A stretch of DNA of 64,000 nucleotides from Candidatus Sumerlaeaceae bacterium (GTDB lineage Bacteria; Sumerlaeota; Sumerlaeia; Sumerlaeales; Sumerlaeaceae), in contig JBMFRB010000004.1 of NCBI GenBank assembly GCA_049968255.1, positions 64,001 to 128,000 of the forward strand. Direction: 5' to 3'. Below are positions 1 through 64,000 of this stretch, piece by piece. The position numbers and the translations under genes were made by a program. The notes beneath the pieces are model-generated. The model saw only the letters and a list, made by a program, of their open reading frames with translations. It was not told the DNA's origin and made no database searches. Numbering within the stretch: position 1 is the stretch's first letter; every line of letters starts with the position of its first letter.

Positions 1-1
1 G

Positions 2-178
2 GTCGGGCTCATAGTTGCCAGCATCGGAGCTGCCATGCGCACGGCCCAAGGGCACCCAGTGATTTCTCAGTCCACTTTCTCAGCCACGGTTATCATGGTG
101 GTGGTCACCACAATGCTCACGCCTCCGCTGTTGAAGTGGGCCATCGGCCGGTTAGAGGAGAAACGAGGAACAGCATAA
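2..178 (+). CDS. 3' end of a cation:proton antiporter (CPA2/NapA-like), truncated by the window edge
   Basis: Manual translation VGLIVASIG...ATVIMVVVTTMLTPPLLKW...*; matches the tail that follows the PRGEVGL motif in CPA2 antiporters; TAA at 176-178. Confidence 0.7.
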   Translation, partial: VGLIVASIGAAMRTAQGHPVISQSTFSATVIMVVVTTMLTPPLLKWAIGRLEEKRGTA

Positions 179-245
179 TTGCTCCCAGTGACCCCTAAAG
201 CGCTCGGGACGGCGTTTAAGCAGAGGACTCTCTAAGCAAACACAT

Positions 246-1013
246 CTAACTCTGGTTTGCGAGATAGATTTCTTTCAATCCAATCAGCGTGAGATCTTCA
301 TTGCACTTTTTCACGATACGCGAACGAGTCGTGATCGAAGTGGCAAGGCCCCCTGTCGCCACCGTCCGCGTCTGGTATCCTAGCTCGTCCCACATTTGTT
401 CAATCAGGCGATCCACTGCCCCAGTTAGTCCCAGCAACAAACCGGAACGAATGCTTTCCACCGTCGTTCTTCCGATGGCGTGATGCGGTTCGTGAGGAGC
501 CACCCGCGGCAGGCGCGCCGTTCTTTTCGCCAGCGCCTCGGCCGAGAGTTCAACGCCAGGCAAGATCGCGCCGCCAAGATATTCACCATCTTTGCTCACC
601 ACATCCAGTGTCACCGCTGTGCCCACGTCCACCACGATGATCGGCGCTCCGTAGATTCGCATGCCGGCCACAGCATTGGCCAGCCTATCAACACCCACCT
701 CGTTGGGTTTCGCATACTTGTTCACCACTGGCATCGGTGTTGCATAAGTAACGTGGAACACTGTCGCGCCGCACAGCCGGTTCAGCGCGGCATCGATGGT
801 ATCCGACAGGATGGGCACTACGCTTCCGACAACGATCGATTGAAGCCTCGTGCACGTCACTTTCGCGCGACTCAGCAACGCCTCGATCAGCACACTGTAC
901 TCGTCCGCCGTGCGGCGTGTGTCCGAGGCCACACGCCATCGCACAGCAAGTCTCTCGCCATCAAAGAGGCCCAAAACCACATTCGTATTCCCAATATCCA
1001 CAACAAGGATCAT
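246..1013 (-). CDS. coaX: type III pantothenate kinase
   Basis: DIGNT N-terminal motif, GVDR, VDVGTA, GGAILPG. Confidence 0.95.
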   Translation of the reverse strand: MILVVDIGNTNVVLGLFDGERLAVRWRVASDTRRTADEYSVLIEALLSRAKVTCTRLQSIVVGSVVPILSDTIDAALNRLCGATVFHVTYATPMPVVNKYAKPNEVGVDRLANAVAGMRIYGAPIIVVDVGTAVTLDVVSKDGEYLGGAILPGVELSAEALAKRTARLPRVAPHEPHHAIGRTTVESIRSGLLLGLTGAVDRLIEQMWDELGYQTRTVATGGLATSITTRSRIVKKCNEDLTLIGLKEIYLANQS

Positions 1014-1912
1014 TCCGGAGCCTCTCCCTCAGCCTTAGGTTTAGCTTCCTTCGCCCTGCGGTCTTCGTCTGTGCGCAATTCCATCACGTCACCGCTCAGC
1101 ACCTGCTTGGTCACGCCATTATCTGCTCGCACAAGCAATGCCCCTTCTGCCGAAATCCCGACAGCAACGCCTTCCAGAGTCTCATGAATTGCTGCTACCC
1201 GGACTTGGCGCCCGATTGTCGTGCACAGCTCGTTCATCTTTTGTGCCAAGCTCGAAAGATCCCCACACTTCCACCAGAATTCGAGCTGCCTCAGAATTTT
1301 CGCCAAGATTCGCCAGCGATTCCATTCTTGTCCGCTCTCCAAGGCAAGAGATGTAGGCCTCACCGCAGCGCACTCTGGCAGCTCCTCAGTTCCTTGATTT
1401 ACATTCACTCCAATGCCAAGCACATAAGCATTCGGAAATTTTGGAGCCCACTCGAGAAGAATGCCGGCGCACTTTCGTCCATGCACGATAATGTCGTTAG
1501 GAAACTTGATCGTCGCCTCCAGCCCGGTCACTTCGCGGATAGCCTCCGCTGTGCTCACGGGACCGGCCAATGTCATGAACTGGTTCTGCTGCTCGCGGCC
1601 ACGCCATGTCACCCGGTCGTTGGCAGCTAACAGCAGCGACATCAAGATTGCTTTGCCCCGTGGGGCCAGCCAAGGGCGCTCGTGACGACCTTTGCCGGCA
1701 GTCTGGTAATTGGCCACGGCAAGCGTTCCCTCGATACCCTCAAGCGACGGAGCGGACTCTACGAACCGCATAAGCCAGCGCGACGTTGAGTCCACCTCCT
1801 CAAAAAAATAAAAGCGCCGCACCAGCGCGATTTCTTCCAGATACTGAGCAAGCGCAAGCGCTTCGACCGGAGTCTCCGGAATCTTGCCCACCTCGTCCTC
1901 GAACCAGCTCAT
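1010..1912 (-). CDS. birA: biotin--[acetyl-CoA carboxylase] ligase, no recognisable HTH
   Basis: VDST, QTAGKGRHERPW, KFPND, KCAGIL, GIGVN; start moved to ATG 1912, which overlaps the atpG stop (ATGA). Confidence 0.9.
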   Translation of the reverse strand: MSWFEDEVGKIPETPVEALALAQYLEEIALVRRFYFFEEVDSTSRWLMRFVESAPSLEGIEGTLAVANYQTAGKGRHERPWLAPRGKAILMSLLLAANDRVTWRGREQQNQFMTLAGPVSTAEAIREVTGLEATIKFPNDIIVHGRKCAGILLEWAPKFPNAYVLGIGVNVNQGTEELPECAAVRPTSLALESGQEWNRWRILAKILRQLEFWWKCGDLSSLAQKMNELCTTIGRQVRVAAIHETLEGVAVGISAEGALLVRADNGVTKQVLSGDVMELRTDEDRRAKEAKPKAEGEAPE

Positions 1913-2784
1913 GCTTTGAGGGCTTCTGCGCCGCTCACGATCTCGATGATTTCCTTCGTAATCGCGGCCTGTCGCGCCTTGTTCATTTTCAGTGTAAGCT
2001 TTTCCGTCAACTCCTCGCAATTGCGGGTTGCGCCACTCATTGCCACCATACGTGCGCTATGTTCCGCCGTAAACGTCTCGGCCAGCGTGATGTAGATGCG
2101 GTTGGCCACAAAGCGAGGCAGCAAGGCTTCAAGGACTGCTGCCGGGCTTGGCTCGAGGATGAACTCATGGGTCCGGCGCGCAGGCGTAATTGCAGGCTGG
2201 TCAGTAACATGCGTGGCTCCTACTGGCAGCAAGACTTCCAATTGCGGCCGATAAACAAGCGTGGAAACAAAGCGGTTGTAAAGCAGCACAACTTCGTCGC
2301 ATTCCCCATCGAGGAAACCCCGCACCAAGAGAGCCCCAATCTCGCTCGCTCGGGCGACAGAAAGTTTTGTGCTCAAATCTGTGACAGCACGCCTGATTGT
2401 CACTCGCTTGGTCTTGAAATAATCGTAACCTTTTTTCCCAATGCAAATCAGCTCTACAGGCAGAGCGCTTTCGCGCAAAAACGCCTCAGCGCGCTTAATG
2501 ATTTGCGCGTTGAACGCACCAGCTAGCCCACGATCTGCAGTGAAGACCACAAGCCAACGTTTGGTGATGGGCCGGCTTTGTAAAAGCGGGTGCGAAACGG
2601 AGCCGCTGGCCGACAGCTGCTCCAGTAGCTCTTTTAGCTTTAGCGCATAAGGTCTTCCAGCCAAGAGAGCTGCCTGTGCGCGCCGAAGTTTTGCCGCACT
2701 CACCATTTCCATCGCGCGCGTAATCTGCTTTGTATTGCGGATGCTTCTCAGGCGTCGCCGCAGCGCTTTGACGTTCTCTGCCAT
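1909..2784 (-). CDS. atpG: F1Fo ATP synthase gamma subunit
   Basis: KQITRAMEMVSAAK, DRGLAGAFN, EHSARMVAM, NKARQAAITKEIIEIVSGAEAL. Confidence 0.97.
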   Translation of the reverse strand: MAENVKALRRRLRSIRNTKQITRAMEMVSAAKLRRAQAALLAGRPYALKLKELLEQLSASGSVSHPLLQSRPITKRWLVVFTADRGLAGAFNAQIIKRAEAFLRESALPVELICIGKKGYDYFKTKRVTIRRAVTDLSTKLSVARASEIGALLVRGFLDGECDEVVLLYNRFVSTLVYRPQLEVLLPVGATHVTDQPAITPARRTHEFILEPSPAAVLEALLPRFVANRIYITLAETFTAEHSARMVAMSGATRNCEELTEKLTLKMNKARQAAITKEIIEIVSGAEALKA

Positions 2785-2936
2785 CTGCTCCTGTCCTTAC
2801 CGGTGCAATCTTGTGTTGTAACGATGAGTGATGGCCCGACGGTGGGCATCACGCAAGCGAAACGAACGCAATTGAATACCAATTTAGGCCGGAATCATTT
2901 CTCGAGTGCCCCGCTGCGCACCACCTCGGCAACGTC

Positions 2937-4955
2937 TTAGCCGCGACGACGACCAGGATGCCGCTTGATCGCAATGATTGTGCGGCATGCGAAGGGCAAA
3001 CTTCTGGGGCAAAAGCGAATTCCCAGCGCCGGCGCAGCAAGACGAATCGAAAAATGAGGGCTTATCCAGCCTTGTGGCACAACCTCATCGCCAACATAGC
3101 ATGTTGCTTCGCCGCTCGGTTCCCATTCGAGCGCACAATCATAACATTTCCCATGCCATTCCGCTCGCCCCTCCTGCACACTGACCTCCCCATCAGCGAA
3201 ATGCCACCACATCGTGATTGTTTCCGGAGCTTTCGCGCCTTGCTTCTCTGCGCAGACCGCATCCATGACCACATAACGATCGTCGAACTCCGTTCGAATC
3301 GTTCGTCGATGCCGCCAGAGAACGTAACCGTCGTGACTGGCGCTGCACTCGGCCCACGCTCCAAATGTCCACTCTTCAATTCGCGTCGAGGCCACCCGTC
3401 TCCACAGAAATGGCCCACACATCTCCGACTGATCCCGCCCATTGATCTCCAGCGTGTTGTGAGCACGAGTGGAACGGAACCAGTCACGCCACGCACGTTG
3501 GCCATGATAGCAAAAAGTGCCTGAGTCGACCAGGATCTGTTCACCCCGCGCATCAATCAGCAACGAGAGAGCGTCAGCGTGCGCATGCGCATAAAGTGGC
3601 GGGTAGCCATGAAGCCCAACGTCGGCGATAAGCTTCGTGTCTTTTCCCCTCAACACCAAAATCCCCGATGGTTGGAAAAGTGAAGCCGCAGCAGGCTCTG
3701 CATGCTCTGGCGCGATTCTAGCATTCGGCGAACCCGTACGCTCCTCATGCCCTGTGTCGCGTGGTGCGTTTGCACCCCAAAGCCATTTCGCCAAACGCAC
3801 ACTGAAAGGCAAACTCTGTGAGCGCTTTTCCCCGCACTCTCCCGCCATACACCGCAGCAAGACGGGCCACTGCTCTGGCTGGATTTGCACACCAAGAGGA
3901 ATAATCTCCGCATCATCACTGTCGGCCAAAGCCGGAAATGGGCACCCGTCGCTGTGAATCGTTGACAAGAACTTTGCCACCGCTCTCCAACGCTGCCTCC
4001 ACGCCTCCGGAATTTCCCTTCCACTTTGCCGGCGTGCCGCCGCAACACACAAGCTCCACGCCACATCTTCGAGAAGATATCCCACGCTCAATTCCACACA
4101 GAAACCATCCGGTGTAACTTGGCGTGGAAACTCTGCGTCCAGCAATCGGGCTCCTAGTTGCGCATGCAGCCGGGAGTCAGGAAGAAATGGCCACGCCACG
4201 CCTGCCACTTCCAAGCAAGCGGCCTCTCCTATCAAATGGTTATTCGATGAGGAATAACGACTCAGAAAGCGCCGACAGAAATCTGCAGCCAAAGCCACAT
4301 AAGCAGCGATGGTCCCAGCTTCCGCACGACCGACAACAGCAAAAGGCTCAATCAAGGCCAGAGCCCACGTCCAGTTCACGACGCGAAGAGCCAGCTCAAG
4401 ACCCGATGTCCAATGAATTCCTCGGTAAGGTGGATTACACCTCACAAAATGAAGGATATCCTCGACAACTGTCCGGGCTACGTCCTCATCGTCTAGCATG
4501 CGAGCCGCGAGCGCGCGCGGCACCAGCCACGGCATGCGTCCCAGCTCCCAGACGTATTTCACTTCCCCAAGGTCGGACTGATGGCGGTAATCGATCGAGA
4601 AGGCGCATTCATCGCTCGGCCAACATTTTCCCGTCACCGGATCTAAAAACCAATTTAGCGGCGAACCAAAATGTCGCTCCGGCAAACCAAGCAAAGCAAA
4701 GCTGTTTCGGTCCGAACTTTTTGCGCGATCCGCAATCGGCGAAAAATGCGATCTCGCTTCTTCCACCAGTTCGGGGACAGGGGCGACCAACCGAAAGCCA
4801 AGCCCGATCGGATCGCTCAGCTCAAAATCCAGGAACTTCCGTGGCGGACCGAACCTCGCAAGCCACTGCTGCTCGAGTTTGTGCCGCACACGGTCCGCAA
4901 TTTCCGCGGGAGGCATTGCCTGCAATCGGCGGTAATACCAGACCAATCGATTCAT
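2937..4955 (-). CDS. heparinase II/III-family protein of polysaccharide loci
   Basis: KYVWELGR, SSNNHL, HAHADALS, DSGTFCY, FRSTRAHNT, HDGY. Confidence 0.85.
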   Translation of the reverse strand: MNRLVWYYRRLQAMPPAEIADRVRHKLEQQWLARFGPPRKFLDFELSDPIGLGFRLVAPVPELVEEARSHFSPIADRAKSSDRNSFALLGLPERHFGSPLNWFLDPVTGKCWPSDECAFSIDYRHQSDLGEVKYVWELGRMPWLVPRALAARMLDDEDVARTVVEDILHFVRCNPPYRGIHWTSGLELALRVVNWTWALALIEPFAVVGRAEAGTIAAYVALAADFCRRFLSRYSSSNNHLIGEAACLEVAGVAWPFLPDSRLHAQLGARLLDAEFPRQVTPDGFCVELSVGYLLEDVAWSLCVAAARRQSGREIPEAWRQRWRAVAKFLSTIHSDGCPFPALADSDDAEIIPLGVQIQPEQWPVLLRCMAGECGEKRSQSLPFSVRLAKWLWGANAPRDTGHEERTGSPNARIAPEHAEPAAASLFQPSGILVLRGKDTKLIADVGLHGYPPLYAHAHADALSLLIDARGEQILVDSGTFCYHGQRAWRDWFRSTRAHNTLEINGRDQSEMCGPFLWRRVASTRIEEWTFGAWAECSASHDGYVLWRHRRTIRTEFDDRYVVMDAVCAEKQGAKAPETITMWWHFADGEVSVQEGRAEWHGKCYDCALEWEPSGEATCYVGDEVVPQGWISPHFSIRLAAPALGIRFCPRSLPFACRTIIAIKRHPGRRRG

Positions 4956-6478
4956 AGGGCCACTGGCGACGGCTCAGCAGGATCTCCCACCCGGATGTGA
5001 CCTGCCCAGCCAAAGTGCGGTTCGAAAAGAAAACGCTGCCACGGAATCGTATCAAACTCGCCGCGCCAACAGGCGGTGTTCGAAATGCACTCGATCTCCT
5101 CAGGCGCTACGCTTGTTAGCGGCCATCGCATCGTCGCGTCAAAAGCCCGCGACACAATGGGAACCAACCGCCAATCGAATCCCATAATTCGTGTGGCCAC
5201 CGCATCGGCAATCACAGGATTGCGCGACCCGATCAAAAGGCCGCACGGTTTATCCGACGGAGCCAAGGGACCATTTCCCTCTCCACCGATGATGCCGTCG
5301 ATGATTGTTAGGTAATTGCGTTGCAGCGTCTTCTGCATAAGGCCGTTTTTGTCAGCATAAAAGAGAATCCGCTTTAGGTCCAAACACGTACGCCAGATCG
5401 TATCGTTTCCCCACCAGTTTCCGGAGCGAACGCGTCCAGCATTAGTGTCACCAAAAATAGCTTTCCCCACAGTCTTGACGGGCTTCGCCACCACTCGCTT
5501 CAGCGGTCCCAAGTGTGGGAAATATTCCTTGAACAGTTGGACGACCTTCTGCTCCACCCGGTTTTTCACATCGTTTCGATCAAACTGATCGCCACCATCT
5601 GCGGGCACGCCTTCGGTATGATGCGGCAGCCAGTTCTTGTTGCCGTTGATGCCAATCATGTTTTTCAACGAAAGCGTCACTCCCGCTTTTTTGTGCGTTT
5701 TGAGTTTCGGGAGATTGATCAAGACATCCGCTGCCAAAATCGTCCGGCAAAGTGGATATTCGTGTTTGCCCGGCCCATGGTGCTGTTGCATTTCTGCCAA
5801 CGAGTATTCGGCCCCCCGAAACTGTGTCGCCTTAGAACTTATGGGTTCAAACATAGAGTCAGTTTTCAGATCCACCGCCGCATAGCCAAGGGGATCCCCA
5901 GGCAAGTCCTCATGCCGCACCAGGACGCCGTCTACCTTATGGACGTAGGCCAACCGTAAATCATAAACCTCAATGTCGATGTTTGTGTGTGTTTTGTAAA
6001 AATCTCGTATTTCGGGGAGCCCCGAGAGTCTGAGTATCTCAGAAAAGACCGCATCGTTTTGCGGAGAATCCGCAATGATGACCCGTCCCCGCCCGTCAAG
6101 TGCCAGGTAAACGTAATCGAGCACAGCCCGAATCACGGACCCGTGGGTAATCAGGCTTTTGCACTCCACCCCAAGATCGTGAAAATTCCTCACCCAATTT
6201 GGCTTCAGCAGCACAGTTTGCCCTGGAGAGATTAGCTCCCGCAGAGGATTCCATGCTCCGGTGCCGTAACGGGCGCTGTCAAAACCGAGCACACGGAAAA
6301 GCTCCCGCACAGCCCCGTAAACGAAATTGGGTTCCTGCGCCACTGCTGCCCGGAACGGATATTCGGGGTAGTGCTCAGGAGGGTGGAAGGGCGGCGTGGT
6401 GGGATAGCTGGGATGCGTTTCCACTATTCCCACAGCTCGGCAACCTAGAATTTTATCCTCAAAAGACATGCTTTCCAC
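4952..6478 (-). CDS. DUF362 domain protein
   Basis: VLLKPN, INLPKLKTH, TLSLKN, DGIIGGEGNGP. Confidence 0.85.
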   Translation of the reverse strand: MESMSFEDKILGCRAVGIVETHPSYPTTPPFHPPEHYPEYPFRAAVAQEPNFVYGAVRELFRVLGFDSARYGTGAWNPLRELISPGQTVLLKPNWVRNFHDLGVECKSLITHGSVIRAVLDYVYLALDGRGRVIIADSPQNDAVFSEILRLSGLPEIRDFYKTHTNIDIEVYDLRLAYVHKVDGVLVRHEDLPGDPLGYAAVDLKTDSMFEPISSKATQFRGAEYSLAEMQQHHGPGKHEYPLCRTILAADVLINLPKLKTHKKAGVTLSLKNMIGINGNKNWLPHHTEGVPADGGDQFDRNDVKNRVEQKVVQLFKEYFPHLGPLKRVVAKPVKTVGKAIFGDTNAGRVRSGNWWGNDTIWRTCLDLKRILFYADKNGLMQKTLQRNYLTIIDGIIGGEGNGPLAPSDKPCGLLIGSRNPVIADAVATRIMGFDWRLVPIVSRAFDATMRWPLTSVAPEEIECISNTACWRGEFDTIPWQRFLFEPHFGWAGHIRVGDPAEPSPVAL

Positions 6479-6490
6479 TAAGCACTTCTT

Positions 6491-7870
6491 TTACGGCTTC
6501 CTATGGTCTTGTGAGGCAAAAGCTTCACTCTCGCTCACCTTGGAAATCACAGCCACAAACTTTCCTCGCCCGGTCCGAGAAATCTTCTCAACGCACTCCA
6601 TCTCAATCTGAATGCTCGGTCCAAGGCGCTCACGCGCATTTCGAATAATGAGCTCCGCGTCCGCATCGCAGAATGCATGGTCAGGGACAACCAAAACACG
6701 AACGAAATCGAGTGATTCCTGGACAATTTGGCTTTCCACCACGTGCCGGACTCCTTTGAAAATATGGTCCAAGCGTCCAATGGCACGTCCCTCTGGTGTC
6801 CACACGTAGGACTCTTTGCGTCCTTGGACCCCCTCGATGATTCGGAAGTTTCTGCCACACCCACATCGCTCACGGGCAGAAAGCTTCACCGCATCACCAC
6901 TGCGATAGCGTAAAAGAATAAAGGCCCGATTGAACAGCGGCGTTCCTACCACCTCAAATTCTCCATCCCCGAGGGGCACATATTCCACCACGGCGTAATC
7001 CGGAAATTCGTGATACGTCCCATATTCGCAGCTACCTAACGCCGCAGTTCTTTCCGTATTGCCATAAAGATCAAAAACACGGCACTGAAACACGCGTTCG
7101 ATAGTTTCCTTCTGATGGGCCAACACTGTCTCGGATGAAGTAAACACGCCTTTCACCGGATACGGAGCCATCCCCATTTGCTCAAAACCACGAGCTATCA
7201 AATAAACCGACGACGGATAGCCCTCAATGGCTGCGGGCTGAAATTTTGTTATCATTTCTACATACTGCGGCAAAGTCGCCGGCGAAATGTGATACGAACT
7301 CATCAGAAGCTGATTCTCTGCCGGACTATAGAGCCAATAGGGCGGCTCCAGTTGCGAGGTTGGTACAATCAATTCGCCTCGCAAGGTAACGCGCCGCTCC
7401 CCCAACTTGTACCCAGCCCAACGCCATTGCCGCCAAATCATCGCATGTTCAAAATTAATCGCGTACATGTCACGGTAGCACACGAGCGGAGTCCCCGTTG
7501 TTCCCGATGTGTAGGCCCGACGCAAACGCCACCTTGGCACTCGCTCGTTGAGAAATTGTTCGGGGCAACCTCTTACTGTTTCCTTGTCCAGCAGGGGGAT
7601 GGCGGCAAGGATTTCGCGCGGATGCTTCCTCTCTGGGACAAGCCCAAGCTGCGCGAATAGCCGCCGATAGTAGGGGACGTGCCGAGCTGCTTCCACGAGA
7701 ATCTCGCGAAGACGAGCATCTTGCCATGTGCTGAGCTCAGTCTCTGACCACCGCGCACGTTCTTCCATCTCGGCGAGGAGTCTCGTGAAAAGCCGACCCT
7801 CCCGCAGAAATCGGTTGATGTAGCCACTCCACACGCGGCGATGACCCCAGTTTATCGGAAACTCATTCAT
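6491..7870 (-). CDS. phenylacetate-CoA ligase family adenylating enzyme (CapK-like)
   Basis: TSGTTGTP P-loop, YGNTE, RYRSGD, CGCGR, GR. Confidence 0.85.
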   Translation of the reverse strand: MNEFPINWGHRRVWSGYINRFLREGRLFTRLLAEMEERARWSETELSTWQDARLREILVEAARHVPYYRRLFAQLGLVPERKHPREILAAIPLLDKETVRGCPEQFLNERVPRWRLRRAYTSGTTGTPLVCYRDMYAINFEHAMIWRQWRWAGYKLGERRVTLRGELIVPTSQLEPPYWLYSPAENQLLMSSYHISPATLPQYVEMITKFQPAAIEGYPSSVYLIARGFEQMGMAPYPVKGVFTSSETVLAHQKETIERVFQCRVFDLYGNTERTAALGSCEYGTYHEFPDYAVVEYVPLGDGEFEVVGTPLFNRAFILLRYRSGDAVKLSARERCGCGRNFRIIEGVQGRKESYVWTPEGRAIGRLDHIFKGVRHVVESQIVQESLDFVRVLVVPDHAFCDADAELIIRNARERLGPSIQIEMECVEKISRTGRGKFVAVISKVSESEAFASQDHRKP

Positions 7871-8220
7871 CGTCAGTCTAGTCTAAGCTTCCGTTTGCGT
7901 AAAGCAAGTTTCTATAAAGCCCCAGATGCAAATCGTCCTCCTGCGCATCTTTTCCGGACTTAGCGAAGGGGCAGAAGCAAGGGGAGAGCAACATGTTGTC
8001 TACCCCCTCCATGTCGAGAAATTGTCACGTCTGCGTGTCATGCTCCTGCGGTAGTCATCCATGACGCAGCGATCGTTGCGCTCGCTTCTGCGCAAAGCTG
8101 CACCGGAGCGTGTCTTGTTATTCCCAAGTCCTTCGTGCCTCTTGACGTGAAGTTGAGCTCGCTGCACAGAAAACAATTACGATGAGCGCAGAGCACATGA
8201 ACATTCCTTCCCACGCCCCC

Positions 8221-9327
8221 ATGCACTTGCTCTTCATAGTCGGCACGCGTCCCGAAGGCATCAAGCTTGCTCCGCTCATCACAAAAGCTCGCGCCGATAG
8301 CTTGCAGTGGCAAGTGACGGTGTGCTCTACAGGCCAACACGACGAACTCTTGCGCCACGTTTTCGACCTCTTCCACATCGTCCCGCAATATCAACTTGAA
8401 GTCATGCGGCCTGGTCAAAGTCTCAGTGAGCTTACTGGTCGTCTTCTCGAGTCCCTGGCGCCAGTTGTCGCCGCGATCCGCCCCCACGTCGTTATCGTGC
8501 AGGGTGACACCACAAGCGCACTGTGTGGGGCACTTGCAGCATTCTACGAGAAAATTCCCGTAGCCCATGTGGAAGCAGGGCTGCGCACAAACGACCGCTA
8601 CGCCCCCTTTCCCGAGGAAATCAACCGTCGTCTCGTGGCCCAAATCACAACATGGCATTTCGCGCCGACAGAACAAGCTTGCAGGAATCTGTTGGCCGAA
8701 CATGTGGCTCCCGAGCACATCTTCGTTGTTGGCAACACCGTTGTCGACGCTGTTCAGGAAATCGCTCGATCCGCTGCGAACGGCAGCGATGCCCAGCTTC
8801 AGTATTTCGCCCGTCGCCCGTTTGTGCTCATCACCCACCATCGCCGGGAGAGTTTCGGCTCGCCAATCGAACGAGTGTTCCATGCCATTCGCAAGATCGC
8901 GCTGCGACATCCCGACGTTGATTTTATCTTTCCCGTCCACCCGAACCCCAACGTGCGCCAGCACGCTAAGAACCTGCTCGCTGGCCTCGAGAATGTCGTC
9001 CTTAGCGCCCCCCTGCCTTACCATCGTTTTGTCGCCTTGATGACGAAAGCCCTTTTTCTCATCACAGATTCGGGCGGCATCCAGGAGGAAGCCACGGCCA
9101 TTGGCAAACGCGTGCTCGTGACGCGAGACACAACCGAGCGCCCGGAAGCAATAGAAGCAGGCTACGCCACACTCGTCGGAACAGATGAGGAAAGGCTAGT
9201 GAAGGCAGCAGAGGCCCTCCTCACATCACCCGAGAGTTTCGGCCCCACCAACAAAACATCGCCTTTTGGCGACGGCCATGCTTCGCAGCGGATCCTCCAA
9301 ATTCTTTCTTCAGTGTTACACACATGA
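8221..9327 (+). CDS. wecB: UDP-N-acetylglucosamine 2-epimerase (non-hydrolysing)
   Basis: GTRPE, STGQH, QGDT, HVEAGLR, PEEINR, TDSGGIQEE, TERPE; start 8221 or 8182. Confidence 0.95.
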   Translation: MHLLFIVGTRPEGIKLAPLITKARADSLQWQVTVCSTGQHDELLRHVFDLFHIVPQYQLEVMRPGQSLSELTGRLLESLAPVVAAIRPHVVIVQGDTTSALCGALAAFYEKIPVAHVEAGLRTNDRYAPFPEEINRRLVAQITTWHFAPTEQACRNLLAEHVAPEHIFVVGNTVVDAVQEIARSAANGSDAQLQYFARRPFVLITHHRRESFGSPIERVFHAIRKIALRHPDVDFIFPVHPNPNVRQHAKNLLAGLENVVLSAPLPYHRFVALMTKALFLITDSGGIQEEATAIGKRVLVTRDTTERPEAIEAGYATLVGTDEERLVKAAEALLTSPESFGPTNKTSPFGDGHASQRILQILSSVLHT

Positions 9328-9466
9328 CCACAGCGAGAAATTGTAGCCGTTCAATGCTATCTCAAGCTCCACCCGACGCCCACCATGCCCACTCCACTGC
9401 AACTGGCAAGTGAAACGGCAACGGGATCGACCCCTTAACACCCCATGGGTCGGTGCCCGATCGCGT

Positions 9467-10645
9467 TCAGACGTTCAACGCGAGGTTTATCCCCTTGATG
9501 AAATTGTCCACCATGTTTTCCATCGTGAGGTGTGCAATGGTCGGGTACAGTTGCTTCCGGCGCTCAGGCTCTTTCCAGTCGTCGAAAGCCCCTGACAGTG
9601 TCTCAGCGAATTCTTCAGCAGAAACAGAGGGCGGAAGAAATACCGTGTTGCGGGGGGTAAGGTACGCAGACTCGGGAGTATTCGAGCGATGTTGGAACGT
9701 GACAACCGGAAGATCGAAACATAGGGCTCGCAGCGGAGCAAGTCCCGTCTGACCTGGCAAGCAAAACAGGTCAGCACACGCCAGGAGCTCTTGAGCGATC
9801 TCCTCGTCCACTGCGTCGAGGAATCGAACGTGTTCTGGCGTCAGTGAAGCAGCCAGCGTTTCGAGAGTTTTCCGATGTGGCCCATCGCCAACAATGACAA
9901 GAAGTGCGCTGGGGCGGGTCTGGCTCAAAATTCTGAAAGCCTCGATCGCCCTCTCCAGCAGCTTCTCGGGCAGTAAACGCCCAAGATAAATAACAACTTC
10001 CCGTCCTGCCACCTCGTGCTTCCGTCTCAATTCTTCTCGTGCACTTTTCAACCGTTCAAAAGCATTCCGCTCGGACACAATATCAATGGTGTTATGGAGT
10101 GTCACCACACGGTGTGGGGCAACGCCGATCTCAAGAAATCCCTCCCGCTGCTCTTCCGTGTAAGCAAAAACGACATCCGCGAGTCTTAAGATTTTTCTTC
10201 TATTCTTCTCGATCACCTGCTTGAGTTTAGATCCTGATCTGCCCTTCAAATCAGCGGCGAGGTCCCCCGTGTGGCCCCAAAAACCCCGCTTCACACCTAA
10301 AGCAAGCCAAGCGTTAACAGCAAAGTATGTCAAATTGCTGACCGTGGTATCCGTAATGATGAGCTCGTAGTTCCGCGCTTTGAGAAAAAAATTTTGCCAC
10401 ACGATGTCGGAACGTTTCCTCGACAGAAAAAACGTTTTTACAGGCAGAGTGCGGAATTTGAGCGAAGACGGATCGACAACGACCGGGTAAAGACGCTTTG
10501 CTCTCTCCGGCTCATAATCATGCACAACTTCGAATTGCCATGTCTGGGGACGTCGCTCTTCCAGGAGCTCATAAAATCGCACGCGGTAACTGCGCACACA
10601 ATTCAGTTGCGCAATAAGAACTTTTTTCGGCCGCGTTCGACTCAC
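9467..10645 (-). CDS. GT4 (GT-B) glycosyltransferase
   Basis: YLGRL..EK, IVGDGP, ADLFCLPG..GLA. Confidence 0.85.
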   Translation of the reverse strand: MSRTRPKKVLIAQLNCVRSYRVRFYELLEERRPQTWQFEVVHDYEPERAKRLYPVVVDPSSLKFRTLPVKTFFLSRKRSDIVWQNFFLKARNYELIITDTTVSNLTYFAVNAWLALGVKRGFWGHTGDLAADLKGRSGSKLKQVIEKNRRKILRLADVVFAYTEEQREGFLEIGVAPHRVVTLHNTIDIVSERNAFERLKSAREELRRKHEVAGREVVIYLGRLLPEKLLERAIEAFRILSQTRPSALLVIVGDGPHRKTLETLAASLTPEHVRFLDAVDEEIAQELLACADLFCLPGQTGLAPLRALCFDLPVVTFQHRSNTPESAYLTPRNTVFLPPSVSAEEFAETLSGAFDDWKEPERRKQLYPTIAHLTMENMVDNFIKGINLALNV

Positions 10646-10747
10646 TACTTACCCTCTTCAAAAAAGGTGCAACAGAATGTAAACGTATCCTTTTCCCCCA
10701 CACGCAAACGGGGAATCTCGTCAATTCTGATGCGAGTCACTAACCGT

Positions 10748-12637
10748 CTACTCCCACTTCAGCACAGCACCAGTGTCGGCGCTCGTGGCCATCGCCGCGT
10801 AGCGTCCGAGCCATCCCCGTCGCAGCTCCTCTGGCAATCGCGATTTCCATCCGCCGGCCATTGCGAGCTCCTCGCGCCGCTTCGCGATCTCTTCGTCGCT
10901 CAGCCGCACGTTGAGCTTACGATTGGGGATGTCGATCTCAATGATGTCACCATCGCGAACCACGCCAATCACGCCACCTGCCGCGGCCTCTGGCGAAACA
11001 TGCCCGATGCATGCACCGGCCGTGCCCCCGCTGAAGCGTCCGTCCGTCACCAGCGCGCATTTATCGCCCAGTCCCATGCCTTTGATGTACGAGGTAGGGG
11101 AGAGCATCTCCTGCATGCCAGGCCCGCCTTTAGGTCCCTCGTTGCGGATAACCACAACGTCGCCCGGCTTGACTTTGCCGCCGAGTATGCCCTTGCACGC
11201 ATCTTCCTGCGATTCAAACACGACCGCTGGCCCTGAATGCACCAGCATTTGAGGCACCACTCCAGCCGTTTTCACCACAGCTCCCCGTTCCGCCAGATTG
11301 CCGTAAAGAATCGTAAGTCCGCCCTCTTGCGAGTAAGCCTTATCCACCGGGCGAATCACATCGTAAGCATCGAACGGCTCCAGGTCTGCTGGCCGCTGCG
11401 CCATTTCCCCAACCGGTTCTTGCGCCACTTCTCCTTTTTTGCGGCCCTCGCGCAATCGTTGAGTTTCTGAATCCAGAAGCGCCACCACATCGTCGCGTGT
11501 TCGGCCCGTTGGCACGCTCCCGCGCTCCGCCAACCGATGCCCTTCTTCCGTGCATTCTGGCGCTCGGGGGGAGTACTTTCGGATGTTCCGTCCGAGCGTC
11601 TCGCCTGTGACCGTGAGGCAGTCTTCCTTGATGAGTCCCGGCCTTGCTTGCAACAACTCCCACAAGATCGTCATAATCCCACCGGCTCGCGCCACATCTT
11701 CCAGGTGGTATTTCGACGACGGCGCGACCTTGCAGATGTTCGGCGTCTTGCGCGACAGTTCGTTGATGCGCTCCATCGAATACGGCACCCCTGCTTCATG
11801 AGCGATCGCCAACACGTGCAGCAGAGTATTCGTCGAGCCCCCCATCGCCATGTCGAGAATCATAGCGTTGTCGAATGCCTCGAGCGTCGCAATGTCGCGC
11901 GGCTTGATATCGCGTTTCAGAAGCTCCATAATTTGAAACGCAGCTCGTCGGTACAAGCGCAGGCGCTCGCGGTTGGTGGCAAGGACTGTTCCGTTTCCCG
12001 GCAGCGCCATCCCCAAAGCTTCGCTCAGGCAATTCATGGAATTTGCCGTGAACATGCCCGAGCAAGATCCGCATGTTGGGCAGCCTTTGTCTTCGATTTC
12101 TTTGAACTGTTGTGCATCGATGGCCCCAACCTGTTGGGCACCTACGCCCTCGAACACACTCACCAGGTCCACGCTTTTGCCGCTTGTCAGGCGCCCCGCT
12201 TCCATTGGCCCGCCGCTTACGAAAATCGCAGGAATGTTGACGCGCATGGCTCCCATCAACATGCCCGGCACGATCTTGTCGCAATTGGGGATACAAATCA
12301 CGGCATCAAAGCAATGCGCCCGCAGCATCGTCTCCACGCAGTCTGCGATAAGCTCACGCGAGGGCAGGGAGTACTTCATCCCGGTGTGGCCCATTGCGAT
12401 GCCGTCGTCCACCCCGATCGTATTGAAGATAAATGGCACGCCGCCCGCAGCACGCACGCATTCCGCAATATATTCGCCAACTTCCTTGAGGTGCACGTGC
12501 CCCGGCACGATATCTGTGTACGAGTTCGCGATCGCGATGAAGGGTTTGTTCATATCCTCGTCGCGAACACCAGTAGCCTTCAGTAACGAACGATGCGGGG
12601 CCCGCTCAGGCCCCTTCTTGATCATATCGCTACGCAT
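10748..12637 (-). CDS. ilvD: dihydroxy-acid dehydratase
   Basis: [53 protein letters not shown]. Confidence 0.97.
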
Positions 12638-12693
12638 GGCATAGTCGTCCTTTCATTGTTCCTTCACGATGCTAAGATCAAAAACTGGTCCGG

Positions 12694-13932
12694 CTAGGAT
12701 TTCTTCGCGCTTGCGCTGCGACCCTTCTTGGTCTCTGAGGATTTCGCCCCGGTCAGCGGCGCGTTCTTCTTCGTGGAAGACTTGCTTCCTGCAGATTGCG
12801 ACTTTTTGGCACTTGCGGCCGATTGCTTTACGCTGGTTTGTGCTTTCGCCCGAGAATTGTTCGATGCCTTCACCGCGCTAGCAATTCTGCGCGAAGACGT
12901 TGCCTCAGCCACTTCACTCGTTGCTTTGGCTGAACGACGACTACCCCCGCCAATGTCTCGGCGACTAATCACTCGGCCTGTGGCATCGTATGTCACTTCC
13001 TCGTAGCGACGTCCGAAAAGCGAGCGTTTCTCGACCACGCGCTTGCGCACAATGGATGCATCGGCGACAGCCTGCGCAGCTTCGGCCTGATCATCAAGCG
13101 GGGCAAAAATACTCGTGAAATCCACACTGACGTTTCGCGTCGCGCGAAAATAATTGAGAATCCCCGTCGCAATCGCCTTGGCCTCGAGCTTGTTGTAGGC
13201 TAGAGACGTCAGGCGCACATCCTCCTCGGGATTGCTCAGGAACGATGCCTCAACCAAAGCCGTAGGCATCTTGGCTTTCTTCAGAATTCGGTACGAACCA
13301 GGCTTGGCCCCCGCGCACTGCGTGCCCAAATAGCGCGATACCGCTGAGGCGATATTGTCTGCCAGCGGCGCCGCCGAAGCCATGGCATTTGGATAGAAAA
13401 CGAGTGTATAGTTCGTCGCACGGTCGCTTGACTCGTTGTGGTGAATGCTAATGAAGAGATCGGAATTTGTCGAGTTAGCAAGATTAGGACGAAAGTCGAG
13501 TTCGTCTTGTTTGGTCCCGCAATTCGTACAGCGGTCGTCAGTAGTTCGCGTCATTACCACGTCCGCTCCTGCAGCTTCCAAATAATGGCGCAGAAGCAGC
13601 GCAACGCGAAGATTCACGTCGCTCTCAGTCTGTCCCGTGACGACGCCACGCGTGCCCCCCGTGTAAAGGATCTTATCCCACTTCTCTTGCCCGCCGTGGC
13701 CGGGATCTAGGCAAATCCGAATGCCGTCGAGCGGCTTATGCGCCGTCGCATAGCTGCTTATAGGCGCCCGGCTTGGAGCTGCGACAACCGGAGCCGAAGC
13801 TTGGGGCTGAAGCAAGACCAACTCTTTTTTGGGCTGAACAGTCTGAGGCGCCACGCGTGGCGTCGGCACCATGAGTGGCAGAAGCATTCCCACCGCCACC
13901 GCTCCAGCGAGCACTACCTTCCACAATCGCAT
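12694..13932 (-). CDS. N-acetylmuramoyl-L-alanine amidase (Amidase_3) with N-terminal signal/anchor and basic tail
   Basis: LDPGHGG, E in TESDVNL, ISIHHN, LVEASFLSN: Zn ligands and catalytic Glu present. Confidence 0.9.
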   Translation of the reverse strand: MRLWKVVLAGAVAVGMLLPLMVPTPRVAPQTVQPKKELVLLQPQASAPVVAAPSRAPISSYATAHKPLDGIRICLDPGHGGQEKWDKILYTGGTRGVVTGQTESDVNLRVALLLRHYLEAAGADVVMTRTTDDRCTNCGTKQDELDFRPNLANSTNSDLFISIHHNESSDRATNYTLVFYPNAMASAAPLADNIASAVSRYLGTQCAGAKPGSYRILKKAKMPTALVEASFLSNPEEDVRLTSLAYNKLEAKAIATGILNYFRATRNVSVDFTSIFAPLDDQAEAAQAVADASIVRKRVVEKRSLFGRRYEEVTYDATGRVISRRDIGGGSRRSAKATSEVAEATSSRRIASAVKASNNSRAKAQTSVKQSAASAKKSQSAGSKSSTKKNAPLTGAKSSETKKGRSASAKKS

Positions 13933-14007
13933 GGCTAAAAAATCCTCACAAATCCATATCCTGTACTCAACACTCGTTTGCCCTTCTATTTGTGGTGGGT
14001 AGATCTG

Positions 14008-15138
14008 TCAACCCTTTAGCGACACCCTGCGCTCTTTTTCTATTCGTTCCCAATGCCAGCAGCGCGCCTGGTGCTCATCGCCCACCTTCATCAGATCAGG
14101 CACCTCTTGGCGGCATTCTTCCGTAGCAAATTCGCATCTCGGATGGAAGCGACAACCGGGCGGAAAGTGTTGCGGGTCAGGCACACTTCCGGGGATTGTG
14201 TAAAGTTTCCTGCGGCTCGCAAAATCATCAATCGTTGGCAACGATCGCAAAAGCCCTTGCGTATACGGATGGAGCGGCCGATCGAACAGTTCCTGCAGCC
14301 GTCCAATTTCCACGATCTGCCCCGCGTACATGATCGCGACACGGTCGCACAACTCGGCCACAATCCCCATGTCATGCGTAATGAGCAAAACCGATGAGCG
14401 GTACTCGCCAGCTAGGCGTTCGAGAAGCGCGAGAATCTGCGCTTGCACCGTCACATCCAAAGCCGTGGTTGGCTCATCTGCAATTAAGAGGTCAGGATTG
14501 CACGCAAGTGCCATCGCGATCATCGCACGTTGACGCATTCCTCCGCTCATTTGATGCGGATAGTCATGCGCGCGGCGGCTTGCCTCCGGGATTTGGACCT
14601 TTTCCAACAACCGCACAGTTTCGCCAAACGCTTCACGCCTGCTCAGCCCTCGATGAATTCGCAAAACCTCCGCAATCTGGTCACCCACCGTGTGCAATGG
14701 ATTCAATGCGCTCATCGGCTCTTGAAAAACCATCGCCAGCCGGTCGCCTCGCAACCGCCGTATTTCGGGTTCGCTCAGCGCAAGCAGGTTCCTCCCATCG
14801 TAAAAAACTTCGCCTTCCGTGATTCGCGCTGGTGGTGTCGGCAACAGCCGCATAATCGAAAGCGCGGTAACGGATTTACCACATCCGGATTCACCTACGA
14901 GCCCGAGCTTCTCGCCACGCCCAAGAGCAAAGCTCACTCCCTCCACTGGGCGGATTGTGCCATCCAGCGTCTCAAACTGCACAGTCAATTGCCGCACCTC
15001 CAACAGCGGGCGTGCATTGGGGAGGCGTAAGGCGTCGTTGGCGTCAGGTGCATGTGCTGCACGGATGGACATATGATCTGCACTCATTCGTTTTCTGGTT
15101 TCCACTTGCCAATTGTCCAGATCTATCAAGCCGCTCAT
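14008..15138 (-). CDS. oligopeptide/dipeptide ABC transporter ATP-binding subunit (OppD/DppD-like)
   Basis: GESGCGKS, MSGGMRQR, DEPTT, HPYT, GCRFHPRC; exact start uncertain. Confidence 0.92.
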   Translation of the reverse strand: MSGLIDLDNWQVETRKRMSADHMSIRAAHAPDANDALRLPNARPLLEVRQLTVQFETLDGTIRPVEGVSFALGRGEKLGLVGESGCGKSVTALSIMRLLPTPPARITEGEVFYDGRNLLALSEPEIRRLRGDRLAMVFQEPMSALNPLHTVGDQIAEVLRIHRGLSRREAFGETVRLLEKVQIPEASRRAHDYPHQMSGGMRQRAMIAMALACNPDLLIADEPTTALDVTVQAQILALLERLAGEYRSSVLLITHDMGIVAELCDRVAIMYAGQIVEIGRLQELFDRPLHPYTQGLLRSLPTIDDFASRRKLYTIPGSVPDPQHFPPGCRFHPRCEFATEECRQEVPDLMKVGDEHQARCWHWERIEKERRVSLKG

Positions 15139-15881
15139 CGATGGCCGAAGAGCGCCGTCCCCAGACGCACAATTGTCGCGCCTTCCTCCACCGCTACTTC
15201 GTAATCATTTGTCATTCCCATCGAAAGTTCCTCTCCCCGAAAGTTCGGCGCATCGCAAAACCCCACTTTCAACCGGTCGCGAATGTCCCGCAGATGCCGG
15301 AAATAGGGCCGGGTCTCGAGTGGATCATCAAGGAAAGGCGCCATGGTCATGAATCCTTCGACAACCAGATGCGGGCACTGTTCCACGATATGACCTACCA
15401 GAAGCTCTGTATTGTCCGGAGCCACACCAGACTTTGTGCTTTCGCCCGATACGTTCACCTGAATGAGAATTGGCAACTCGCGCTCCGCGCGCGCGGCATA
15501 TTTTTCAAGCTCATCGGCAAGCTTGGCGGAATCGACGGAGTGGATCAAATCGAAGAGAGCCACCGCTTGCTTAGATTTGTTCGTCTGCAGGTGCCCAATG
15601 AGATGAAATTTGCAGCCATCCACTCGTGCGTTCGGTAGCAAAGTGCAAAGCATCGGGAATTTGCTAGCAGCTTCCTGCACACGATTTTCACCGAATTCTC
15701 GCAGACCCGCCTTCCACGCCGCGATCATGGCGTCAACGGGATGCGTCTTCGTGACCGCGACAATCCGCACCGCGCCAGCTTCGCGACCGCTGCGTTGGCA
15801 TGCTGCCTCGATCCGTGCCTTGATTTCGGCCAATCGTTCCCTCAGAGCTACTGCGCTATAACGGTTCACCACTTCCATCAT
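15135..15881 (-). CDS. yggS: YggS/PLPBP pyridoxal-phosphate homeostasis protein
   Basis: VAVTK, FGENRVQE, HLIGHLQTNK, LSMGM, VRLGTALFG. Confidence 0.95.
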   Translation of the reverse strand: MMEVVNRYSAVALRERLAEIKARIEAACQRSGREAGAVRIVAVTKTHPVDAMIAAWKAGLREFGENRVQEAASKFPMLCTLLPNARVDGCKFHLIGHLQTNKSKQAVALFDLIHSVDSAKLADELEKYAARAERELPILIQVNVSGESTKSGVAPDNTELLVGHIVEQCPHLVVEGFMTMAPFLDDPLETRPYFRHLRDIRDRLKVGFCDAPNFRGEELSMGMTNDYEVAVEEGATIVRLGTALFGHR

Positions 15882-16006
15882 CCCCGATTTGTTCGTCTTT
15901 TACCTTTGCGCCTCACGTTTGCCAGATGACTTATCGGTAGCGGTCATGAACGTTTCTACACATAAATTTACGCCATAGTGTCGATTTGCAAGTTGCGGAG
16001 GCGAGC

Positions 16007-16825
16007 ATGGATCTGCAGATGAAAAAAATTAGCTTCATTGGGGCTGGTCATATGGCCCGCGCAATCGCAGGAGGAATCATTAGCAAGGGAATCGTCGCGG
16101 CGCAAAACGTGTGCGCGTCAGATGTAAATCCGCAGCAACGCGAAGAATTCGAGCGTGTGACTGGAGCGCGGACTGTAGCCAAAAATATCTCCGCTGTCTC
16201 CGCTGGCGACGTAATCGTTCTAGCGGTCAAGCCGTTTCACGTGGCTGGCGTATGTGAGGAAATTCGGCAAGGTCTAGAATCGCGTCACCTTGTCGTCTCC
16301 ATCTGCGCCGGAATTACTACATCTTATCTCCAACAACATCTTACACCCGACGTGCGCGTGGTGCGAGCCATGCCCAACACACCAGCCCTCATTGGTTGTG
16401 GGGCCACAGCGGTGGCGGGCGGGGAACATGCTTCTGCCGAGGACATTGCGACAGCGCTCGAGCTATTTAACGCTGTGGGTGTTGCGATCCAGCTGCCCGA
16501 GGACAAGCTCGATCTTGTCACAGGGCTTAGCGGAAGCGGTCCCGCTTACGTCTTCTACTTTGCGGAATCGCTTATTGCTGCCGCGGAAAAACTCGGGCTT
16601 GGTCGTTGGGAAGCAGAGCTGTTGGTCAAACACACTCTTCATGGCGCTGCTCGTCTGGCTCTTGAAACCGATAGAACTCTTGCCGAGTTGCGGGCAGCGG
16701 TTACAACAAAAGGAGGCACCACCGAAGCGGGGCTGCGCGCGCTTGACGAGTTCGGTTTCTCGCGAACGATCGAAGAGTGCGTTGCTGCCGCCATGCGTCG
16801 GAGCCGTGAACTTGCAGCCCAGTAA
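16007..16825 (+). CDS. proC: pyrroline-5-carboxylate reductase
   Basis: GAGHM, LAVKP, RAMPN, SGSGPAY, TKGGTT; GGAGG RBS before ATG 16007. Confidence 0.95.
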   Translation: MDLQMKKISFIGAGHMARAIAGGIISKGIVAAQNVCASDVNPQQREEFERVTGARTVAKNISAVSAGDVIVLAVKPFHVAGVCEEIRQGLESRHLVVSICAGITTSYLQQHLTPDVRVVRAMPNTPALIGCGATAVAGGEHASAEDIATALELFNAVGVAIQLPEDKLDLVTGLSGSGPAYVFYFAESLIAAAEKLGLGRWEAELLVKHTLHGAARLALETDRTLAELRAAVTTKGGTTEAGLRALDEFGFSRTIEECVAAAMRRSRELAAQ

Positions 16826-16880
16826 GCAATTGCGGCGGGCCGAAATGAGCCAAACTTTCTGTTGTATCCATTTCCAGCGC

Positions 16881-16970
16881 GGTGGGATGGCCGAGTGGTT
16901 TAAGGCAGCGGTCTTGAAAACCGCCAGGGGCGCAAGCTCCTCGTAGGTTCGAATCCTACTCCCACCGCCA
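16881..16970 (+). tRNA. tRNA-Ser(TGA)
   Basis: Acceptor stem GGTGGGA/TCCCACC plus G-CCA end; anticodon arm GCGGT-CTTGAAA-ACCGC; long variable arm; T arm GTTCGAATC. Confidence 0.97.
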
Positions 16971-16989
16971 TCTTCTTGAGGATTGCACC

Positions 16990-17232
16990 ATGACCCTCAA
17001 CGATCTCCTTCGTTGGCGACACCAAAATGCTCCTCGCGTTCTGAAGTTCATCAAACAGCATCGCGAAGTCGCTGGCGTTCATTACATGGTTGCAGAGGAC
17101 GGTTCTGCCTACATTGAGTTTGTCATTAAGCCTTGGGGCGATCTCGATCTTCTCGTGTCAGAAGTAAATCTTGCCTTTCCCGACGTGGAATGCCGAGTAT
17201 CAGAGCCCGACGACGATCTGTTCGAGATCTAA
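16990..17232 (+). CDS. small hypothetical protein, possibly RAM/ACT-like fold
   Basis: GAGG RBS; 80 aa of protein-like composition; fills the gap between the tRNA and a terminator. Confidence 0.6.
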   Translation: MTLNDLLRWRHQNAPRVLKFIKQHREVAGVHYMVAEDGSAYIEFVIKPWGDLDLLVSEVNLAFPDVECRVSEPDDDLFEI

Positions 17233-17268
17233 AAAATTGAAGGCGACGGCGCGGAGCCGTCGCCCTTC
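17231..17268 (-). terminator. intrinsic terminator between convergent genes
   Basis: GGCGACGGC-gcgga-GCCGTCGCC stem with an upstream A6 run (U-tract on the minus strand). Confidence 0.7.
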
Positions 17269-17294
17269 TCCCACATGACTTTGACGGTTAGCGA

Positions 17295-19223
17295 TCAGTA
17301 GCCCTCAGCTGGATTCACCCCATATTTTGCTGCAGGATTTGCCCATCGCACAAGCTTCTTATTTTTGCCCTTGATGAGCACATCGCGCCGTGCCGCGTGT
17401 TCGTTCTCGCTTTGCAGCGAGGTGCGTAGTCGCTCGCGCACTTGCTCGTAAGGCGGGACCTCGCCTTCCCAACGTTCCTCAAGTTTCACAATTACGAACG
17501 TGTTGCCAAACTGGCGAACTTCGCTGAGCTCACCGGCCTTCAACCAACTAGCCACAGCACCAAACATGCGCCCAGCAGGATCATTGAGGTGCGCCAGCAC
17601 CGAGCGTTCCACTAATCCACCCGAAGAGGCGCGGTTATCTTCCGAAAGTTCCCGCGCTAACTTCTCGATATTCTCGCCAGCCAAAATGCGCTTACGAATT
17701 TCTTCAGCTTTGCGCTTAGCAGCCTGACGCGCCTCATCCAGCGACATGCCTGCGCTGGTGGGTTTGGCATTGATGCTAATAATATAGCCTCGCCCTTCTG
17801 GCAAGCGCATAAGGTCTTTGCGCTGTTCGTAAGTTTTTTTGATGAGCTCTTCGGTCACCGGAAAACTCTCAGCCGTATAAGCGGCAAACACTTTTTTCAT
17901 GTGCGCCCGCTTACTGGCCCACTCCAGATCCCGGGCCACGCGCGGATCTTTATCCACGCCTTCCTCCAACGCCCAATGGATGGCCGCAAGCTCATTCACC
18001 ACTTCGTCGAAAAGCATGGCCAAGGTTTCGGTGCTTTGCGAACGCGCGCGATAAGCCGCAGTAAACCGTGGGCCGTAAACCTCTTCAAGTTGTCGCAACG
18101 ACCACGTGCGGTCCTTGATTTTCACCGCGGGCACATCACTCGTGAGGCTGTCAGCTTTTGTCACATCGAACAGCACTTTTGCTCCAAGTTTTTCTTTCAT
18201 TGCTTTCACGCCATCTTGCCACTTCTGACGAACCATTTGCAGCTGAAGCGAACGCGGCAGGATGCGGCTCGTGATAAGCTCATCGGTCGTCGGAACGTAG
18301 GTCGTTAGACGGTCGGCACAATACATCAAATGCAAGCCGTGGCTCGTTTCCAGAATATCCGACACCTGCCCCGGCTTTAGGTTGAACAATGCATTCTCCA
18401 GCACGATGTTCATTGGCTTAGCTTCTGGACCGATCGGCATACGCCGAGAAATCCAGCCGATATCGCCGCCGGTCTTGCCGCTTGCAGCTTCGGAGTACTT
18501 CCGGGCCAACTGCGCAAACGACGTTCCCTCATCAGCGAGTTTTTTCACTTCGGCCATTCGTTGCCGCACGGCTTCGGCGCTGCTTGTGGGCACGTCCTTT
18601 GATATTTGCATGAAAAGATGAAAGGCATGGACCTGCTCGGGGCGCGCAAAACGATTTGCATTCTCGCGCGTCCAAACGTCCATCTCGGCCTTTGTCGGCG
18701 AAGTCTCATTCTCGAGCTTCATCCTCAGGCCTTGTTTGAGAATAGCCAGCTCTTGAAACGTCGTATAAGGAAAAGGCACCTCTGGCTTTGTGACTTTTCT
18801 CGCGATGTCAGGAATAACATCGTCGATAATCTCCTGTAGGACAAAGTCCTGCAAAAGGTCATGCTGACGCTTCTCGCTCGCTCCGCCCCCTTCAAGGTAA
18901 TCCACCAGACTGCAATAGGTGGTGAAGGTGTCCTCCCGCAATTCCTTGCCTTTGACCACGGCGAGAAGGAATTGGCCTGGCTTGCCAGTGTCTGGCAATG
19001 GTTTATCAGGAAGGGAGGGGGTTCGCGACGCTGCTGCAGTGGTCGTGCCCCCTTTTTCGGCAAGCACACTCTCGGCTCTTTTCGTCGGTCTCTTTGGGGG
19101 GCTTGTTTTTGATTCTGCTGCGCCACTGATGCTAGGGACAGCCATCAGCGAAACCATTGCTCCAAAAACAAGCGAACTCACATGCTTGGATGCAGTCACG
19201 GCGATACCTGTCCATTTACTCAT
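17295..19223 (-). CDS. exported peptidyl-prolyl isomerase/chaperone with two parvulin domains (SurA/PrsA-like)
   Basis: Signal peptide; SFAQLARKYSE..SGKTGGDIGW, GQVSDILETSHGLH; second domain LARELSED..SSGG, GELSEV. Confidence 0.85.
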   Translation of the reverse strand: MSKWTGIAVTASKHVSSLVFGAMVSLMAVPSISGAAESKTSPPKRPTKRAESVLAEKGGTTTAAASRTPSLPDKPLPDTGKPGQFLLAVVKGKELREDTFTTYCSLVDYLEGGGASEKRQHDLLQDFVLQEIIDDVIPDIARKVTKPEVPFPYTTFQELAILKQGLRMKLENETSPTKAEMDVWTRENANRFARPEQVHAFHLFMQISKDVPTSSAEAVRQRMAEVKKLADEGTSFAQLARKYSEAASGKTGGDIGWISRRMPIGPEAKPMNIVLENALFNLKPGQVSDILETSHGLHLMYCADRLTTYVPTTDELITSRILPRSLQLQMVRQKWQDGVKAMKEKLGAKVLFDVTKADSLTSDVPAVKIKDRTWSLRQLEEVYGPRFTAAYRARSQSTETLAMLFDEVVNELAAIHWALEEGVDKDPRVARDLEWASKRAHMKKVFAAYTAESFPVTEELIKKTYEQRKDLMRLPEGRGYIISINAKPTSAGMSLDEARQAAKRKAEEIRKRILAGENIEKLARELSEDNRASSGGLVERSVLAHLNDPAGRMFGAVASWLKAGELSEVRQFGNTFVIVKLEERWEGEVPPYEQVRERLRTSLQSENEHAARRDVLIKGKNKKLVRWANPAAKYGVNPAEGY

Positions 19224-19258
19224 GAGCTGTTTCTCCTTCCTTGGGCAAGAATGTTGAG

Positions 19259-20314
19259 TCAGCTTCGCTTTGTTCTGGGGCGTTTTGCTGATGATTTCCT
19301 CGTTCTCTTTTGGGATTGGCTCGGGCTTTTCGTCGAAGTTGTTTTGGTTTTTTCCGCTCGCTTCAGAGATGCTGCAGTTGACATCTCAGAAACAGCCCGC
19401 CGTTTTTTCGCTGCCTCTTCTCTTATACTCTTGGTTTGCTTTGCTGTGGTTGCTGCCCTGCGCGACCGCCTAGCCTTCTCCGGCTCGTTTTGTGCAGATT
19501 TACGCGGACGCCCACGCTTTCGTGGCGTTGCTGGTGCGGCCTGTTCAGCTGTCACAGTCTTTCGCGGACGTCCCCTCTTGCGTGGTGTTGCCGTGAATGT
19601 TTCCGTCTTGGGCTGCGGGCTCTTTGGCGGGCGTCCGCGACGCCGCTTCGGCGCAGCTTCTACCTCTAACGATTCTTCTTGTGTGATGTTTTTCGCAGGT
19701 TTGCGTTGCTCTGTTTCCGACACTTCCTCGGGGGGCTCTTGCGTCTCCGGCTCGATGTCCTCCGTGGTCGGTTCTGCAGGTTGGCTTGTCCATTCTTCGG
19801 GCGGGATACGGATAAAGTCCGTTTCTACGAGCTTCTCGAGAGCGGCCTTTAGCTGTTCGAAGACGCGTTTGAACGTGTCCATCGTCCCCCCCATAGGATC
19901 AGGGATCTGAACGTCCTTGCCTTGGTAGCCCACGTATTCCTTAAGAAGAAACGTTTTTTCCCGCGCCCCTTCGTCGTCGTGGATCTCCTTATACTCGCGA
20001 ATCGCTTTCTGCACGTGCAGCGACGACATGCCAAGAACTAGGTCGGCCTCCTCAAGCATGTGCACCTTCATTGGGCGTGAGCGATGACGGCTGATATCTA
20101 CCCCTTCCTCTCTCAGAAGCTGTTCCGCCTCCGGAGTTGGTAAGAGACCCGTCGGCGTCATCACCCCCGCGGTTGAAATCTCGATCCAGTCAATCCCCCG
20201 TTCGTGTAAGAGCTTCCTGAGGTACCCTTCTGCCATCGGACACCGACAGTTATCACCCGTGTCGAGCAGCAACAACTTCTTCTTGCGAACTCCACGCGTT
20301 TGCTGGTTGTTCAA
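19259..20314 (-). CDS. LMW-PTP/YwlE-like domain with non-canonical P-loop, fused to an AT-hook/histone-like tail
   Basis: DTGDNCRCPMAE (canonical CTGNxCRSPMAE), STAG, SRHRSR, ADLVLGM, IPDPMGG; tail RRGRPPK and 2x RKRGRPRK; GGAGG RBS then TTG at 20314. Confidence 0.85.
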   Translation of the reverse strand: MNNQQTRGVRKKKLLLLDTGDNCRCPMAEGYLRKLLHERGIDWIEISTAGVMTPTGLLPTPEAEQLLREEGVDISRHRSRPMKVHMLEEADLVLGMSSLHVQKAIREYKEIHDDEGAREKTFLLKEYVGYQGKDVQIPDPMGGTMDTFKRVFEQLKAALEKLVETDFIRIPPEEWTSQPAEPTTEDIEPETQEPPEEVSETEQRKPAKNITQEESLEVEAAPKRRRGRPPKSPQPKTETFTATPRKRGRPRKTVTAEQAAPATPRKRGRPRKSAQNEPEKARRSRRAATTAKQTKSIREEAAKKRRAVSEMSTAASLKRAEKTKTTSTKSPSQSQKRTRKSSAKRPRTKRS

Positions 20315-20418
20315 GCTCTTTGCCTCCAATAAAAAAATCACAATAACTGATCTTAGCAAGATCATCGCGAAGCCGACATGGCCCCGCGCAAGGATTTTTT
20401 ACGTGGAGGACGAAAAAA

Positions 20419-20871
20419 TTATGCCACAGCGCTCTGCCGTGTTTTTCTGACGAGTTCCTTCAGAGCTTGGTTAAGGAAGGGTTTCTCGATAAGATCAACA
20501 GCACCAGCCGACAGGGCTCTCACCCAGAGTTCCTCGTCGCCGACCTCGGTCACTACTGCACAGGGGACGTAGCGTTGCGCGCCAACCAGCTCCTTCACAA
20601 GGTCGCAGAAATCGGCGCCCACCTCGTCAGCGTCCACGAAAACGATGTCCACCGCACCTTCGTCTAGGAGTGCGCGCGCCTCAGTTGGCTGCGCAGCAAA
20701 GGAGCATCGGACCTGCACCCCTACTTCGCTCCCTCCCCGCACGAGGGCGTCAGCGAGTTGGTTGTCAATTCCAACGAGCAGCGCTCGCACCGATTCCCGC
20801 ATCCGCGTCTCAACTTTACCCAGCATTGTTGCACCCTCCGAAACTGCTTGTTGGCCCACTTTCTTAGACAT
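20419..20871 (-). CDS. stand-alone response regulator receiver domain
   Basis: DIVFVD, VVT, GAVDLIEKPF. Confidence 0.75.
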   Translation of the reverse strand: MSKKVGQQAVSEGATMLGKVETRMRESVRALLVGIDNQLADALVRGGSEVGVQVRCSFAAQPTEARALLDEGAVDIVFVDADEVGADFCDLVKELVGAQRYVPCAVVTEVGDEELWVRALSAGAVDLIEKPFLNQALKELVRKTRQSAVA

Positions 20872-21123
20872 TTTTAGCCGGCTTACGTTTCGCTAAGAAA
20901 ACGACAAAATTGTGAAATTAATTGGAGCGATTGAAACGAATTTGCTCTTCCCCCCCCATGATCCCGCGGATGGCAATTTGCGAAAACTGTAGCGCAAGAC
21001 GTGACCTAGCGCCATTTCGTTCTCAGAGTCTAACGCCCCACGAAAGAATCTCTGCGAAACAACGTCCGGCCTCGTTTTGACTCATTCATGCTTGAAACCG
21101 AACAGTAGGCGCCGCGGGAGTGT

Positions 21124-21837
21124 ATGCGTCAAGGCGTGAAAACAAAGATTGCCATTTACGATTTCGAAAGCTGCAAAGGTGCGCTTGAATCTCACGCGCA
21201 AGAGTTGGCTGAGTCCGCGGAAGGACTCATCCGTTGGGCTTCATTTCGCGACTTTATCCAAACCTTCGCGCGTGAAGCCTACGAACACCGGACCTGCGTA
21301 CTTGGCCAGTTCGATCCAGACGTCGTCTTTGCGTTTGTCCCCGCAGAAGGGATGAACGCGAATGATCGCGAAGCCTTGTGGGTGACGGTGCTCGCTCATG
21401 CGCGTCAGCTCATGGGCAACACAGCTAATCTCTACTGGATTGATTTTCTCGACGCCGTCGCTCCGAGCGGTGGCCCAAAAACGGGAGCTCTTCAGAACTC
21501 ATGGATTGATTCCACACTGGCTGAAGAGCTTCTGTTGGCTCAGCGTCTTGTCATCTGGGTTTTCTTCAACGTAAAACGATTTATCGAGAAGGTCGTCCAG
21601 CCCCAACTCCAGAAACGAGGTTTCGAAATTCTACCCGATCAATCGGACGAGCAATCGAGCGCCCTGCGCATCAAGCATCCCAAGCGCCCAAGAACGATCT
21701 TTTACCTCCCCTGGGCCGACTGGTTTCGCGAGATGGTGGGCGGAGGATTCAACATGCTTTACCTCATGGCTCTCGTAGCCATCTATTTGCAGAAACTTGA
21801 TCACGCGGTGACGAACAGTGGGCAAGGCGAGCACTAA
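21124..21837 (+). CDS. hypothetical protein
   Basis: 237-aa ORF with GGGAG RBS, overlapping the start of the next gene. Confidence 0.7.
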   Translation: MRQGVKTKIAIYDFESCKGALESHAQELAESAEGLIRWASFRDFIQTFAREAYEHRTCVLGQFDPDVVFAFVPAEGMNANDREALWVTVLAHARQLMGNTANLYWIDFLDAVAPSGGPKTGALQNSWIDSTLAEELLLAQRLVIWVFFNVKRFIEKVVQPQLQKRGFEILPDQSDEQSSALRIKHPKRPRTIFYLPWADWFREMVGGGFNMLYLMALVAIYLQKLDHAVTNSGQGEH

Positions 21838-24115
21838 GCGCCGCTATACCGATCTTGCTCTCTATCGGCGCCTCTTCGGCTATCTCCACGGCACGCGTCA
21901 TATCGTCATCCTTCTCGTTCTCTGCATGGTGCTCGAGGGGGCATTTACGGTGGTTACGATTAGCCTGGTTCGCCCCACCCTCGACCTCCTGGTGAAAAAC
22001 CGAATCTCGGATTCTTCCAAAGTCCGCCAAAAAGGACTTTTCGAAATTGGCCCCACGGTCAAGCTTACCAGCGATTGCGCAGCCGTGCGCGCAGTAGGCG
22101 AGCTCTCGTCGTCACGAGCCGCTGATGAGCTGCGCGACATCTTCGAAGCAGTTTTACGTCCCCCTACGCGCCAATTCTTCGTGGATCTCTCCCAGGCGAC
22201 AGCGATCGGGGATGTCGTGTGGGCACAATTCCTTTTTGCAAAGCTTCTTGCGGATCAGGAAATTAGAGTCGACATCATTCTGCCGCCCAAATGTTCTCCC
22301 CCTTCCGCTTTCTCTCCCAGCAAGAATTTGCATTTCCTCGGTGCTGATGAACCCGCAGCGCAAGAGCTTCTCGCGAACCGACTTGCGCAGGCTCCATTGC
22401 CTAAACTCAGCAAGCCAAAAAAAGAGGGGTTGGTTGCAGCACTGAAAGCTCGCGCCAGTGAGGCAGCTCTGCCTTACATCGAAAAACTTCAAGAATACGT
22501 CATGGTCGGCAGCGCGAACAAATTCCGTGTTCTTGCCGCCATTCTTGCCCTCCTTGTCATCTCGGCTCTTGGCATGGTCATCGCCTCGTTCGGCGTAGGG
22601 TATCTCAGCGCTTACTTGGCAAATCTGTGCGTCACGCGGCTGCGAAATCACGTCATGCGGCACATGTTGCAGCTCGACATGGAATTCTTCAATCGCTACT
22701 CGGTGGGCAATCTGATGTCCACCGTCACGCAAGATGTCGCCGCTGTCTCCGGCGCAATTGATATTCTCTTTTCCAACGTCCTGAAAACCCCTATCACCGT
22801 CGCGATGCTCATCGCCGCAATGTTCTTCGTCTCGCCGAAGCTCACCCTTTATAGCCTTTCTGTGGCTCCGCTCATCGGCCTTCTTCTCTACGGCATAGGC
22901 CGCCGCGTTCGAAAAGTAAGCCAACGGATCCAGGAACTGCGCGCACTTCTCTCCTCGATTGCCCAGGAGTCCTTTGCAGGCATTCGTGTAGTAAAAGCTT
23001 TCAACATGGAAGAACGCCAAGCGAACCGCTACGAGGGCGAGAGCTGGATAGCATTCAAGCGCGGCATGAAAACCGTTATTGCCGAGGAGCTCGGAACTGG
23101 CCTCACCGCGTTCCTTGGCGTTTTCACCGTTGCCGCCATGATCCTACTCGGCGGTTATTATGTTCTCCAGACGCGCGAACTCAGTGGATCAGAATTCGTC
23201 CTCTTTGTCGTCTTCCTCTCTCAAGTTTTCCGCCCTCTCAAAGGGAGCAGCCGCGTCATTTCCAAAATCCAGCGGGGCATGGCGGGCAGCGATCGCGTTT
23301 TCCGTGTTCTCGACCAGCAGCCGAAAATCAAAGACGATCCCGCAGCGCCCTCAATCGGCGCGCCACAGCGCGAAATTCGTTTCGAACATGTATGGTTCCG
23401 CTACCATCCAACCTCAAACTTCGTCCTGCACGACGTAGATCTTGCCCTCGAGGCAGGAAAGGCGTTAGCCATCGTCGGAGAAACCGGATCAGGCAAAACA
23501 ACGCTCGTCAGTCTGTTGCCCCGCTTCTTTGATCCCAGCGAAGGGCGCGTCCTCTTCGACGGCACGGACATCCGCGCTGTACGCGTACGCTCACTCCGCA
23601 ATCTCATCGCGCTGATTTCCCAAGACGTCATTCTCTTCGATGACACAGTAGCCAACAACATAGCTTACGGAATGCCGCCAGACACGCCGCTGGAAAAAAT
23701 CATAGAGGCGGCCAAAGCCGCAAACGCACACGACTTTATCATGCGCCTTCCGAAAGGTTACGACACGCTCGTTGGCGGACGCGGCGTGCGCCTCTCGGGA
23801 GGAGAACGTCAGCGAATCTCCATTGCACGCGCCTTCCTAAAAAATGCCCCCATTTTGATTCTCGACGAAGCGACCAGTCAGCTGGACGCAGAAACCGAAT
23901 CAATGATTCAGCAGTCCCTGCTTGAGATCATGAAGAACCGCACCGTTTTCGTTGTTGCGCATCGTTTGGCCACGATTTTGCACTGCAATGAGATCATCGT
24001 TCTTGACGCGGGGCGTATCGTTGAGCGCGGCACTCATGAAGAGCTTCTCCAGCTTGGCGGCCGCTATGCTCGCTATTACCAGCTTCAGTTCGCCACCACC
24101 GCAGAGAATGCGTGA
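21818..24115 (+). CDS. MsbA-like ABC exporter (TMD+NBD) with a large insertion in loop 1
   Basis: GETGSGKT, LSGGERQR, LDEATS, AHRL; six-TM pattern; adjacent to a GT9 gene. Confidence 0.9.
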   Translation: MGKASTKRRYTDLALYRRLFGYLHGTRHIVILLVLCMVLEGAFTVVTISLVRPTLDLLVKNRISDSSKVRQKGLFEIGPTVKLTSDCAAVRAVGELSSSRAADELRDIFEAVLRPPTRQFFVDLSQATAIGDVVWAQFLFAKLLADQEIRVDIILPPKCSPPSAFSPSKNLHFLGADEPAAQELLANRLAQAPLPKLSKPKKEGLVAALKARASEAALPYIEKLQEYVMVGSANKFRVLAAILALLVISALGMVIASFGVGYLSAYLANLCVTRLRNHVMRHMLQLDMEFFNRYSVGNLMSTVTQDVAAVSGAIDILFSNVLKTPITVAMLIAAMFFVSPKLTLYSLSVAPLIGLLLYGIGRRVRKVSQRIQELRALLSSIAQESFAGIRVVKAFNMEERQANRYEGESWIAFKRGMKTVIAEELGTGLTAFLGVFTVAAMILLGGYYVLQTRELSGSEFVLFVVFLSQVFRPLKGSSRVISKIQRGMAGSDRVFRVLDQQPKIKDDPAAPSIGAPQREIRFEHVWFRYHPTSNFVLHDVDLALEAGKALAIVGETGSGKTTLVSLLPRFFDPSEGRVLFDGTDIRAVRVRSLRNLIALISQDVILFDDTVANNIAYGMPPDTPLEKIIEAAKAANAHDFIMRLPKGYDTLVGGRGVRLSGGERQRISIARAFLKNAPILILDEATSQLDAETESMIQQSLLEIMKNRTVFVVAHRLATILHCNEIIVLDAGRIVERGTHEELLQLGGRYARYYQLQFATTAENA

Positions 24116-24198
24116 GTACTCAGCGAGTTGTGACTCGCTTTCGACTAACGTTGGTATTTGCAATCCGAAGGCCACTGCTATTACTGACGAGCTTCAGA

Positions 24199-25401
24199 AT
24201 GCTGCAATTCGATGATATCCGCTTCGACTGCGCTCATTACACTGGCTATAAGCCGTGCCGCTTCGGCAATGAATGCAATGGCTGCTGGCATTATGAGCCG
24301 CGCGAGCCCTACGCCGCAGAGCCGGCCCAGCCGCTGCGCACCGTTGCTCCAGCCCGCTCCTTCGATGATCGCTCTCCCTTTCGTATTCTCATCATAAAAA
24401 CGGGCGCGATGGGCGACGTGCTCCGAACAACAACTTTGCTCGCCCCACTTATTCGGGCCTATCCAAGCGCACAAATCACCTGGGTTACCGACGTTTCGGC
24501 TTTACCGCTTCTCCGACACAATCCCCAAATACATCGGCTCCTTTCGCTCACAGAGGAAACCCAGCAACAGCTGCGAACCGAAACCTTTGACCTTCTTCTC
24601 AATTTCGAGAAAGAGCCCGTGCCCTTGGCTTTGGCGAGTGTCGTGCCGGCGCGCTGCCATCGTGGGTTTGCCCCCTCATTGTGGAATACACCCACGGTGT
24701 TCAACGATGCGTCGCGCTACGCGCTCCTGCTTGGCGTCAGCGATGAACTCAAGTTTCGTGTAAATAAGAAAACATATCCACAAATTATCGCAGAGATGGC
24801 CGAGCTCACTTATGAGCGCGATCCTTACGAACTTTTTCTCCCCAAGGTCGCCTTCGCGAAGCGCGAGCAACTCTTGAGAGCTTTTGCGGCCGCCCCCCGC
24901 CCGTGGATAGGTTTGAACACAGGTTGTGGATCGGTGTTTCGCACGAAACTCTGGCCAATGGAGCGTTGGATTGAGCTAATCCGCGAGCTTCAAAGCACCT
25001 TGCCGTCTCTTACACTTCTTTTGCTCGGCGGACCGGCAGAGCGCGAAATGAACGCGCAAATCCTGAACCATTGCCCCAGCCTCATCGACACGGGTTGCGA
25101 TAACTCGTTAGAAGAGTTTTTTGGCATCGTAGATGCCTGTGATCTCGTGGTAAGCTCCGACAGCCTTGCCATGCACATTGCCATTGCTCTGCGCAAGCTG
25201 GTCGTCGCGCTTTTCGGATCAACATCTGCCACGGAAATTGATCTCTACGACCGTGGCGAAAAAGTGATCACAGATTTCGAATGTAGCCCATGCTACCTCA
25301 AGCAGTGCGACAAAAGTCCGACCTGTATGCAGGCCATGACCGGTCGCACAGTGGCCCATGCGGTGGTTCGAGTGCTTCAATCTGGCGTGGAGGTCCATTG
25401 A
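24199..25401 (+). CDS. GT9 heptosyltransferase-family glycosyltransferase with Cys-rich termini
   Basis: GAMGDVLRT, KLWP, DSLAMHIA, LFGST, CSPC. Confidence 0.88.
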   Translation: MLQFDDIRFDCAHYTGYKPCRFGNECNGCWHYEPREPYAAEPAQPLRTVAPARSFDDRSPFRILIIKTGAMGDVLRTTTLLAPLIRAYPSAQITWVTDVSALPLLRHNPQIHRLLSLTEETQQQLRTETFDLLLNFEKEPVPLALASVVPARCHRGFAPSLWNTPTVFNDASRYALLLGVSDELKFRVNKKTYPQIIAEMAELTYERDPYELFLPKVAFAKREQLLRAFAAAPRPWIGLNTGCGSVFRTKLWPMERWIELIRELQSTLPSLTLLLLGGPAEREMNAQILNHCPSLIDTGCDNSLEEFFGIVDACDLVVSSDSLAMHIAIALRKLVVALFGSTSATEIDLYDRGEKVITDFECSPCYLKQCDKSPTCMQAMTGRTVAHAVVRVLQSGVEVH

Positions 25402-27102
25402 ATGCTTGAGCAAAACGCAGATGAGTTACCTCCGCCGCCGAAAGATCCCCCAGCGGGAGTTTTCATTTCTCGCCCTCGTGTGACCTCGATCCTCGTGGCC
25501 TTGTTTGCGATTTGGTTGTGCACTTTCGGCCAGTTCACAGCACACCGAATAGCTATTGCATTGGAGCACCCCCACCTTCAGCTCGACAACGAAGAAGGCG
25601 CGTTGCTTGACCAAACATTGCAGTTGCGCCGCGGGCACTTGCCTTACCGTCCGCTTAACGATTACCCCTATAGCGTAGGCACCTACCCACCCCTCTATCT
25701 CATTGCCGCCGCAATGCTCACAATGCCCGACGCCCCATCGCTCTACGGAGGACGCCTCATTTCCGCAGGAGCGCTTGTTGTTCTTTGGTTAGCAATATCT
25801 GTCACGGCATGGCGAGTTTCTCGTTCCGTCCTGGCGGCGTTGATCGCAGCAGGAATTTTTATCGCAACGTTCGAAGTTTACAGCTGGAGCCCGTACTTTC
25901 GCGTCGACATGCTGGCTCTAGCTTCCACGCTGCTAGGAATCAGCATGGCACTTTCGTTTCGACTTTGCACCACAACCCTCGCTGCTGGGGCAGTCCTTTT
26001 CGCCTGTGCGTTTTTCACTAAACAAACAAGTGTTGCCGCGCCGCTTGCGCTTGCCGCTACGCTCGCATTCCACCAACGTCAGCTCGCTGCGAAATTTTTG
26101 TTTTTCTATGGGGCTGCCGTAGCGATTCCATTCCTTCTCCTCACTATGCTGACTCGCGGTCAGTTTTTTGTCCACACGGTGTTGTACAACGTAAATCGCA
26201 TGAATTGGGCCGATCTCGTCGTCTGGGCCAAACACGTGTGGCGCTTCTATCCCTGGCTCCTCGGTCTGCTCCTTGCTGCATTGGCGCTCCCGCAGCAAGA
26301 GATCACCCAAAAGCGCGAAGTTGCTCCTCCTCCCCCAACTGATAAGACAAGCGACCAGCTACGATCAGATGACCTCGCGAGTACTCTCTCCGGGGGCGAG
26401 CGTTTCGTCCCCTCATCGCCGGGGCAGAACATCCGAGACTCGCTTGCTCTCCTAAAGTTATACTTTCTTTTTTCGCTTCTCAATTTTTTCGCATTGGCAA
26501 AGTCAGGAAGTGCGGAAAATTATCTCCTCGAGCCTCTCGCTGCCGCCGCCATTCTTGTCGCTGTTGCTTTCGGGCATACTTTGCGTGCCCAAGCTTCACA
26601 GAATTCTCGGCATCTTCAGGTTGATGGTGTGCTTGCTATCCTCCTTTTGTGCCACACGGTCCATATCGCCCGTTGGGCACCTGTGATGTTTAGTAGTGGC
26701 AAAGACCCCACAGCCGAAGACTTTCGATTAGCTTCCCTGGTGACCCAGCGTCTCCGCTCAGCTCGTGGGCCGGTCGTAAGCGAGCTAGCCGCTTACACAG
26801 TGTTCGCGGGAAAACCAGTCTTATTTCAGCCGTTCATTATGAGCGAGCTCGCCCGCCAACATCGTTGGAACGAAACCAAATTTCTGCGCGACATCATCGA
26901 CAAGCGCTTTTCCCTTATTGCCACAACCGTTGACCTCACCACAGATGCCTACACGGACGCATTTACTCCCGCGATGCGGCAAGCGATCCGTGAGCACTAT
27001 GTGTGTGCGGAAAGACTAGAGAGCGGTCGGCTTTGGCGCTATTACCTCTTCCAACCCAAGACAAACGGCGTTGTGCCGCAATTGCAGGGTCAGGCCCCAT
27101 AA
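25402..27102 (+). CDS. GT-C membrane glycosyltransferase (ArnT/PMT-like)
   Basis: NEEG acidic loop, YPPLY, GRLIS, RVDM, FTKQ; many TM helices. Confidence 0.7.
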   Translation: MLEQNADELPPPPKDPPAGVFISRPRVTSILVALFAIWLCTFGQFTAHRIAIALEHPHLQLDNEEGALLDQTLQLRRGHLPYRPLNDYPYSVGTYPPLYLIAAAMLTMPDAPSLYGGRLISAGALVVLWLAISVTAWRVSRSVLAALIAAGIFIATFEVYSWSPYFRVDMLALASTLLGISMALSFRLCTTTLAAGAVLFACAFFTKQTSVAAPLALAATLAFHQRQLAAKFLFFYGAAVAIPFLLLTMLTRGQFFVHTVLYNVNRMNWADLVVWAKHVWRFYPWLLGLLLAALALPQQEITQKREVAPPPPTDKTSDQLRSDDLASTLSGGERFVPSSPGQNIRDSLALLKLYFLFSLLNFFALAKSGSAENYLLEPLAAAAILVAVAFGHTLRAQASQNSRHLQVDGVLAILLLCHTVHIARWAPVMFSSGKDPTAEDFRLASLVTQRLRSARGPVVSELAAYTVFAGKPVLFQPFIMSELARQHRWNETKFLRDIIDKRFSLIATTVDLTTDAYTDAFTPAMRQAIREHYVCAERLESGRLWRYYLFQPKTNGVVPQLQGQAP

Positions 27103-28002
27103 ATGATTAGCTTTTCCTCACACTTTGCAGGGCGCATGCTCATGCTTGCCTCGGCCCTTAGCTTTGGTGTCATGGCCCTTCTCACGCGCATTCTCACCTC
27201 CGTCCCCAGCGCGGAAAAAGTGTTCTTCCGCAGTCTTTTCGGACTAATTCTCACAGGCGCCGCTTTCATAATGTTTTGCCGTCCACTTCCACGTCCGCGG
27301 AACTATGCTGGCCTTATTTGGCGCGGTGTTTTCGGAAGCCTCGCGCTGCTTTGCTATTTCTACGCCATTGACCGGTGCGGCTTGCCCAAAGCGACGCTTT
27401 ATTGTTACACCTACCCAGTCTGGGCGACCTTGCTGGCGTGGATTGAGCTAGGGGAGAAGCCGTCACCCCACGCTGTGGCGGCGACGCTCGTTGCGATCGT
27501 TGGCGTTGCTCTCACTCTGGATCTTGCGCAGGGAGCCGCTCTCTCCTTCTCGCACGCCGATGCCGTCGGACTCCTCTCTGGCGCCTTCACTGGCGCCGCC
27601 ATCGTCAGCGTTCGCCGTCTTCGCCAAGCTGAGTCTTCTTGGTGGATAGTGATCTTTTTCACTGCAACAGGGGTTTTTTTCAGCGCACCATTTCTTCTTG
27701 TCTCTTTCTCTGCGCCTCGCTCTGTCGAATGGATCTTACTTTCGGCGCTCGCCGCCACCGCGGCGATTGCTCAACTTCTCATGACAAAAGCCTATCGGGT
27801 TCTCTTGGCGGCGGAAGGCAGCTTGCTCTCGCTTACGGTGGTCCTCTGGAGCTCGCTATTCTCTGTAGTCTTTTTATCGGAAGTTCCACCATTGCGGTTT
27901 TGGATTGGGGCTTCGCTGGTCTTCCTCGCGGTCGGTTGGCTTGTGCTGCACCAACCCACCTCCCAATCAGCCGCATCAACCGATCCCCCCCCTCTCGACT
28001 GA
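27103..28002 (+). CDS. DMT/EamA family transporter
   Basis: About 10 TM helices, FFRS, RGVFG, LGEK, QLLMTKAY. Confidence 0.88.
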   Translation: MISFSSHFAGRMLMLASALSFGVMALLTRILTSVPSAEKVFFRSLFGLILTGAAFIMFCRPLPRPRNYAGLIWRGVFGSLALLCYFYAIDRCGLPKATLYCYTYPVWATLLAWIELGEKPSPHAVAATLVAIVGVALTLDLAQGAALSFSHADAVGLLSGAFTGAAIVSVRRLRQAESSWWIVIFFTATGVFFSAPFLLVSFSAPRSVEWILLSALAATAAIAQLLMTKAYRVLLAAEGSLLSLTVVLWSSLFSVVFLSEVPPLRFWIGASLVFLAVGWLVLHQPTSQSAASTDPPPLD

Positions 28003-28321
28003 TTTTTCCATGTCGACCTTTCTCAGCTCTGCCGCCTAGAAAAGAGAGTTTCCCTTTGCACGACCGCGCGACCGTGGAAGGTCTTCTAGGGGCACTGCGT
28101 TATTTTTCTCAGAAGTCCTCTCCGCAGTGGGAGGACTATTCCAATTTGCGCCGGTCTGTGCGGCATTCGCGGACGTTCACAACATAAACCTCCCCTGATC
28201 ATCCGTGAAGGTCGCATCGAAAAGGTGATTCCTGATGTCAGTCCAAGACATCACGTAGTTTTTTAGGGGCCTGCCCACGATTTTCCGCGCGCATTTGGAC
28301 GTCACGGCACGCGGCGTGTAT

Positions 28322-29395
28322 TCAATCGAGCCACTCCTGCAAGTGACTCGACACGAATGCATCGTCCGGAAGCCACGGATATTGTTCGCTTACACGCGTG
28401 ATCTCTTCAGCCTGTCCTGGCGAAAGATCTAGGGCCGGATCCAAGCAAAGGCGACTTCGCAATAGGCCTTGCCGTCGCAATACCTCATTGATGCCAGGAA
28501 TACACCCGCGGAAATTGTTGGCGGCATCAAAGATTGCCGCATTCGCGTCGGTCAGCTGTGCGCCACGCACTAGGAGTGACTTGGGCACATCGTCCCTGCA
28601 GAAGTTCACTTCATGGATTTCGTGCAACAGACGCACTGCTGTTCTCGTCCACACACTGAATTGCCCCAGCAGTCCCCCTCGCACGTACACTGCTGATCCC
28701 TTGCAGCGCGTGTCCACCGCAAATGGAGTTGTGAGATCGGCTACAATGTTATCATCGTTACCGGTATACAGCGCGATTTCTTTGTCGCGTCCCGCGTTGC
28801 AGACCGCACGCACAACGTCCAGCGTGTGATAGCGATTGAACGGGGCAATCTTGATCGCCACCACGTTTTCAATCTCGACAAACTCGCGCCAGAATTCGTA
28901 GGCAAGAACGCGCCCTCCTACTGCAGGCTGCAGATAAAAGCCAACAAGCGGCGCGACTTCGGCCACTCTTTTGCAGTGATCAAGGAGTCGCCGAACACTC
29001 AGCCTAGCGAGACCAGCCAGACTAAGCAAAACGGCGTCGTAACCACATCGCTTTGCTAACGCCGCTTCAACCCGGGCTTGTCGCGTGTTGCCGCAGACAC
29101 CGGCTATTTTTACGAGGCGCTTGCGAATAACACGCTCAGCCTCCTCTGCTGCCTCTGCGCACACCTTCAGTACCGGCTCGAAGAGTTTGATCTGTGAATC
29201 ACGAATCTCAAATTGAGTCGTGTGAACTGCCACCGCGATTCCGATCGCCCCTGCTGAGGCATAATAGCGGATAAGCGCGCGCTGATGGCGCACATCGAAG
29301 CGACGCTTCTCATCCAATGCCAGCGGCACCGCCGGAATCACTCCGCCCTTGCGCAGCTCTGTCAGAACATCGTGGTCAGGCATGGGCAGCGTCAC
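28322..29395 (-). CDS. dihydrodipicolinate synthase-family (class I aldolase) protein
   Basis: VIPAVP, HTTQF, FYLQ, AIKIAPF with Schiff-base Lys, YTGNDD. Confidence 0.85.
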   Translation of the reverse strand: MTLPMPDHDVLTELRKGGVIPAVPLALDEKRRFDVRHQRALIRYYASAGAIGIAVAVHTTQFEIRDSQIKLFEPVLKVCAEAAEEAERVIRKRLVKIAGVCGNTRQARVEAALAKRCGYDAVLLSLAGLARLSVRRLLDHCKRVAEVAPLVGFYLQPAVGGRVLAYEFWREFVEIENVVAIKIAPFNRYHTLDVVRAVCNAGRDKEIALYTGNDDNIVADLTTPFAVDTRCKGSAVYVRGGLLGQFSVWTRTAVRLLHEIHEVNFCRDDVPKSLLVRGAQLTDANAAIFDAANNFRGCIPGINEVLRRQGLLRSRLCLDPALDLSPGQAEEITRVSEQYPWLPDDAFVSSHLQEWLD

Positions 29396-29410
29396 AAGTG
29401 TTTCCTCCTC

Positions 29411-30463
29411 TCAGTCGAGAAATTGTCCATCGGTCACCTGGAAATGCGTCGGCCTGCCTAGCAGCGGCATTCCATGTCCCACCCAATGAGCCGTCCAGCG
29501 AATCATTGTCTCTTCGTCCACCTGGGGATGGCCAAAAATTTCGTGCGCTCGCCGCGCATCCGTAAGGTAAGCCACTTTCCCTTCATCGTCTGCGAAGTGT
29601 ACGTCTTTTCCCATCTGAGCTGCAAGGCTCAGCGCCACCTCGCGCACCCAGAGCTTTCTAAGCCCGCTGACATTCAATTTTCGGGCTGGCACCTCCGCAA
29701 GTGCGATGCTCCGCAGCGTCCAGTTATTCATGTCTCCCTGCCAGATGATGTTCACTGCTGGCACACGAAGCGACACACGACGCCCTGCTGCAATATCGCT
29801 GGCGATGTCAGTCAGAACCCCATAGCGCAGCGCGTGGGCATAATTGAGACGGATCAACACCGTAGGCGCATGCCAGTGCTCGCACAAATACTCAAAGATG
29901 CGTTCGCGTCCCAGACATGACCAGGCATATTCTCCAACTGGACCGACCGAATGCTCCTCACTACAGCCAGACGAGTGCACCGGAACCAGCGGATAAACGC
30001 AGCCGGTCGAAAATGCGACAAGTCTTTCCGCCTCTGCTAGGAGCGGAGCCAAGCACAGGGGCACGGCAGTGTTCGTTGCCCATGTAAGGGGCTCCGTGCC
30101 GCGACCACCGAATTTCCGGCCGGCTAAGAAAATGACATAGGGGACTTTGGGCAGTTGTTCAACCTCGCGAAAATTAAGCAGATCGCAAGGGATCGGGTGC
30201 ACTCCCGCGAGCTGCAGATCTCGCCGCAGCTCCACGTCAGAGAAGCGCGAAACGCCGAAAACTTTTGCATTCTTGCCTGCCGCAGCAAAAGCGCGCACGG
30301 CCATTCGCGCAAGAGACGGTCCCACTTTTCCCCCGACACCAAGAATCATGAGGTCGCCAGTGCATCGGCTCAATGCTGCGATCGTCTCCTCATGAGGCCG
30401 GGAAAGAAGTTCCTCGAGTTGAGCTTCGCTCTCAACAATAGTGGGGAGATCTCGCTCCTTCAT
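29411..30463 (-). CDS. NAD-dependent epimerase/dehydratase family protein
   Basis: LGVGGKVG, FSTGCVY, EYAWSC, RLNYA; start set at MKERD (30463). Confidence 0.85.
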   Translation of the reverse strand: MKERDLPTIVESEAQLEELLSRPHEETIAALSRCTGDLMILGVGGKVGPSLARMAVRAFAAAGKNAKVFGVSRFSDVELRRDLQLAGVHPIPCDLLNFREVEQLPKVPYVIFLAGRKFGGRGTEPLTWATNTAVPLCLAPLLAEAERLVAFSTGCVYPLVPVHSSGCSEEHSVGPVGEYAWSCLGRERIFEYLCEHWHAPTVLIRLNYAHALRYGVLTDIASDIAAGRRVSLRVPAVNIIWQGDMNNWTLRSIALAEVPARKLNVSGLRKLWVREVALSLAAQMGKDVHFADDEGKVAYLTDARRAHEIFGHPQVDEETMIRWTAHWVGHGMPLLGRPTHFQVTDGQFLD

Positions 30464-30564
30464 GATATTTTGTTCCCGCACGCCATTCGACGAACTTTGC
30501 TTGCAGCTACCCGTGAGAACATAGGAAGGAAAACCAACAGGCAAACCAAAAAGGAACGATCAGT

Positions 30565-31704
30565 ATGGCTTCGATGGAAAAGCTGCCATTCGATATTCGT
30601 AGCGAGTTTCCCATCAAGGAGCAGTATGTGTTCTTGAATCACGCAGGCGTGGCACCCATCCCTGCGTCAACGCAAATGGCGATTTCCGAGTTTGCTCGCG
30701 ACGCTGCTGAAGAAGGCCCCGCAAACTATGCCGGATGGCTCCACGGTATGGCGCAGGCACGCGAGGCGGCAGGAGCATTGCTGCATTGCCGTCCGGATGA
30801 CATCTGCTTTGTTCATAACACCACGCATGGCATCTTAATTGTAGCAAATTCCATTCGCTGGGAGGAAGGCGACAACGTTGTCGGTTTCGAGCACGAGTTT
30901 CCTGCCAACATTCACCCCTGGCGAAACCTGCGCGAAAGGGGAGTGGAGCTCCGATTAGTTCCTGAGCGCCCGGATTTTCGCTATTCACTTGATGACTTAG
31001 TCGCAGCGATGGACGCACGCACTCGACTTGTCACGGTCTCGTGGGTGGAATACGGCACAGGCACACGGAACGATCTCGCAGCCATTGCTGACATTTGCCG
31101 TCAGCGCGGCGCACTGCTTTTCGTGGATGCTATCCAGGGGCTCGGTGTGCTGCCGATGGACGTCGAAGCCTTCGGAATCGATTTCCTCGCTGCTGACGGC
31201 CACAAATGGCTTTTGGCGCCCGAAGGCTGCGGCATACTCTACGTTCGTCCCGACCGCATCCAAGAACTCAATCACAGCATGTGCGGATGGTGTGGGCTGC
31301 GTAATCCTCAGGATTATGACAATTACGAGCAGGAATACAAACCTACTGCAAAACGTTTCGAGGAAGGGTCGCATAACCTCATGTCGATTCATGCGCTCGG
31401 ATGTTCGCTGCGCTTATTGCTCGATGTGGGGATTGACACGATCGCCGATCGTATCTTCGAACTCACCGAATGGCTCATAGATCGGGTTGTGGCTAAACGT
31501 TACGAACTTGTGACGCCGCGCCCGCGCCAACAGCGTGCGGGCATCGTTTGCGTGCGAAAAGACGGAGTGGCCCCGGCCGAGCTGGTCAAACAGCTTCAAG
31601 AGCAGAAGATTCTCGTCGCCGCGCGGCGCGGTTTTCTGCGCATTTCTCCACATTTCTACAATGACGAAGAGGAACTGAAACGCCTGGTGGATGTCATGCC
31701 ATAG
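30565..31704 (+). CDS. class V PLP-dependent aminotransferase-fold enzyme
   Basis: FLNHAG, EFPAN, VDAIQ, DGHKW, RFEEGS, RISPHFYN. Confidence 0.88.
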   Translation: MASMEKLPFDIRSEFPIKEQYVFLNHAGVAPIPASTQMAISEFARDAAEEGPANYAGWLHGMAQAREAAGALLHCRPDDICFVHNTTHGILIVANSIRWEEGDNVVGFEHEFPANIHPWRNLRERGVELRLVPERPDFRYSLDDLVAAMDARTRLVTVSWVEYGTGTRNDLAAIADICRQRGALLFVDAIQGLGVLPMDVEAFGIDFLAADGHKWLLAPEGCGILYVRPDRIQELNHSMCGWCGLRNPQDYDNYEQEYKPTAKRFEEGSHNLMSIHALGCSLRLLLDVGIDTIADRIFELTEWLIDRVVAKRYELVTPRPRQQRAGIVCVRKDGVAPAELVKQLQEQKILVAARRGFLRISPHFYNDEEELKRLVDVMP

Positions 31705-31982
31705 GCCGCAAAGTTCGGCATTGCCGAGGACAATGCTTTGCGTTTTGCTCTTGCATGCAGCGCTCTGTCCAGGACCGCTCGCCGCAAATCCGTCACCACA
31801 ATAGCCCTAAGCGGCTGTTTGTGCGAAACACGGGTCTGGTGCGCTGGTGAACGCCGCCGAAAACCAAGGCAGGATGCCCTTGAGAACGTAGTTTTAATAG
31901 TCGGGCGCGGCACGCCCCACCTTTTGCTCTAACAGCCGAAAGCTCAGTTGTTTTTTCTCACGCGCACCTGTGGAGAAAGCAA

Positions 31983-32840
31983 TCAATTCTTCTCGCCGAT
32001 CACTTCCAGATATTTTTCACGCAACTCCTGCCGCGCATTGAACAGCCGGCTCATCACTGTTCCGATGGGGATGTTCAGCGCATCGGCAATCTCTTTGTAC
32101 GAGTGATTGTGGAAGTGCTTCATGATAATAATTTCGCGAAAATCGGGCTTTAGTCGATTGATCGCTTCCCACAATTGCTCACGTTGCTGGTTCTGCTCGA
32201 ACTGTTCGCGCGGGTTAGGTCGATGTTCGCGGAACTGCATGTACTGCTCTTCTTCGAGCTCATCAATCGAGTCGTTGCGCATCCGCGAGCTTTTCTTGAT
32301 GTAATTCAAGCAGTGGTTTTTGATGATTTTGTAGAACCACGGGAAGAAAGGAGAGTTCAGGTCGAACGTTTTGATCGCCTTAAACGCTTTGACGAAAGCA
32401 TCCTGCGACAAGTCCAACGCGTCTTCGTGATTGTTGACAAAACTCATCGCTGTGTAGTAGGCTTTGCGTTTGTATGCGTTGACGAGCTCTTCAAAAGCTT
32501 CGCGATCGCCTTCCTGCACTCGTCGGATAATCTCGCGCTCCTGCTCGGGTGTGAGAAACTGCTCGGGTCCCAGCAAGGCGTCGAGGTCACCTCGTTCCGG
32601 CATTTCGTGAGGCGGCTCAGGCACGCCGCTCGGTTCCTCGCTGGCTTGGTGCAACAGCGCGAGTTCCGGAGCCTTCGTCACCGCGACCGGCTCCTCCTGC
32701 TTAGCTTCTTTGACGCGCTGAAAGGTTTTGAGCTTGCTCACTACGCTCTTCTTGTTACTCTTTCGGGCGTTTTTTTTAGGTTTTTTCGTCAAGAGAGTGT
32801 CAACCATCTCGATAGCTTCTTTCACGGTTATTAGGCTCAT
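31983..32840 (-). CDS. ECF sigma-70 factor with N-terminal extension
   Basis: GDREAFEELV, DALDLSQDAF, WFYKI..N, SYKEIA..GTVMSRL. Confidence 0.9.
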   Translation of the reverse strand: MSLITVKEAIEMVDTLLTKKPKKNARKSNKKSVVSKLKTFQRVKEAKQEEPVAVTKAPELALLHQASEEPSGVPEPPHEMPERGDLDALLGPEQFLTPEQEREIIRRVQEGDREAFEELVNAYKRKAYYTAMSFVNNHEDALDLSQDAFVKAFKAIKTFDLNSPFFPWFYKIIKNHCLNYIKKSSRMRNDSIDELEEEQYMQFREHRPNPREQFEQNQQREQLWEAINRLKPDFREIIIMKHFHNHSYKEIADALNIPIGTVMSRLFNARQELREKYLEVIGEKN

Positions 32841-33188
32841 TTCCCCCTCCCTCCTTCAAGTTCGTTTTTCCCTTCGGAGAAAGCAGAAAATATGCCATCA
32901 CCGTGAGACTTGCCGCTCGCGGCTGCTTATTGCCCCTTTGAGAAGCTTACTGGCAGGTCTTGCGGTCAAGACAAGTCGGCAATGCATTAGAATAGCAACA
33001 CTTAAGATATGTCTTCTGGCAGCAAATCCCGTGGGCCTCACCTCACCGCCTTCGGCGATGCTTTTGCTTGCCCGTCGACCACGAAATTACCATTGTTCAA
33101 AAAGGGCGCACTTTGTCCTGTTTGTGGACCAAATTGCCCAGCTTAGAAAAGAACAAAACTCACCTTATAGCGGCACCCTAGCCCTGTG

Positions 33189-33647
33189 CTATTCCTGATA
33201 CTCTTCGTACCGCCCACCACGTGTCCAGTCGTCGTACTCATCCCAATACCAGGCACTCCGACTTGAGCCACAGTAATGACCGCGCGGGTATTTCGCTTCC
33301 GCTTTAGAGTTGGGCCACAAGCGCGGATGGTAAAAGGGATAATACTTCGGGCTAAGACCCTCGTAGCGATTGTAGCTGGCGGGAAAATAGTAGGTGGGCC
33401 CGTAATCATCGTGGAGCGCAAAACCTTGTCCGACGTGACGGCGCGCCACCGGCAGCGGGGCCTCGCGCTCGCCTTGATTATTCCCGGCCGGCGGACCGAT
33501 CCTCTTCGGGGGAATCTGTGCCACCCCGGCCGGTTCACAGATGCTCTTACCTCTAGGCAATTCCCCGCCACCCAGCGCGACACTAACACATATCATTAGC
33601 ACCGCGACAACCACTCTTGCGCGACGAATTGTCACACCTGGCTTCAT
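33189..33647 (-). CDS. hypothetical exported Tyr/Pro-rich protein
   Basis: AAGGA RBS, signal-peptide-like N-terminus. Confidence 0.6.
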   Translation of the reverse strand: MKPGVTIRRARVVVAVLMICVSVALGGGELPRGKSICEPAGVAQIPPKRIGPPAGNNQGEREAPLPVARRHVGQGFALHDDYGPTYYFPASYNRYEGLSPKYYPFYHPRLWPNSKAEAKYPRGHYCGSSRSAWYWDEYDDWTRGGRYEEYQE

Positions 33648-33812
33648 TTTTTGTCCTTTTTCCTTGTTACGCGAGCCAATTCACGCCGCTTTCCAATGCT
33701 CTGTCAACGAGAGAACGTCGTGCCAAAACGTAAAAGCCATGCCCACGCGTAAATTTTCCTCCGGGTACCTGAGAAAACGCTTGAGCAATCTCCTTGTCTC
33801 GACGCAATCACA

Positions 33813-33827
33813 TGGCACACACTTTGC
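33813..33827 (+). promoter_or_regulatory. candidate sigma-54 (-24/-12) promoter
   Basis: TGGCAC-acact-TTGC with exact spacing, 55 nt before ATG 33882. Confidence 0.6.
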
Positions 33828-33881
33828 CCAACCAAAGTCCGACAAGTGTGATTTTTGCCCAGACGAGGCAAGAGATTACCA

Positions 33882-34595
33882 ATGGACGTCTCAAGGAATG
33901 TTGTGATGATCAAAGCCCGGACAGCCAGCTTCGGCCTCAGCATTTTCCTGACTTTCTTTGCGAGCACGCAAGTCGCACTCCGTGCCCAATGCTCCAGTCC
34001 ACCCCTTCCCTTCTTCGACGCCGCCAAATCCGGCGAACGGCCATCCCAGTACCAACCGAATCAGATTTGTCCGCCGCGTCCGAAGGTGGACTATACCGAG
34101 GACGGACAGCCGATCCTCATCAAGCGCTACCCGGTGAATAGTCGCCAGTCAATTCTCCATTTCCGGAAATATCCCTACTATGCAAACACACAAGGTGTTG
34201 AGCACATCCAGCGCGGTGCACGCCTCAAGCGTCAGCCTGAAGTTGTGCTTTCTGAAGATCAAAAAGCCATTCTCCGTGCCTGGGGGCAGCCAGACTATCT
34301 TCGCGGCCCTTATCGCAGTAGCCGCGGCGACACGGTGATCGAGTGGGCCTACCATCGGCTTAACCACCTGTTCCAGTTCGTTGACGGAACTATGGTCTTC
34401 GAGGGACCACTTACCGATCAGGAGAGAACAGTCCTGACCTACGGGCTCCCGCGCGAGATCCTCTCGAGCACCGTCGCACCTAATATCCGCCGAGAAACGT
34501 GGTTTTACAATTCGTCTTGGCACCCCAATAAGGAAATGGTGTTCAGCTTTGCCAACGGCAAATTGGTGTTTGCAGACGAGAACTACTCGCACTGA
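33882..34595 (+). CDS. hypothetical exported protein with two BamE/SmpA-like repeats
   Basis: Signal-like N-terminus; WGQPD..EWAY..FQFVDG and YGLPR..ETWFY..FSFANGKL. Confidence 0.7.
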   Translation: MDVSRNVVMIKARTASFGLSIFLTFFASTQVALRAQCSSPPLPFFDAAKSGERPSQYQPNQICPPRPKVDYTEDGQPILIKRYPVNSRQSILHFRKYPYYANTQGVEHIQRGARLKRQPEVVLSEDQKAILRAWGQPDYLRGPYRSSRGDTVIEWAYHRLNHLFQFVDGTMVFEGPLTDQERTVLTYGLPREILSSTVAPNIRRETWFYNSSWHPNKEMVFSFANGKLVFADENYSH

Positions 34596-34622
34596 ACCTC
34601 GTGCGGTCCAAAAGCTTGCTCA

Positions 34623-36224
34623 ATGAGACGAAAGGAAGTGGTTATGGCTGAGTTACAGGGCAGGATTAGCCTCTTGCTCAGGAAGGAGAAATTGCCGCTC
34701 TTGCTCTTTTTTGGCATTGCAGCGGCACTGATGTTGAGCTGCACGGACATTTGTGCAGCGCGGCCGTTGGAGGGCCGCCGTGAAGCGCTGGCCCTACTTG
34801 CCCAAGGCCAAGAAGCTTTGAAAGCGGGAAGAGTCACCCAGGCTGTTGAGCTCCTGAGTCGCTCCGTTGAGATCGCGCCCTCTCCCGCAGCATATTACTT
34901 GCTGGGGCAGGCGTTGCGAAAAGCCGGCCAAAAGCAAAAGGCACGGGAAGCCTTCGAAAAAGCGATCGAGCTCAATCCCAACTACGAGCTGGCTAAACAA
35001 GCCCTGAATGAAATAGGGAGCAAAACACCACCCTCTGCAAATTCGGGTGCCGAGGCCACGAATTTTGACGCGGTGGTCAGCGAACACGAGACTCTGGATT
35101 CGCTCAAGCCAGGAGACAACGAGGAAGTAAAAGATACCAAGCCCACAATCTTGGCTGTGGGAGCTTTGCTTCCAAAGCCGAAACAACTGGCCAGTGCGTC
35201 GGCTGCCCCAATCCCCAATCCACCATCTACCGTTCGCAATGGAACAGCCCGCGACGCTGTTATTCCTCAGCGGCCTGTTGAGATAATTCAAGAAGTGCCT
35301 GTGCGGGAAATTGTTTCGGCCGGCGTGGCGCCAGGAAAAGAGCGAGGACGATCGGCCATGGCATCGGACAGTAGCCAAGAAAACACCTCCGAGGGCGTCA
35401 AGAAATTCAGTTTATGGCGCGGCAAGAAGGAGCAGCCTATCTCCGCAGCGCGCCACGACACCCAGTCGAGTCGTAAATCGGTCAGCACCCCGCCATCAAC
35501 CCGTGCGTCTTCCCCACCAGAAGTCGAATCAAACCCGATGTCTGCTCTGCAACGCACGGCCCCCGATGCGCGGGCCATCAATGAAGCCGCCTTTTCCTCT
35601 GATGACCAAGGGGCGCAAAAACGCGCAAAGCGCTACGGCAATCCTACGAAGATACTCTTGGGCACTTTCGAGTTTCATAAGGAGAAAGGCGACACCTACC
35701 GTCGCGCTCAGCGCTGGACCGAAGCTGCCGATGAATACCAGCAGGCGCTCGAAAAGAACCCTGACGACGCAGAAACACGTGCGATGCTTGCCGAATGCCT
35801 TGCTCGCGCTGGCGAAGTTGACGTTGCCGAACAGCAGTTCCGCCGGGCCCTCGAAATGGACCCCGGCGATCCACGTGTTTTCTTCCGAATGGGCAACACT
35901 TATCGCGAACTCAAGCGTCTCGACGATGCAATCTCGGCCTACCGTCAGGCGCTTGCCGCTAACCCCAATGACGTGGTGATCCGCAACAATCTCGGCGTCG
36001 TCTACATGGAAAAGGGGCAATACACTAAGGCGGCGCAGGAGTTCAAAAGCGTGATCGCGACAAATCCTAAATACGACAAGGCAGTTCTCAACCTTGGAAT
36101 TCTTTACGACGAACATCTGGGGGATAAAAAACAGGCGCTTCAGTACTACCAGATGTACGTCCAGCTAGGCGGCCCTCGCGCTCGCGAGGTTCAAAAGTGG
36201 ATCGAAGAACTCCAGAGTAAGTGA
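34623..36224 (+). CDS. exported TPR-repeat protein with a long disordered linker
   Basis: N-terminal TPRs (AYYLLG, AIELNPNY) and a C-terminal TPR array (NNLGVVY, LNLGILYD). Confidence 0.88.
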   Translation: MRRKEVVMAELQGRISLLLRKEKLPLLLFFGIAAALMLSCTDICAARPLEGRREALALLAQGQEALKAGRVTQAVELLSRSVEIAPSPAAYYLLGQALRKAGQKQKAREAFEKAIELNPNYELAKQALNEIGSKTPPSANSGAEATNFDAVVSEHETLDSLKPGDNEEVKDTKPTILAVGALLPKPKQLASASAAPIPNPPSTVRNGTARDAVIPQRPVEIIQEVPVREIVSAGVAPGKERGRSAMASDSSQENTSEGVKKFSLWRGKKEQPISAARHDTQSSRKSVSTPPSTRASSPPEVESNPMSALQRTAPDARAINEAAFSSDDQGAQKRAKRYGNPTKILLGTFEFHKEKGDTYRRAQRWTEAADEYQQALEKNPDDAETRAMLAECLARAGEVDVAEQQFRRALEMDPGDPRVFFRMGNTYRELKRLDDAISAYRQALAANPNDVVIRNNLGVVYMEKGQYTKAAQEFKSVIATNPKYDKAVLNLGILYDEHLGDKKQALQYYQMYVQLGGPRAREVQKWIEELQSK

Positions 36225-36289
36225 GCCAAAATTAACGTGCGCTGCTCGGAATCAGCAGCCCACATGACCAAAAGAGAAGAAATGCTACC

Positions 36290-37624
36290 ATGAAACATGC
36301 TTCGTGCGTTTGGATTGTCCCGTCTTGCATTGGTGTTTATTTGCTATCATGTTTTCTTATCGCGACACCCGCATTCTCCCAGCCAAAGCCTAGCGCAGCC
36401 GCTGGAGCTTTGCGAGTCGCTTCAGAACGTAGCGCCCGCCCGAGGGGTGATCTGAGCACCGCCTCGCTGCTGCGTAGACCCGCTCGACCAACCACAACGT
36501 CGCTTTTGAGGAGTGCACTGCTTACCTCCCCCTCGATTTCTCGGCGACCCTTTACAACGACTTCCTTGGCTCGTGGCGGCATGACAACCCAAGCACTCCT
36601 CCAGGCGAGGCTTGCTCATGCTGCGGAGCGTAAATCCCATGGGCATAAATTCGCTCCCATGGCGCCCGAGGTCCTGCGCGCCTTTGTCACCCCAACCAGC
36701 GCCCCTCAATCACTCGATCGCGTTATCTCTCTGCTGCACAGCAGCAATCGTCGCTCCACTGTCGAGACCTGTCACTGCCCAGCTCACCCACTCGGCGGCA
36801 TTGACCGAGAAGCGCGGGTTGTGGATGAAATTGCGGCGACGACTCAGCCCTGCATTCTTGTGGATGCCGGTGGTTATTTGCGCTTGCCGCCAAACGAACG
36901 AAGTAAAATGGGAGCCGCCATTGCCCTTGAAGCAATTACCAAAATGGGTATTCACGCTGTAAACGTAGGCGTCACAGACCTTGCTGCCGGCGTGGAATTC
37001 TTCCGCGATTTGCAAACAAGCTTCTCCGTGCCTTTTGTTTCGGCGAACATTGTCGACAAGGATGGTAAGCGTGTCTTTGCCTCTCACTCCCTACTCCCGG
37101 TTCGGCTTCGCGACGGAAAGAAAGTCACGGTTGCCATTGTCGGTGTGACGCGTCCAAACAAGCCCGGCGAAAATCTGCCACGGGTTGGGGCAGCACCAGA
37201 AGACCTCAGGATAACCGATCCGAAAAAAACACTCGAAAAACTTATCCCTGAGCTGCGGAAAAAAGCGGATGTGGTCATTCTCCTCGCCTACTACACGCGC
37301 GAAGAAGCCCCTGAACTCATTGGCGGATTGCCACCTCAGGCGAAGCCCGATGTTGTCGTGTGCGGCGATTTCACGATCGGTCAGCCGCGCGATTACTACC
37401 TTGCTAATCTTGCGGAAGTAGACGACGTCTATTACCTGACTGGCGGCTTCGAAGGACGCCAGCTCGGACATGCGATGTTGTTGTTCGACAAGAGAAACAG
37501 AGTCGAGAAAGTCTTCGCGAAGCTCATCGAGATCGAGCAGACCATTCCGCCAAAGCCTTCGTTCACCCATTTCGTCGAAGAGTATCAGAAACTCATGATG
37601 CGCCTTTTGAGCGAAGGCAAATAG
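36290..37624 (+). CDS. exported UshA/5'-nucleotidase N-domain-like protein with CxC motif and degenerate metal site
   Basis: LLHSSN..ETCHC..GGIDR, LVDAGG, PFVSANI, VAIVG, KADVVILL, PDVVV, GRQLG. Confidence 0.75.
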   Translation: MKHASCVWIVPSCIGVYLLSCFLIATPAFSQPKPSAAAGALRVASERSARPRGDLSTASLLRRPARPTTTSLLRSALLTSPSISRRPFTTTSLARGGMTTQALLQARLAHAAERKSHGHKFAPMAPEVLRAFVTPTSAPQSLDRVISLLHSSNRRSTVETCHCPAHPLGGIDREARVVDEIAATTQPCILVDAGGYLRLPPNERSKMGAAIALEAITKMGIHAVNVGVTDLAAGVEFFRDLQTSFSVPFVSANIVDKDGKRVFASHSLLPVRLRDGKKVTVAIVGVTRPNKPGENLPRVGAAPEDLRITDPKKTLEKLIPELRKKADVVILLAYYTREEAPELIGGLPPQAKPDVVVCGDFTIGQPRDYYLANLAEVDDVYYLTGGFEGRQLGHAMLLFDKRNRVEKVFAKLIEIEQTIPPKPSFTHFVEEYQKLMMRLLSEGK

Positions 37625-37843
37625 AGTATGGGCCGTCGCGGGCCAAGGTTCGCGACGAACAGAGGTAAAACGCTGCCTGCGAGTGAATACGAAGATGCAA
37701 ATTTGGTTTTCATAAACGTGTATGCGCTCGCTTTTCGCCTTTCTAACCGAAACGGCCGTGAGGCCGTTTTCTGTTGTCAGGACAAAAACTGAGCACAGCT
37801 GGGCGCAGTTCGCCTCACATTCCATACAGAGAGAAAGGATGCT

Positions 37844-40030
37844 ATGACACCACAGACGCTGTTCTACGTTGTGATGGCTATCTCGGTGTTGGGGTTGGCC
37901 GTCTCTTTCATTCTCGCCAAATGGGTGCTGGCACACGACACTGGCACCGACGCTATGCGCGTCATTTCTGACGCAATCAAAGAAGGGGCGGAAGCGTTTC
38001 TCAAACGCCAATACAAAACGATCTTCGCTCTTTCCATCCTGTTAGCTGTTCTGCTCGCTGCCTTCTACTATCACGAAAAGGGCTCCGAGCTCGCAGTGCG
38101 CACGCTCGTCTCTTTTCTTTTCGGCGCGTTCTGTTCTGGTTTTGCCGGTTTCATCGGCATGTACATTTCTATTCGCTCCAACATCCGCACTGCCTCCGCT
38201 GCAACGAAAGACCTTAATAGCGCGCTGCGCATAGCGCTGCGCGGCGGCGCGGTTTCGGGCATCATGGTTGTCGCGATGTCACTTTTGGGTGTCGGCTTAC
38301 TCTTCTGGTTTTTCGACGGCTTGAAGCACCCCGACGTCGTTCCGCTCCAAATTGTTGGCTATGGCTTTGGTGCCTCGTTTGTGGCCCTCTTTGCTCAGCT
38401 TGGTGGGGGAATTTACACGAAGGCGGCCGATGTCGGAGCCGACTTGGTAGGAAAAGTCGAGGCAGGGATCCCTGAAGACGACCCACGTAACCCCGCGGTG
38501 ATTGCCGACCTTGTCGGGGACAATGTGGGCGACTGCGCCGGTCGTGGTGCCGATCTCTTCGAATCCACCGCCGCTGAGAATATCGGCGCAATGATTCTCG
38601 GAATTGCCCTCTACAAGGTCACCGGCGATCACGGTCCCGTCTTTGGTCTTGGCGCCATTATCTTCCCCCTCTTCGCGCGTGCTCTCGGTCTCATCGCTTC
38701 CATCATCGGCGTTTACTCAGTAAAGGTCAAAGGAAGCGAGCAGGAGGGGTGGGAAGATCCAATGGCTGCGCTCAATCGTGGGTATCTTGTCACCACGATT
38801 CTCGCCATCATCGGATTCTATCTTGCTGTCCACTTGCTCCTAAAAGGTGAAATCTACTTCTTCCTCGCCGGGTTGGTGGGAATTCTCTGCTCCTATGCTT
38901 TTGTCTGGATCACCCAATACTATACCGAGTACCGCTACCGGCCTGTCCGATGGATTGCTGATTCCTGCCAGACTGGCCCAGCAACCACAATCATTAGCGG
39001 GTTGTCGGTCGGCATGGAGTGCACCGCGATCCCTGTGCTTGTTATTTCCGCTGCGCTTATGCTCACCTACAAATTTGGCCAACTCGGTATGCTCTCCGTG
39101 CTCGGGGGCTGGGGGGGCTTGGAAAAAGCCGGCATCTCACCCACGGCGGCAGGGCTCTATGGCACCGCAATTGCCACCATGGGCATGCTTTCCACGGCGG
39201 CATATATTCTAGCGATGGACACGTTTGGTCCGATTACGGACAACGCTGGTGGTATCGTTGAAATGAGCCAACAGCCCCAGAGCATCCGCGAGAAAACGGA
39301 CCGCCTCGATGCTGTCGGTAACACCACAAAGGCGCTCACCAAAGGCTATGCCGTTGGTTCTGCTGCGCTCGCAGCGTTCCTCCTGTTCCAAGCATATATT
39401 GATGAAGTAAACGAATACCTCAAGCATGCTGGACGGGCCATCATGACAACCGTAGATTTGGGTCATGTGCCTGTGTTCGTCGGCGGAATGATTGGGGCAA
39501 TGCTTGTTTTCCTCTTCTCTGCGCTGGCGATCCGCGCGGTTGGTCGGGCCGCTCAGTCGGTTATCGTCGAGGTCCGTCGTCAGTTCCGCGAGCGACCAGG
39601 TATCATGAAAGGTACTGAAAAGCCCGATTACGCCACCTGCGTGGACATCGTGACGAAGGCAGCCCTCCGTCAGATGGTTTTGCCAGGCATCCTGCCGGTC
39701 GTCGTACCAGCCGCGCTCGGTTTTGGTTTGAAATTTTACACGAAAGAGGGCGTGGCTCCGCAGTCTGTTGCAGCTCTGCTTATGGTTGGCACCATTGCGG
39801 GCATTCTCATGGCGCTATTCATGAACAACGGTGGTGGTGCATGGGATAACGCCAAAAAGTATATCGAAACGGGGGCTTACGGCGGCAAGGGCAGCGATGC
39901 GCACAAGGCGGCAGTCGTGGGCGACACCGTCGGCGATCCGTTCAAGGATACAGCCGGTCCCTCGCTTCACGTGCTGATCAAACTCCTCAGCACCATCACT
40001 CTGGTACTCGCGCCACTTTTTATCCGGTAA
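37844..40030 (+). CDS. hppA: membrane pyrophosphatase with the K+-independent (H+-pumping) signature
   Basis: GGIYTKAADVGADLVGKVE, EDDPRN, DNAGG, GNTTKA (Lys), GDTVGDPFKD. Confidence 0.96.
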   Translation: MTPQTLFYVVMAISVLGLAVSFILAKWVLAHDTGTDAMRVISDAIKEGAEAFLKRQYKTIFALSILLAVLLAAFYYHEKGSELAVRTLVSFLFGAFCSGFAGFIGMYISIRSNIRTASAATKDLNSALRIALRGGAVSGIMVVAMSLLGVGLLFWFFDGLKHPDVVPLQIVGYGFGASFVALFAQLGGGIYTKAADVGADLVGKVEAGIPEDDPRNPAVIADLVGDNVGDCAGRGADLFESTAAENIGAMILGIALYKVTGDHGPVFGLGAIIFPLFARALGLIASIIGVYSVKVKGSEQEGWEDPMAALNRGYLVTTILAIIGFYLAVHLLLKGEIYFFLAGLVGILCSYAFVWITQYYTEYRYRPVRWIADSCQTGPATTIISGLSVGMECTAIPVLVISAALMLTYKFGQLGMLSVLGGWGGLEKAGISPTAAGLYGTAIATMGMLSTAAYILAMDTFGPITDNAGGIVEMSQQPQSIREKTDRLDAVGNTTKALTKGYAVGSAALAAFLLFQAYIDEVNEYLKHAGRAIMTTVDLGHVPVFVGGMIGAMLVFLFSALAIRAVGRAAQSVIVEVRRQFRERPGIMKGTEKPDYATCVDIVTKAALRQMVLPGILPVVVPAALGFGLKFYTKEGVAPQSVAALLMVGTIAGILMALFMNNGGGAWDNAKKYIETGAYGGKGSDAHKAAVVGDTVGDPFKDTAGPSLHVLIKLLSTITLVLAPLFIR

Positions 40031-40056
40031 CTAAGATCTCGCCGCTAACAGTGTGA

Positions 40057-40095
40057 GCCCGGCTTCAGCTGCTAGTTGAAGCCGGGCCTCCTTTT
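40057..40095 (+). terminator. intrinsic terminator after hppA
   Basis: GCCCGGCTTCA/TGAAGCCGGGC 11-bp stem, then CTCCTTTT. Confidence 0.75.
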
Positions 40096-40269
40096 GAAAA
40101 GAGGATGCTGCGTTCTAAGAGCTTCGTGCGACAGTCCAGCGTCATTGCAGGATCTTCACGTGCACGGTTTTCGATGCTTGACCCATTGACCTGCACTCGA
40201 ATTGACTGACGCGAGATTTGCACAGCCACCTAGCACATAAGAAATGTTTGAATAAGGAGATGGCTTTAG

Positions 40270-41502
40270 TTGCGATTCGAGCGATTCGTAGCGCGACGTT
40301 ATCTTTTTAGCGGTCACCACAAAGCTCTGGTTTCCGCCATCACGCTCATCTCAATTGCCGGTGTAGCTGTCGGAGTCTTTGCGCTCATCGTTGTGATTGC
40401 CGTGATGGAAGGTTTCGACCGAAACCTCGTAGAAAAAATCATCGGCGCTTACGCCCACATCGAGATCGTTCGGGCAAGCACAGAATCGCCACCCATTGAG
40501 CTCGACAAGATTCTCCCCGAGGTTGACAAGCTCCCAGGCGTCAAAGCAGCCGGACCGGTTATCATGCGCCAAGCTTTGCTGCAAGTGATCCCTAGTGAAG
40601 GCGAAGAGCCGCGCCAAACAGCTGTCCTCGTCCAAGGCGTGGATCTAGACCGCGAGAGCCGGATCACAAAACTTATGGAAAAAGTCGCAGGCAAGGCCAA
40701 GCCCGACCAGGGCGAAATTGTCATCGGGAAAAAGGTAGCACAAAGGCTTTACATCCCGCTTGGAGCCCGCGTCACTGTGTTCTCGCCGGTTTTTGTGCGC
40801 ACGCCCACCGGTGGCTCTGCTCTCGCACGAAATGCTCAAGTCGCTGGGATCTTTGATTCAGGATTCCCCGAAGCGGACGAAATGATCGCCTACACCGATC
40901 TTGCCACAGCGCGAGCACTCTTCATGGTGCCAGAAAACGAGGTCGACGGAATCCACCTGGTAGTCGATGACCCGCAAAAGGTTGACCAAATCAAACGCCT
41001 TCTCCAAGAAAAGTTGGGCGCTGCTTACCTCGTCACAACTTGGCGCGAGCGCAACCCTGTCCTGTTCGACGCCCTTGTTCTCGAAAAGTGGGCTATGTTC
41101 ATCATACTTCTGCTCATTGTTCTCGTTGCATCCTTCAACATTGTAGGAACGCTCATTATGGTTGTCATAGAGAAAACCCGCGAGATTGGGATTCTCAAAT
41201 CCATGGGTGCAACCGAGGAGACCATCATGCGGATTTTCGTGCTCCAGGGGCTCTTTATTGGAGGCATCGGAACTCTCGTAGGCGCTGTCGCTGGCCTCTC
41301 CACCTGCTACTTGCTCCAAAATCACGTGCGCATTGACATTCTTTCCGAAGCCTATCTCTCCGACCGTATTCCCATCCTTATGGATGTTCGTTGGAATATC
41401 CTCATCGTGCTGTCAGCCCTAGCGATCTGCCTTCTGACGTCACTTTATCCAGCTCGACAGGCTGCCAAGCTCGACGCCGTGGAGGCACTTCGGTATGAAT
41501 GA
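40270..41502 (+). CDS. lipoprotein-releasing ABC permease (LolC/E/F family)
   Basis: VARRYL, VMEGF, VASFNI, EIGILKSMG, YPARQAA..EALRYE. Confidence 0.92.
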   Translation: MRFERFVARRYLFSGHHKALVSAITLISIAGVAVGVFALIVVIAVMEGFDRNLVEKIIGAYAHIEIVRASTESPPIELDKILPEVDKLPGVKAAGPVIMRQALLQVIPSEGEEPRQTAVLVQGVDLDRESRITKLMEKVAGKAKPDQGEIVIGKKVAQRLYIPLGARVTVFSPVFVRTPTGGSALARNAQVAGIFDSGFPEADEMIAYTDLATARALFMVPENEVDGIHLVVDDPQKVDQIKRLLQEKLGAAYLVTTWRERNPVLFDALVLEKWAMFIILLLIVLVASFNIVGTLIMVVIEKTREIGILKSMGATEETIMRIFVLQGLFIGGIGTLVGAVAGLSTCYLLQNHVRIDILSEAYLSDRIPILMDVRWNILIVLSALAICLLTSLYPARQAAKLDAVEALRYE

Positions 41503-42199
41503 GATGTCGACGCTGCGCGAACTCATTCTCAACGCCGAGAACGTGGAGAAGCACTATCGCGACGGCGAGCGGCTCCTCAAAGTCCTGCGAGGGGTATCGC
41601 TCGAAGTGTATACCGGCGAAATTGTCTCAATTGTCGGCGCGAGCGGTTCTGGCAAAAGCACACTCCTGCACTTGCTTGGCGCGCTAGACCGTGCCACTTC
41701 CGGAACAATCTCCTTTCGCGGACGGGATTATTCCGCCATGTCGAATGCCGAACTCGCCGCCCTTCGCAATCGTTCCATCGGCTTCATTTTTCAGTTTCAT
41801 CATCTGCTTTCCGAGTTTTCAGCCCGCGAGAACGTGATCATTCCAGGGCTTATCGCACGACGACCCAAAGAGGAACTCGTGCGCCTTGCCGACCAGCGTC
41901 TCCACGAACTTGGGCTTTCTGACAGGCTTCACCATCGACCCGCGACACTCTCCGGGGGCGAACAGCAGCGCGTAGCCTTAGCGCGTGCTCTTATCAATGA
42001 GCCTGATCTTGTTTTGGCTGACGAGCCTACCGGCAATCTGGATGCTGAATCTGCAGCAGCGGTCATTGAATTGCTATGGAACAACGTGCGCGATAACCAC
42101 CGAGCGCTTGTGATTGTGACGCATGATCCGGAGATTGCGCGCCGAGCTGATCGATGTCTGCGCCTTCGCGAAGGGCGGCTCTACCCAGAAACTCCATAG
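41495..42199 (+). CDS. lolD: lipoprotein-releasing ABC ATPase
   Basis: GASGSGKS, IGFIFQFHHL, LSGGEQQR, DEPTGNLD. Confidence 0.9.
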   Translation: MNEMSTLRELILNAENVEKHYRDGERLLKVLRGVSLEVYTGEIVSIVGASGSGKSTLLHLLGALDRATSGTISFRGRDYSAMSNAELAALRNRSIGFIFQFHHLLSEFSARENVIIPGLIARRPKEELVRLADQRLHELGLSDRLHHRPATLSGGEQQRVALARALINEPDLVLADEPTGNLDAESAAAVIELLWNNVRDNHRALVIVTHDPEIARRADRCLRLREGRLYPETP

Positions 42200-42328
42200 C
42201 TTGTGAATGCGGTCCGAACGAGATTTTTATTTACACGCTGGGTGCGTAGCCAAATAGCGGTTGATCTATACTTCTCTTGGGATTGCTGAAGATATTCCAA
42301 GGGTGTTTGCTGTCACAAAACACACAGG

Positions 42329-43984
42329 ATGAGTGCGATGCTCCGAAATGCTCTGCTTCTGGCCATCTCACTGATGGCCACGATTCCTGCTCTAGCCGAA
42401 GACTATGAAGTTATTGTCGAGTCTGGTCAGGGAGGACAAAATGTCGAGTGGTTCTCCACCATAGAGGGCAACTGGATGGAGAGTTCCAGCAAGAGCAAGG
42501 CACCTGGGCTCACCGCTTCGAAAGCCATGTTCAAGACAGCCGGACCTGCTGGCGCAGCGCGTTTCACACCGGACATTCCAGTCGAAGGCGAGTACGAAGT
42601 TTTTGCCACCTACCCCGACTCTGGCAATGCAGTTGGCGTGATCTATCACGTGCATTCAGCCAGTGGCGACTCTGAAGTCGTCATCGATCAGCGTGGGCGT
42701 GACCAGCGTGCCAAGCCTCTGGCCAACACTTGGTTTTCCCTTGGAAAGTTTAAATTCGCCAAAGGCAAGGAAGGCTACGTTGAGATCCGAGACCCACAAA
42801 CCGGCAAAGCAGCTAATGAGAAAGAGCCGAATGTTCGGATTTATGCCGACGCGGTGAAGTTTGTCCCTGTTGGATTCGCACTCCCGCCGCAGTTTGCCGC
42901 GCGAAAGGGAAGTGGCGCATTCGCGCAGTCCTCGCTCGCCTATCTTCCAGCCACACCTGTTGCTCAATCCTCTCAGCCAACGCCGTCATCTCCTGCTTCA
43001 GCCACCATGCCACCGTTGGGACAGGGAAGTGTGCCACCCGTTTCCAGTGCTCCCGCGGTTCAATCTCTGCCGTCACTCGCAAGTGCAACGACGAATCAAT
43101 CTGCAGCCGCCAGTCTCCCAGGCCTCGCGAGTGCTGCGCAGCCTGGTTCTTCTAGGTCTACCTCCGCCGGAGCTGGTCAACCGCCCTCACTTCCGGCGCT
43201 CGGCAGTGCGGCGCCATCGGCCACAGCTCCGTCCCTGCCCACCCTTGGCAGCGAACTCACGCCTGCTCCGGGATCGGCCCCTGTACCTCGTCAGCAAGCG
43301 TCTCCCTCCATTGAAACGTTCACAGCCACGTCGAATAGGATGCCTGTACTTCCTGAAATTGGCTCATCTGCTTCGCCCATGCTGGCCCAAGCGGGCTCAG
43401 GCACCCAAGCGCCGAATTTGCCTCAGCTTGGGGCTCTCCCACCAGCAGTGGCATTACCACCATCCCCACCCGAAAATCCTGGCATGCCTCAGCTTCAGCC
43501 GCTTGGGCAGGTAGCGCCAGCCGGTCAACTGTCTGCACCGCTCTCGGCGCTACAGGCATCCCTTCCATCTATGCCGGCAGGGTCGCCAACTCTAGCACCC
43601 GCTGGGGTACAGCAGCCTACCGCCCAAGCTCCACCCGCTTCCGATGGCCTTCCTTGGGTTTACGATGAAGGGACAGCCCATTCCATTGCACGAAGCCAGA
43701 ATAAGAAAGTCCTGGTCTTTTTCGTAGCGGACGGGAACCGTGACGTTGAGAGGTACGAAAAGGAGTACTTCTCGCATCCGGCCGTACGCGAAGAACTGGC
43801 CAAATTTGTTCTGCAGAGGGTGAACTTCCCGCTGAACACGAAGGCTGCCTACAAGGTGAAGGTGTACGGCGCTGGCACCATCGCCGTGACCGACAGCTTT
43901 GGCGAGCGGATCGGCGGAATCTCCAAAATTCCCTCATCACCAGAGGACCTTGCCAAAGAGCTCCGAGAGCTTGCTTCCAAATAA
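42329..43984 (+). CDS. exported protein: golvesin/CBM-like domain, P/S/A linker, thioredoxin-like domain without CxxC
   Basis: Signal peptide; ARFTPDI..GEYEV..IDQ..WFSLGKFKF..ADAVKFV; LPWVYD..A..KKVLVFF. Confidence 0.75.
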   Translation: MSAMLRNALLLAISLMATIPALAEDYEVIVESGQGGQNVEWFSTIEGNWMESSSKSKAPGLTASKAMFKTAGPAGAARFTPDIPVEGEYEVFATYPDSGNAVGVIYHVHSASGDSEVVIDQRGRDQRAKPLANTWFSLGKFKFAKGKEGYVEIRDPQTGKAANEKEPNVRIYADAVKFVPVGFALPPQFAARKGSGAFAQSSLAYLPATPVAQSSQPTPSSPASATMPPLGQGSVPPVSSAPAVQSLPSLASATTNQSAAASLPGLASAAQPGSSRSTSAGAGQPPSLPALGSAAPSATAPSLPTLGSELTPAPGSAPVPRQQASPSIETFTATSNRMPVLPEIGSSASPMLAQAGSGTQAPNLPQLGALPPAVALPPSPPENPGMPQLQPLGQVAPAGQLSAPLSALQASLPSMPAGSPTLAPAGVQQPTAQAPPASDGLPWVYDEGTAHSIARSQNKKVLVFFVADGNRDVERYEKEYFSHPAVREELAKFVLQRVNFPLNTKAAYKVKVYGAGTIAVTDSFGERIGGISKIPSSPEDLAKELRELASK

Positions 43985-44222
43985 GGGGGCGAAGCTCTAA
44001 AGGCTTGTCCGCTCAACAAGCCAGTTAGTGTCCACTTCGGTCGCCAGTGGGCCATTGGCACCGCGACTGAGTTGGCAAATGCCGGTGCAATCGTGTGGTG
44101 GGACTGTCTTCTTCGCCATCTTCAAGTGTGATGGCTGTCGTGATCAATGCAACAGCACAGGGCAAACCTGCCCCGTCACCGTCCCACTGCAGAACACCCA
44201 CGCGCAAAGCTTTCTAACCTAT

Positions 44223-46274
44223 CTAAATCTCGGCAACGATCTCCTGGTCAGGGCCGACAATAATCCGGAATTTGATAGGTTTGTTCTCTGCCACCATGGC
44301 CCACATCATAGCCATTTGCTCGAGCTGCACATCTGGTGGGACGCGCTCGCTTTTCCCCACGAGGATTTCCTGCACCTGAAGCTCGTACGCCACGCGAGCG
44401 ATAGCAAACCAACTATTATTCGAGGGGATGACGAGCGGTTTGACACTTACGCCATATTTCTCTGCCAGCTCCACGACCTTCGTGAACAAGATCTCTTCAT
44501 CGCTCGTGAACACATGCTCGAAACTCTGGTCGCCTTTTTCAACCTTCACAGTAATGACAATAATCTCGCTGTCGCGACTCACTGCTTCGTCCAAGGCCAC
44601 CTTCAAATGCTGAAGGTTGTTGGGATCGCGGGCTGGCACAAGCACTCGTGGCTTGCCCTCCTCCAGCTGGATAATATCCGGGGACAATTCGCTCTTTTTC
44701 TCTAAGGCAAACTTCTCTTTGTGCTCGTGCGCAACGCCTGCCTTCCGACGTCGCCGAGTGGACAAGTGTTCAGAGATTGTGAAAAGCGCAAAAAAGGCCG
44801 CTGTAAACGAGACGCCAGAAATTGTCGCTAACTGTTTCGTCAAGAGATTCGTGAACGCCACGGCTACCAACACAAGCGTGACCGCGCCTAATCCAACTGG
44901 AATTTCCACTCCTCGAAATTTCGGATTAATGGGGACTCGCCAGGAGCGCTCGCCCTTGTACTTGAAACGCAGAATGAGCATGGACATGGCCATGAAGGCA
45001 AAGCTCCAGACCACCCCAAATGCATAGGCTTCCCCCAGAAGCGTCACATTGCCACGGCTCGCCACAATGATCGCTAACTGTAATCCTACAATGAGATTCA
45101 AAATACGGTACGTTGTTCCGAATCGTCTATGCGGATAACGAAACCAATCATCTAAAATGCCGTCCTCCGCCACGCGGTTGAGGACACCATTTGAGCCTAT
45201 CAGTGAGGTATTCACCGCTCCCGATAGGATCAAGGCACCCACACCTACTACAAAAGCTGTCATCAGAAGTTTGAGCGGCACGGGACCTGCCAAATGCTTC
45301 ACGAGTTCGTTCAAGAGGTTGTCGCCAGCAGCTTTGCGAACTTCGTCTGGGACCAACATGACTGCCGCAAAGGCCGTGAAACCCGTGAAAAGCACGGAGA
45401 ATACAAAAATAACCATGGCTGCGCGAACGAGGTTTTTGTGCTTCGGCGCCTCAATTTCGCGGTAAACTTGTGCCAGCGTCTCCTCGCCGCTCATCGCCAG
45501 TAGGCTGTGTCCGAAGGCGACGAGAAATACGGCAAGCCCCATCGTCTTTACCCACGGGATATCCTTGAGCCAGCCAAGCGCGTGGTCTTCAAGAACTGGA
45601 CGCAACGGTGGAAGCTGCACAGGGCGCAGAGCCATCGTGATGAGCGACCACACGATCAGGATTGCAACCATCACAGCCGTTACAATCATGATCTTCAGGG
45701 ACTTGTCGCTGCTCTCCTCAATGCCCTTGATGTTGAGCCACCAAAAATAGAGCGTTGCCGCGACAGCAAAGCCGCAGGCGAAAAGGTTTGGCGAAATCGC
45801 AAGCGAAAGCCCCAATTGTTGACCTGCAAACTCAACCAGCCCACGCAGATAGTGACCGGCCGAAACCGCAGAAATCGGCCCCGTGAGAACATAATCAAAA
45901 ATAAGGGCCGACACCGCAACCTTGCCCATAAAATGACCCATCGCCTCGCGGACGATTCTGTAAACACCGCCGCGTACAAAAATCGAGCAGCTCTCCACGT
46001 AAACCGCACGCACACAACCCGAGAAAAGCATCACCAACAGGATGAACCATGGCGCTGCTTTGCCGATCGCGTGCTCGGCAATGCCCCCAATGTAATAGGC
46101 AGTACTTGCAAGGTCGCTGAGCACCACAGCCGCTGCATGCCAGAACGAGATGAAGGTTAACATCGCCGTCGTCAAAACGACGACCCGGGTTCCCTTTCTC
46201 GACGACGAAGGCGAGAACGCAGACGTGCTGACGTTAGAACTCTGGCTTTCTGTCATTGGGAAATGGCCCACCAA
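44223..46274 (-). CDS. KimA/YdaO-like APC-family K+ transporter with C-terminal USP-like domain
   Basis: SDLASTAYY, DYVLTGPIS, SGEE, AYAFGV match the KimA K+-site segments; upstream c-di-AMP riboswitch. Confidence 0.8.
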   Translation of the reverse strand: MVGHFPMTESQSSNVSTSAFSPSSSRKGTRVVVLTTAMLTFISFWHAAAVVLSDLASTAYYIGGIAEHAIGKAAPWFILLVMLFSGCVRAVYVESCSIFVRGGVYRIVREAMGHFMGKVAVSALIFDYVLTGPISAVSAGHYLRGLVEFAGQQLGLSLAISPNLFACGFAVAATLYFWWLNIKGIEESSDKSLKIMIVTAVMVAILIVWSLITMALRPVQLPPLRPVLEDHALGWLKDIPWVKTMGLAVFLVAFGHSLLAMSGEETLAQVYREIEAPKHKNLVRAAMVIFVFSVLFTGFTAFAAVMLVPDEVRKAAGDNLLNELVKHLAGPVPLKLLMTAFVVGVGALILSGAVNTSLIGSNGVLNRVAEDGILDDWFRYPHRRFGTTYRILNLIVGLQLAIIVASRGNVTLLGEAYAFGVVWSFAFMAMSMLILRFKYKGERSWRVPINPKFRGVEIPVGLGAVTLVLVAVAFTNLLTKQLATISGVSFTAAFFALFTISEHLSTRRRRKAGVAHEHKEKFALEKKSELSPDIIQLEEGKPRVLVPARDPNNLQHLKVALDEAVSRDSEIIVITVKVEKGDQSFEHVFTSDEEILFTKVVELAEKYGVSVKPLVIPSNNSWFAIARVAYELQVQEILVGKSERVPPDVQLEQMAMMWAMVAENKPIKFRIIVGPDQEIVAEI

Positions 46275-46507
46275 CCTTCCTTAGGGAATCCGCTCACATG
46301 GAATGCTAAATGGAATTGTTGCCAGGACCGAACTGCGGCAACGTGCGATAAGTTGATGCCTGCCCACGCTGAAAGGAGATGATTCGACCGACGCAGAGGC
46401 ACCACTCTGCTACATCGCGGACCAGGATGAGGCTTCATGAGTTTATTCTGGTATCTTCTCCAAAGATTCGGTCAACCCTTAGGAGAAGCCGTAAAAAGCG
46501 CTTCTCG

Positions 46508-46622
46508 ATGCCTACGAGGTTAGCTGACGGGCTCGGTGAGAGAAGCCTTGCCTATGCGCGGTATCGCCGCACAATTCGCCCCAGAGTTGGGTCCCCCGCT
46601 CAGCACATGGCTGATTCGGCAT
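46508..46622 (-). ncRNA. c-di-AMP riboswitch (ydaO/yuaA)
   Basis: Minus strand reads ATGCCGAATCAG..CTGA GCGGGGGACCCAA CTCTGGGGCGAATT...CCGAGCCCGTCAGCTAACCTCGTAGGCAT; conserved blocks in order with P1 ATGCC/GGCAT. Confidence 0.93.
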
Positions 46623-46693
46623 TTTTTCTTGGTCTGCCATACAAGTAGGCCCCAACTGCTATTCAGCGTTTCCGCTCCCGTCGTGATGTGCCT

Positions 46694-46981
46694 CTATGTC
46701 CCTCTCGCCTGAGCGTCGACTAGCTGATCCGCTAGGACAGTCAGCACGTTGTCCGAAACGTGCGCAAAGCCTCCCTCGATCATGAACTCGCTCACTTCGT
46801 CGTTTGCACAGCGAATTGTGAGTTTGCCCCGTCCGAGCGACGCAACAAGAGGAGCATGGTGTGCCAACACCCCAAAATAGCCTTGCCCCCCCGGCAACGT
46901 CACACTGACCACGTCGCGGTTCAGAACCTCCGCTTCTTGCGTAAAAATTTGCAAACGGAAACGCTGCGCCATAACCTTCAC
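46694..46981 (-). CDS. atpC: ATP synthase epsilon subunit, beta-sandwich only
   Basis: LPGGQGYFGVLAHHAPL, IEGGF, LTVLAD. Confidence 0.92.
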   Translation of the reverse strand: MKVMAQRFRLQIFTQEAEVLNRDVVSVTLPGGQGYFGVLAHHAPLVASLGRGKLTIRCANDEVSEFMIEGGFAHVSDNVLTVLADQLVDAQARGT

Positions 46982-47389
46982 TTCCTACTTACGATTTTGC
47001 ACCTTGCTCGGTTCTCCCGCCTCGGAAAATACCGTACCAACGAAATCCTATTGTTGAGCACAGCCGTCTCTTGTGCAATAAAACTTCGCGCGTTGTGCGC
47101 AAGGTGGGAGACAGTTGCAGAATCCACGGGGTCGTTAAGCCCAAACCAGTGCAAGCGAAATCGCCCCAGGCCGCAAAGAATTCTTTCTCCTGTTCATAAT
47201 GCGAACACTAAACCATAAAACGGGGTAATACCGACACACGTCATTCTGCCAGCTTTTGCTCCAGAATTACTGCTAACCTTTCATTTTTTAGCGTTTACAT
47301 AACTAGCTCTTTTGGGTGCCCAGGCGGCCCGTATTCTGCTCCTTCCCGACAGCGAGACTTAGACGCCACAATCTGGGAGTGAGACGATC

Positions 47390-47707
47390 ATGCTGAAACG
47401 ATTCTTTGCTCTGCTAGCCACCACAACGCTTCTGAGCGGCTGCGCGAGCATGTCGCCGGTTCAGCGCGGCGCAAGCGCTGGGGCACTCGCGGGAGGCCTT
47501 GTTGGCGGAGTATGGGGTCACGCAGCCCATGGGATCACTGCCGCCCAGGGTGCCGGCCTTGGCGCGCTCACCGGTGGACTCGTCGGAGCCCTGGCGGCCG
47601 ATTCCCTTACCAACGAGCCCGATTACGGCAAGCGCGAGCAAGCTCCCGTCGTGGCACCGCCGCCCGCTCCTGCACCGCCCAAGCGCTACCAGACTGTGGA
47701 GAAATAA
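47390..47707 (+). CDS. glycine-zipper lipoprotein
   Basis: Lipobox LSGC; GA..GAL.GG.VGG repeats. Confidence 0.85.
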   Translation: MLKRFFALLATTTLLSGCASMSPVQRGASAGALAGGLVGGVWGHAAHGITAAQGAGLGALTGGLVGALAADSLTNEPDYGKREQAPVVAPPPAPAPPKRYQTVEK

Positions 47708-47906
47708 AGGTAGGCGAGTGCGCAGCCACGATCGATCTTGCATCCGAAGCCGTGGCCACGGGGAAGTGGCGCTGCCAGCTCACTCATGCCGCCGCGCCTA
47801 ATATGCGCGCCGACGGGCGACAGGTTGTTCCAAAAAACACGAGCGGGTTGTATCAACTTTTTTGCGCGCTTGACGCAGCTTGCATGCCACGGGTTTGCTT
47901 CTTTTC

Positions 47907-49514
47907 ATGAGCACGAGAAAATTTTACATAACGACGGCGATTCCTTACGCAAACGCAGAGCCCCATGTCGGCCACGTTCTTGAACTGATCGGAGCCGACA
48001 CAATTGCCCGTGCTAAGCGGCTGCTTGGCTATGAGGTGTACTTCCAAACCGGAACCGACGAACATGGCCAGAAAATGCTCGAAGCAGCCAGCAAAGCTGG
48101 CCTCTCCGCTCAGGAATACGCCGACAAAATCGCGCCACGCTTCCGCAACCTCTGGCGCGATCTCGACGTTGCTTATGATGGATTTGTGCGAACAACCGAC
48201 CCCGCCCATCGTGCCGGCGTTGTTCAGTTTTGGAAAAAGGTCCGCGACAACGGCGACATTTACCTTGGCAAATACGAGGGATGGTACTGCGTGCCTGACG
48301 AAAGTTTCGTGCTCGAATCACAGGTCCAGCTCGGATCGAATGGTGAGAAACTCTGCCCCCAGTGTGGCCGCCAGCTAACGTGGCACAGCGAAGAAAACTA
48401 TGTCTTCCGCTGGTCAAAATATCAACAGGCACTCGAGCAGTGGATCGCTGAACACCCTGATTTTATCGCTCCAGCGTTCCGCGCGAACGAAATGATCAAT
48501 TCCTTCCTACGGCCAGGCCTCCAGGACATTTCTATCTCCCGCACCACCATTGCGTGGGGAATTCCCGTCCCAGATGATCCAGCCCACGTCATTTATGTCT
48601 GGTTCGACGCCCTGCTCAACTACATTACGGGGATTGGCTACGGCACCGACGAGGAGCGTTTTCGCCACTGGTGGCCATGCGACCTCCACGTCGTTGGCAA
48701 AGACATACTCAAGTTTCACACGCTGCTCTGGCCGGCAATGCTCATGGCGGCTGGCGTCGAACCTCCGCGCCGCGTCTTCGGCCACGGCTTTGTCGTTCTG
48801 CGTGGCGCTGAAAAAATGTCGAAATCCAAAGGCAATGTTGTTGATCCCCGGGAACTTCTTGAGCTTTTCCATGGCAACCCGGACCCTCTGCGTTACTACC
48901 TCCTGAGTGAAAACGATTTTGGCCACGATGCCGTATTCAGTCTCGACGGGCTCATTGGGAAATATCACGCCGATCTTGCCGACAAGCTTGGCAACCTGTT
49001 GGCGCGAACCCTTTCCATGGTGACCAAATATCGCGACGGGCGGGTCGTGCGTCCTGCAACATTCGAGGCGGCTGACCTAGCCATTCGCGCCAAAGTCTTG
49101 GCCTTGTGGCAGCCGGCCCACGATCAGAGCAGCCGTCTCCTTTACGAGCAGCTTGTGGACGAAGGGCTTTTTGCCCAGCTACTTCAGCGATGCTTTGCGG
49201 CCATCTCCGAGATGAATGCCTACGTCACGGAACAGAGACCGTGGGCGCTTGCAAAAGACCCTGCGCAAGCCCAACGGCTCGACCAAGTGCTTTATGTTCT
49301 CGTTGAAGGTTTGCGCCTTGTCGCGGCTCAGCTCTTCCCGATCATCCCGCGTTCTGCAGCAGCCATTTGGCGACAGCTAGGCCTTGCTCAACCGCCCGAT
49401 AAAACCTCCTTTACCGAGTTGTCAACTTGGGGCGCACTGTCGGAAACCACAATCAAACCCGAAGGCATCCTGTTCCCCAAATTGGAATCGCCCCCACAGC
49501 CACCAAACTCCTAA
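47907..49514 (+). CDS. metG: methionine--tRNA ligase (short form)
   Basis: YITT..HVGH, GTDEHG, YVWFDAL, GKDI, KMSKS. Confidence 0.96.
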   Translation: MSTRKFYITTAIPYANAEPHVGHVLELIGADTIARAKRLLGYEVYFQTGTDEHGQKMLEAASKAGLSAQEYADKIAPRFRNLWRDLDVAYDGFVRTTDPAHRAGVVQFWKKVRDNGDIYLGKYEGWYCVPDESFVLESQVQLGSNGEKLCPQCGRQLTWHSEENYVFRWSKYQQALEQWIAEHPDFIAPAFRANEMINSFLRPGLQDISISRTTIAWGIPVPDDPAHVIYVWFDALLNYITGIGYGTDEERFRHWWPCDLHVVGKDILKFHTLLWPAMLMAAGVEPPRRVFGHGFVVLRGAEKMSKSKGNVVDPRELLELFHGNPDPLRYYLLSENDFGHDAVFSLDGLIGKYHADLADKLGNLLARTLSMVTKYRDGRVVRPATFEAADLAIRAKVLALWQPAHDQSSRLLYEQLVDEGLFAQLLQRCFAAISEMNAYVTEQRPWALAKDPAQAQRLDQVLYVLVEGLRLVAAQLFPIIPRSAAAIWRQLGLAQPPDKTSFTELSTWGALSETTIKPEGILFPKLESPPQPPNS

Positions 49515-49677
49515 AGCAAGACCTACAGCGAGATATGCTCCATCGCGCTGAGGCGCGTTCATGCAGCACGAAAATGTGAAAGCTGGCGATTGTCGAAAGT
49601 CACTGCGTCGCCTTGATGCGTTGTTGGCACCCAGCCACTCGGGCCTCTCGTTTCGCCAGGCGCTGGCGTGCTAGGCT

Positions 49678-50718
49678 TCAGCCGGACGCTTTGCGTGCAC
49701 CGCAGCTCTCGCGAATTACGAGCTCAAGCTCCACTTCCTCGTAAACTTCTGTACGTTTATGTTCAAGAAGCTCAAACAGGCGCTCGCACGCAATTTGGCC
49801 GATGAGGTACATATTCTGCCGGATTGTCGAGAGTTTGGGGCTGACATATTGCGCCAGCACGATGTCGTCGCCGCCAAAAAGCGCGATATCATCCGGAATG
49901 CACAGCCCAGCCTCACGAATGGCCTCCATTGCCCCAATGGCCATCATGTCGTTCACGCTATAAATGGCCGTCGGTCGCCGAGCACGCGACAAAAGCCACT
50001 TCGTTGCCATGTATCCGCTCTCGCGGTCGAAGTAGCCCTGGGCCAGGAGATCGTCTGATTGCTCCAGACCCAACTCCCGCACCGCAGCCATGTAGCCCTC
50101 TGTGCGATGAATAGCGGTAGTCACAAATTCACTTCCGCGGATGTGACCGATCCGTTGGTGGCCCAGCTTGGCTAAATGCTCAACTGCCTTGTAAGCCCCC
50201 TGACGATTGGCTCCGATCACCGCCGGGAGCTGTCCCAGCATGCTGTTGACCAAAACAACCGGACACCCCGCATCAGCCAGTTCAAGAAGATAAGTATCTG
50301 TTGTCAGATTTCCCACACACAGCACCCCGTCCATCACACGCTGCCGAAAGAGCGCCAGCGCTTTCTTGTCCGTTTTGAATTCTGGCGTTGCCATTTCTAC
50401 CACAAGATGATAACCGTGGGCTGTGACGACATCGAGGATTCCGCTTAGGCTCTCAGAGAAATAGAAATCCGACACAACGTGCCCAATTTGCGGGAGCACC
50501 ACACAAATCACGCCAGCCTTCTGCCGCACAAGACTGCGGGCAATGGCGCTCGGGCGATAACCTACGCGCTCGACAATCTCTAGCACTCTCGCTTTCGTCT
50601 TCTCGTTAATTTTGTCCGAGTCGTTCAATGCTAGCGAGACCGTCGAGCGACTGACCCCCGCCATTTCGGCGATGTCGCGAATCGTGTAACGTTTCTTTTC
50701 TTCCTTCGGATTAGACAT
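49678..50718 (-). CDS. LacI-family transcriptional regulator
   Basis: TIRDIAEMAGVSRSTVS, GYRPS..ARSL, NDMMAIG, IRESC. Confidence 0.95.
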   Translation of the reverse strand: MSNPKEEKKRYTIRDIAEMAGVSRSTVSLALNDSDKINEKTKARVLEIVERVGYRPSAIARSLVRQKAGVICVVLPQIGHVVSDFYFSESLSGILDVVTAHGYHLVVEMATPEFKTDKKALALFRQRVMDGVLCVGNLTTDTYLLELADAGCPVVLVNSMLGQLPAVIGANRQGAYKAVEHLAKLGHQRIGHIRGSEFVTTAIHRTEGYMAAVRELGLEQSDDLLAQGYFDRESGYMATKWLLSRARRPTAIYSVNDMMAIGAMEAIREAGLCIPDDIALFGGDDIVLAQYVSPKLSTIRQNMYLIGQIACERLFELLEHKRTEVYEEVELELVIRESCGARKASG

Positions 50719-51025
50719 CGAAGTCGTCGCTCCACAATCACTGTCGTCAGCACGTCTGCACCCTCTTCGTTCGCCAACAAAGATGAGCGCACCGACGAGG
50801 CCACCTCTTTGACAGGCACCACGTGCTGTTTACTTTCAGCTAGGGTGTCGACCCAGAAATGCAAGGAGAATCATAAGTAAGGCTACCTTTCGCACAAAGA
50901 ACGCCGAACGCCAGGTTTAGCGGTGAGAAAATATTATCGATCTGTGGGCGCAAGACCACAAGTTGGGCGCCGTCGAGAAGAAAATGAAAAAGTCAAGAGG
51001 TTTCCGTGTCAGCATTTGTCTTACA

Positions 51026-51066
51026 ATAAACCGATTCAATTTTTTCTTGAAACCGAGCGGATTTCA
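51026..51066. promoter_or_regulatory. candidate LacI-family operator(s)
   Basis: ATAAACCGATTCAA (AANCGNTT core) and TGAAACCGAGCGGATTTCA in the AT-rich divergent promoter. Confidence 0.4.
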
Positions 51067-51113
51067 CCCGATTTTCATTATCACGAATTTCAATAAATAA
51101 GGAGGAAATTGTC

Positions 51114-51815
51114 ATGAAGCGATTCACCTTGGTAGCGGGAATACTTGCTATGACGGCTGGTGTCGCGCTTGCCGGAACACCCACTATTGATGGCAGTTTT
51201 GATGGCGAAAGCGTGTGGGGCCCGGCCATTGCAACAAACTCGACTCCGGGGTTCTCTGATGCTGGAACCACGGCCACTGCTCTCTATGTCACTGATGACG
51301 CCAACTATGTTTACTTTGGGGCCTCGGTGACCGGACTGGGAACTTGGATGACCTATGGATTTGTGATCGATGCGCGCGCCGGCGGGACCAATAGCCAGGA
51401 CACGTGGAGCCGTCAAATACTCTATGCGTTTTCCTCGGCTACGGGTTTTGATGAGCCCGAATTCGACATTCGTGGCAAGGCGGACAATGAGTGGGCAGAA
51501 CGCCACGAGTGGGATGGTTCAAGTTGGCAGGGATTTGGGACAAACATTATCACAGCAGGTGATGCAGCTGCGTCCGATTCAAATGGTTTCATCGAGTGCC
51601 GCATCGCAAAGAGTGTCCTGAACATGCGCAGCTCAAAGCAAGGCCGTGTCGAGTTCTTCCTAACTGGCGACCACAACGAACACGGGCTTTTCACCTCTGT
51701 TCCGTACGATACGCCGTGCACCGCGTGGGACAACACCGGTAATCCGCAGTCACTGACAAATCCCGCATCGTCAGTCAGCTTGCCGGTGTCACTCAGCTCC
51801 TTCACGATCGAATAA
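51114..51815 (+). CDS. secreted DOMON/CBM9-like protein ending in LPVSLSSFTIE
   Basis: AAGGAGG RBS, signal peptide (..VALA), TIDG..W, LYVTDDANYVYFG, FIECRI. Confidence 0.75.
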   Translation: MKRFTLVAGILAMTAGVALAGTPTIDGSFDGESVWGPAIATNSTPGFSDAGTTATALYVTDDANYVYFGASVTGLGTWMTYGFVIDARAGGTNSQDTWSRQILYAFSSATGFDEPEFDIRGKADNEWAERHEWDGSSWQGFGTNIITAGDAAASDSNGFIECRIAKSVLNMRSSKQGRVEFFLTGDHNEHGLFTSVPYDTPCTAWDNTGNPQSLTNPASSVSLPVSLSSFTIE

Positions 51816-51875
51816 GCCTTGAACACTGAGGCACTTTCTCCCGGCGAGTGACAAAAGCAAGTGTTGACAGCAAAA

Positions 51876-51916
51876 CGGGTGGCAGCCGAGAAACGGAGCT
51901 GCCACCCGAGCTTTTT
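51876..51916 (+). terminator. intrinsic terminator or attenuating hairpin
   Basis: CGGGTGGCAGC/GCTGCCACCCG 11-bp stem then AGCTTTTT. Confidence 0.7.
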
Positions 51917-51934
51917 CAGGGGAGACCAACATAG

Positions 51935-52903
51935 ATGAGCACGCTTACTTTGCACAGTCAAGTGCGCCGCCAGCATCGCCCGCTCTGGCAGTATTACGAC
52001 GCCATTTGGGGCTACGTTTTCATCGTTCCTTTCCTTGTTGTTGCTGCTGTCTTTCTCATCTTCCCGATTGGATATTCCTTCTACCTCAGCTTCCGCGAAA
52101 CTTGGCTCTATTCCAGCTGGTTCGACCAGTTTGCCGACATGCGTTTTGTCGGTTTTCGTAACTATAGCGAGCTGCTAGCCAAACCTGAGTTCTGGTGGTC
52201 GCTTATTGCAACATTCATCTACGCCTTGCTAGCGATCCCCACCCAGATTGCAGCCTCACTTGCTCTCGCGCTTTTCCTCAATACCCGTTTGCCAGGCTAC
52301 CGAGCGCTGCGCTCTGCGTTCTTTCTGCCACACGTCTTCGACGTTTTCGTCGTGGGCATCATTTGGCTGCTTCTTTATAACCCCCAGATTGGTCCCTTTG
52401 CCGAGTTCTTCCGTTGGCTCGGAATCGACTGGTTTAAGAAGCACGGCTTCGTGGACAACCCTTACACCATTCTGCCTAGCATCGCATTTGCGATGGTGCT
52501 CAAAGGCATGGGGTTCGGCATGATTCTTTTCCTTACGGCGCTCAACAATATCCCTGAATCCATTTTCGAAGCCGCCGAGATTGACGGGGCCAACGCACGA
52601 CAAAAACTTTTCTACGTCACCATTCCGTTGCTCCGACCCATGATCCTCTTCATGTCGGTCACTGGCCTTGTTGGCGTCCTGAACGCTTTCGCTGAATTCT
52701 ACGCCATGACGAAGGCCACAGGCGGAGTCGCATTTCAGTTCTTCGGTGCCACAGTCCAGGCCGCTCGAGTTTCGGGATTTTATCTCTACCAACTCTTCGC
52801 CGATGCTTTTTACGGTCACGCCGCTGCCATGTCGTTCATTCTCCTGCTCATTGGCTTGGTCATTACGTGGGTAAATTTCCGTATCTTGGGAAAGGAGGCA
52901 TAG
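51935..52903 (+). CDS. carbohydrate ABC transporter permease 1
   Basis: [22 protein letters not shown]. Confidence 0.92.
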
Positions 52904-52907
52904 GGTC

Positions 52908-53795
52908 ATGTCGCTTCCGATCAGCTTATCATTTCCCGCCTCTGCCCAACAAGGCCCCCTGCCAAAACTTCGGCGTTACGTCTTTAGCTATGCCATCCTC
53001 TTTCCGCTTCTTTTCCTCGTCCACCTACCTCTGCTGTGGATGATCATCACTGCTTTCAAGGCTCCTGGCTACGGGACAAAACTTGAATTCATTCCCAAAC
53101 CTGACGAGCACATGTATACCCTGCAGAATTTCCGGCAGGTGTTTTTCGACAAAGACTTCCCCTTTTATCGTTTTGCATGGAACAGCTTCGTGGTGGCCAC
53201 GGGATGCGCGCTTGTCACGGTGGCCCTTTGCACGCTGGCCGGCTACGCATTCGCCAAAAAACGTTTCCCTGGCCGAGATCTCATTTTTGCTGGACTCATC
53301 ACGATCATGCTTGTCCCGGGCATCATTTTCATGGTGCCGCAGTACCGCCTTGTGCTCAAATTCGGGTGGATCAACACCCACGTGGGGATGATCCTGCCTC
53401 ATACCGCTAACATCTTCGGCCTTTTTCTGCTCCGCCAGCACATTCGGGGTCTTCCCGATAGCCTACTCGAAGCGGCTCGCGTCGATGGTGCTAGCGAAAT
53501 CAGCACCTTCTTCCGCATTGTGGTGCCACTTTCCGTGCCCGTCATGATCACGCTGTTCCTCCTTACGTTCGTTGGCCAATGGTCGAATTTCCTCTGGCAA
53601 CTCATCGTCAACACGCCCGACTCTCCACACCTTACGTTGCCCGTTGGCCTTTCCCTTTTCCAAGGGCAGTATCAAACCGAGTGGGAGAAGATGATGGCTG
53701 GAGCCTGCTTTAGCATCCTGCCGATTGCCATCCTCTTCACAGTTGCTCAGCGTTTCTTTATTCAGGGGCTGACGGCGGGGAGTGTAAAAGAATAA
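52908..53795 (+). CDS. carbohydrate ABC transporter permease 2
   Basis: [30 protein letters not shown]. Confidence 0.92.
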
Positions 53796-53796
53796 T

Positions 53797-55275
53797 ATGT
53801 TAGCAAAGTCAAAGATGCGGAGGAATGGTTTCGTGCTCCGTCGCCTAGACCGTTTTGCCGTGGCCACTATCATATTGGTCATAAGCTATGCCGCCGGGTG
53901 GGCCGAATCGGACACCGGCCGTCAGGTGAAATCGGTTCGCCTGACGTTGTGGCAGGGTTTTAAATTCAAAGAGGTCTCGCTGCTGCGCGAGAACATCAGC
54001 GAGTTTAAAACGAAGTGGAACGCAGCCCATCCCGAGCGTCCCCTCGAAATCACCGAATCGCAGGTGCCCTTCTTTGATATGGTTCAGAAACTGCGCTCCG
54101 CAGCGCTCGCTCGCCAAGTGCCGGACATCGCTTTCGTGGACGTCAACAACATGGTGCAGCTTATCTATGGCGGAGTGGCGCGTCCCCTCGAGGAACTCCC
54201 CAACTTTCCAGCAAAATCCATTGATGAGCTACGAGAAAAGTTCGTACCTGGCGCATTCGATAGCAATGTGGCCGTCTTCAAAGGCAAGCGCCACCTTTTT
54301 GGGATTCCCGCGCAGACCACGACCCTGGCTCTTTTCTATAACAAAAAGCGCTTCCGCGAAAAGGCTGCGGAACTGCGCGCCGCAGGGTGCGATCCGGATC
54401 GCCCGCCTCGCGATTGGAATGAATTTATTCGATATGGCAAAGTGCTCACCGAACCGCAAAAAGAACTCTACGGTTTCGGCATGAATGGCAGCTTTTGGTT
54501 TACGATGCCATTCTTCAATCAGTACGGAGCCGAGTTTATCCGACGCGATGAGAATGGCGAGTTGCGGCCAGCGATTCCTAGCCAGCACGCTCTTGCCGCC
54601 TTGGAACGCAAGGCCAACTTCTACCTGCGCGACGGCATCGAAGCTGGGGCTTGGCGCGATGGAGCCCTCGATCCTGACCAAGGATTCAAAAACAACCGTT
54701 ACGCGATGGTGCTTACCGGGCCGTGGATGATTGAAGATTTCCGCTCGGCTGGGCTTGATTTCGGAGTGGCCCTCATTCCGCACGTGCCACTAGACGAAGC
54801 CATGCGTTTGGGCCTTGTTCCGCCCGATGCCACAGAGAGTTCCCCCGAAGTTCAGAAACTGACCGCGGGCAATGTCGGCGGAATGAATGGAATCATTTCC
54901 TCCACATGCAAAGACCCGGACGTCGCACTCGAGTTTCTCCTGTTCTTTGCCAGCACACCCATCCAGCGCCGTTGGGCCGAAGAGATGGGCGAAATCCCCG
55001 TCGTTCTTGAAGCACAAAAAAATCTAAATCTGTCGCGTTTTCCCGAGGTTCCAACATTCATTCAGCAAATCAACACAGCCAAAGCTTTTCCAGCTATTCC
55101 GCTCGCCAACACATTTGAGCCGCAAATTTTTAACCCCGAATTCAGTCTAGTCTTGCAGCGGCGCACGACCCCACAGCAAGCACTCGAGCGCATTGCGCGG
55201 CTGCTCGATGAGCGAATCCTCAAACCAGTTAACGAAGCCGAGGCGATCGCACGAAAAGAGTTCGCCAGCAAGTAA
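53797..55275 (+). CDS. carbohydrate ABC transporter substrate-binding protein
   Basis: PDIAFVD, LFGIP, LFYNK, PP.DW.E, TGPW, GG. Confidence 0.88.
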   Translation: MLAKSKMRRNGFVLRRLDRFAVATIILVISYAAGWAESDTGRQVKSVRLTLWQGFKFKEVSLLRENISEFKTKWNAAHPERPLEITESQVPFFDMVQKLRSAALARQVPDIAFVDVNNMVQLIYGGVARPLEELPNFPAKSIDELREKFVPGAFDSNVAVFKGKRHLFGIPAQTTTLALFYNKKRFREKAAELRAAGCDPDRPPRDWNEFIRYGKVLTEPQKELYGFGMNGSFWFTMPFFNQYGAEFIRRDENGELRPAIPSQHALAALERKANFYLRDGIEAGAWRDGALDPDQGFKNNRYAMVLTGPWMIEDFRSAGLDFGVALIPHVPLDEAMRLGLVPPDATESSPEVQKLTAGNVGGMNGIISSTCKDPDVALEFLLFFASTPIQRRWAEEMGEIPVVLEAQKNLNLSRFPEVPTFIQQINTAKAFPAIPLANTFEPQIFNPEFSLVLQRRTTPQQALERIARLLDERILKPVNEAEAIARKEFASK

Positions 55276-55544
55276 AGCTTTCGTTTTGCCCGCGATGCCA
55301 GTTTCTTTTTTCTCGCATCCGCCATGCCTTCGCGTTTAAAGCATGAAGATGTGAGAAAGTCAGATCTTCGGAAAGGCCGACTCCATGCGCCGCGCGAGCA
55401 GTCTCAAGCACCGCCCGGCAGCGGAATGCAAGAGGAAGCGGAACAGTTGCTCTTCAGCGATCGTCCACTCTTGTGCCGTCGGGATCAAGGCCCGTCCCTA
55501 CCGGACGATAAACAATCTTGCGAAAAAGTAGAGGAGCATTTTGA

Positions 55545-56159
55545 GTGAAGAAGTCCACAAACGAAGCCAAATGCAAGCGTATCGCCGAGGTTCGCCGCGA
55601 AACTAAGGAAACGCAACTTGTGGTGCACATCAATCTCGACGGAAAAGGCAAATTCACGGGCTCGGTGGGCGTTCCCTTCTTCGAGCACATGCTCGAGCTC
55701 TTTGCGCGCCATGCATTGCTAGACCTTGAAATTCAAGGCCGGGGGGATCTGCACGTTGACGCCCACCATACGGTTGAAGATGTCGGCATTGTTCTCGGGC
55801 AGGCAGTGCGCCAGGCTCTTGGTGAGCGAGCTGGCATCGAGCGCTATGGCGAGGCCTATGTGCCCATGGAAGAAAGCCTTGTGCGCTGTGCGCTCGATCT
55901 GTGCAATCGCCCCTATCTCCGCTATCATGTTCCTGTGCCGAAGGCTAAGGTGGGTGAATTTGATGTCGAGTTAGCCGAGGAGTTTTTCCGCGCGTTTGCC
56001 TTCAATGCCGGCATCACAATGCACGTCGAGCTGTTTTACGGGGCAAATCTGCATCATATCCTTGAGGCCACATTCAAAGCGGTTGGGCGTGCCTTAGGTA
56101 AAGCTGTCCGCTTCGACCCCCGTATCGAGGGTGTGCTTTCAACAAAGGGAAAGCTCTGA
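55545..56159 (+). CDS. hisB: imidazoleglycerol-phosphate dehydratase
   Basis: RETKET, FFEHML, DAHHTVED, NLHHILE, STKG. Confidence 0.96.
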   Translation: MKKSTNEAKCKRIAEVRRETKETQLVVHINLDGKGKFTGSVGVPFFEHMLELFARHALLDLEIQGRGDLHVDAHHTVEDVGIVLGQAVRQALGERAGIERYGEAYVPMEESLVRCALDLCNRPYLRYHVPVPKAKVGEFDVELAEEFFRAFAFNAGITMHVELFYGANLHHILEATFKAVGRALGKAVRFDPRIEGVLSTKGKL

Positions 56160-56176
56160 CGAGGTAAAGCGCCATC

Positions 56177-56587
56177 ATGACATACAAAAAGGGCAAGCAG
56201 CAATTTACAAAAGACGAAATCATCGAGATTCTGCGTCGCAACGTGAATCTCTTCAAGGACGAGGACGAGTTCGTAGACTATATCGTGGAGCTGGCCCTTT
56301 ACCTCGTCGAGCATCGAATGCAGACACAGACAGAAGCCGCGGAGTCGCCCACCACTCAGAAGAAAATGAGCCCTGATGAAGAGCAAGTCTTCGAAAAGCG
56401 CCAAGAACCGTTCCGACGCAGCTTAGCGTGGCGGAGCGACGCTGATGTTCACGATTTGCTGCAGCGCCACGTCAAGGAGGCCCCGCTCGAATCAGTTCCA
56501 GAGACCGAGTTGACGATGTGTCGCGTCTGCGGGGCTACGGTGTCGAAAACTGCCAAACTATGCCCCATATGCGGTAGCATGATCTGA
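56177..56587 (+). CDS. hypothetical protein with C-terminal zinc ribbon
   Basis: GAGG RBS; CRVCG-x9-CPICG. Confidence 0.7.
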   Translation: MTYKKGKQQFTKDEIIEILRRNVNLFKDEDEFVDYIVELALYLVEHRMQTQTEAAESPTTQKKMSPDEEQVFEKRQEPFRRSLAWRSDADVHDLLQRHVKEAPLESVPETELTMCRVCGATVSKTAKLCPICGSMI

Positions 56588-56630
56588 GGCCAGGCTATCC
56601 TGTCGAAACGCGGTACATGCCAGCTACGGT

Positions 56631-58019
56631 CTATCGCCTTAGCAACCGGCGATAGTTTCTCTCAAGCGTCTTGCGCATGCGCGCTACATTCTCTGCCGCG
56701 GCTTGGTCAAGAGCCTCGCGGTGGCGTCGCGACAATTTGAAAAGAGTCGGGATGCTCTGCAAAAATTCGTCCATACCTGGCTCGTAGCCCTCCATACGGA
56801 TGAATACACCTTGGAAAGCTTCGGGGTCGTGGATATCTTTCAAAGCGCTTCCGTAGAAAGCAAGCGGACGCAGTGTTCCAATGTCGTAGAGTTTTCTGAT
56901 CACAGAGAACGGATCCCAGATCTTGTGTCCTGTCACGCGCACGGTTTCCATGCGCTGCGACCCGTCAATGACAATGAGAAAAACAGGCTGACTGCGAGGG
57001 AGGGTGCGCACGAGGCTTAGCAATGGATCAATGCCTTGGTTTTCATAAACGCCACCATCTGCAACATACAAATACTTCGACTCTTTCAGTGCTTCGTCTG
57101 TGCGGTCGCGCCGCGGCTCGGGAATGCTCTCCGGATAAATATTTAGCCGCAGAGGCGCGAGCGCGATCGGATATGCCGCACTGGCAGCCACGGCGCGTGC
57201 CACGCGAAAAGAGCCAATGTCGCTTCCGATGTCTTCAAACGTGAGTGGTTGCACCAGACGCCGGAGAATGGCCTGGTCCGTAAGCGAAAGCGCCACACGG
57301 GGTCCCACAAGCGGCAACAGCGACGGAAAACGTTCCGCCGGCAAGTTCGTCATGACAAACCTTTGCCCTGAGTTCAATGCGGTGCCATTGAGGATCAGAA
57401 TAGGGGCAGGATCATTTGGATCGGACTCTAATCGTCGCAGATCATCAAAAGTCACAGGCCCCGCCCCCAGCAAATGTTCCATTTCGTTGGCGAGAAGATC
57501 CGTTCTGGTAATTGGCGTAGCAAAAAGTTCCAAGGCAAGTGGGGGAAAAACAACCATGTGGCCGTATGTGCGCCACTGGAGATTCGTTGCCATCGCAACT
57601 TTGAACCGGGGAAAGAAATCAGGATCGTGTCGCTCGTGGTAATGCAACGTAAACCATGCAGCAGCCAGGCTGCCGGCGGAAATTCCTGAGATGACACGCA
57701 CCTCGTCCAAGATACTTCCGTGACCTGATGGCGAGGGAATCTTCGAGAGTTGCTCCATCGCGCATGCAGCATAATAGGCAGCGCGGCTGCCTCCCCCGCT
57801 AATGGACAAGAGCACAAGAGGCCCATTTCGTTGCACAGGATGCAGAGGAAGGTCCACGCGCTCGCGTCCAGGTTGCAGCGGTGCGTTCGCCTCGCGACGT
57901 GCAACCATGCGCGAAGCTTCCGAGACGGGAGAATAACGTGGCTCACCTGCTACGGCAATGATAGCGGAGAGGGTGAGAACTAAACCGCAAAGAACAGCCC
58001 TAAATCGATAGAATTTCAC
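56631..58019 (-). CDS. exported patatin-like phospholipase
   Basis: SGGGSRAA, GISAG, ASAAYP, DGG; start reassigned to GTG 58019 before a signal peptide. Confidence 0.85.
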   Translation of the reverse strand: MKFYRFRAVLCGLVLTLSAIIAVAGEPRYSPVSEASRMVARREANAPLQPGRERVDLPLHPVQRNGPLVLLSISGGGSRAAYYAACAMEQLSKIPSPSGHGSILDEVRVISGISAGSLAAAWFTLHYHERHDPDFFPRFKVAMATNLQWRTYGHMVVFPPLALELFATPITRTDLLANEMEHLLGAGPVTFDDLRRLESDPNDPAPILILNGTALNSGQRFVMTNLPAERFPSLLPLVGPRVALSLTDQAILRRLVQPLTFEDIGSDIGSFRVARAVAASAAYPIALAPLRLNIYPESIPEPRRDRTDEALKESKYLYVADGGVYENQGIDPLLSLVRTLPRSQPVFLIVIDGSQRMETVRVTGHKIWDPFSVIRKLYDIGTLRPLAFYGSALKDIHDPEAFQGVFIRMEGYEPGMDEFLQSIPTLFKLSRRHREALDQAAAENVARMRKTLERNYRRLLRR

Positions 58020-58124
58020 GCAGGAAAGAAAACACACGTTAGCTTGTTTGTTCACACTAAACTCTATCGCGGCAAGTCGTTCGTGTGTCAATGCCACAGA
58101 AGAACCTAACCAAGGAGCGAATCC

Positions 58125-58952
58125 GTGGAACTTGAATTTTGGAAAATGAGTGGAGCAGGGAACGACTTTATTGTCATCGATAACCGTGATGGGCAATTGC
58201 CCGAGCAAGGGCGCAAGCAGCTCTTCAGCCAGTGGTGTCGCCGTGGAATCTCTGTGGGCGCCGACGGCGTGCTGCTAGTGGAACCATCCACACGTGCCCA
58301 TTTTCGCATGCGCTACTATAATGCCGATGGGCGCGAGGCCGAAACGTGCGGAAACGGTAGCCGTTGTATCGCGCGCTTTGCCTTTTTGCGTGGCATTGCG
58401 GGTCCTGACATGCGCTTTGAAACGCTGGCTGGCATTTACGAAGCGCAAGTCCGTGGCGAATCTGTGGCCGTGCGCATGAGCGATGCTCATAGCCTCCGCC
58501 TCGCGATTCCCGTAAGCGGTGAGCTTTTTTCCGGTGAAGTGCATTTCATCAACACCGGCGTCCCTCACGTTGTGCTTTTCACTAACGATCTTGCTCATGT
58601 GCCGGTTGCTCAAATTGGCCAGTGGCTGCGCTATCATGAGCTCTTTGCTCCGGCCGGGACCAACGTGAATTTCATTACCATCAAGGGGCCGAATGCTCTT
58701 TCGGTCCGCACTTACGAGCGAGGTGTTGAAGCCGAAACCCTTGCCTGTGGAACGGGGTCTATCGCGAGCGCCATTGTGGCTGCCCACTTGGGGAAAGTCA
58801 CCCCTCCTGTCGCCGTGGAAACGCGCAGTGGCGATGTGCTAAACATTGATTTTGAGCTCACGCCGCTCGGGGCCAAGCACGTTCTTCTCGAGGGCCCTGC
58901 CCGAGTTGTTTTTCGCGGCTACATCGAATTGCCTCCCAAGCGCTGCATCTGA
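58125..58952 (+). CDS. dapF: diaminopimelate epimerase
   Basis: GAGNDF, GADG, CGNG, GVPH, ERG, ACGTG. Confidence 0.96.
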   Translation: MELEFWKMSGAGNDFIVIDNRDGQLPEQGRKQLFSQWCRRGISVGADGVLLVEPSTRAHFRMRYYNADGREAETCGNGSRCIARFAFLRGIAGPDMRFETLAGIYEAQVRGESVAVRMSDAHSLRLAIPVSGELFSGEVHFINTGVPHVVLFTNDLAHVPVAQIGQWLRYHELFAPAGTNVNFITIKGPNALSVRTYERGVEAETLACGTGSIASAIVAAHLGKVTPPVAVETRSGDVLNIDFELTPLGAKHVLLEGPARVVFRGYIELPPKRCI

Positions 58953-58975
58953 CTACCGTCAAGCCGCTGCTCAGA

Positions 58976-59785
58976 TCACCCGCGAAGCGCATGGGCAAAA
59001 GCGCTCAGCTCGGCCAGTTCCACGCGGGGGAGAAGGCGTTCCCATTGTCGCGCCACAGCATCAGTCCATACGAGGCGTTTTGCGCGGATTTCCTCGCACA
59101 GTCGTTCAAACGTTGTGCTCCGTCGCACCGATGTGAGGAAGAGATCGTTCGATACAAATGAGCGCCGATGGATGCTTGTCAGCCCGAGACGCTCGATTGC
59201 TTCATAATGTTGTCGCGTAGGATAGCCCTTATGCCGGGCGAAACCGTAGCCGGGGTATTCTTCCTCGTATCGGAGCATGAGCCGATCGCGTTCCACCTTG
59301 GCCACGATTGATGCAGCCGCAATCGCATGACTTCGTGCGTCGCCTTTGATCAACGAGCGTTGCTCATGAGCACACGTGTCGAGCTTTACGGCATCAATGA
59401 GGGTCATTTCCGGTTTCACCGATAATCGAGAAAGCGCTCGAACCATTGCCAGTTTGCTTGCCTCAAGAATGTTGAGTTCGTCAATTTCCGCCGGGTCAGC
59501 CCAGCCAACTCCCACGGCAAGTGTCCTGACCAAAATTTCCTCATACAGCCGTTCTCTTCGCTGTGGCGTGAGCTTTTTTGAATCGTTGATGCCGGGTACG
59601 AAGCAGCCTGGTGGAAACACCACTGCAGCGGCGGTCACAGGTCCGGCGAGTGGACCACGCCCCGCTTCGTCAACACCCGCGAGGAGCGTGACTCCCTCCT
59701 CATAAAACTGACGGTCTATAAGCGTGAGGTCCCTAAATTCTTCAAGCCGGTGTTCCCGATGAATATGCTGTTGTCGCCACTTCAT
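58976..59785 (-). CDS. rnhB: ribonuclease HII
   Basis: GVDEAGRGPLAGPV, DSKKL, KGD, AASIVAKV.RD, HKGY, HRRSF; start 59785 or 59833. Confidence 0.95.
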   Translation of the reverse strand: MKWRQQHIHREHRLEEFRDLTLIDRQFYEEGVTLLAGVDEAGRGPLAGPVTAAAVVFPPGCFVPGINDSKKLTPQRRERLYEEILVRTLAVGVGWADPAEIDELNILEASKLAMVRALSRLSVKPEMTLIDAVKLDTCAHEQRSLIKGDARSHAIAAASIVAKVERDRLMLRYEEEYPGYGFARHKGYPTRQHYEAIERLGLTSIHRRSFVSNDLFLTSVRRSTTFERLCEEIRAKRLVWTDAVARQWERLLPRVELAELSAFAHALRG

Positions 59786-59915
59786 CAAATTATCGACGCC
59801 CCTTTCTGCTTTCTGGCTACCAGCAGAACCCACGGCTTTTTCTGTGGCAACAGTCGAGCCATACTGGTAATTGGTAAGGCTAATTCAGCCAGATTGAAGA
59901 ACAGGCTAGGGAAAG

Positions 59916-61385
59916 ATGGCAAGCGAACGAAAGAACAGTCGCATGCGGCACCGAACTTACGGAACTATTCTCTTGGGAGCAGTTCTTTCAGCACTTGCCT
60001 GCGTCTACGTCTTCGCTTCCGCCGAGACCAGCACCACCCAGACCAGCCGTAATCATGATCGAGGGAAAATCCTACTAGTCCAGCTTGAGGACGAAATCAT
60101 CAATCCTGTCACAAGTCGATTCTTGTGCGAGGCGATGGACAAGGCGGAGGAACTCGACGTGCCGCTTATCATCGAGCTCGACACACCTGGCGGACTTCTT
60201 CAGTCCACGCGGGAAATTGTCAAACGCCAACTCACGGCCAAAATCCCCGTCATTGTGTTTGTAGCGCCCCATGGATCTCGCGCTGCAAGCGCCGGCGTAT
60301 TTATCACGCTGGCCGCTCACATTGCGGCCATGGCGCCGGGCACCAACATTGGGGCTGCGCACGTCGTTGATCTCGCAGGCAAGTGGCCAGTCCGCGATTC
60401 TGCGCTCGATCCAACATCTACGGACACTTTGCTTCGCAAGCCCCGCATGCCTCTGGATGCCCAAGAAGTCATGAGCGAAAAAGTCATGAACGACACACTG
60501 GCCTGGGTGGAGGCCATTGCGAAAATGCGAGGACGCAATGCAGCCTGGGCGCGTGATGCCGTCGAAAAAAGTGTGTCGGTCACAGCGGCCCAAGCGGCCG
60601 AGCTTGGCGTTGTAGACCTTATTGCCAACGATTTGGACGATTTGCTGACAAAACTCGACGGCCGCCAGATCGCTGTGGATTCGCGCACCGTGACCCTGCA
60701 GACTAAGGCAGCGATCGTCCAGACGTTGCACTTTTCCGCCAGCCAACGGATTTTGAACATTCTTGCCAATCCCAACATCGCCCTTCTTTTGCTCATGTTT
60801 GGCCTTGTTCTGCTTGGCTACGAGCTTACTCATCCTGGTATGTGGATCCCTGGTATTACGGGTCTTATTTGTCTGCTTTTGGCCGCGCTCGCGCTCAAAA
60901 TGCTACCCACAAACTATGCGGCGCTCGCGCTCATTTTGCTGGGGATCACTTTGCTCCTTGCTGAAATCAAATTTACGAGTTATGGGCTGCTCACGCTCGG
61001 CGGTGTGGTTTGCCTTTTCTTCGGCGCACTAGCTCTTTTCGACCAGCCCAAGCCGTTTTTCGGGGTTACAATGACCTACCTCATTCCCATCGTCGCCACT
61101 GTGACGCTGCTGCTCATGCTTCTCGTGTTTTTGGTCACACGGGCGCAGCTTCACCGACCACAGTTCGGGCTCGAAAGTTTTATCGGGAAAACCGCAGAGG
61201 TTGTGCGTCCTCTCGAACCTGCCGGCAAAGTGTTTTTCAATGGCACGTATTGGGACGCCGAGCTCAAATCGGGCCAAGGCACAACCGCTTCGCACGTCAG
61301 GATCGTCGCCGTTGAAGGGATGAAGCTCATCGTCGAGCCTATCGAGGCAGACGAAAAAGAGAACCCGAGTTCCTCGCACACCTGA
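59916..61385 (+). CDS. nfeD: long-form NfeD (ClpP-like protease, TM region, OB fold)
   Basis: LDTPGG, RAASAG, MAPGTNIGAA, EKVMND, GKVFFNG.YW. Confidence 0.9.
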   Translation: MASERKNSRMRHRTYGTILLGAVLSALACVYVFASAETSTTQTSRNHDRGKILLVQLEDEIINPVTSRFLCEAMDKAEELDVPLIIELDTPGGLLQSTREIVKRQLTAKIPVIVFVAPHGSRAASAGVFITLAAHIAAMAPGTNIGAAHVVDLAGKWPVRDSALDPTSTDTLLRKPRMPLDAQEVMSEKVMNDTLAWVEAIAKMRGRNAAWARDAVEKSVSVTAAQAAELGVVDLIANDLDDLLTKLDGRQIAVDSRTVTLQTKAAIVQTLHFSASQRILNILANPNIALLLLMFGLVLLGYELTHPGMWIPGITGLICLLLAALALKMLPTNYAALALILLGITLLLAEIKFTSYGLLTLGGVVCLFFGALALFDQPKPFFGVTMTYLIPIVATVTLLLMLLVFLVTRAQLHRPQFGLESFIGKTAEVVRPLEPAGKVFFNGTYWDAELKSGQGTTASHVRIVAVEGMKLIVEPIEADEKENPSSSHT

Positions 61386-61480
61386 CGAGCGAGCTTCTCG
61401 GGTATCGTGGAGCCGCGTCAGCGGCTCTCATCGAGAGCCCGCGCCACAGCTGAAGAGAAGATTGCAACCTCCTGTAGGCG

Positions 61481-63697
61481 ATGATAGACAGTAACGGTAT
61501 GAGCGAGCCAGCACTTTCCGAGACGACGGATATACTCGAGTATATTCTCGGGGATCAAAAGGGCCGTTATTCGGCGGACGACCGTGCACTGCTGACTCGG
61601 GCTTACAAGTTTGCTGAAAGTGCGCACGAAGGCCAACTTCGTGCATCGGGTGAACCTTACATCACGCATTGCGTGGAAACGGCGCGTATTCTGTCCACTC
61701 TTCTGCGCGATCCCACAACTTTAGCCGCCGGTTTGCTTCACGATACCGTCGAAGATTGCGGTGTCACCTTAGACCAACTCGCCCACGAATTCTCGCCGGT
61801 CATTGCCGCGCTCGTGGAAGGTGTCACGAAAATCAGTAGCCTGAAATTGAAAGGCAGTCGTGAGGAAAAGGTTGAAACACTGCGCAGGCTAATGCTCGCC
61901 ATGGCGAAGGACCTGCGCGTCATTATTATCAAGTTTGCCGACCGCATTCATAATTTGCGCACCTTGTCTTGGCTTCCGGAAGAAAAACAAAAACGCATCG
62001 CCGAAGAATCCCTCGAATTATTTGCGCCACTTGCGGGGCGCCTTGGCATGTCACGAGTCAAGGCCGAGCTCGAGGATCTCGCGATGCAGTACCTGTACCC
62101 CGAAGCGTACGAGGCGCTGGTGCGTGAACTCGCTCGACATCGTGGGCAGCACGAAGCCGTCATCGAGAAAGTGTCCAACATCCTTCGCGCCACGCTCGAA
62201 AAACATGACGTCCGTGCCGACATTCAAGGGCGCACTAAGCATCTCTACTCCATTTGGAAAAAGATGCAGCGCCAAGGGATCGGCCTCAATTCGGTCTACG
62301 ATATCATGGCGGTCCGCGTGATTTGCGCCGGCACGCCTGACGATTGCTATAAGGTTCTTGGCCTTATCCATAGTCGTTGGCCTCCCATACCAGGCCGCTT
62401 TCGTGATTTCATCGCCGCCCCGAAAGAAAACGGTTACCAATCGCTCCATACCACTGTCCTCGGGCCACACAATCAGCGGGTGGAGATTCAGATCCGTACA
62501 CAGGAGATGCACCGGATTGCGGAAGAAGGGGTGGCATCGCACTGGAAATATAAAGAGGGGGTGCGCGGCGACCACGACCTTGAGGACAAGCTCGTCTGGC
62601 TTCGCCGTCTCGTGGACTGGATACAAGATGTGCGGGACCCCACAGATTTTGTTGAAGCCCTAAAGGTCGACCTCAGCAACGACACGGTGTTCTGCTTTAC
62701 GCCCAAAGGCGACGTCGTCGAGCTTCCGGCTGGGGCTACGGCTTTGGACTTCGCCTATTATATTCACTCCTCAGTCGGAACTCACTGCGTGGGAGCCGTC
62801 GTGAACGACGCAATGGTCCCGCTTCGCTACGAGCTGAAAACCGGCGACGTCGTCGAGATCAAAACTTCTTCTAAGGCACACCCCACACCCGATTGGCTGG
62901 GCATCGCAAAGACGTCGCGTGCGCGCACGAAGATAAAGCATTGGATCCGCCAGCAGCGGCTGAGTCCCGAAAACGTCCAGAAAGGAAAAGAAGCCCTGTC
63001 GAGGGCACTACGCACGCGCAACTTGCCGGTGGATTGGGAGGAGATTGAGAAGCGGCTTGCTCCATCGCTAAAACACTATCAGGTCCAGAGCTTCGAAGAA
63101 TTCTGCGGGGAGGTTGGTTTTGGCGGCATCGAGCCTGCAGCCGCAATCAGTCGTGCCTACCCTGAGTTGTCTCGCACTGCAGCCCCGCAAGTCAAAGCTT
63201 CAAGCTCTACAAAGAAGAAGCAGACGGGTGGTATTATTGTCGCGGATCTGCGCGAAGCATATCTCCGGATTGCTCAATGTTGTGCTCCCGTGCCGGGTGA
63301 TCGAATTATTGGCTTCGTTACCGTCGGCCGCGGTGTCACCATCCACTGTGAAGAATGTCCCCATATTCGTCGCATGAGGGAGGACGCGCAGCTCAGTCAA
63401 CGCTTGCTTCCTGCCGAGTGGGATCTTGCCAAATGTTCGAGTTTTGAAGTCGGGTTACGCGTTGAATGCGCCGACAGAGCAGGGTTGTTAGCTGACGTTA
63501 CGGCGGCGATTACCGCTGAAAAGGTATTTATCCTTGGCAGCAACACAAAAAGCCAGCCAGCAAAGAATACCGCTATTCTCAATTTCCGCGTCCGTGTCAG
63601 CAGTTCTGCTCAGCTTTCCTATCTCTTTGCCGCCATCAAAAGCGTGAAAGGCGTCTTGCGAGTCACGCGTGTCGGGATGCTGCACAATTCGGCTTGA
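61481..63697 (+). CDS. rel: bifunctional (p)ppGpp synthetase/hydrolase (Rel/SpoT)
   Basis: R.SGEPY..H, HDTVED, ADR.HN, GYQSLH, EIQIRT, TGS (FTPKG), CC.P.PGD, ACT. Confidence 0.95.
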   Translation: MIDSNGMSEPALSETTDILEYILGDQKGRYSADDRALLTRAYKFAESAHEGQLRASGEPYITHCVETARILSTLLRDPTTLAAGLLHDTVEDCGVTLDQLAHEFSPVIAALVEGVTKISSLKLKGSREEKVETLRRLMLAMAKDLRVIIIKFADRIHNLRTLSWLPEEKQKRIAEESLELFAPLAGRLGMSRVKAELEDLAMQYLYPEAYEALVRELARHRGQHEAVIEKVSNILRATLEKHDVRADIQGRTKHLYSIWKKMQRQGIGLNSVYDIMAVRVICAGTPDDCYKVLGLIHSRWPPIPGRFRDFIAAPKENGYQSLHTTVLGPHNQRVEIQIRTQEMHRIAEEGVASHWKYKEGVRGDHDLEDKLVWLRRLVDWIQDVRDPTDFVEALKVDLSNDTVFCFTPKGDVVELPAGATALDFAYYIHSSVGTHCVGAVVNDAMVPLRYELKTGDVVEIKTSSKAHPTPDWLGIAKTSRARTKIKHWIRQQRLSPENVQKGKEALSRALRTRNLPVDWEEIEKRLAPSLKHYQVQSFEEFCGEVGFGGIEPAAAISRAYPELSRTAAPQVKASSSTKKKQTGGIIVADLREAYLRIAQCCAPVPGDRIIGFVTVGRGVTIHCEECPHIRRMREDAQLSQRLLPAEWDLAKCSSFEVGLRVECADRAGLLADVTAAITAEKVFILGSNTKSQPAKNTAILNFRVRVSSSAQLSYLFAAIKSVKGVLRVTRVGMLHNSA

Positions 63698-63870
63698 CAT
63701 TGCCCAAATCTCTGGCACACCGTGTGTCTAGCGTGGACACAAGTCCGACTCCCTCCTCCTCGACTAAACTTGAAGCGTGAATGCTTAAGCTCCTGTTCTG
63801 ATAATAATTTTCGTGTAAGTTTTTGCCTAGGCTGCAACGCGGCACAAAAAATGTTTCCTCTAGGCTTGCG

Positions 63871-64000
63871 ATGAAAACGGCATGGCTGATTTTAGGAATT
63901 GCATCGGTAACGAGTGTGGGTTGGACACAGTCACTCACTCCCAAGCGCCCGGGACTTGCGCCAGAAGATAACCGCCTACCTGGGGCGGGCGTGGAGATGG
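63871..64000 (+). CDS. possible 5' start of an exported protein, truncated by the window edge
   Basis: MKTAWLILGIASVTSVGWTQ.. is open to the edge and signal-peptide-like. Confidence 0.35.
   Translation, partial: MKTAWLILGIASVTSVGWTQSLTPKRPGLAPEDNRLPGAGVEM

Follow-up and report, generated by a model that had tools for sequence, protein, structure and literature searches.

The window analysed here is a stretch of 64,000 nucleotides from a Candidatus Sumerlaeaceae bacterium. On its minus strand lies a gene whose product joins an LMW-PTP domain of the YwlE lineage to an acidic linker and a long basic tail with three AT-hooks. The features of the locus are as follows.

17240..17266, minus strand: terminator-like hairpin after the isomerase gene, 11 pairs, 8 of them G-C, with a T-run (from a consensus scan only)
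17295..19223, minus strand: PpiC-type peptidyl-prolyl isomerase gene with two rotamase domains (Pfam Rotamase), 35 nt downstream of the window gene
19259..20314, minus strand: the whole window gene, 351 codons plus stop (open reading frame and translation), encoding a YwlE-lineage LMW-PTP domain, an acidic linker and an AT-hook/basic tail
19262..19648, minus strand: basic region, residues 223-351, 45 K/R and 8 D/E, containing all three AT-hooks
19505..19516, minus strand: AT-hook core 3, RGRP in TPRKRGRPRK (motif from residue 263, core 267)
19565..19576, minus strand: AT-hook core 2, RGRP in TPRKRGRPRK (motif from residue 243, core 247)
19628..19639, minus strand: AT-hook core 1, RGRP in KRRRGRPPK (residue 226)
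19649..19804, minus strand: acidic linker, residues 171-222, 16 D/E and 3 K/R
19829..20260, minus strand: LMW-PTP (LMWPc) domain, residues 19-162 (Pfam PF01451, 89.2 bits; AF2 pLDDT 94.6)
19886..19900, minus strand: DPMGG motif, in which D139 aligns to Asp118 of YwlE (general acid, guanidinium clamp)
20240..20263, minus strand: P-loop D18-T-G-D-N-C-R-C25, aligned to YwlE residues 7-14, with the Asp codon GAC at 20261-20263 in place of the Cys nucleophile
20419..20871, minus strand: single-domain response-regulator receiver (PF00072), 104 nt upstream of the window gene

Inspection of the reading frame placed the start at a TTG codon at 20314, with GGAGG 8 nt upstream. Starting instead from an ATG in the same frame at 20365 would lengthen the protein by 17 residues. 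The database protein P0002 (351 aa) matches the gene product at 100% identity over its full length, and the translation includes LLLLDTGDNCRCPMAEGY. The earlier note had described a P-loop D-T-G-D-N-C-R-C with an Asp codon GAC, and the translation bore this out, with Arg24 and IPDPMGG kept. The rest of the layout that it had described was also found, namely the acidic linker, the three AT-hooks, the two TPRKRGRPRK copies 60 nt (20 codons) apart and the K/R-rich tail.

The isomerase gene is the same neighbour in 11 of 12 family loci, and the receiver is adjacent in 6 of the 12. No terminator-like site was found by the consensus scan on the minus strand between the window gene and the isomerase gene, and the two genes are presumably co-transcribed. 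A scan for sigma-70-like promoters returned 0 sites in 17000-21300 (the mean of the shuffles was 1.9). Cys-type orthologues of other families lie in an LptF/G - ywlE-like - rpiB - glyA neighbourhood, and the Ser-type genes are also found with rpiB-glyA. No LMWPc gene stands beside rpiB-glyA in the genome of the window.

The fold of the domain is clear. Pfam LMWPc (PF01451) scored 89.2 bits against a cut-off of 23.2 on residues 19-162, and the AF2 model of the gene product (pLDDT 94.6, pTM 0.89) has the LMW-PTP alpha/beta fold. Foldseek against the PDB gave 97 matches at E <= 0.001. Ranks 1-5 were taken by 4egs and YwlE structures, with target-normalised TM-scores of 0.92 for 4egs and 0.91 for YwlE 4kk4. 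The best PDB matches by sequence were again 4egs and YwlE (4kk4, 4eti, 1zgg, 4kk3 and 4pic), with E values from 4e-24 to 2e-16. The YwlE entries ranged from 9e-18 to 2e-16, and Tyr-type enzymes and ArsC reached 1e-8 or weaker, except 2cwd with 2e-12. An ESM Atlas search returned only generic LMWPc clusters for the window protein. The PDB sequence search and Foldseek support the assignment of the domain to the YwlE (phosphoarginine) lineage, in agreement with the LMW-PTP/YwlE relationship suggested earlier.

YwlE of Bacillus subtilis and Geobacillus stearothermophilus (4kk3, 4pic, 1zgg) is the nearest solved relative, and the fold is alike. The equivalents of its Arg13, Cys12 and Asp118 are kept in the window protein, and co-occurrence with McsA/McsB is common to both. 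The sister-family Cys-type orthologues share the P-loop CTGNTCRS and the rpiB-glyA neighbourhood. In contrast, the window protein carries Cys7 to Asp, Asn10 to Asp, Thr11 to Asn and Ser14 to Cys, has an extra acidic-plus-basic tail of 190 residues, and is encoded by a gene relocated beside the receiver and the PpiC isomerase. The C-X5-R-(S/T) signature of LMW-PTPs is consequently absent, with Cys replaced by Asp and Ser/Thr by Cys; the Arg is kept. Asn22 of the window protein aligns to Thr11 of YwlE, which is described in PMC7772506 as a determinant of phosphoarginine specificity; Thr is kept at this position in 22 of 24 aligned orthologues from outside the family. The two carboxylates in the P-loop, D18 and D21, should weaken anion binding unless compensated, a point that counts against a simple phosphoarginine-binding role.

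An orthologue is present in 67 of 75 species genomes of the phylum Sumerlaeota, nearly always with a basic tail. Of these 67 genomes, 49 have C at the nucleophile position, 12 D, 5 S and 1 A, so that 18 of 67, about a quarter, are cysteine-less. The exact P-loop of YwlE, CTGNTCRS, occurs in 35 of the 49 Cys-type genomes. Every one of the 12 gene-bearing genomes in the window's family has Asp; outside that family the residue is Cys, Ser or Ala. DTGDNCRC is the P-loop in 11 of the 12 family genomes, and the exception, G004, has DTGDTCRA. Three neighbouring P-loop changes accompany Asp in the family (+3 N to D, +4 T to N and +7 S to C), and the Asp clade is also fixed outside the P-loop at P54, E69, R80, F148 and L159. 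The Asp clade is deep and uniform, and with these extra fixed changes it looks more like a rebuilt than a dead active site, which sits uneasily with a mere reader. The Asp is not the product of a sequencing error: its codon is GAC, and Asp is kept in 54 of 111 proteins (the window protein and its 110 search matches) and in 12 species genomes. Local decay is ruled out in the same way by the phylum-wide orthologues and the 12 of 12 family genomes with Asp. The orthologue search that the earlier note had proposed as a guard against decay found no family member that keeps Cys or lacks the tail, and this supports Asp as a fixed and selected state.

The history of the substitution was followed on a tree for which the P-loop columns had been removed from the alignment; a 1679-aa multidomain match was left out, as were representatives without a P-loop at the N-terminus or with a stretch shorter than 130 residues beyond it. 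Eight changes of nucleophile state were counted (D 2, S 5, A 1). The Asp-type sequences fall into two groups on the best tree, with a bootstrap interval of 2-2 and no bootstrap tree with one origin. However, the AU test does not reject one common origin for every Asp-type sequence (p = 0.369). Because the AU test permits one origin while the best tree and the bootstrap show two groups, only one or two apparent origins are claimed. Both groups, with DTGDNCRC and DTGDICRC, carry D at +3 and, for the most part, C at +7; the +7 Cys is present in 22 of 26 Asp-type sequences and is A or S in the other 4. Among the best 150 representatives, 134 of them with a recognisable P-loop, 20 of 29 basic-tailed sequences are cysteine-less, against 1 of 105 untailed ones (1 real case).

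The phosphate-binding part of the domain has been kept through these changes. No change is seen at T19, G20, C23, R24, P26, D139, P140, M141 or G142 among 36 species orthologues, 18 of them cysteine-less, and TG, Cys+5, Arg+6 and DPMGxT are kept in 67 of 67 sequences of the tailed clade with any nucleophile. Within the genus, dN of the domain is 0.04-0.09 with saturated dS, and dN of the tail is 0.60-0.86, about ten times higher. The phosphate-binding residues are thus under selection though the nucleophile is replaced, as would be expected of a pseudophosphatase. Catalysis looks dispensable in the tailed architecture.

The tail evolves fast in sequence; its composition is kept. The Pfam AT_hook model gave 13.7 bits (E 0.059), below its gathering score of 17.4. 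Nevertheless, the window protein holds three copies of the form P-x-[KR]-R-G-R-P-[RP]-K, and the hook pattern is conserved in 14 related proteins with at least two RGRP cores. Among six-frame open reading frames of at least 80 codons in the whole 3.1-Mb genome, only the window gene and its own antisense frame contain at least two RGRP. The full-length search also matched a CarD-family regulator (P0111) through the tail, with E 4e-4, and the hooks of P0111 are of the same form. An acidic region plus AT-hooks is the layout of CarD and HMGA according to PMC2919716, and the HMGA/CarD-type tail proposed earlier was found as described, with the acidic linker followed by the hooks. The C-terminal HMGA-like domain of Myxococcus xanthus CarD likewise has an acidic region and then AT-hooks of the same form. 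However, its N-terminal partner is an RNA-polymerase-binding CarD_CdnL_TRCF domain and not a phosphatase fold, and CarD has four hooks instead of three. AT-hook tails and H1-like K/A/P tails interchange within the one orthologous family studied here; the same is reported in PMC2919716 for CarD, including an H1-like Anaeromyxobacter analogue. Judged by its likeness to the tails of HMGA, CarD and H1, the most likely role of this tail is to keep the protein attached to DNA.

A basic tail is also carried by 40 of 48 Cys-type orthologues and is, judged from this distribution, older than the Asp substitution. The earlier expectation that Asp and AT-hooks form one co-occurring unit did not hold up, because RGRP hooks occur in only 4 of 12 Asp genomes and the rest have K/A/P-rich H1-like tails. 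Since the hooks are not tied to Asp, the tail is older and the thiol was lost to Ser and Ala as well, the real unit appears to be the phylum-wide family of tailed YwlE proteins, in which the nucleophile was lost repeatedly.

Little explored as a bacterial signal, arginine phosphorylation has been described chiefly in Firmicutes, where it tags proteins for degradation. In the literature consulted, its named components are few: McsB as the writer, YwlE as the eraser and a receptor pocket that McsB itself bears. CtsR and HrcA are DNA-bound targets of McsB in Bacillus. The search for mcsB that had been suggested was run, and mcsA-mcsB was found in the genome of the window: a PF00217 match of 190.7 bits adjoins the gene of a UVR/zinc-finger protein, and a full-length alignment of the McsB with 6fh1 gave E 6e-67. 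PF00217 is present in 39 of 41 relatives, including 13 of 13 family genomes. The other LMWPc genes of the window's genome are a Tyr-type gene (CLGNICRS/DPYW) and ArsC in an ars operon. A hidden canonical YwlE paralogue is ruled out there, as all three LMWPc genes are accounted for. No Cys-type YwlE was found in this genome or in the five Ser/Ala genomes checked, and all of them keep McsB. CtsR and HrcA were not found in the window's genome, which is 95.75% complete. B. subtilis without ywlE is reported to be thermosensitive (PMC8370763), and its YwlE is given as about 134 molecules per cell (bioRxiv 10.1101/2022.09.15.508104). If phosphoarginine needs enzymatic removal, the window protein is the obvious candidate, with McsB present and Cys-type YwlE absent.

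Because the thiol is lost while the phosphate cradle is intact, the product is read as a YwlE-derived phosphoarginine-binding module, probably DNA-tethered and without thiol chemistry, that acts as a reader or trap. This reading is favoured tentatively, somewhat short of an even call; we infer its DNA binding, its phosphoarginine ligand and its lack of turnover. In the class Sumerlaeia, the YwlE domain has a long basic C-terminal tail, H1-like and K/A/P-rich in most lineages. The genus of the window and a few of its relatives have an HMGA-like version instead, in which an acidic linker is joined to 2-3 AT-hooks. The family of the window has, moreover, exchanged the Cys7 thiol of YwlE for Asp and left the cradle unchanged (Thr-Gly, Cys23, Arg24 and the Asp139-Pro guanidinium clamp). 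The protein may then bind phosphoarginine stoichiometrically as a natural trap or reader, without rapid turnover. The marks written by McsA/McsB would be recognised on or near the nucleoid, and the marked proteins, or McsB itself, would be shielded or retained rather than the mark being erased.

There are several precedents for such a module. The natural Ser-type P-loop STGNTCRS is identical to that of the engineered YwlE C7S (4kk4), which is described as phosphatase-inactive (bioRxiv 10.1101/2022.09.15.508104), and a phosphatase trap mutant has been used for enriching phosphoarginine proteins (PMC9112008). In the engineered proteins as in the window protein the nucleophile is removed and the phosphate cradle is kept. 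However, those are laboratory mutants; here D, S and A are natural, and Asp is fixed across a bacterial family together with further changes. The D2 domain of Drosophila PTP99A, a natural Cys-to-Asp PTP domain, is reported to bind substrate and to be catalysis-deficient (PMC3172300). Like PTP1B C215D, it has Asp at the nucleophile with the P-loop Arg kept; both are of the classical PTP fold, eukaryotic and directed to pTyr, and thus of a different PTP class. The proposed non-catalytic recognition of phosphoarginine would be shared with the known receptors, although the folds of the McsB site and the ClpC N-terminal domain are unrelated to that of the window protein. The ClpC N-terminal domain is a phosphoarginine receptor. 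A phosphoarginine receptor pocket of McsB is described in PMC8370763.

The main rival to the reader is an active Asp-based phosphoarginine phosphatase or phospho-acceptor. Asp18 would attack the phosphoramidate to give a labile acyl-phosphate, which water hydrolyses, possibly with a metal at D18/D21, and McsB marks on the nucleoid would be erased without an oxidation-sensitive thiol. This is a serious but rather doubtful possibility. The presence of McsA/McsB beside the absence of a Cys-type YwlE would suit it, as would the invariant general acid D139 and Arg24, the strongly conserved DTGDNCRC with P54 and R80 co-fixed, the strong purifying selection on the domain, and the D at +3 and usual C at +7 shared by both Asp groups. 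According to the title of 4kk4, the active-site Ser of YwlE C7S is phosphorylated; a phosphoryl group can therefore be accepted by an oxygen nucleophile at the Cys7 position. An Asp acyl-phosphate would be labile enough for turnover. Transfer from a phosphoramidate to Asp is the chemistry of His-Asp phosphorelays and counts for this rival too. On the other hand, sister lineages with Ser or Ala keep both McsB and the architecture, and turnover is therefore unneeded for the architecture to persist. Moreover, the reported inactivity of YwlE C7S (bioRxiv 10.1101/2022.09.15.508104) and the catalytic deficiency of the natural Cys-to-Asp PTP domain (PMC3172300) argue against an active Asp. Of the pseudophosphatase on the nucleoid that the earlier note had inferred, the fixed Asp, the YwlE lineage and the mcsAB genes stand.

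Two further readings leave phosphoarginine aside. In a nucleoid redox or metal sensor, D18/D21/C23/C25 (D-x-x-D-x-C-x-C) would bind a metal, or C23 and C25 would form a disulfide, and the engagement of the tail with DNA would be altered with no phosphoarginine role. Cys23 is invariant in 67 of 67 clade sequences even without the nucleophile, and 22 of the 26 Asp-type sequences have a second Cys at +7 along with Asp. However, A or S stands there in the other 4, including DTGDTCRA of G004, and this weakens the CRC redox chemistry considered earlier. In addition, Arg24 and the DP loop are invariant without an evident role in such a sensor, and Cys-type relatives carry the same tail without the cluster. 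A sensor of this kind is improbable. It is also quite unlikely that the basic tail is the working part, binding nucleoid, RNA or polyphosphate, with the phosphatase-like domain as a ligand-free scaffold or dimerisation module. The tails are present across the class, they keep their composition in spite of fast evolution, and the nucleophile was lost repeatedly, all of which would fit. Yet the invariance of Arg24, D139-P140 and the P-loop Thr-Gly in 36 species would not be expected of a scaffold, nor would a domain dN some tenfold below that of the tail.

The phosphoarginine-binding reading can be extended to the whole clade. We regard it as possible, though by no means probable, that the tailed YwlE proteins are a natural series of readers to which an eraser gave rise more than once (Asp, Ser, Ala), after this active arginine phosphatase had gained its histone-like tail. 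They would form the first dedicated nucleoid-tethered phosphoarginine-binding domain, which shields or retains McsB-marked proteins. In the boldest version, the Asp form would be a phosphoarginine-to-Asp phospho-acceptor, a receiver-like switch on a phosphatase fold. Our literature search turned up no paper that describes, for bacteria, an LMW-PTP/YwlE homologue whose nucleophile is naturally Asp, Ser or Ala or whose tail is of the histone or AT-hook kind. McsB, histone and nucleoid are not mentioned in PMC8092238, a paper on Sumerlaeota genomics.

A diderm candidate phylum thus has an eraser with a histone- or HMGA-like tail across a class, and around a quarter of the species are cysteine-less with the phosphate-binding residues kept. 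As readers, these proteins would count among the rare pseudophosphatases of bacteria and provide a natural affinity reagent for phosphoarginine. Should the Asp form prove active, a Cys-phosphatase fold would house an oxidation-proof enzyme with an Asp nucleophile. Controls are built into the clade itself, in which Cys, Ser, Ala and Asp versions all occur naturally. The window protein also adds a prokaryotic protein with an HMGA-like domain beyond the myxobacterial CarD proteins; CarD and its Stigmatella orthologue were given as the only known prokaryotic HMGA-like cases in a 2010 paper (PMC2919716). Tandem Repeats Finder detected no tandem DNA repeat in the tail. The two 30-nt units that encode TPRKRGRPRK agree at 23 of 30 bases and differ at 7, each time synonymously.

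The Asp-type gene, named for the residue at the position of YwlE Cys7, is real, conserved and under selection.

19259-20314 (-): Asp-type gene, an open frame with a TTG start at 20314 and GGAGG 8 nt before the start

An in-frame ATG 17 codons further upstream is a possible alternative start. The protein is identical over its full length to a 351-aa database protein, and its named database matches belong to Candidatus Sumerlaeota (formerly BRC1), Sumerlaeaceae and Sumerlaea chitinivorans. The Pfam family LMWPc covers residues 19-162 and scores 89.2 bits (cut-off 23.2). The P-loop reads L-D-T-G-D-N-C-R-C, with the Asp codon GAC at 20261-20263, and both Arg24 and the IPDPMGG loop are retained. 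An acidic linker (residues 171-222; 16 D/E, 3 K/R) is followed by a basic region (residues 223-351; 45 K/R, 8 D/E) with three AT-hook cores, one in KRRRGRPPK and one in each of two TPRKRGRPRK units at a 20-codon interval. The earlier note had described the P-loop, the GAC codon, the Arg, the DP motif, the linker and the hooks correctly in every detail. The two TPRKRGRPRK units share 23 of 30 bases, all differences are synonymous, and no DNA repeat was detected in the tail by TRF. Therefore, the hook peptide is what is conserved. The Pfam AT_hook score of the tail is 13.7 bits, under its threshold. In a six-frame search of the 3.1-Mb genome (95.75% complete, 31 contigs), no other open frame of at least 80 codons carried two RGRP cores, except the gene's own antisense frame.

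The best PDB sequence matches were 4egs and then the YwlE structures 4kk4, 4eti, 1zgg, 4kk3 and 4pic (E 4e-24 to 2e-16), with Tyr-type LMW-PTPs and ArsC near 1e-8 in the same comparison. An AlphaFold2 model, built with an alignment of 36 species orthologues, reached a mean pLDDT of 94.6. Its five top Foldseek matches were 4egs and four YwlE entries (target-normalised TM-scores 0.84-0.92). When aligned to YwlE, D18 corresponds to Cys7, D21 to Asn10, N22 to Thr11, C23 to Cys12, R24 to Arg13, C25 to Ser14 and D139 to Asp118; functional roles of Cys7, Thr11, Arg13 and Asp118 have been described (PMC7772506 and a 2026 preprint). The expected recognition target would be that of YwlE, but the protein departs from YwlE in Cys7, Thr11 and synteny.

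A full-length search returned 110 proteins, and Asp occupied the nucleophile position in 54/111 with the query included. At a threshold of E <= 1e-20, an orthologue was present in 67/75 Sumerlaeota species genomes and in 43/43 high-quality ones, and the P-loop was typed in all 67. Cys-type orthologues numbered 49 (CTGNTCRS 35, CTGDTCRG 9, CTGNTCRG 4, CTGDTCRN 1), Asp-type 12 (DTGDNCRC 11, DTGDTCRA 1), Ser-type five and Ala-type one. All 12 Asp genomes lie within the window's own family of 13 species genomes, whose single member without a match is 66% complete. A basic tail (28 or more residues, net charge +6 or higher) was found in 12/12 Asp, 4/4 scorable Ser, 1/1 Ala and 40/48 scorable Cys orthologues. 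Thus the family shows none of the local decay, with Cys kept or the tail lacking, that the earlier note had considered: 12/12 are Asp and 12/12 are tailed. The proposed co-occurrence of Asp with AT-hooks did not hold, because RGRP hooks are limited to four of the 12 Asp genomes (three each in G000, the genome holding the window, G001 and G002, and two in G006). The remaining tails are rich in K/A/P and resemble histone H1. Since the tail is spread over all four types and the hooks are in four genomes only, the basic tail was gained before Asp and the AT-hooks after it, as read from these sequences.

The basic-tailed Ser-type (STGNICRS, STGDTCRS, STADTCRS) and Ala-type (ATGDTCRS) orthologues are distributed across four other families.

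L023/L024 (G025, G019), L037 (G014), L096 (G043), L099 (G037), L026 (G024): natural Ser- and Ala-type loci

HMMER was run exhaustively over 1.84 billion representatives, and 134 of the 150 best had a recognisable P-loop. Among these 134, 29 were basic-tailed (Asp 13, Cys 9, Ser 6, Ala 1) and 105 were not (Cys 103, one Asp with a neutral tail, one false motif). A maximum-likelihood tree was calculated from 77 sequences, 10 of them untailed YwlE-like outgroups, after deletion of the P-loop columns; a multidomain row and the truncated rows were excluded. The tailed clade was supported at 99/98. Eight nucleophile changes were counted: two to Asp (bootstrap range 2-2), five to Ser (range 4-5; at least three forced by well-supported branches) and one to Ala. 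A single Asp origin was not rejected in the AU test (p = 0.369). A second Asp-type group of metagenome proteins (P0062, P0119, P0122, P0123; 443-492 aa), with DTGDICRC, YRS for HRS and longer tails, sits apart from the main Asp clade in the tree; the single origin that the AU test did not reject would join these two groups. Among Cys-type sequences, Asp at P-loop position +3 accompanies the loss of Ser at +7, CTGD always occurring with G or N and CTGN mostly with S. This pairing suggests that residues supporting catalysis eroded step by step, either ahead of the Cys loss or together with it.

T19, G20, C23, R24, P26, H77-R78-S79, D139-P140-M141-G142 and T144 are invariant in the 36 species orthologues, and 67/67 tailed-clade sequences retain TG, Cys+5, Arg+6 and DPMGxT independently of the nucleophile. 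Within the window's genus, dN was 0.04-0.09 for the domain (dS saturated) versus 0.60-0.86 for the tail. The Asp clade differs from the rest by fixed N22, C25, P54, E69, R80, F148 and L159. At the sequence level, the pattern is that of a constrained ligand-binding pocket, not decay.

The earlier note had asked for mcsB, the arginine kinase gene, and it was found in G000.

L033 (contig C8) 1180-2802 (-): mcsA-like and mcsB pair, in a phylum of diderm type as judged from LptF/G genes in relatives
L034 (contig C2) 2564-4028 (-): Tyr-type LMW-PTP (CLGNICRS), overlapping or abutting a fructosamine-kinase-family gene (PF03881)

McsB scored 190.7 bits for PF00217, aligned over its full length to 6fh1 (E 6e-67) and is adjoined by an McsA-like zinc-finger/UVR protein. 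Two double Clp_N repeat proteins were also found. PF00217 was present in 39/41 relatives, among them 13/13 from the family and the four of Ser/Ala type in that sample. The other LMWPc genes of G000 are the Tyr-type CLGNICRS/DPYW enzyme, which may form a kinase-phosphatase pair with its PF03881 neighbour, and ArsC in an ars operon; in five Ser/Ala genomes the other LMWPc genes are also Tyr-type or ArsC-type only. Therefore, phosphoarginine (pArg) is written in these genomes without a thiol-type YwlE. Neither CtsR nor HrcA was found in G000; the targets in this genome are therefore not those of Bacillus.

Our tentatively preferred reading, held at somewhat under an even chance, is a reader or trap: the Asp-type domain would bind pArg stoichiometrically and the basic tail would keep it on DNA. 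It is favoured because engineered YwlE C7S, whose P-loop is identical to the natural Ser-type STGNTCRS, has been described as phosphatase-inactive (bioRxiv 10.1101/2022.09.15.508104), a phosphatase trap mutant is a standard tool for pArg enrichment (PMC9112008), and a natural Cys-to-Asp PTP domain was reported as binding-competent and catalysis-deficient (PMC3172300). In addition, the tailed clade alone shows repeated Cys loss, and the residues contacting phosphate and guanidinium do not vary. The main rival, a serious one and only somewhat less probable, is an Asp enzyme or phospho-acceptor, in which hydrolysis of an Asp acyl-phosphate would yield a thiol-free phosphatase. In favour of this rival, age, uniformity and co-adaptation mark the Asp clade, and its gene is the sole YwlE-like one accompanying McsAB. 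Moreover, the title of 4kk4 reports a phosphorylated C7S serine, and thus an oxygen nucleophile there can accept a phosphoryl group. A redox or metal sensor is improbable, as is a mere scaffold domain, and the remaining probability was assigned to explanations outside these four.

The tail layout matches CarD/HMGA, as had been proposed from the acidic linker and three AT-hook cores. The swap of AT-hook and H1-like tails among the orthologues parallels that reported for CarD proteins (PMC2919716). No published description of such a tailed, nucleophile-swapped YwlE homologue was found in the literature searched, which included few subscription journals; the earlier note had known of none either. 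In the Sumerlaeota genome paper (PMC8092238), the terms McsB, histone and nucleoid do not occur.

A ywlE - rpiB - glyA-type neighbourhood is known from B. subtilis. Cys-type and some Ser-type orthologues of other families lie in an LptF/G - ywlE-like - rpiB - glyA neighbourhood, and two STGNICRS genes remain in the LptF/G or rpiB-glyA setting. In the window's family the gene was relocated, and no LMWPc gene lies beside the rpiB-glyA pair of G000. Its present neighbours are as follows.

17295-19223 (-): PpiC-type isomerase, 642 aa, two rotamase domains, directly downstream in 11/12 family loci
20419-20871 (-): single-domain response-regulator receiver (PF00072, E 2.4e-10), preceding the gene in 6/12 family loci
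21124-21837 (+): 237-aa protein without a Pfam family, divergent and upstream, beyond the receiver

A terminator-like hairpin follows the isomerase gene and none lies between it and the Asp-type gene on the same strand; the two are probably co-transcribed. The isomerase N-terminus, read by eye, resembles a signal peptide. This places the gene of a probably exported foldase next to that of a cytoplasmic YwlE homologue. A weak terminator-like hairpin (20441-20425) overlaps the 3' end of the receiver gene. The 237-aa protein is a conserved divergent neighbour upstream, seen in G000, G010 and G012 at least, with homologues at 31% identity (E about 1e-37).
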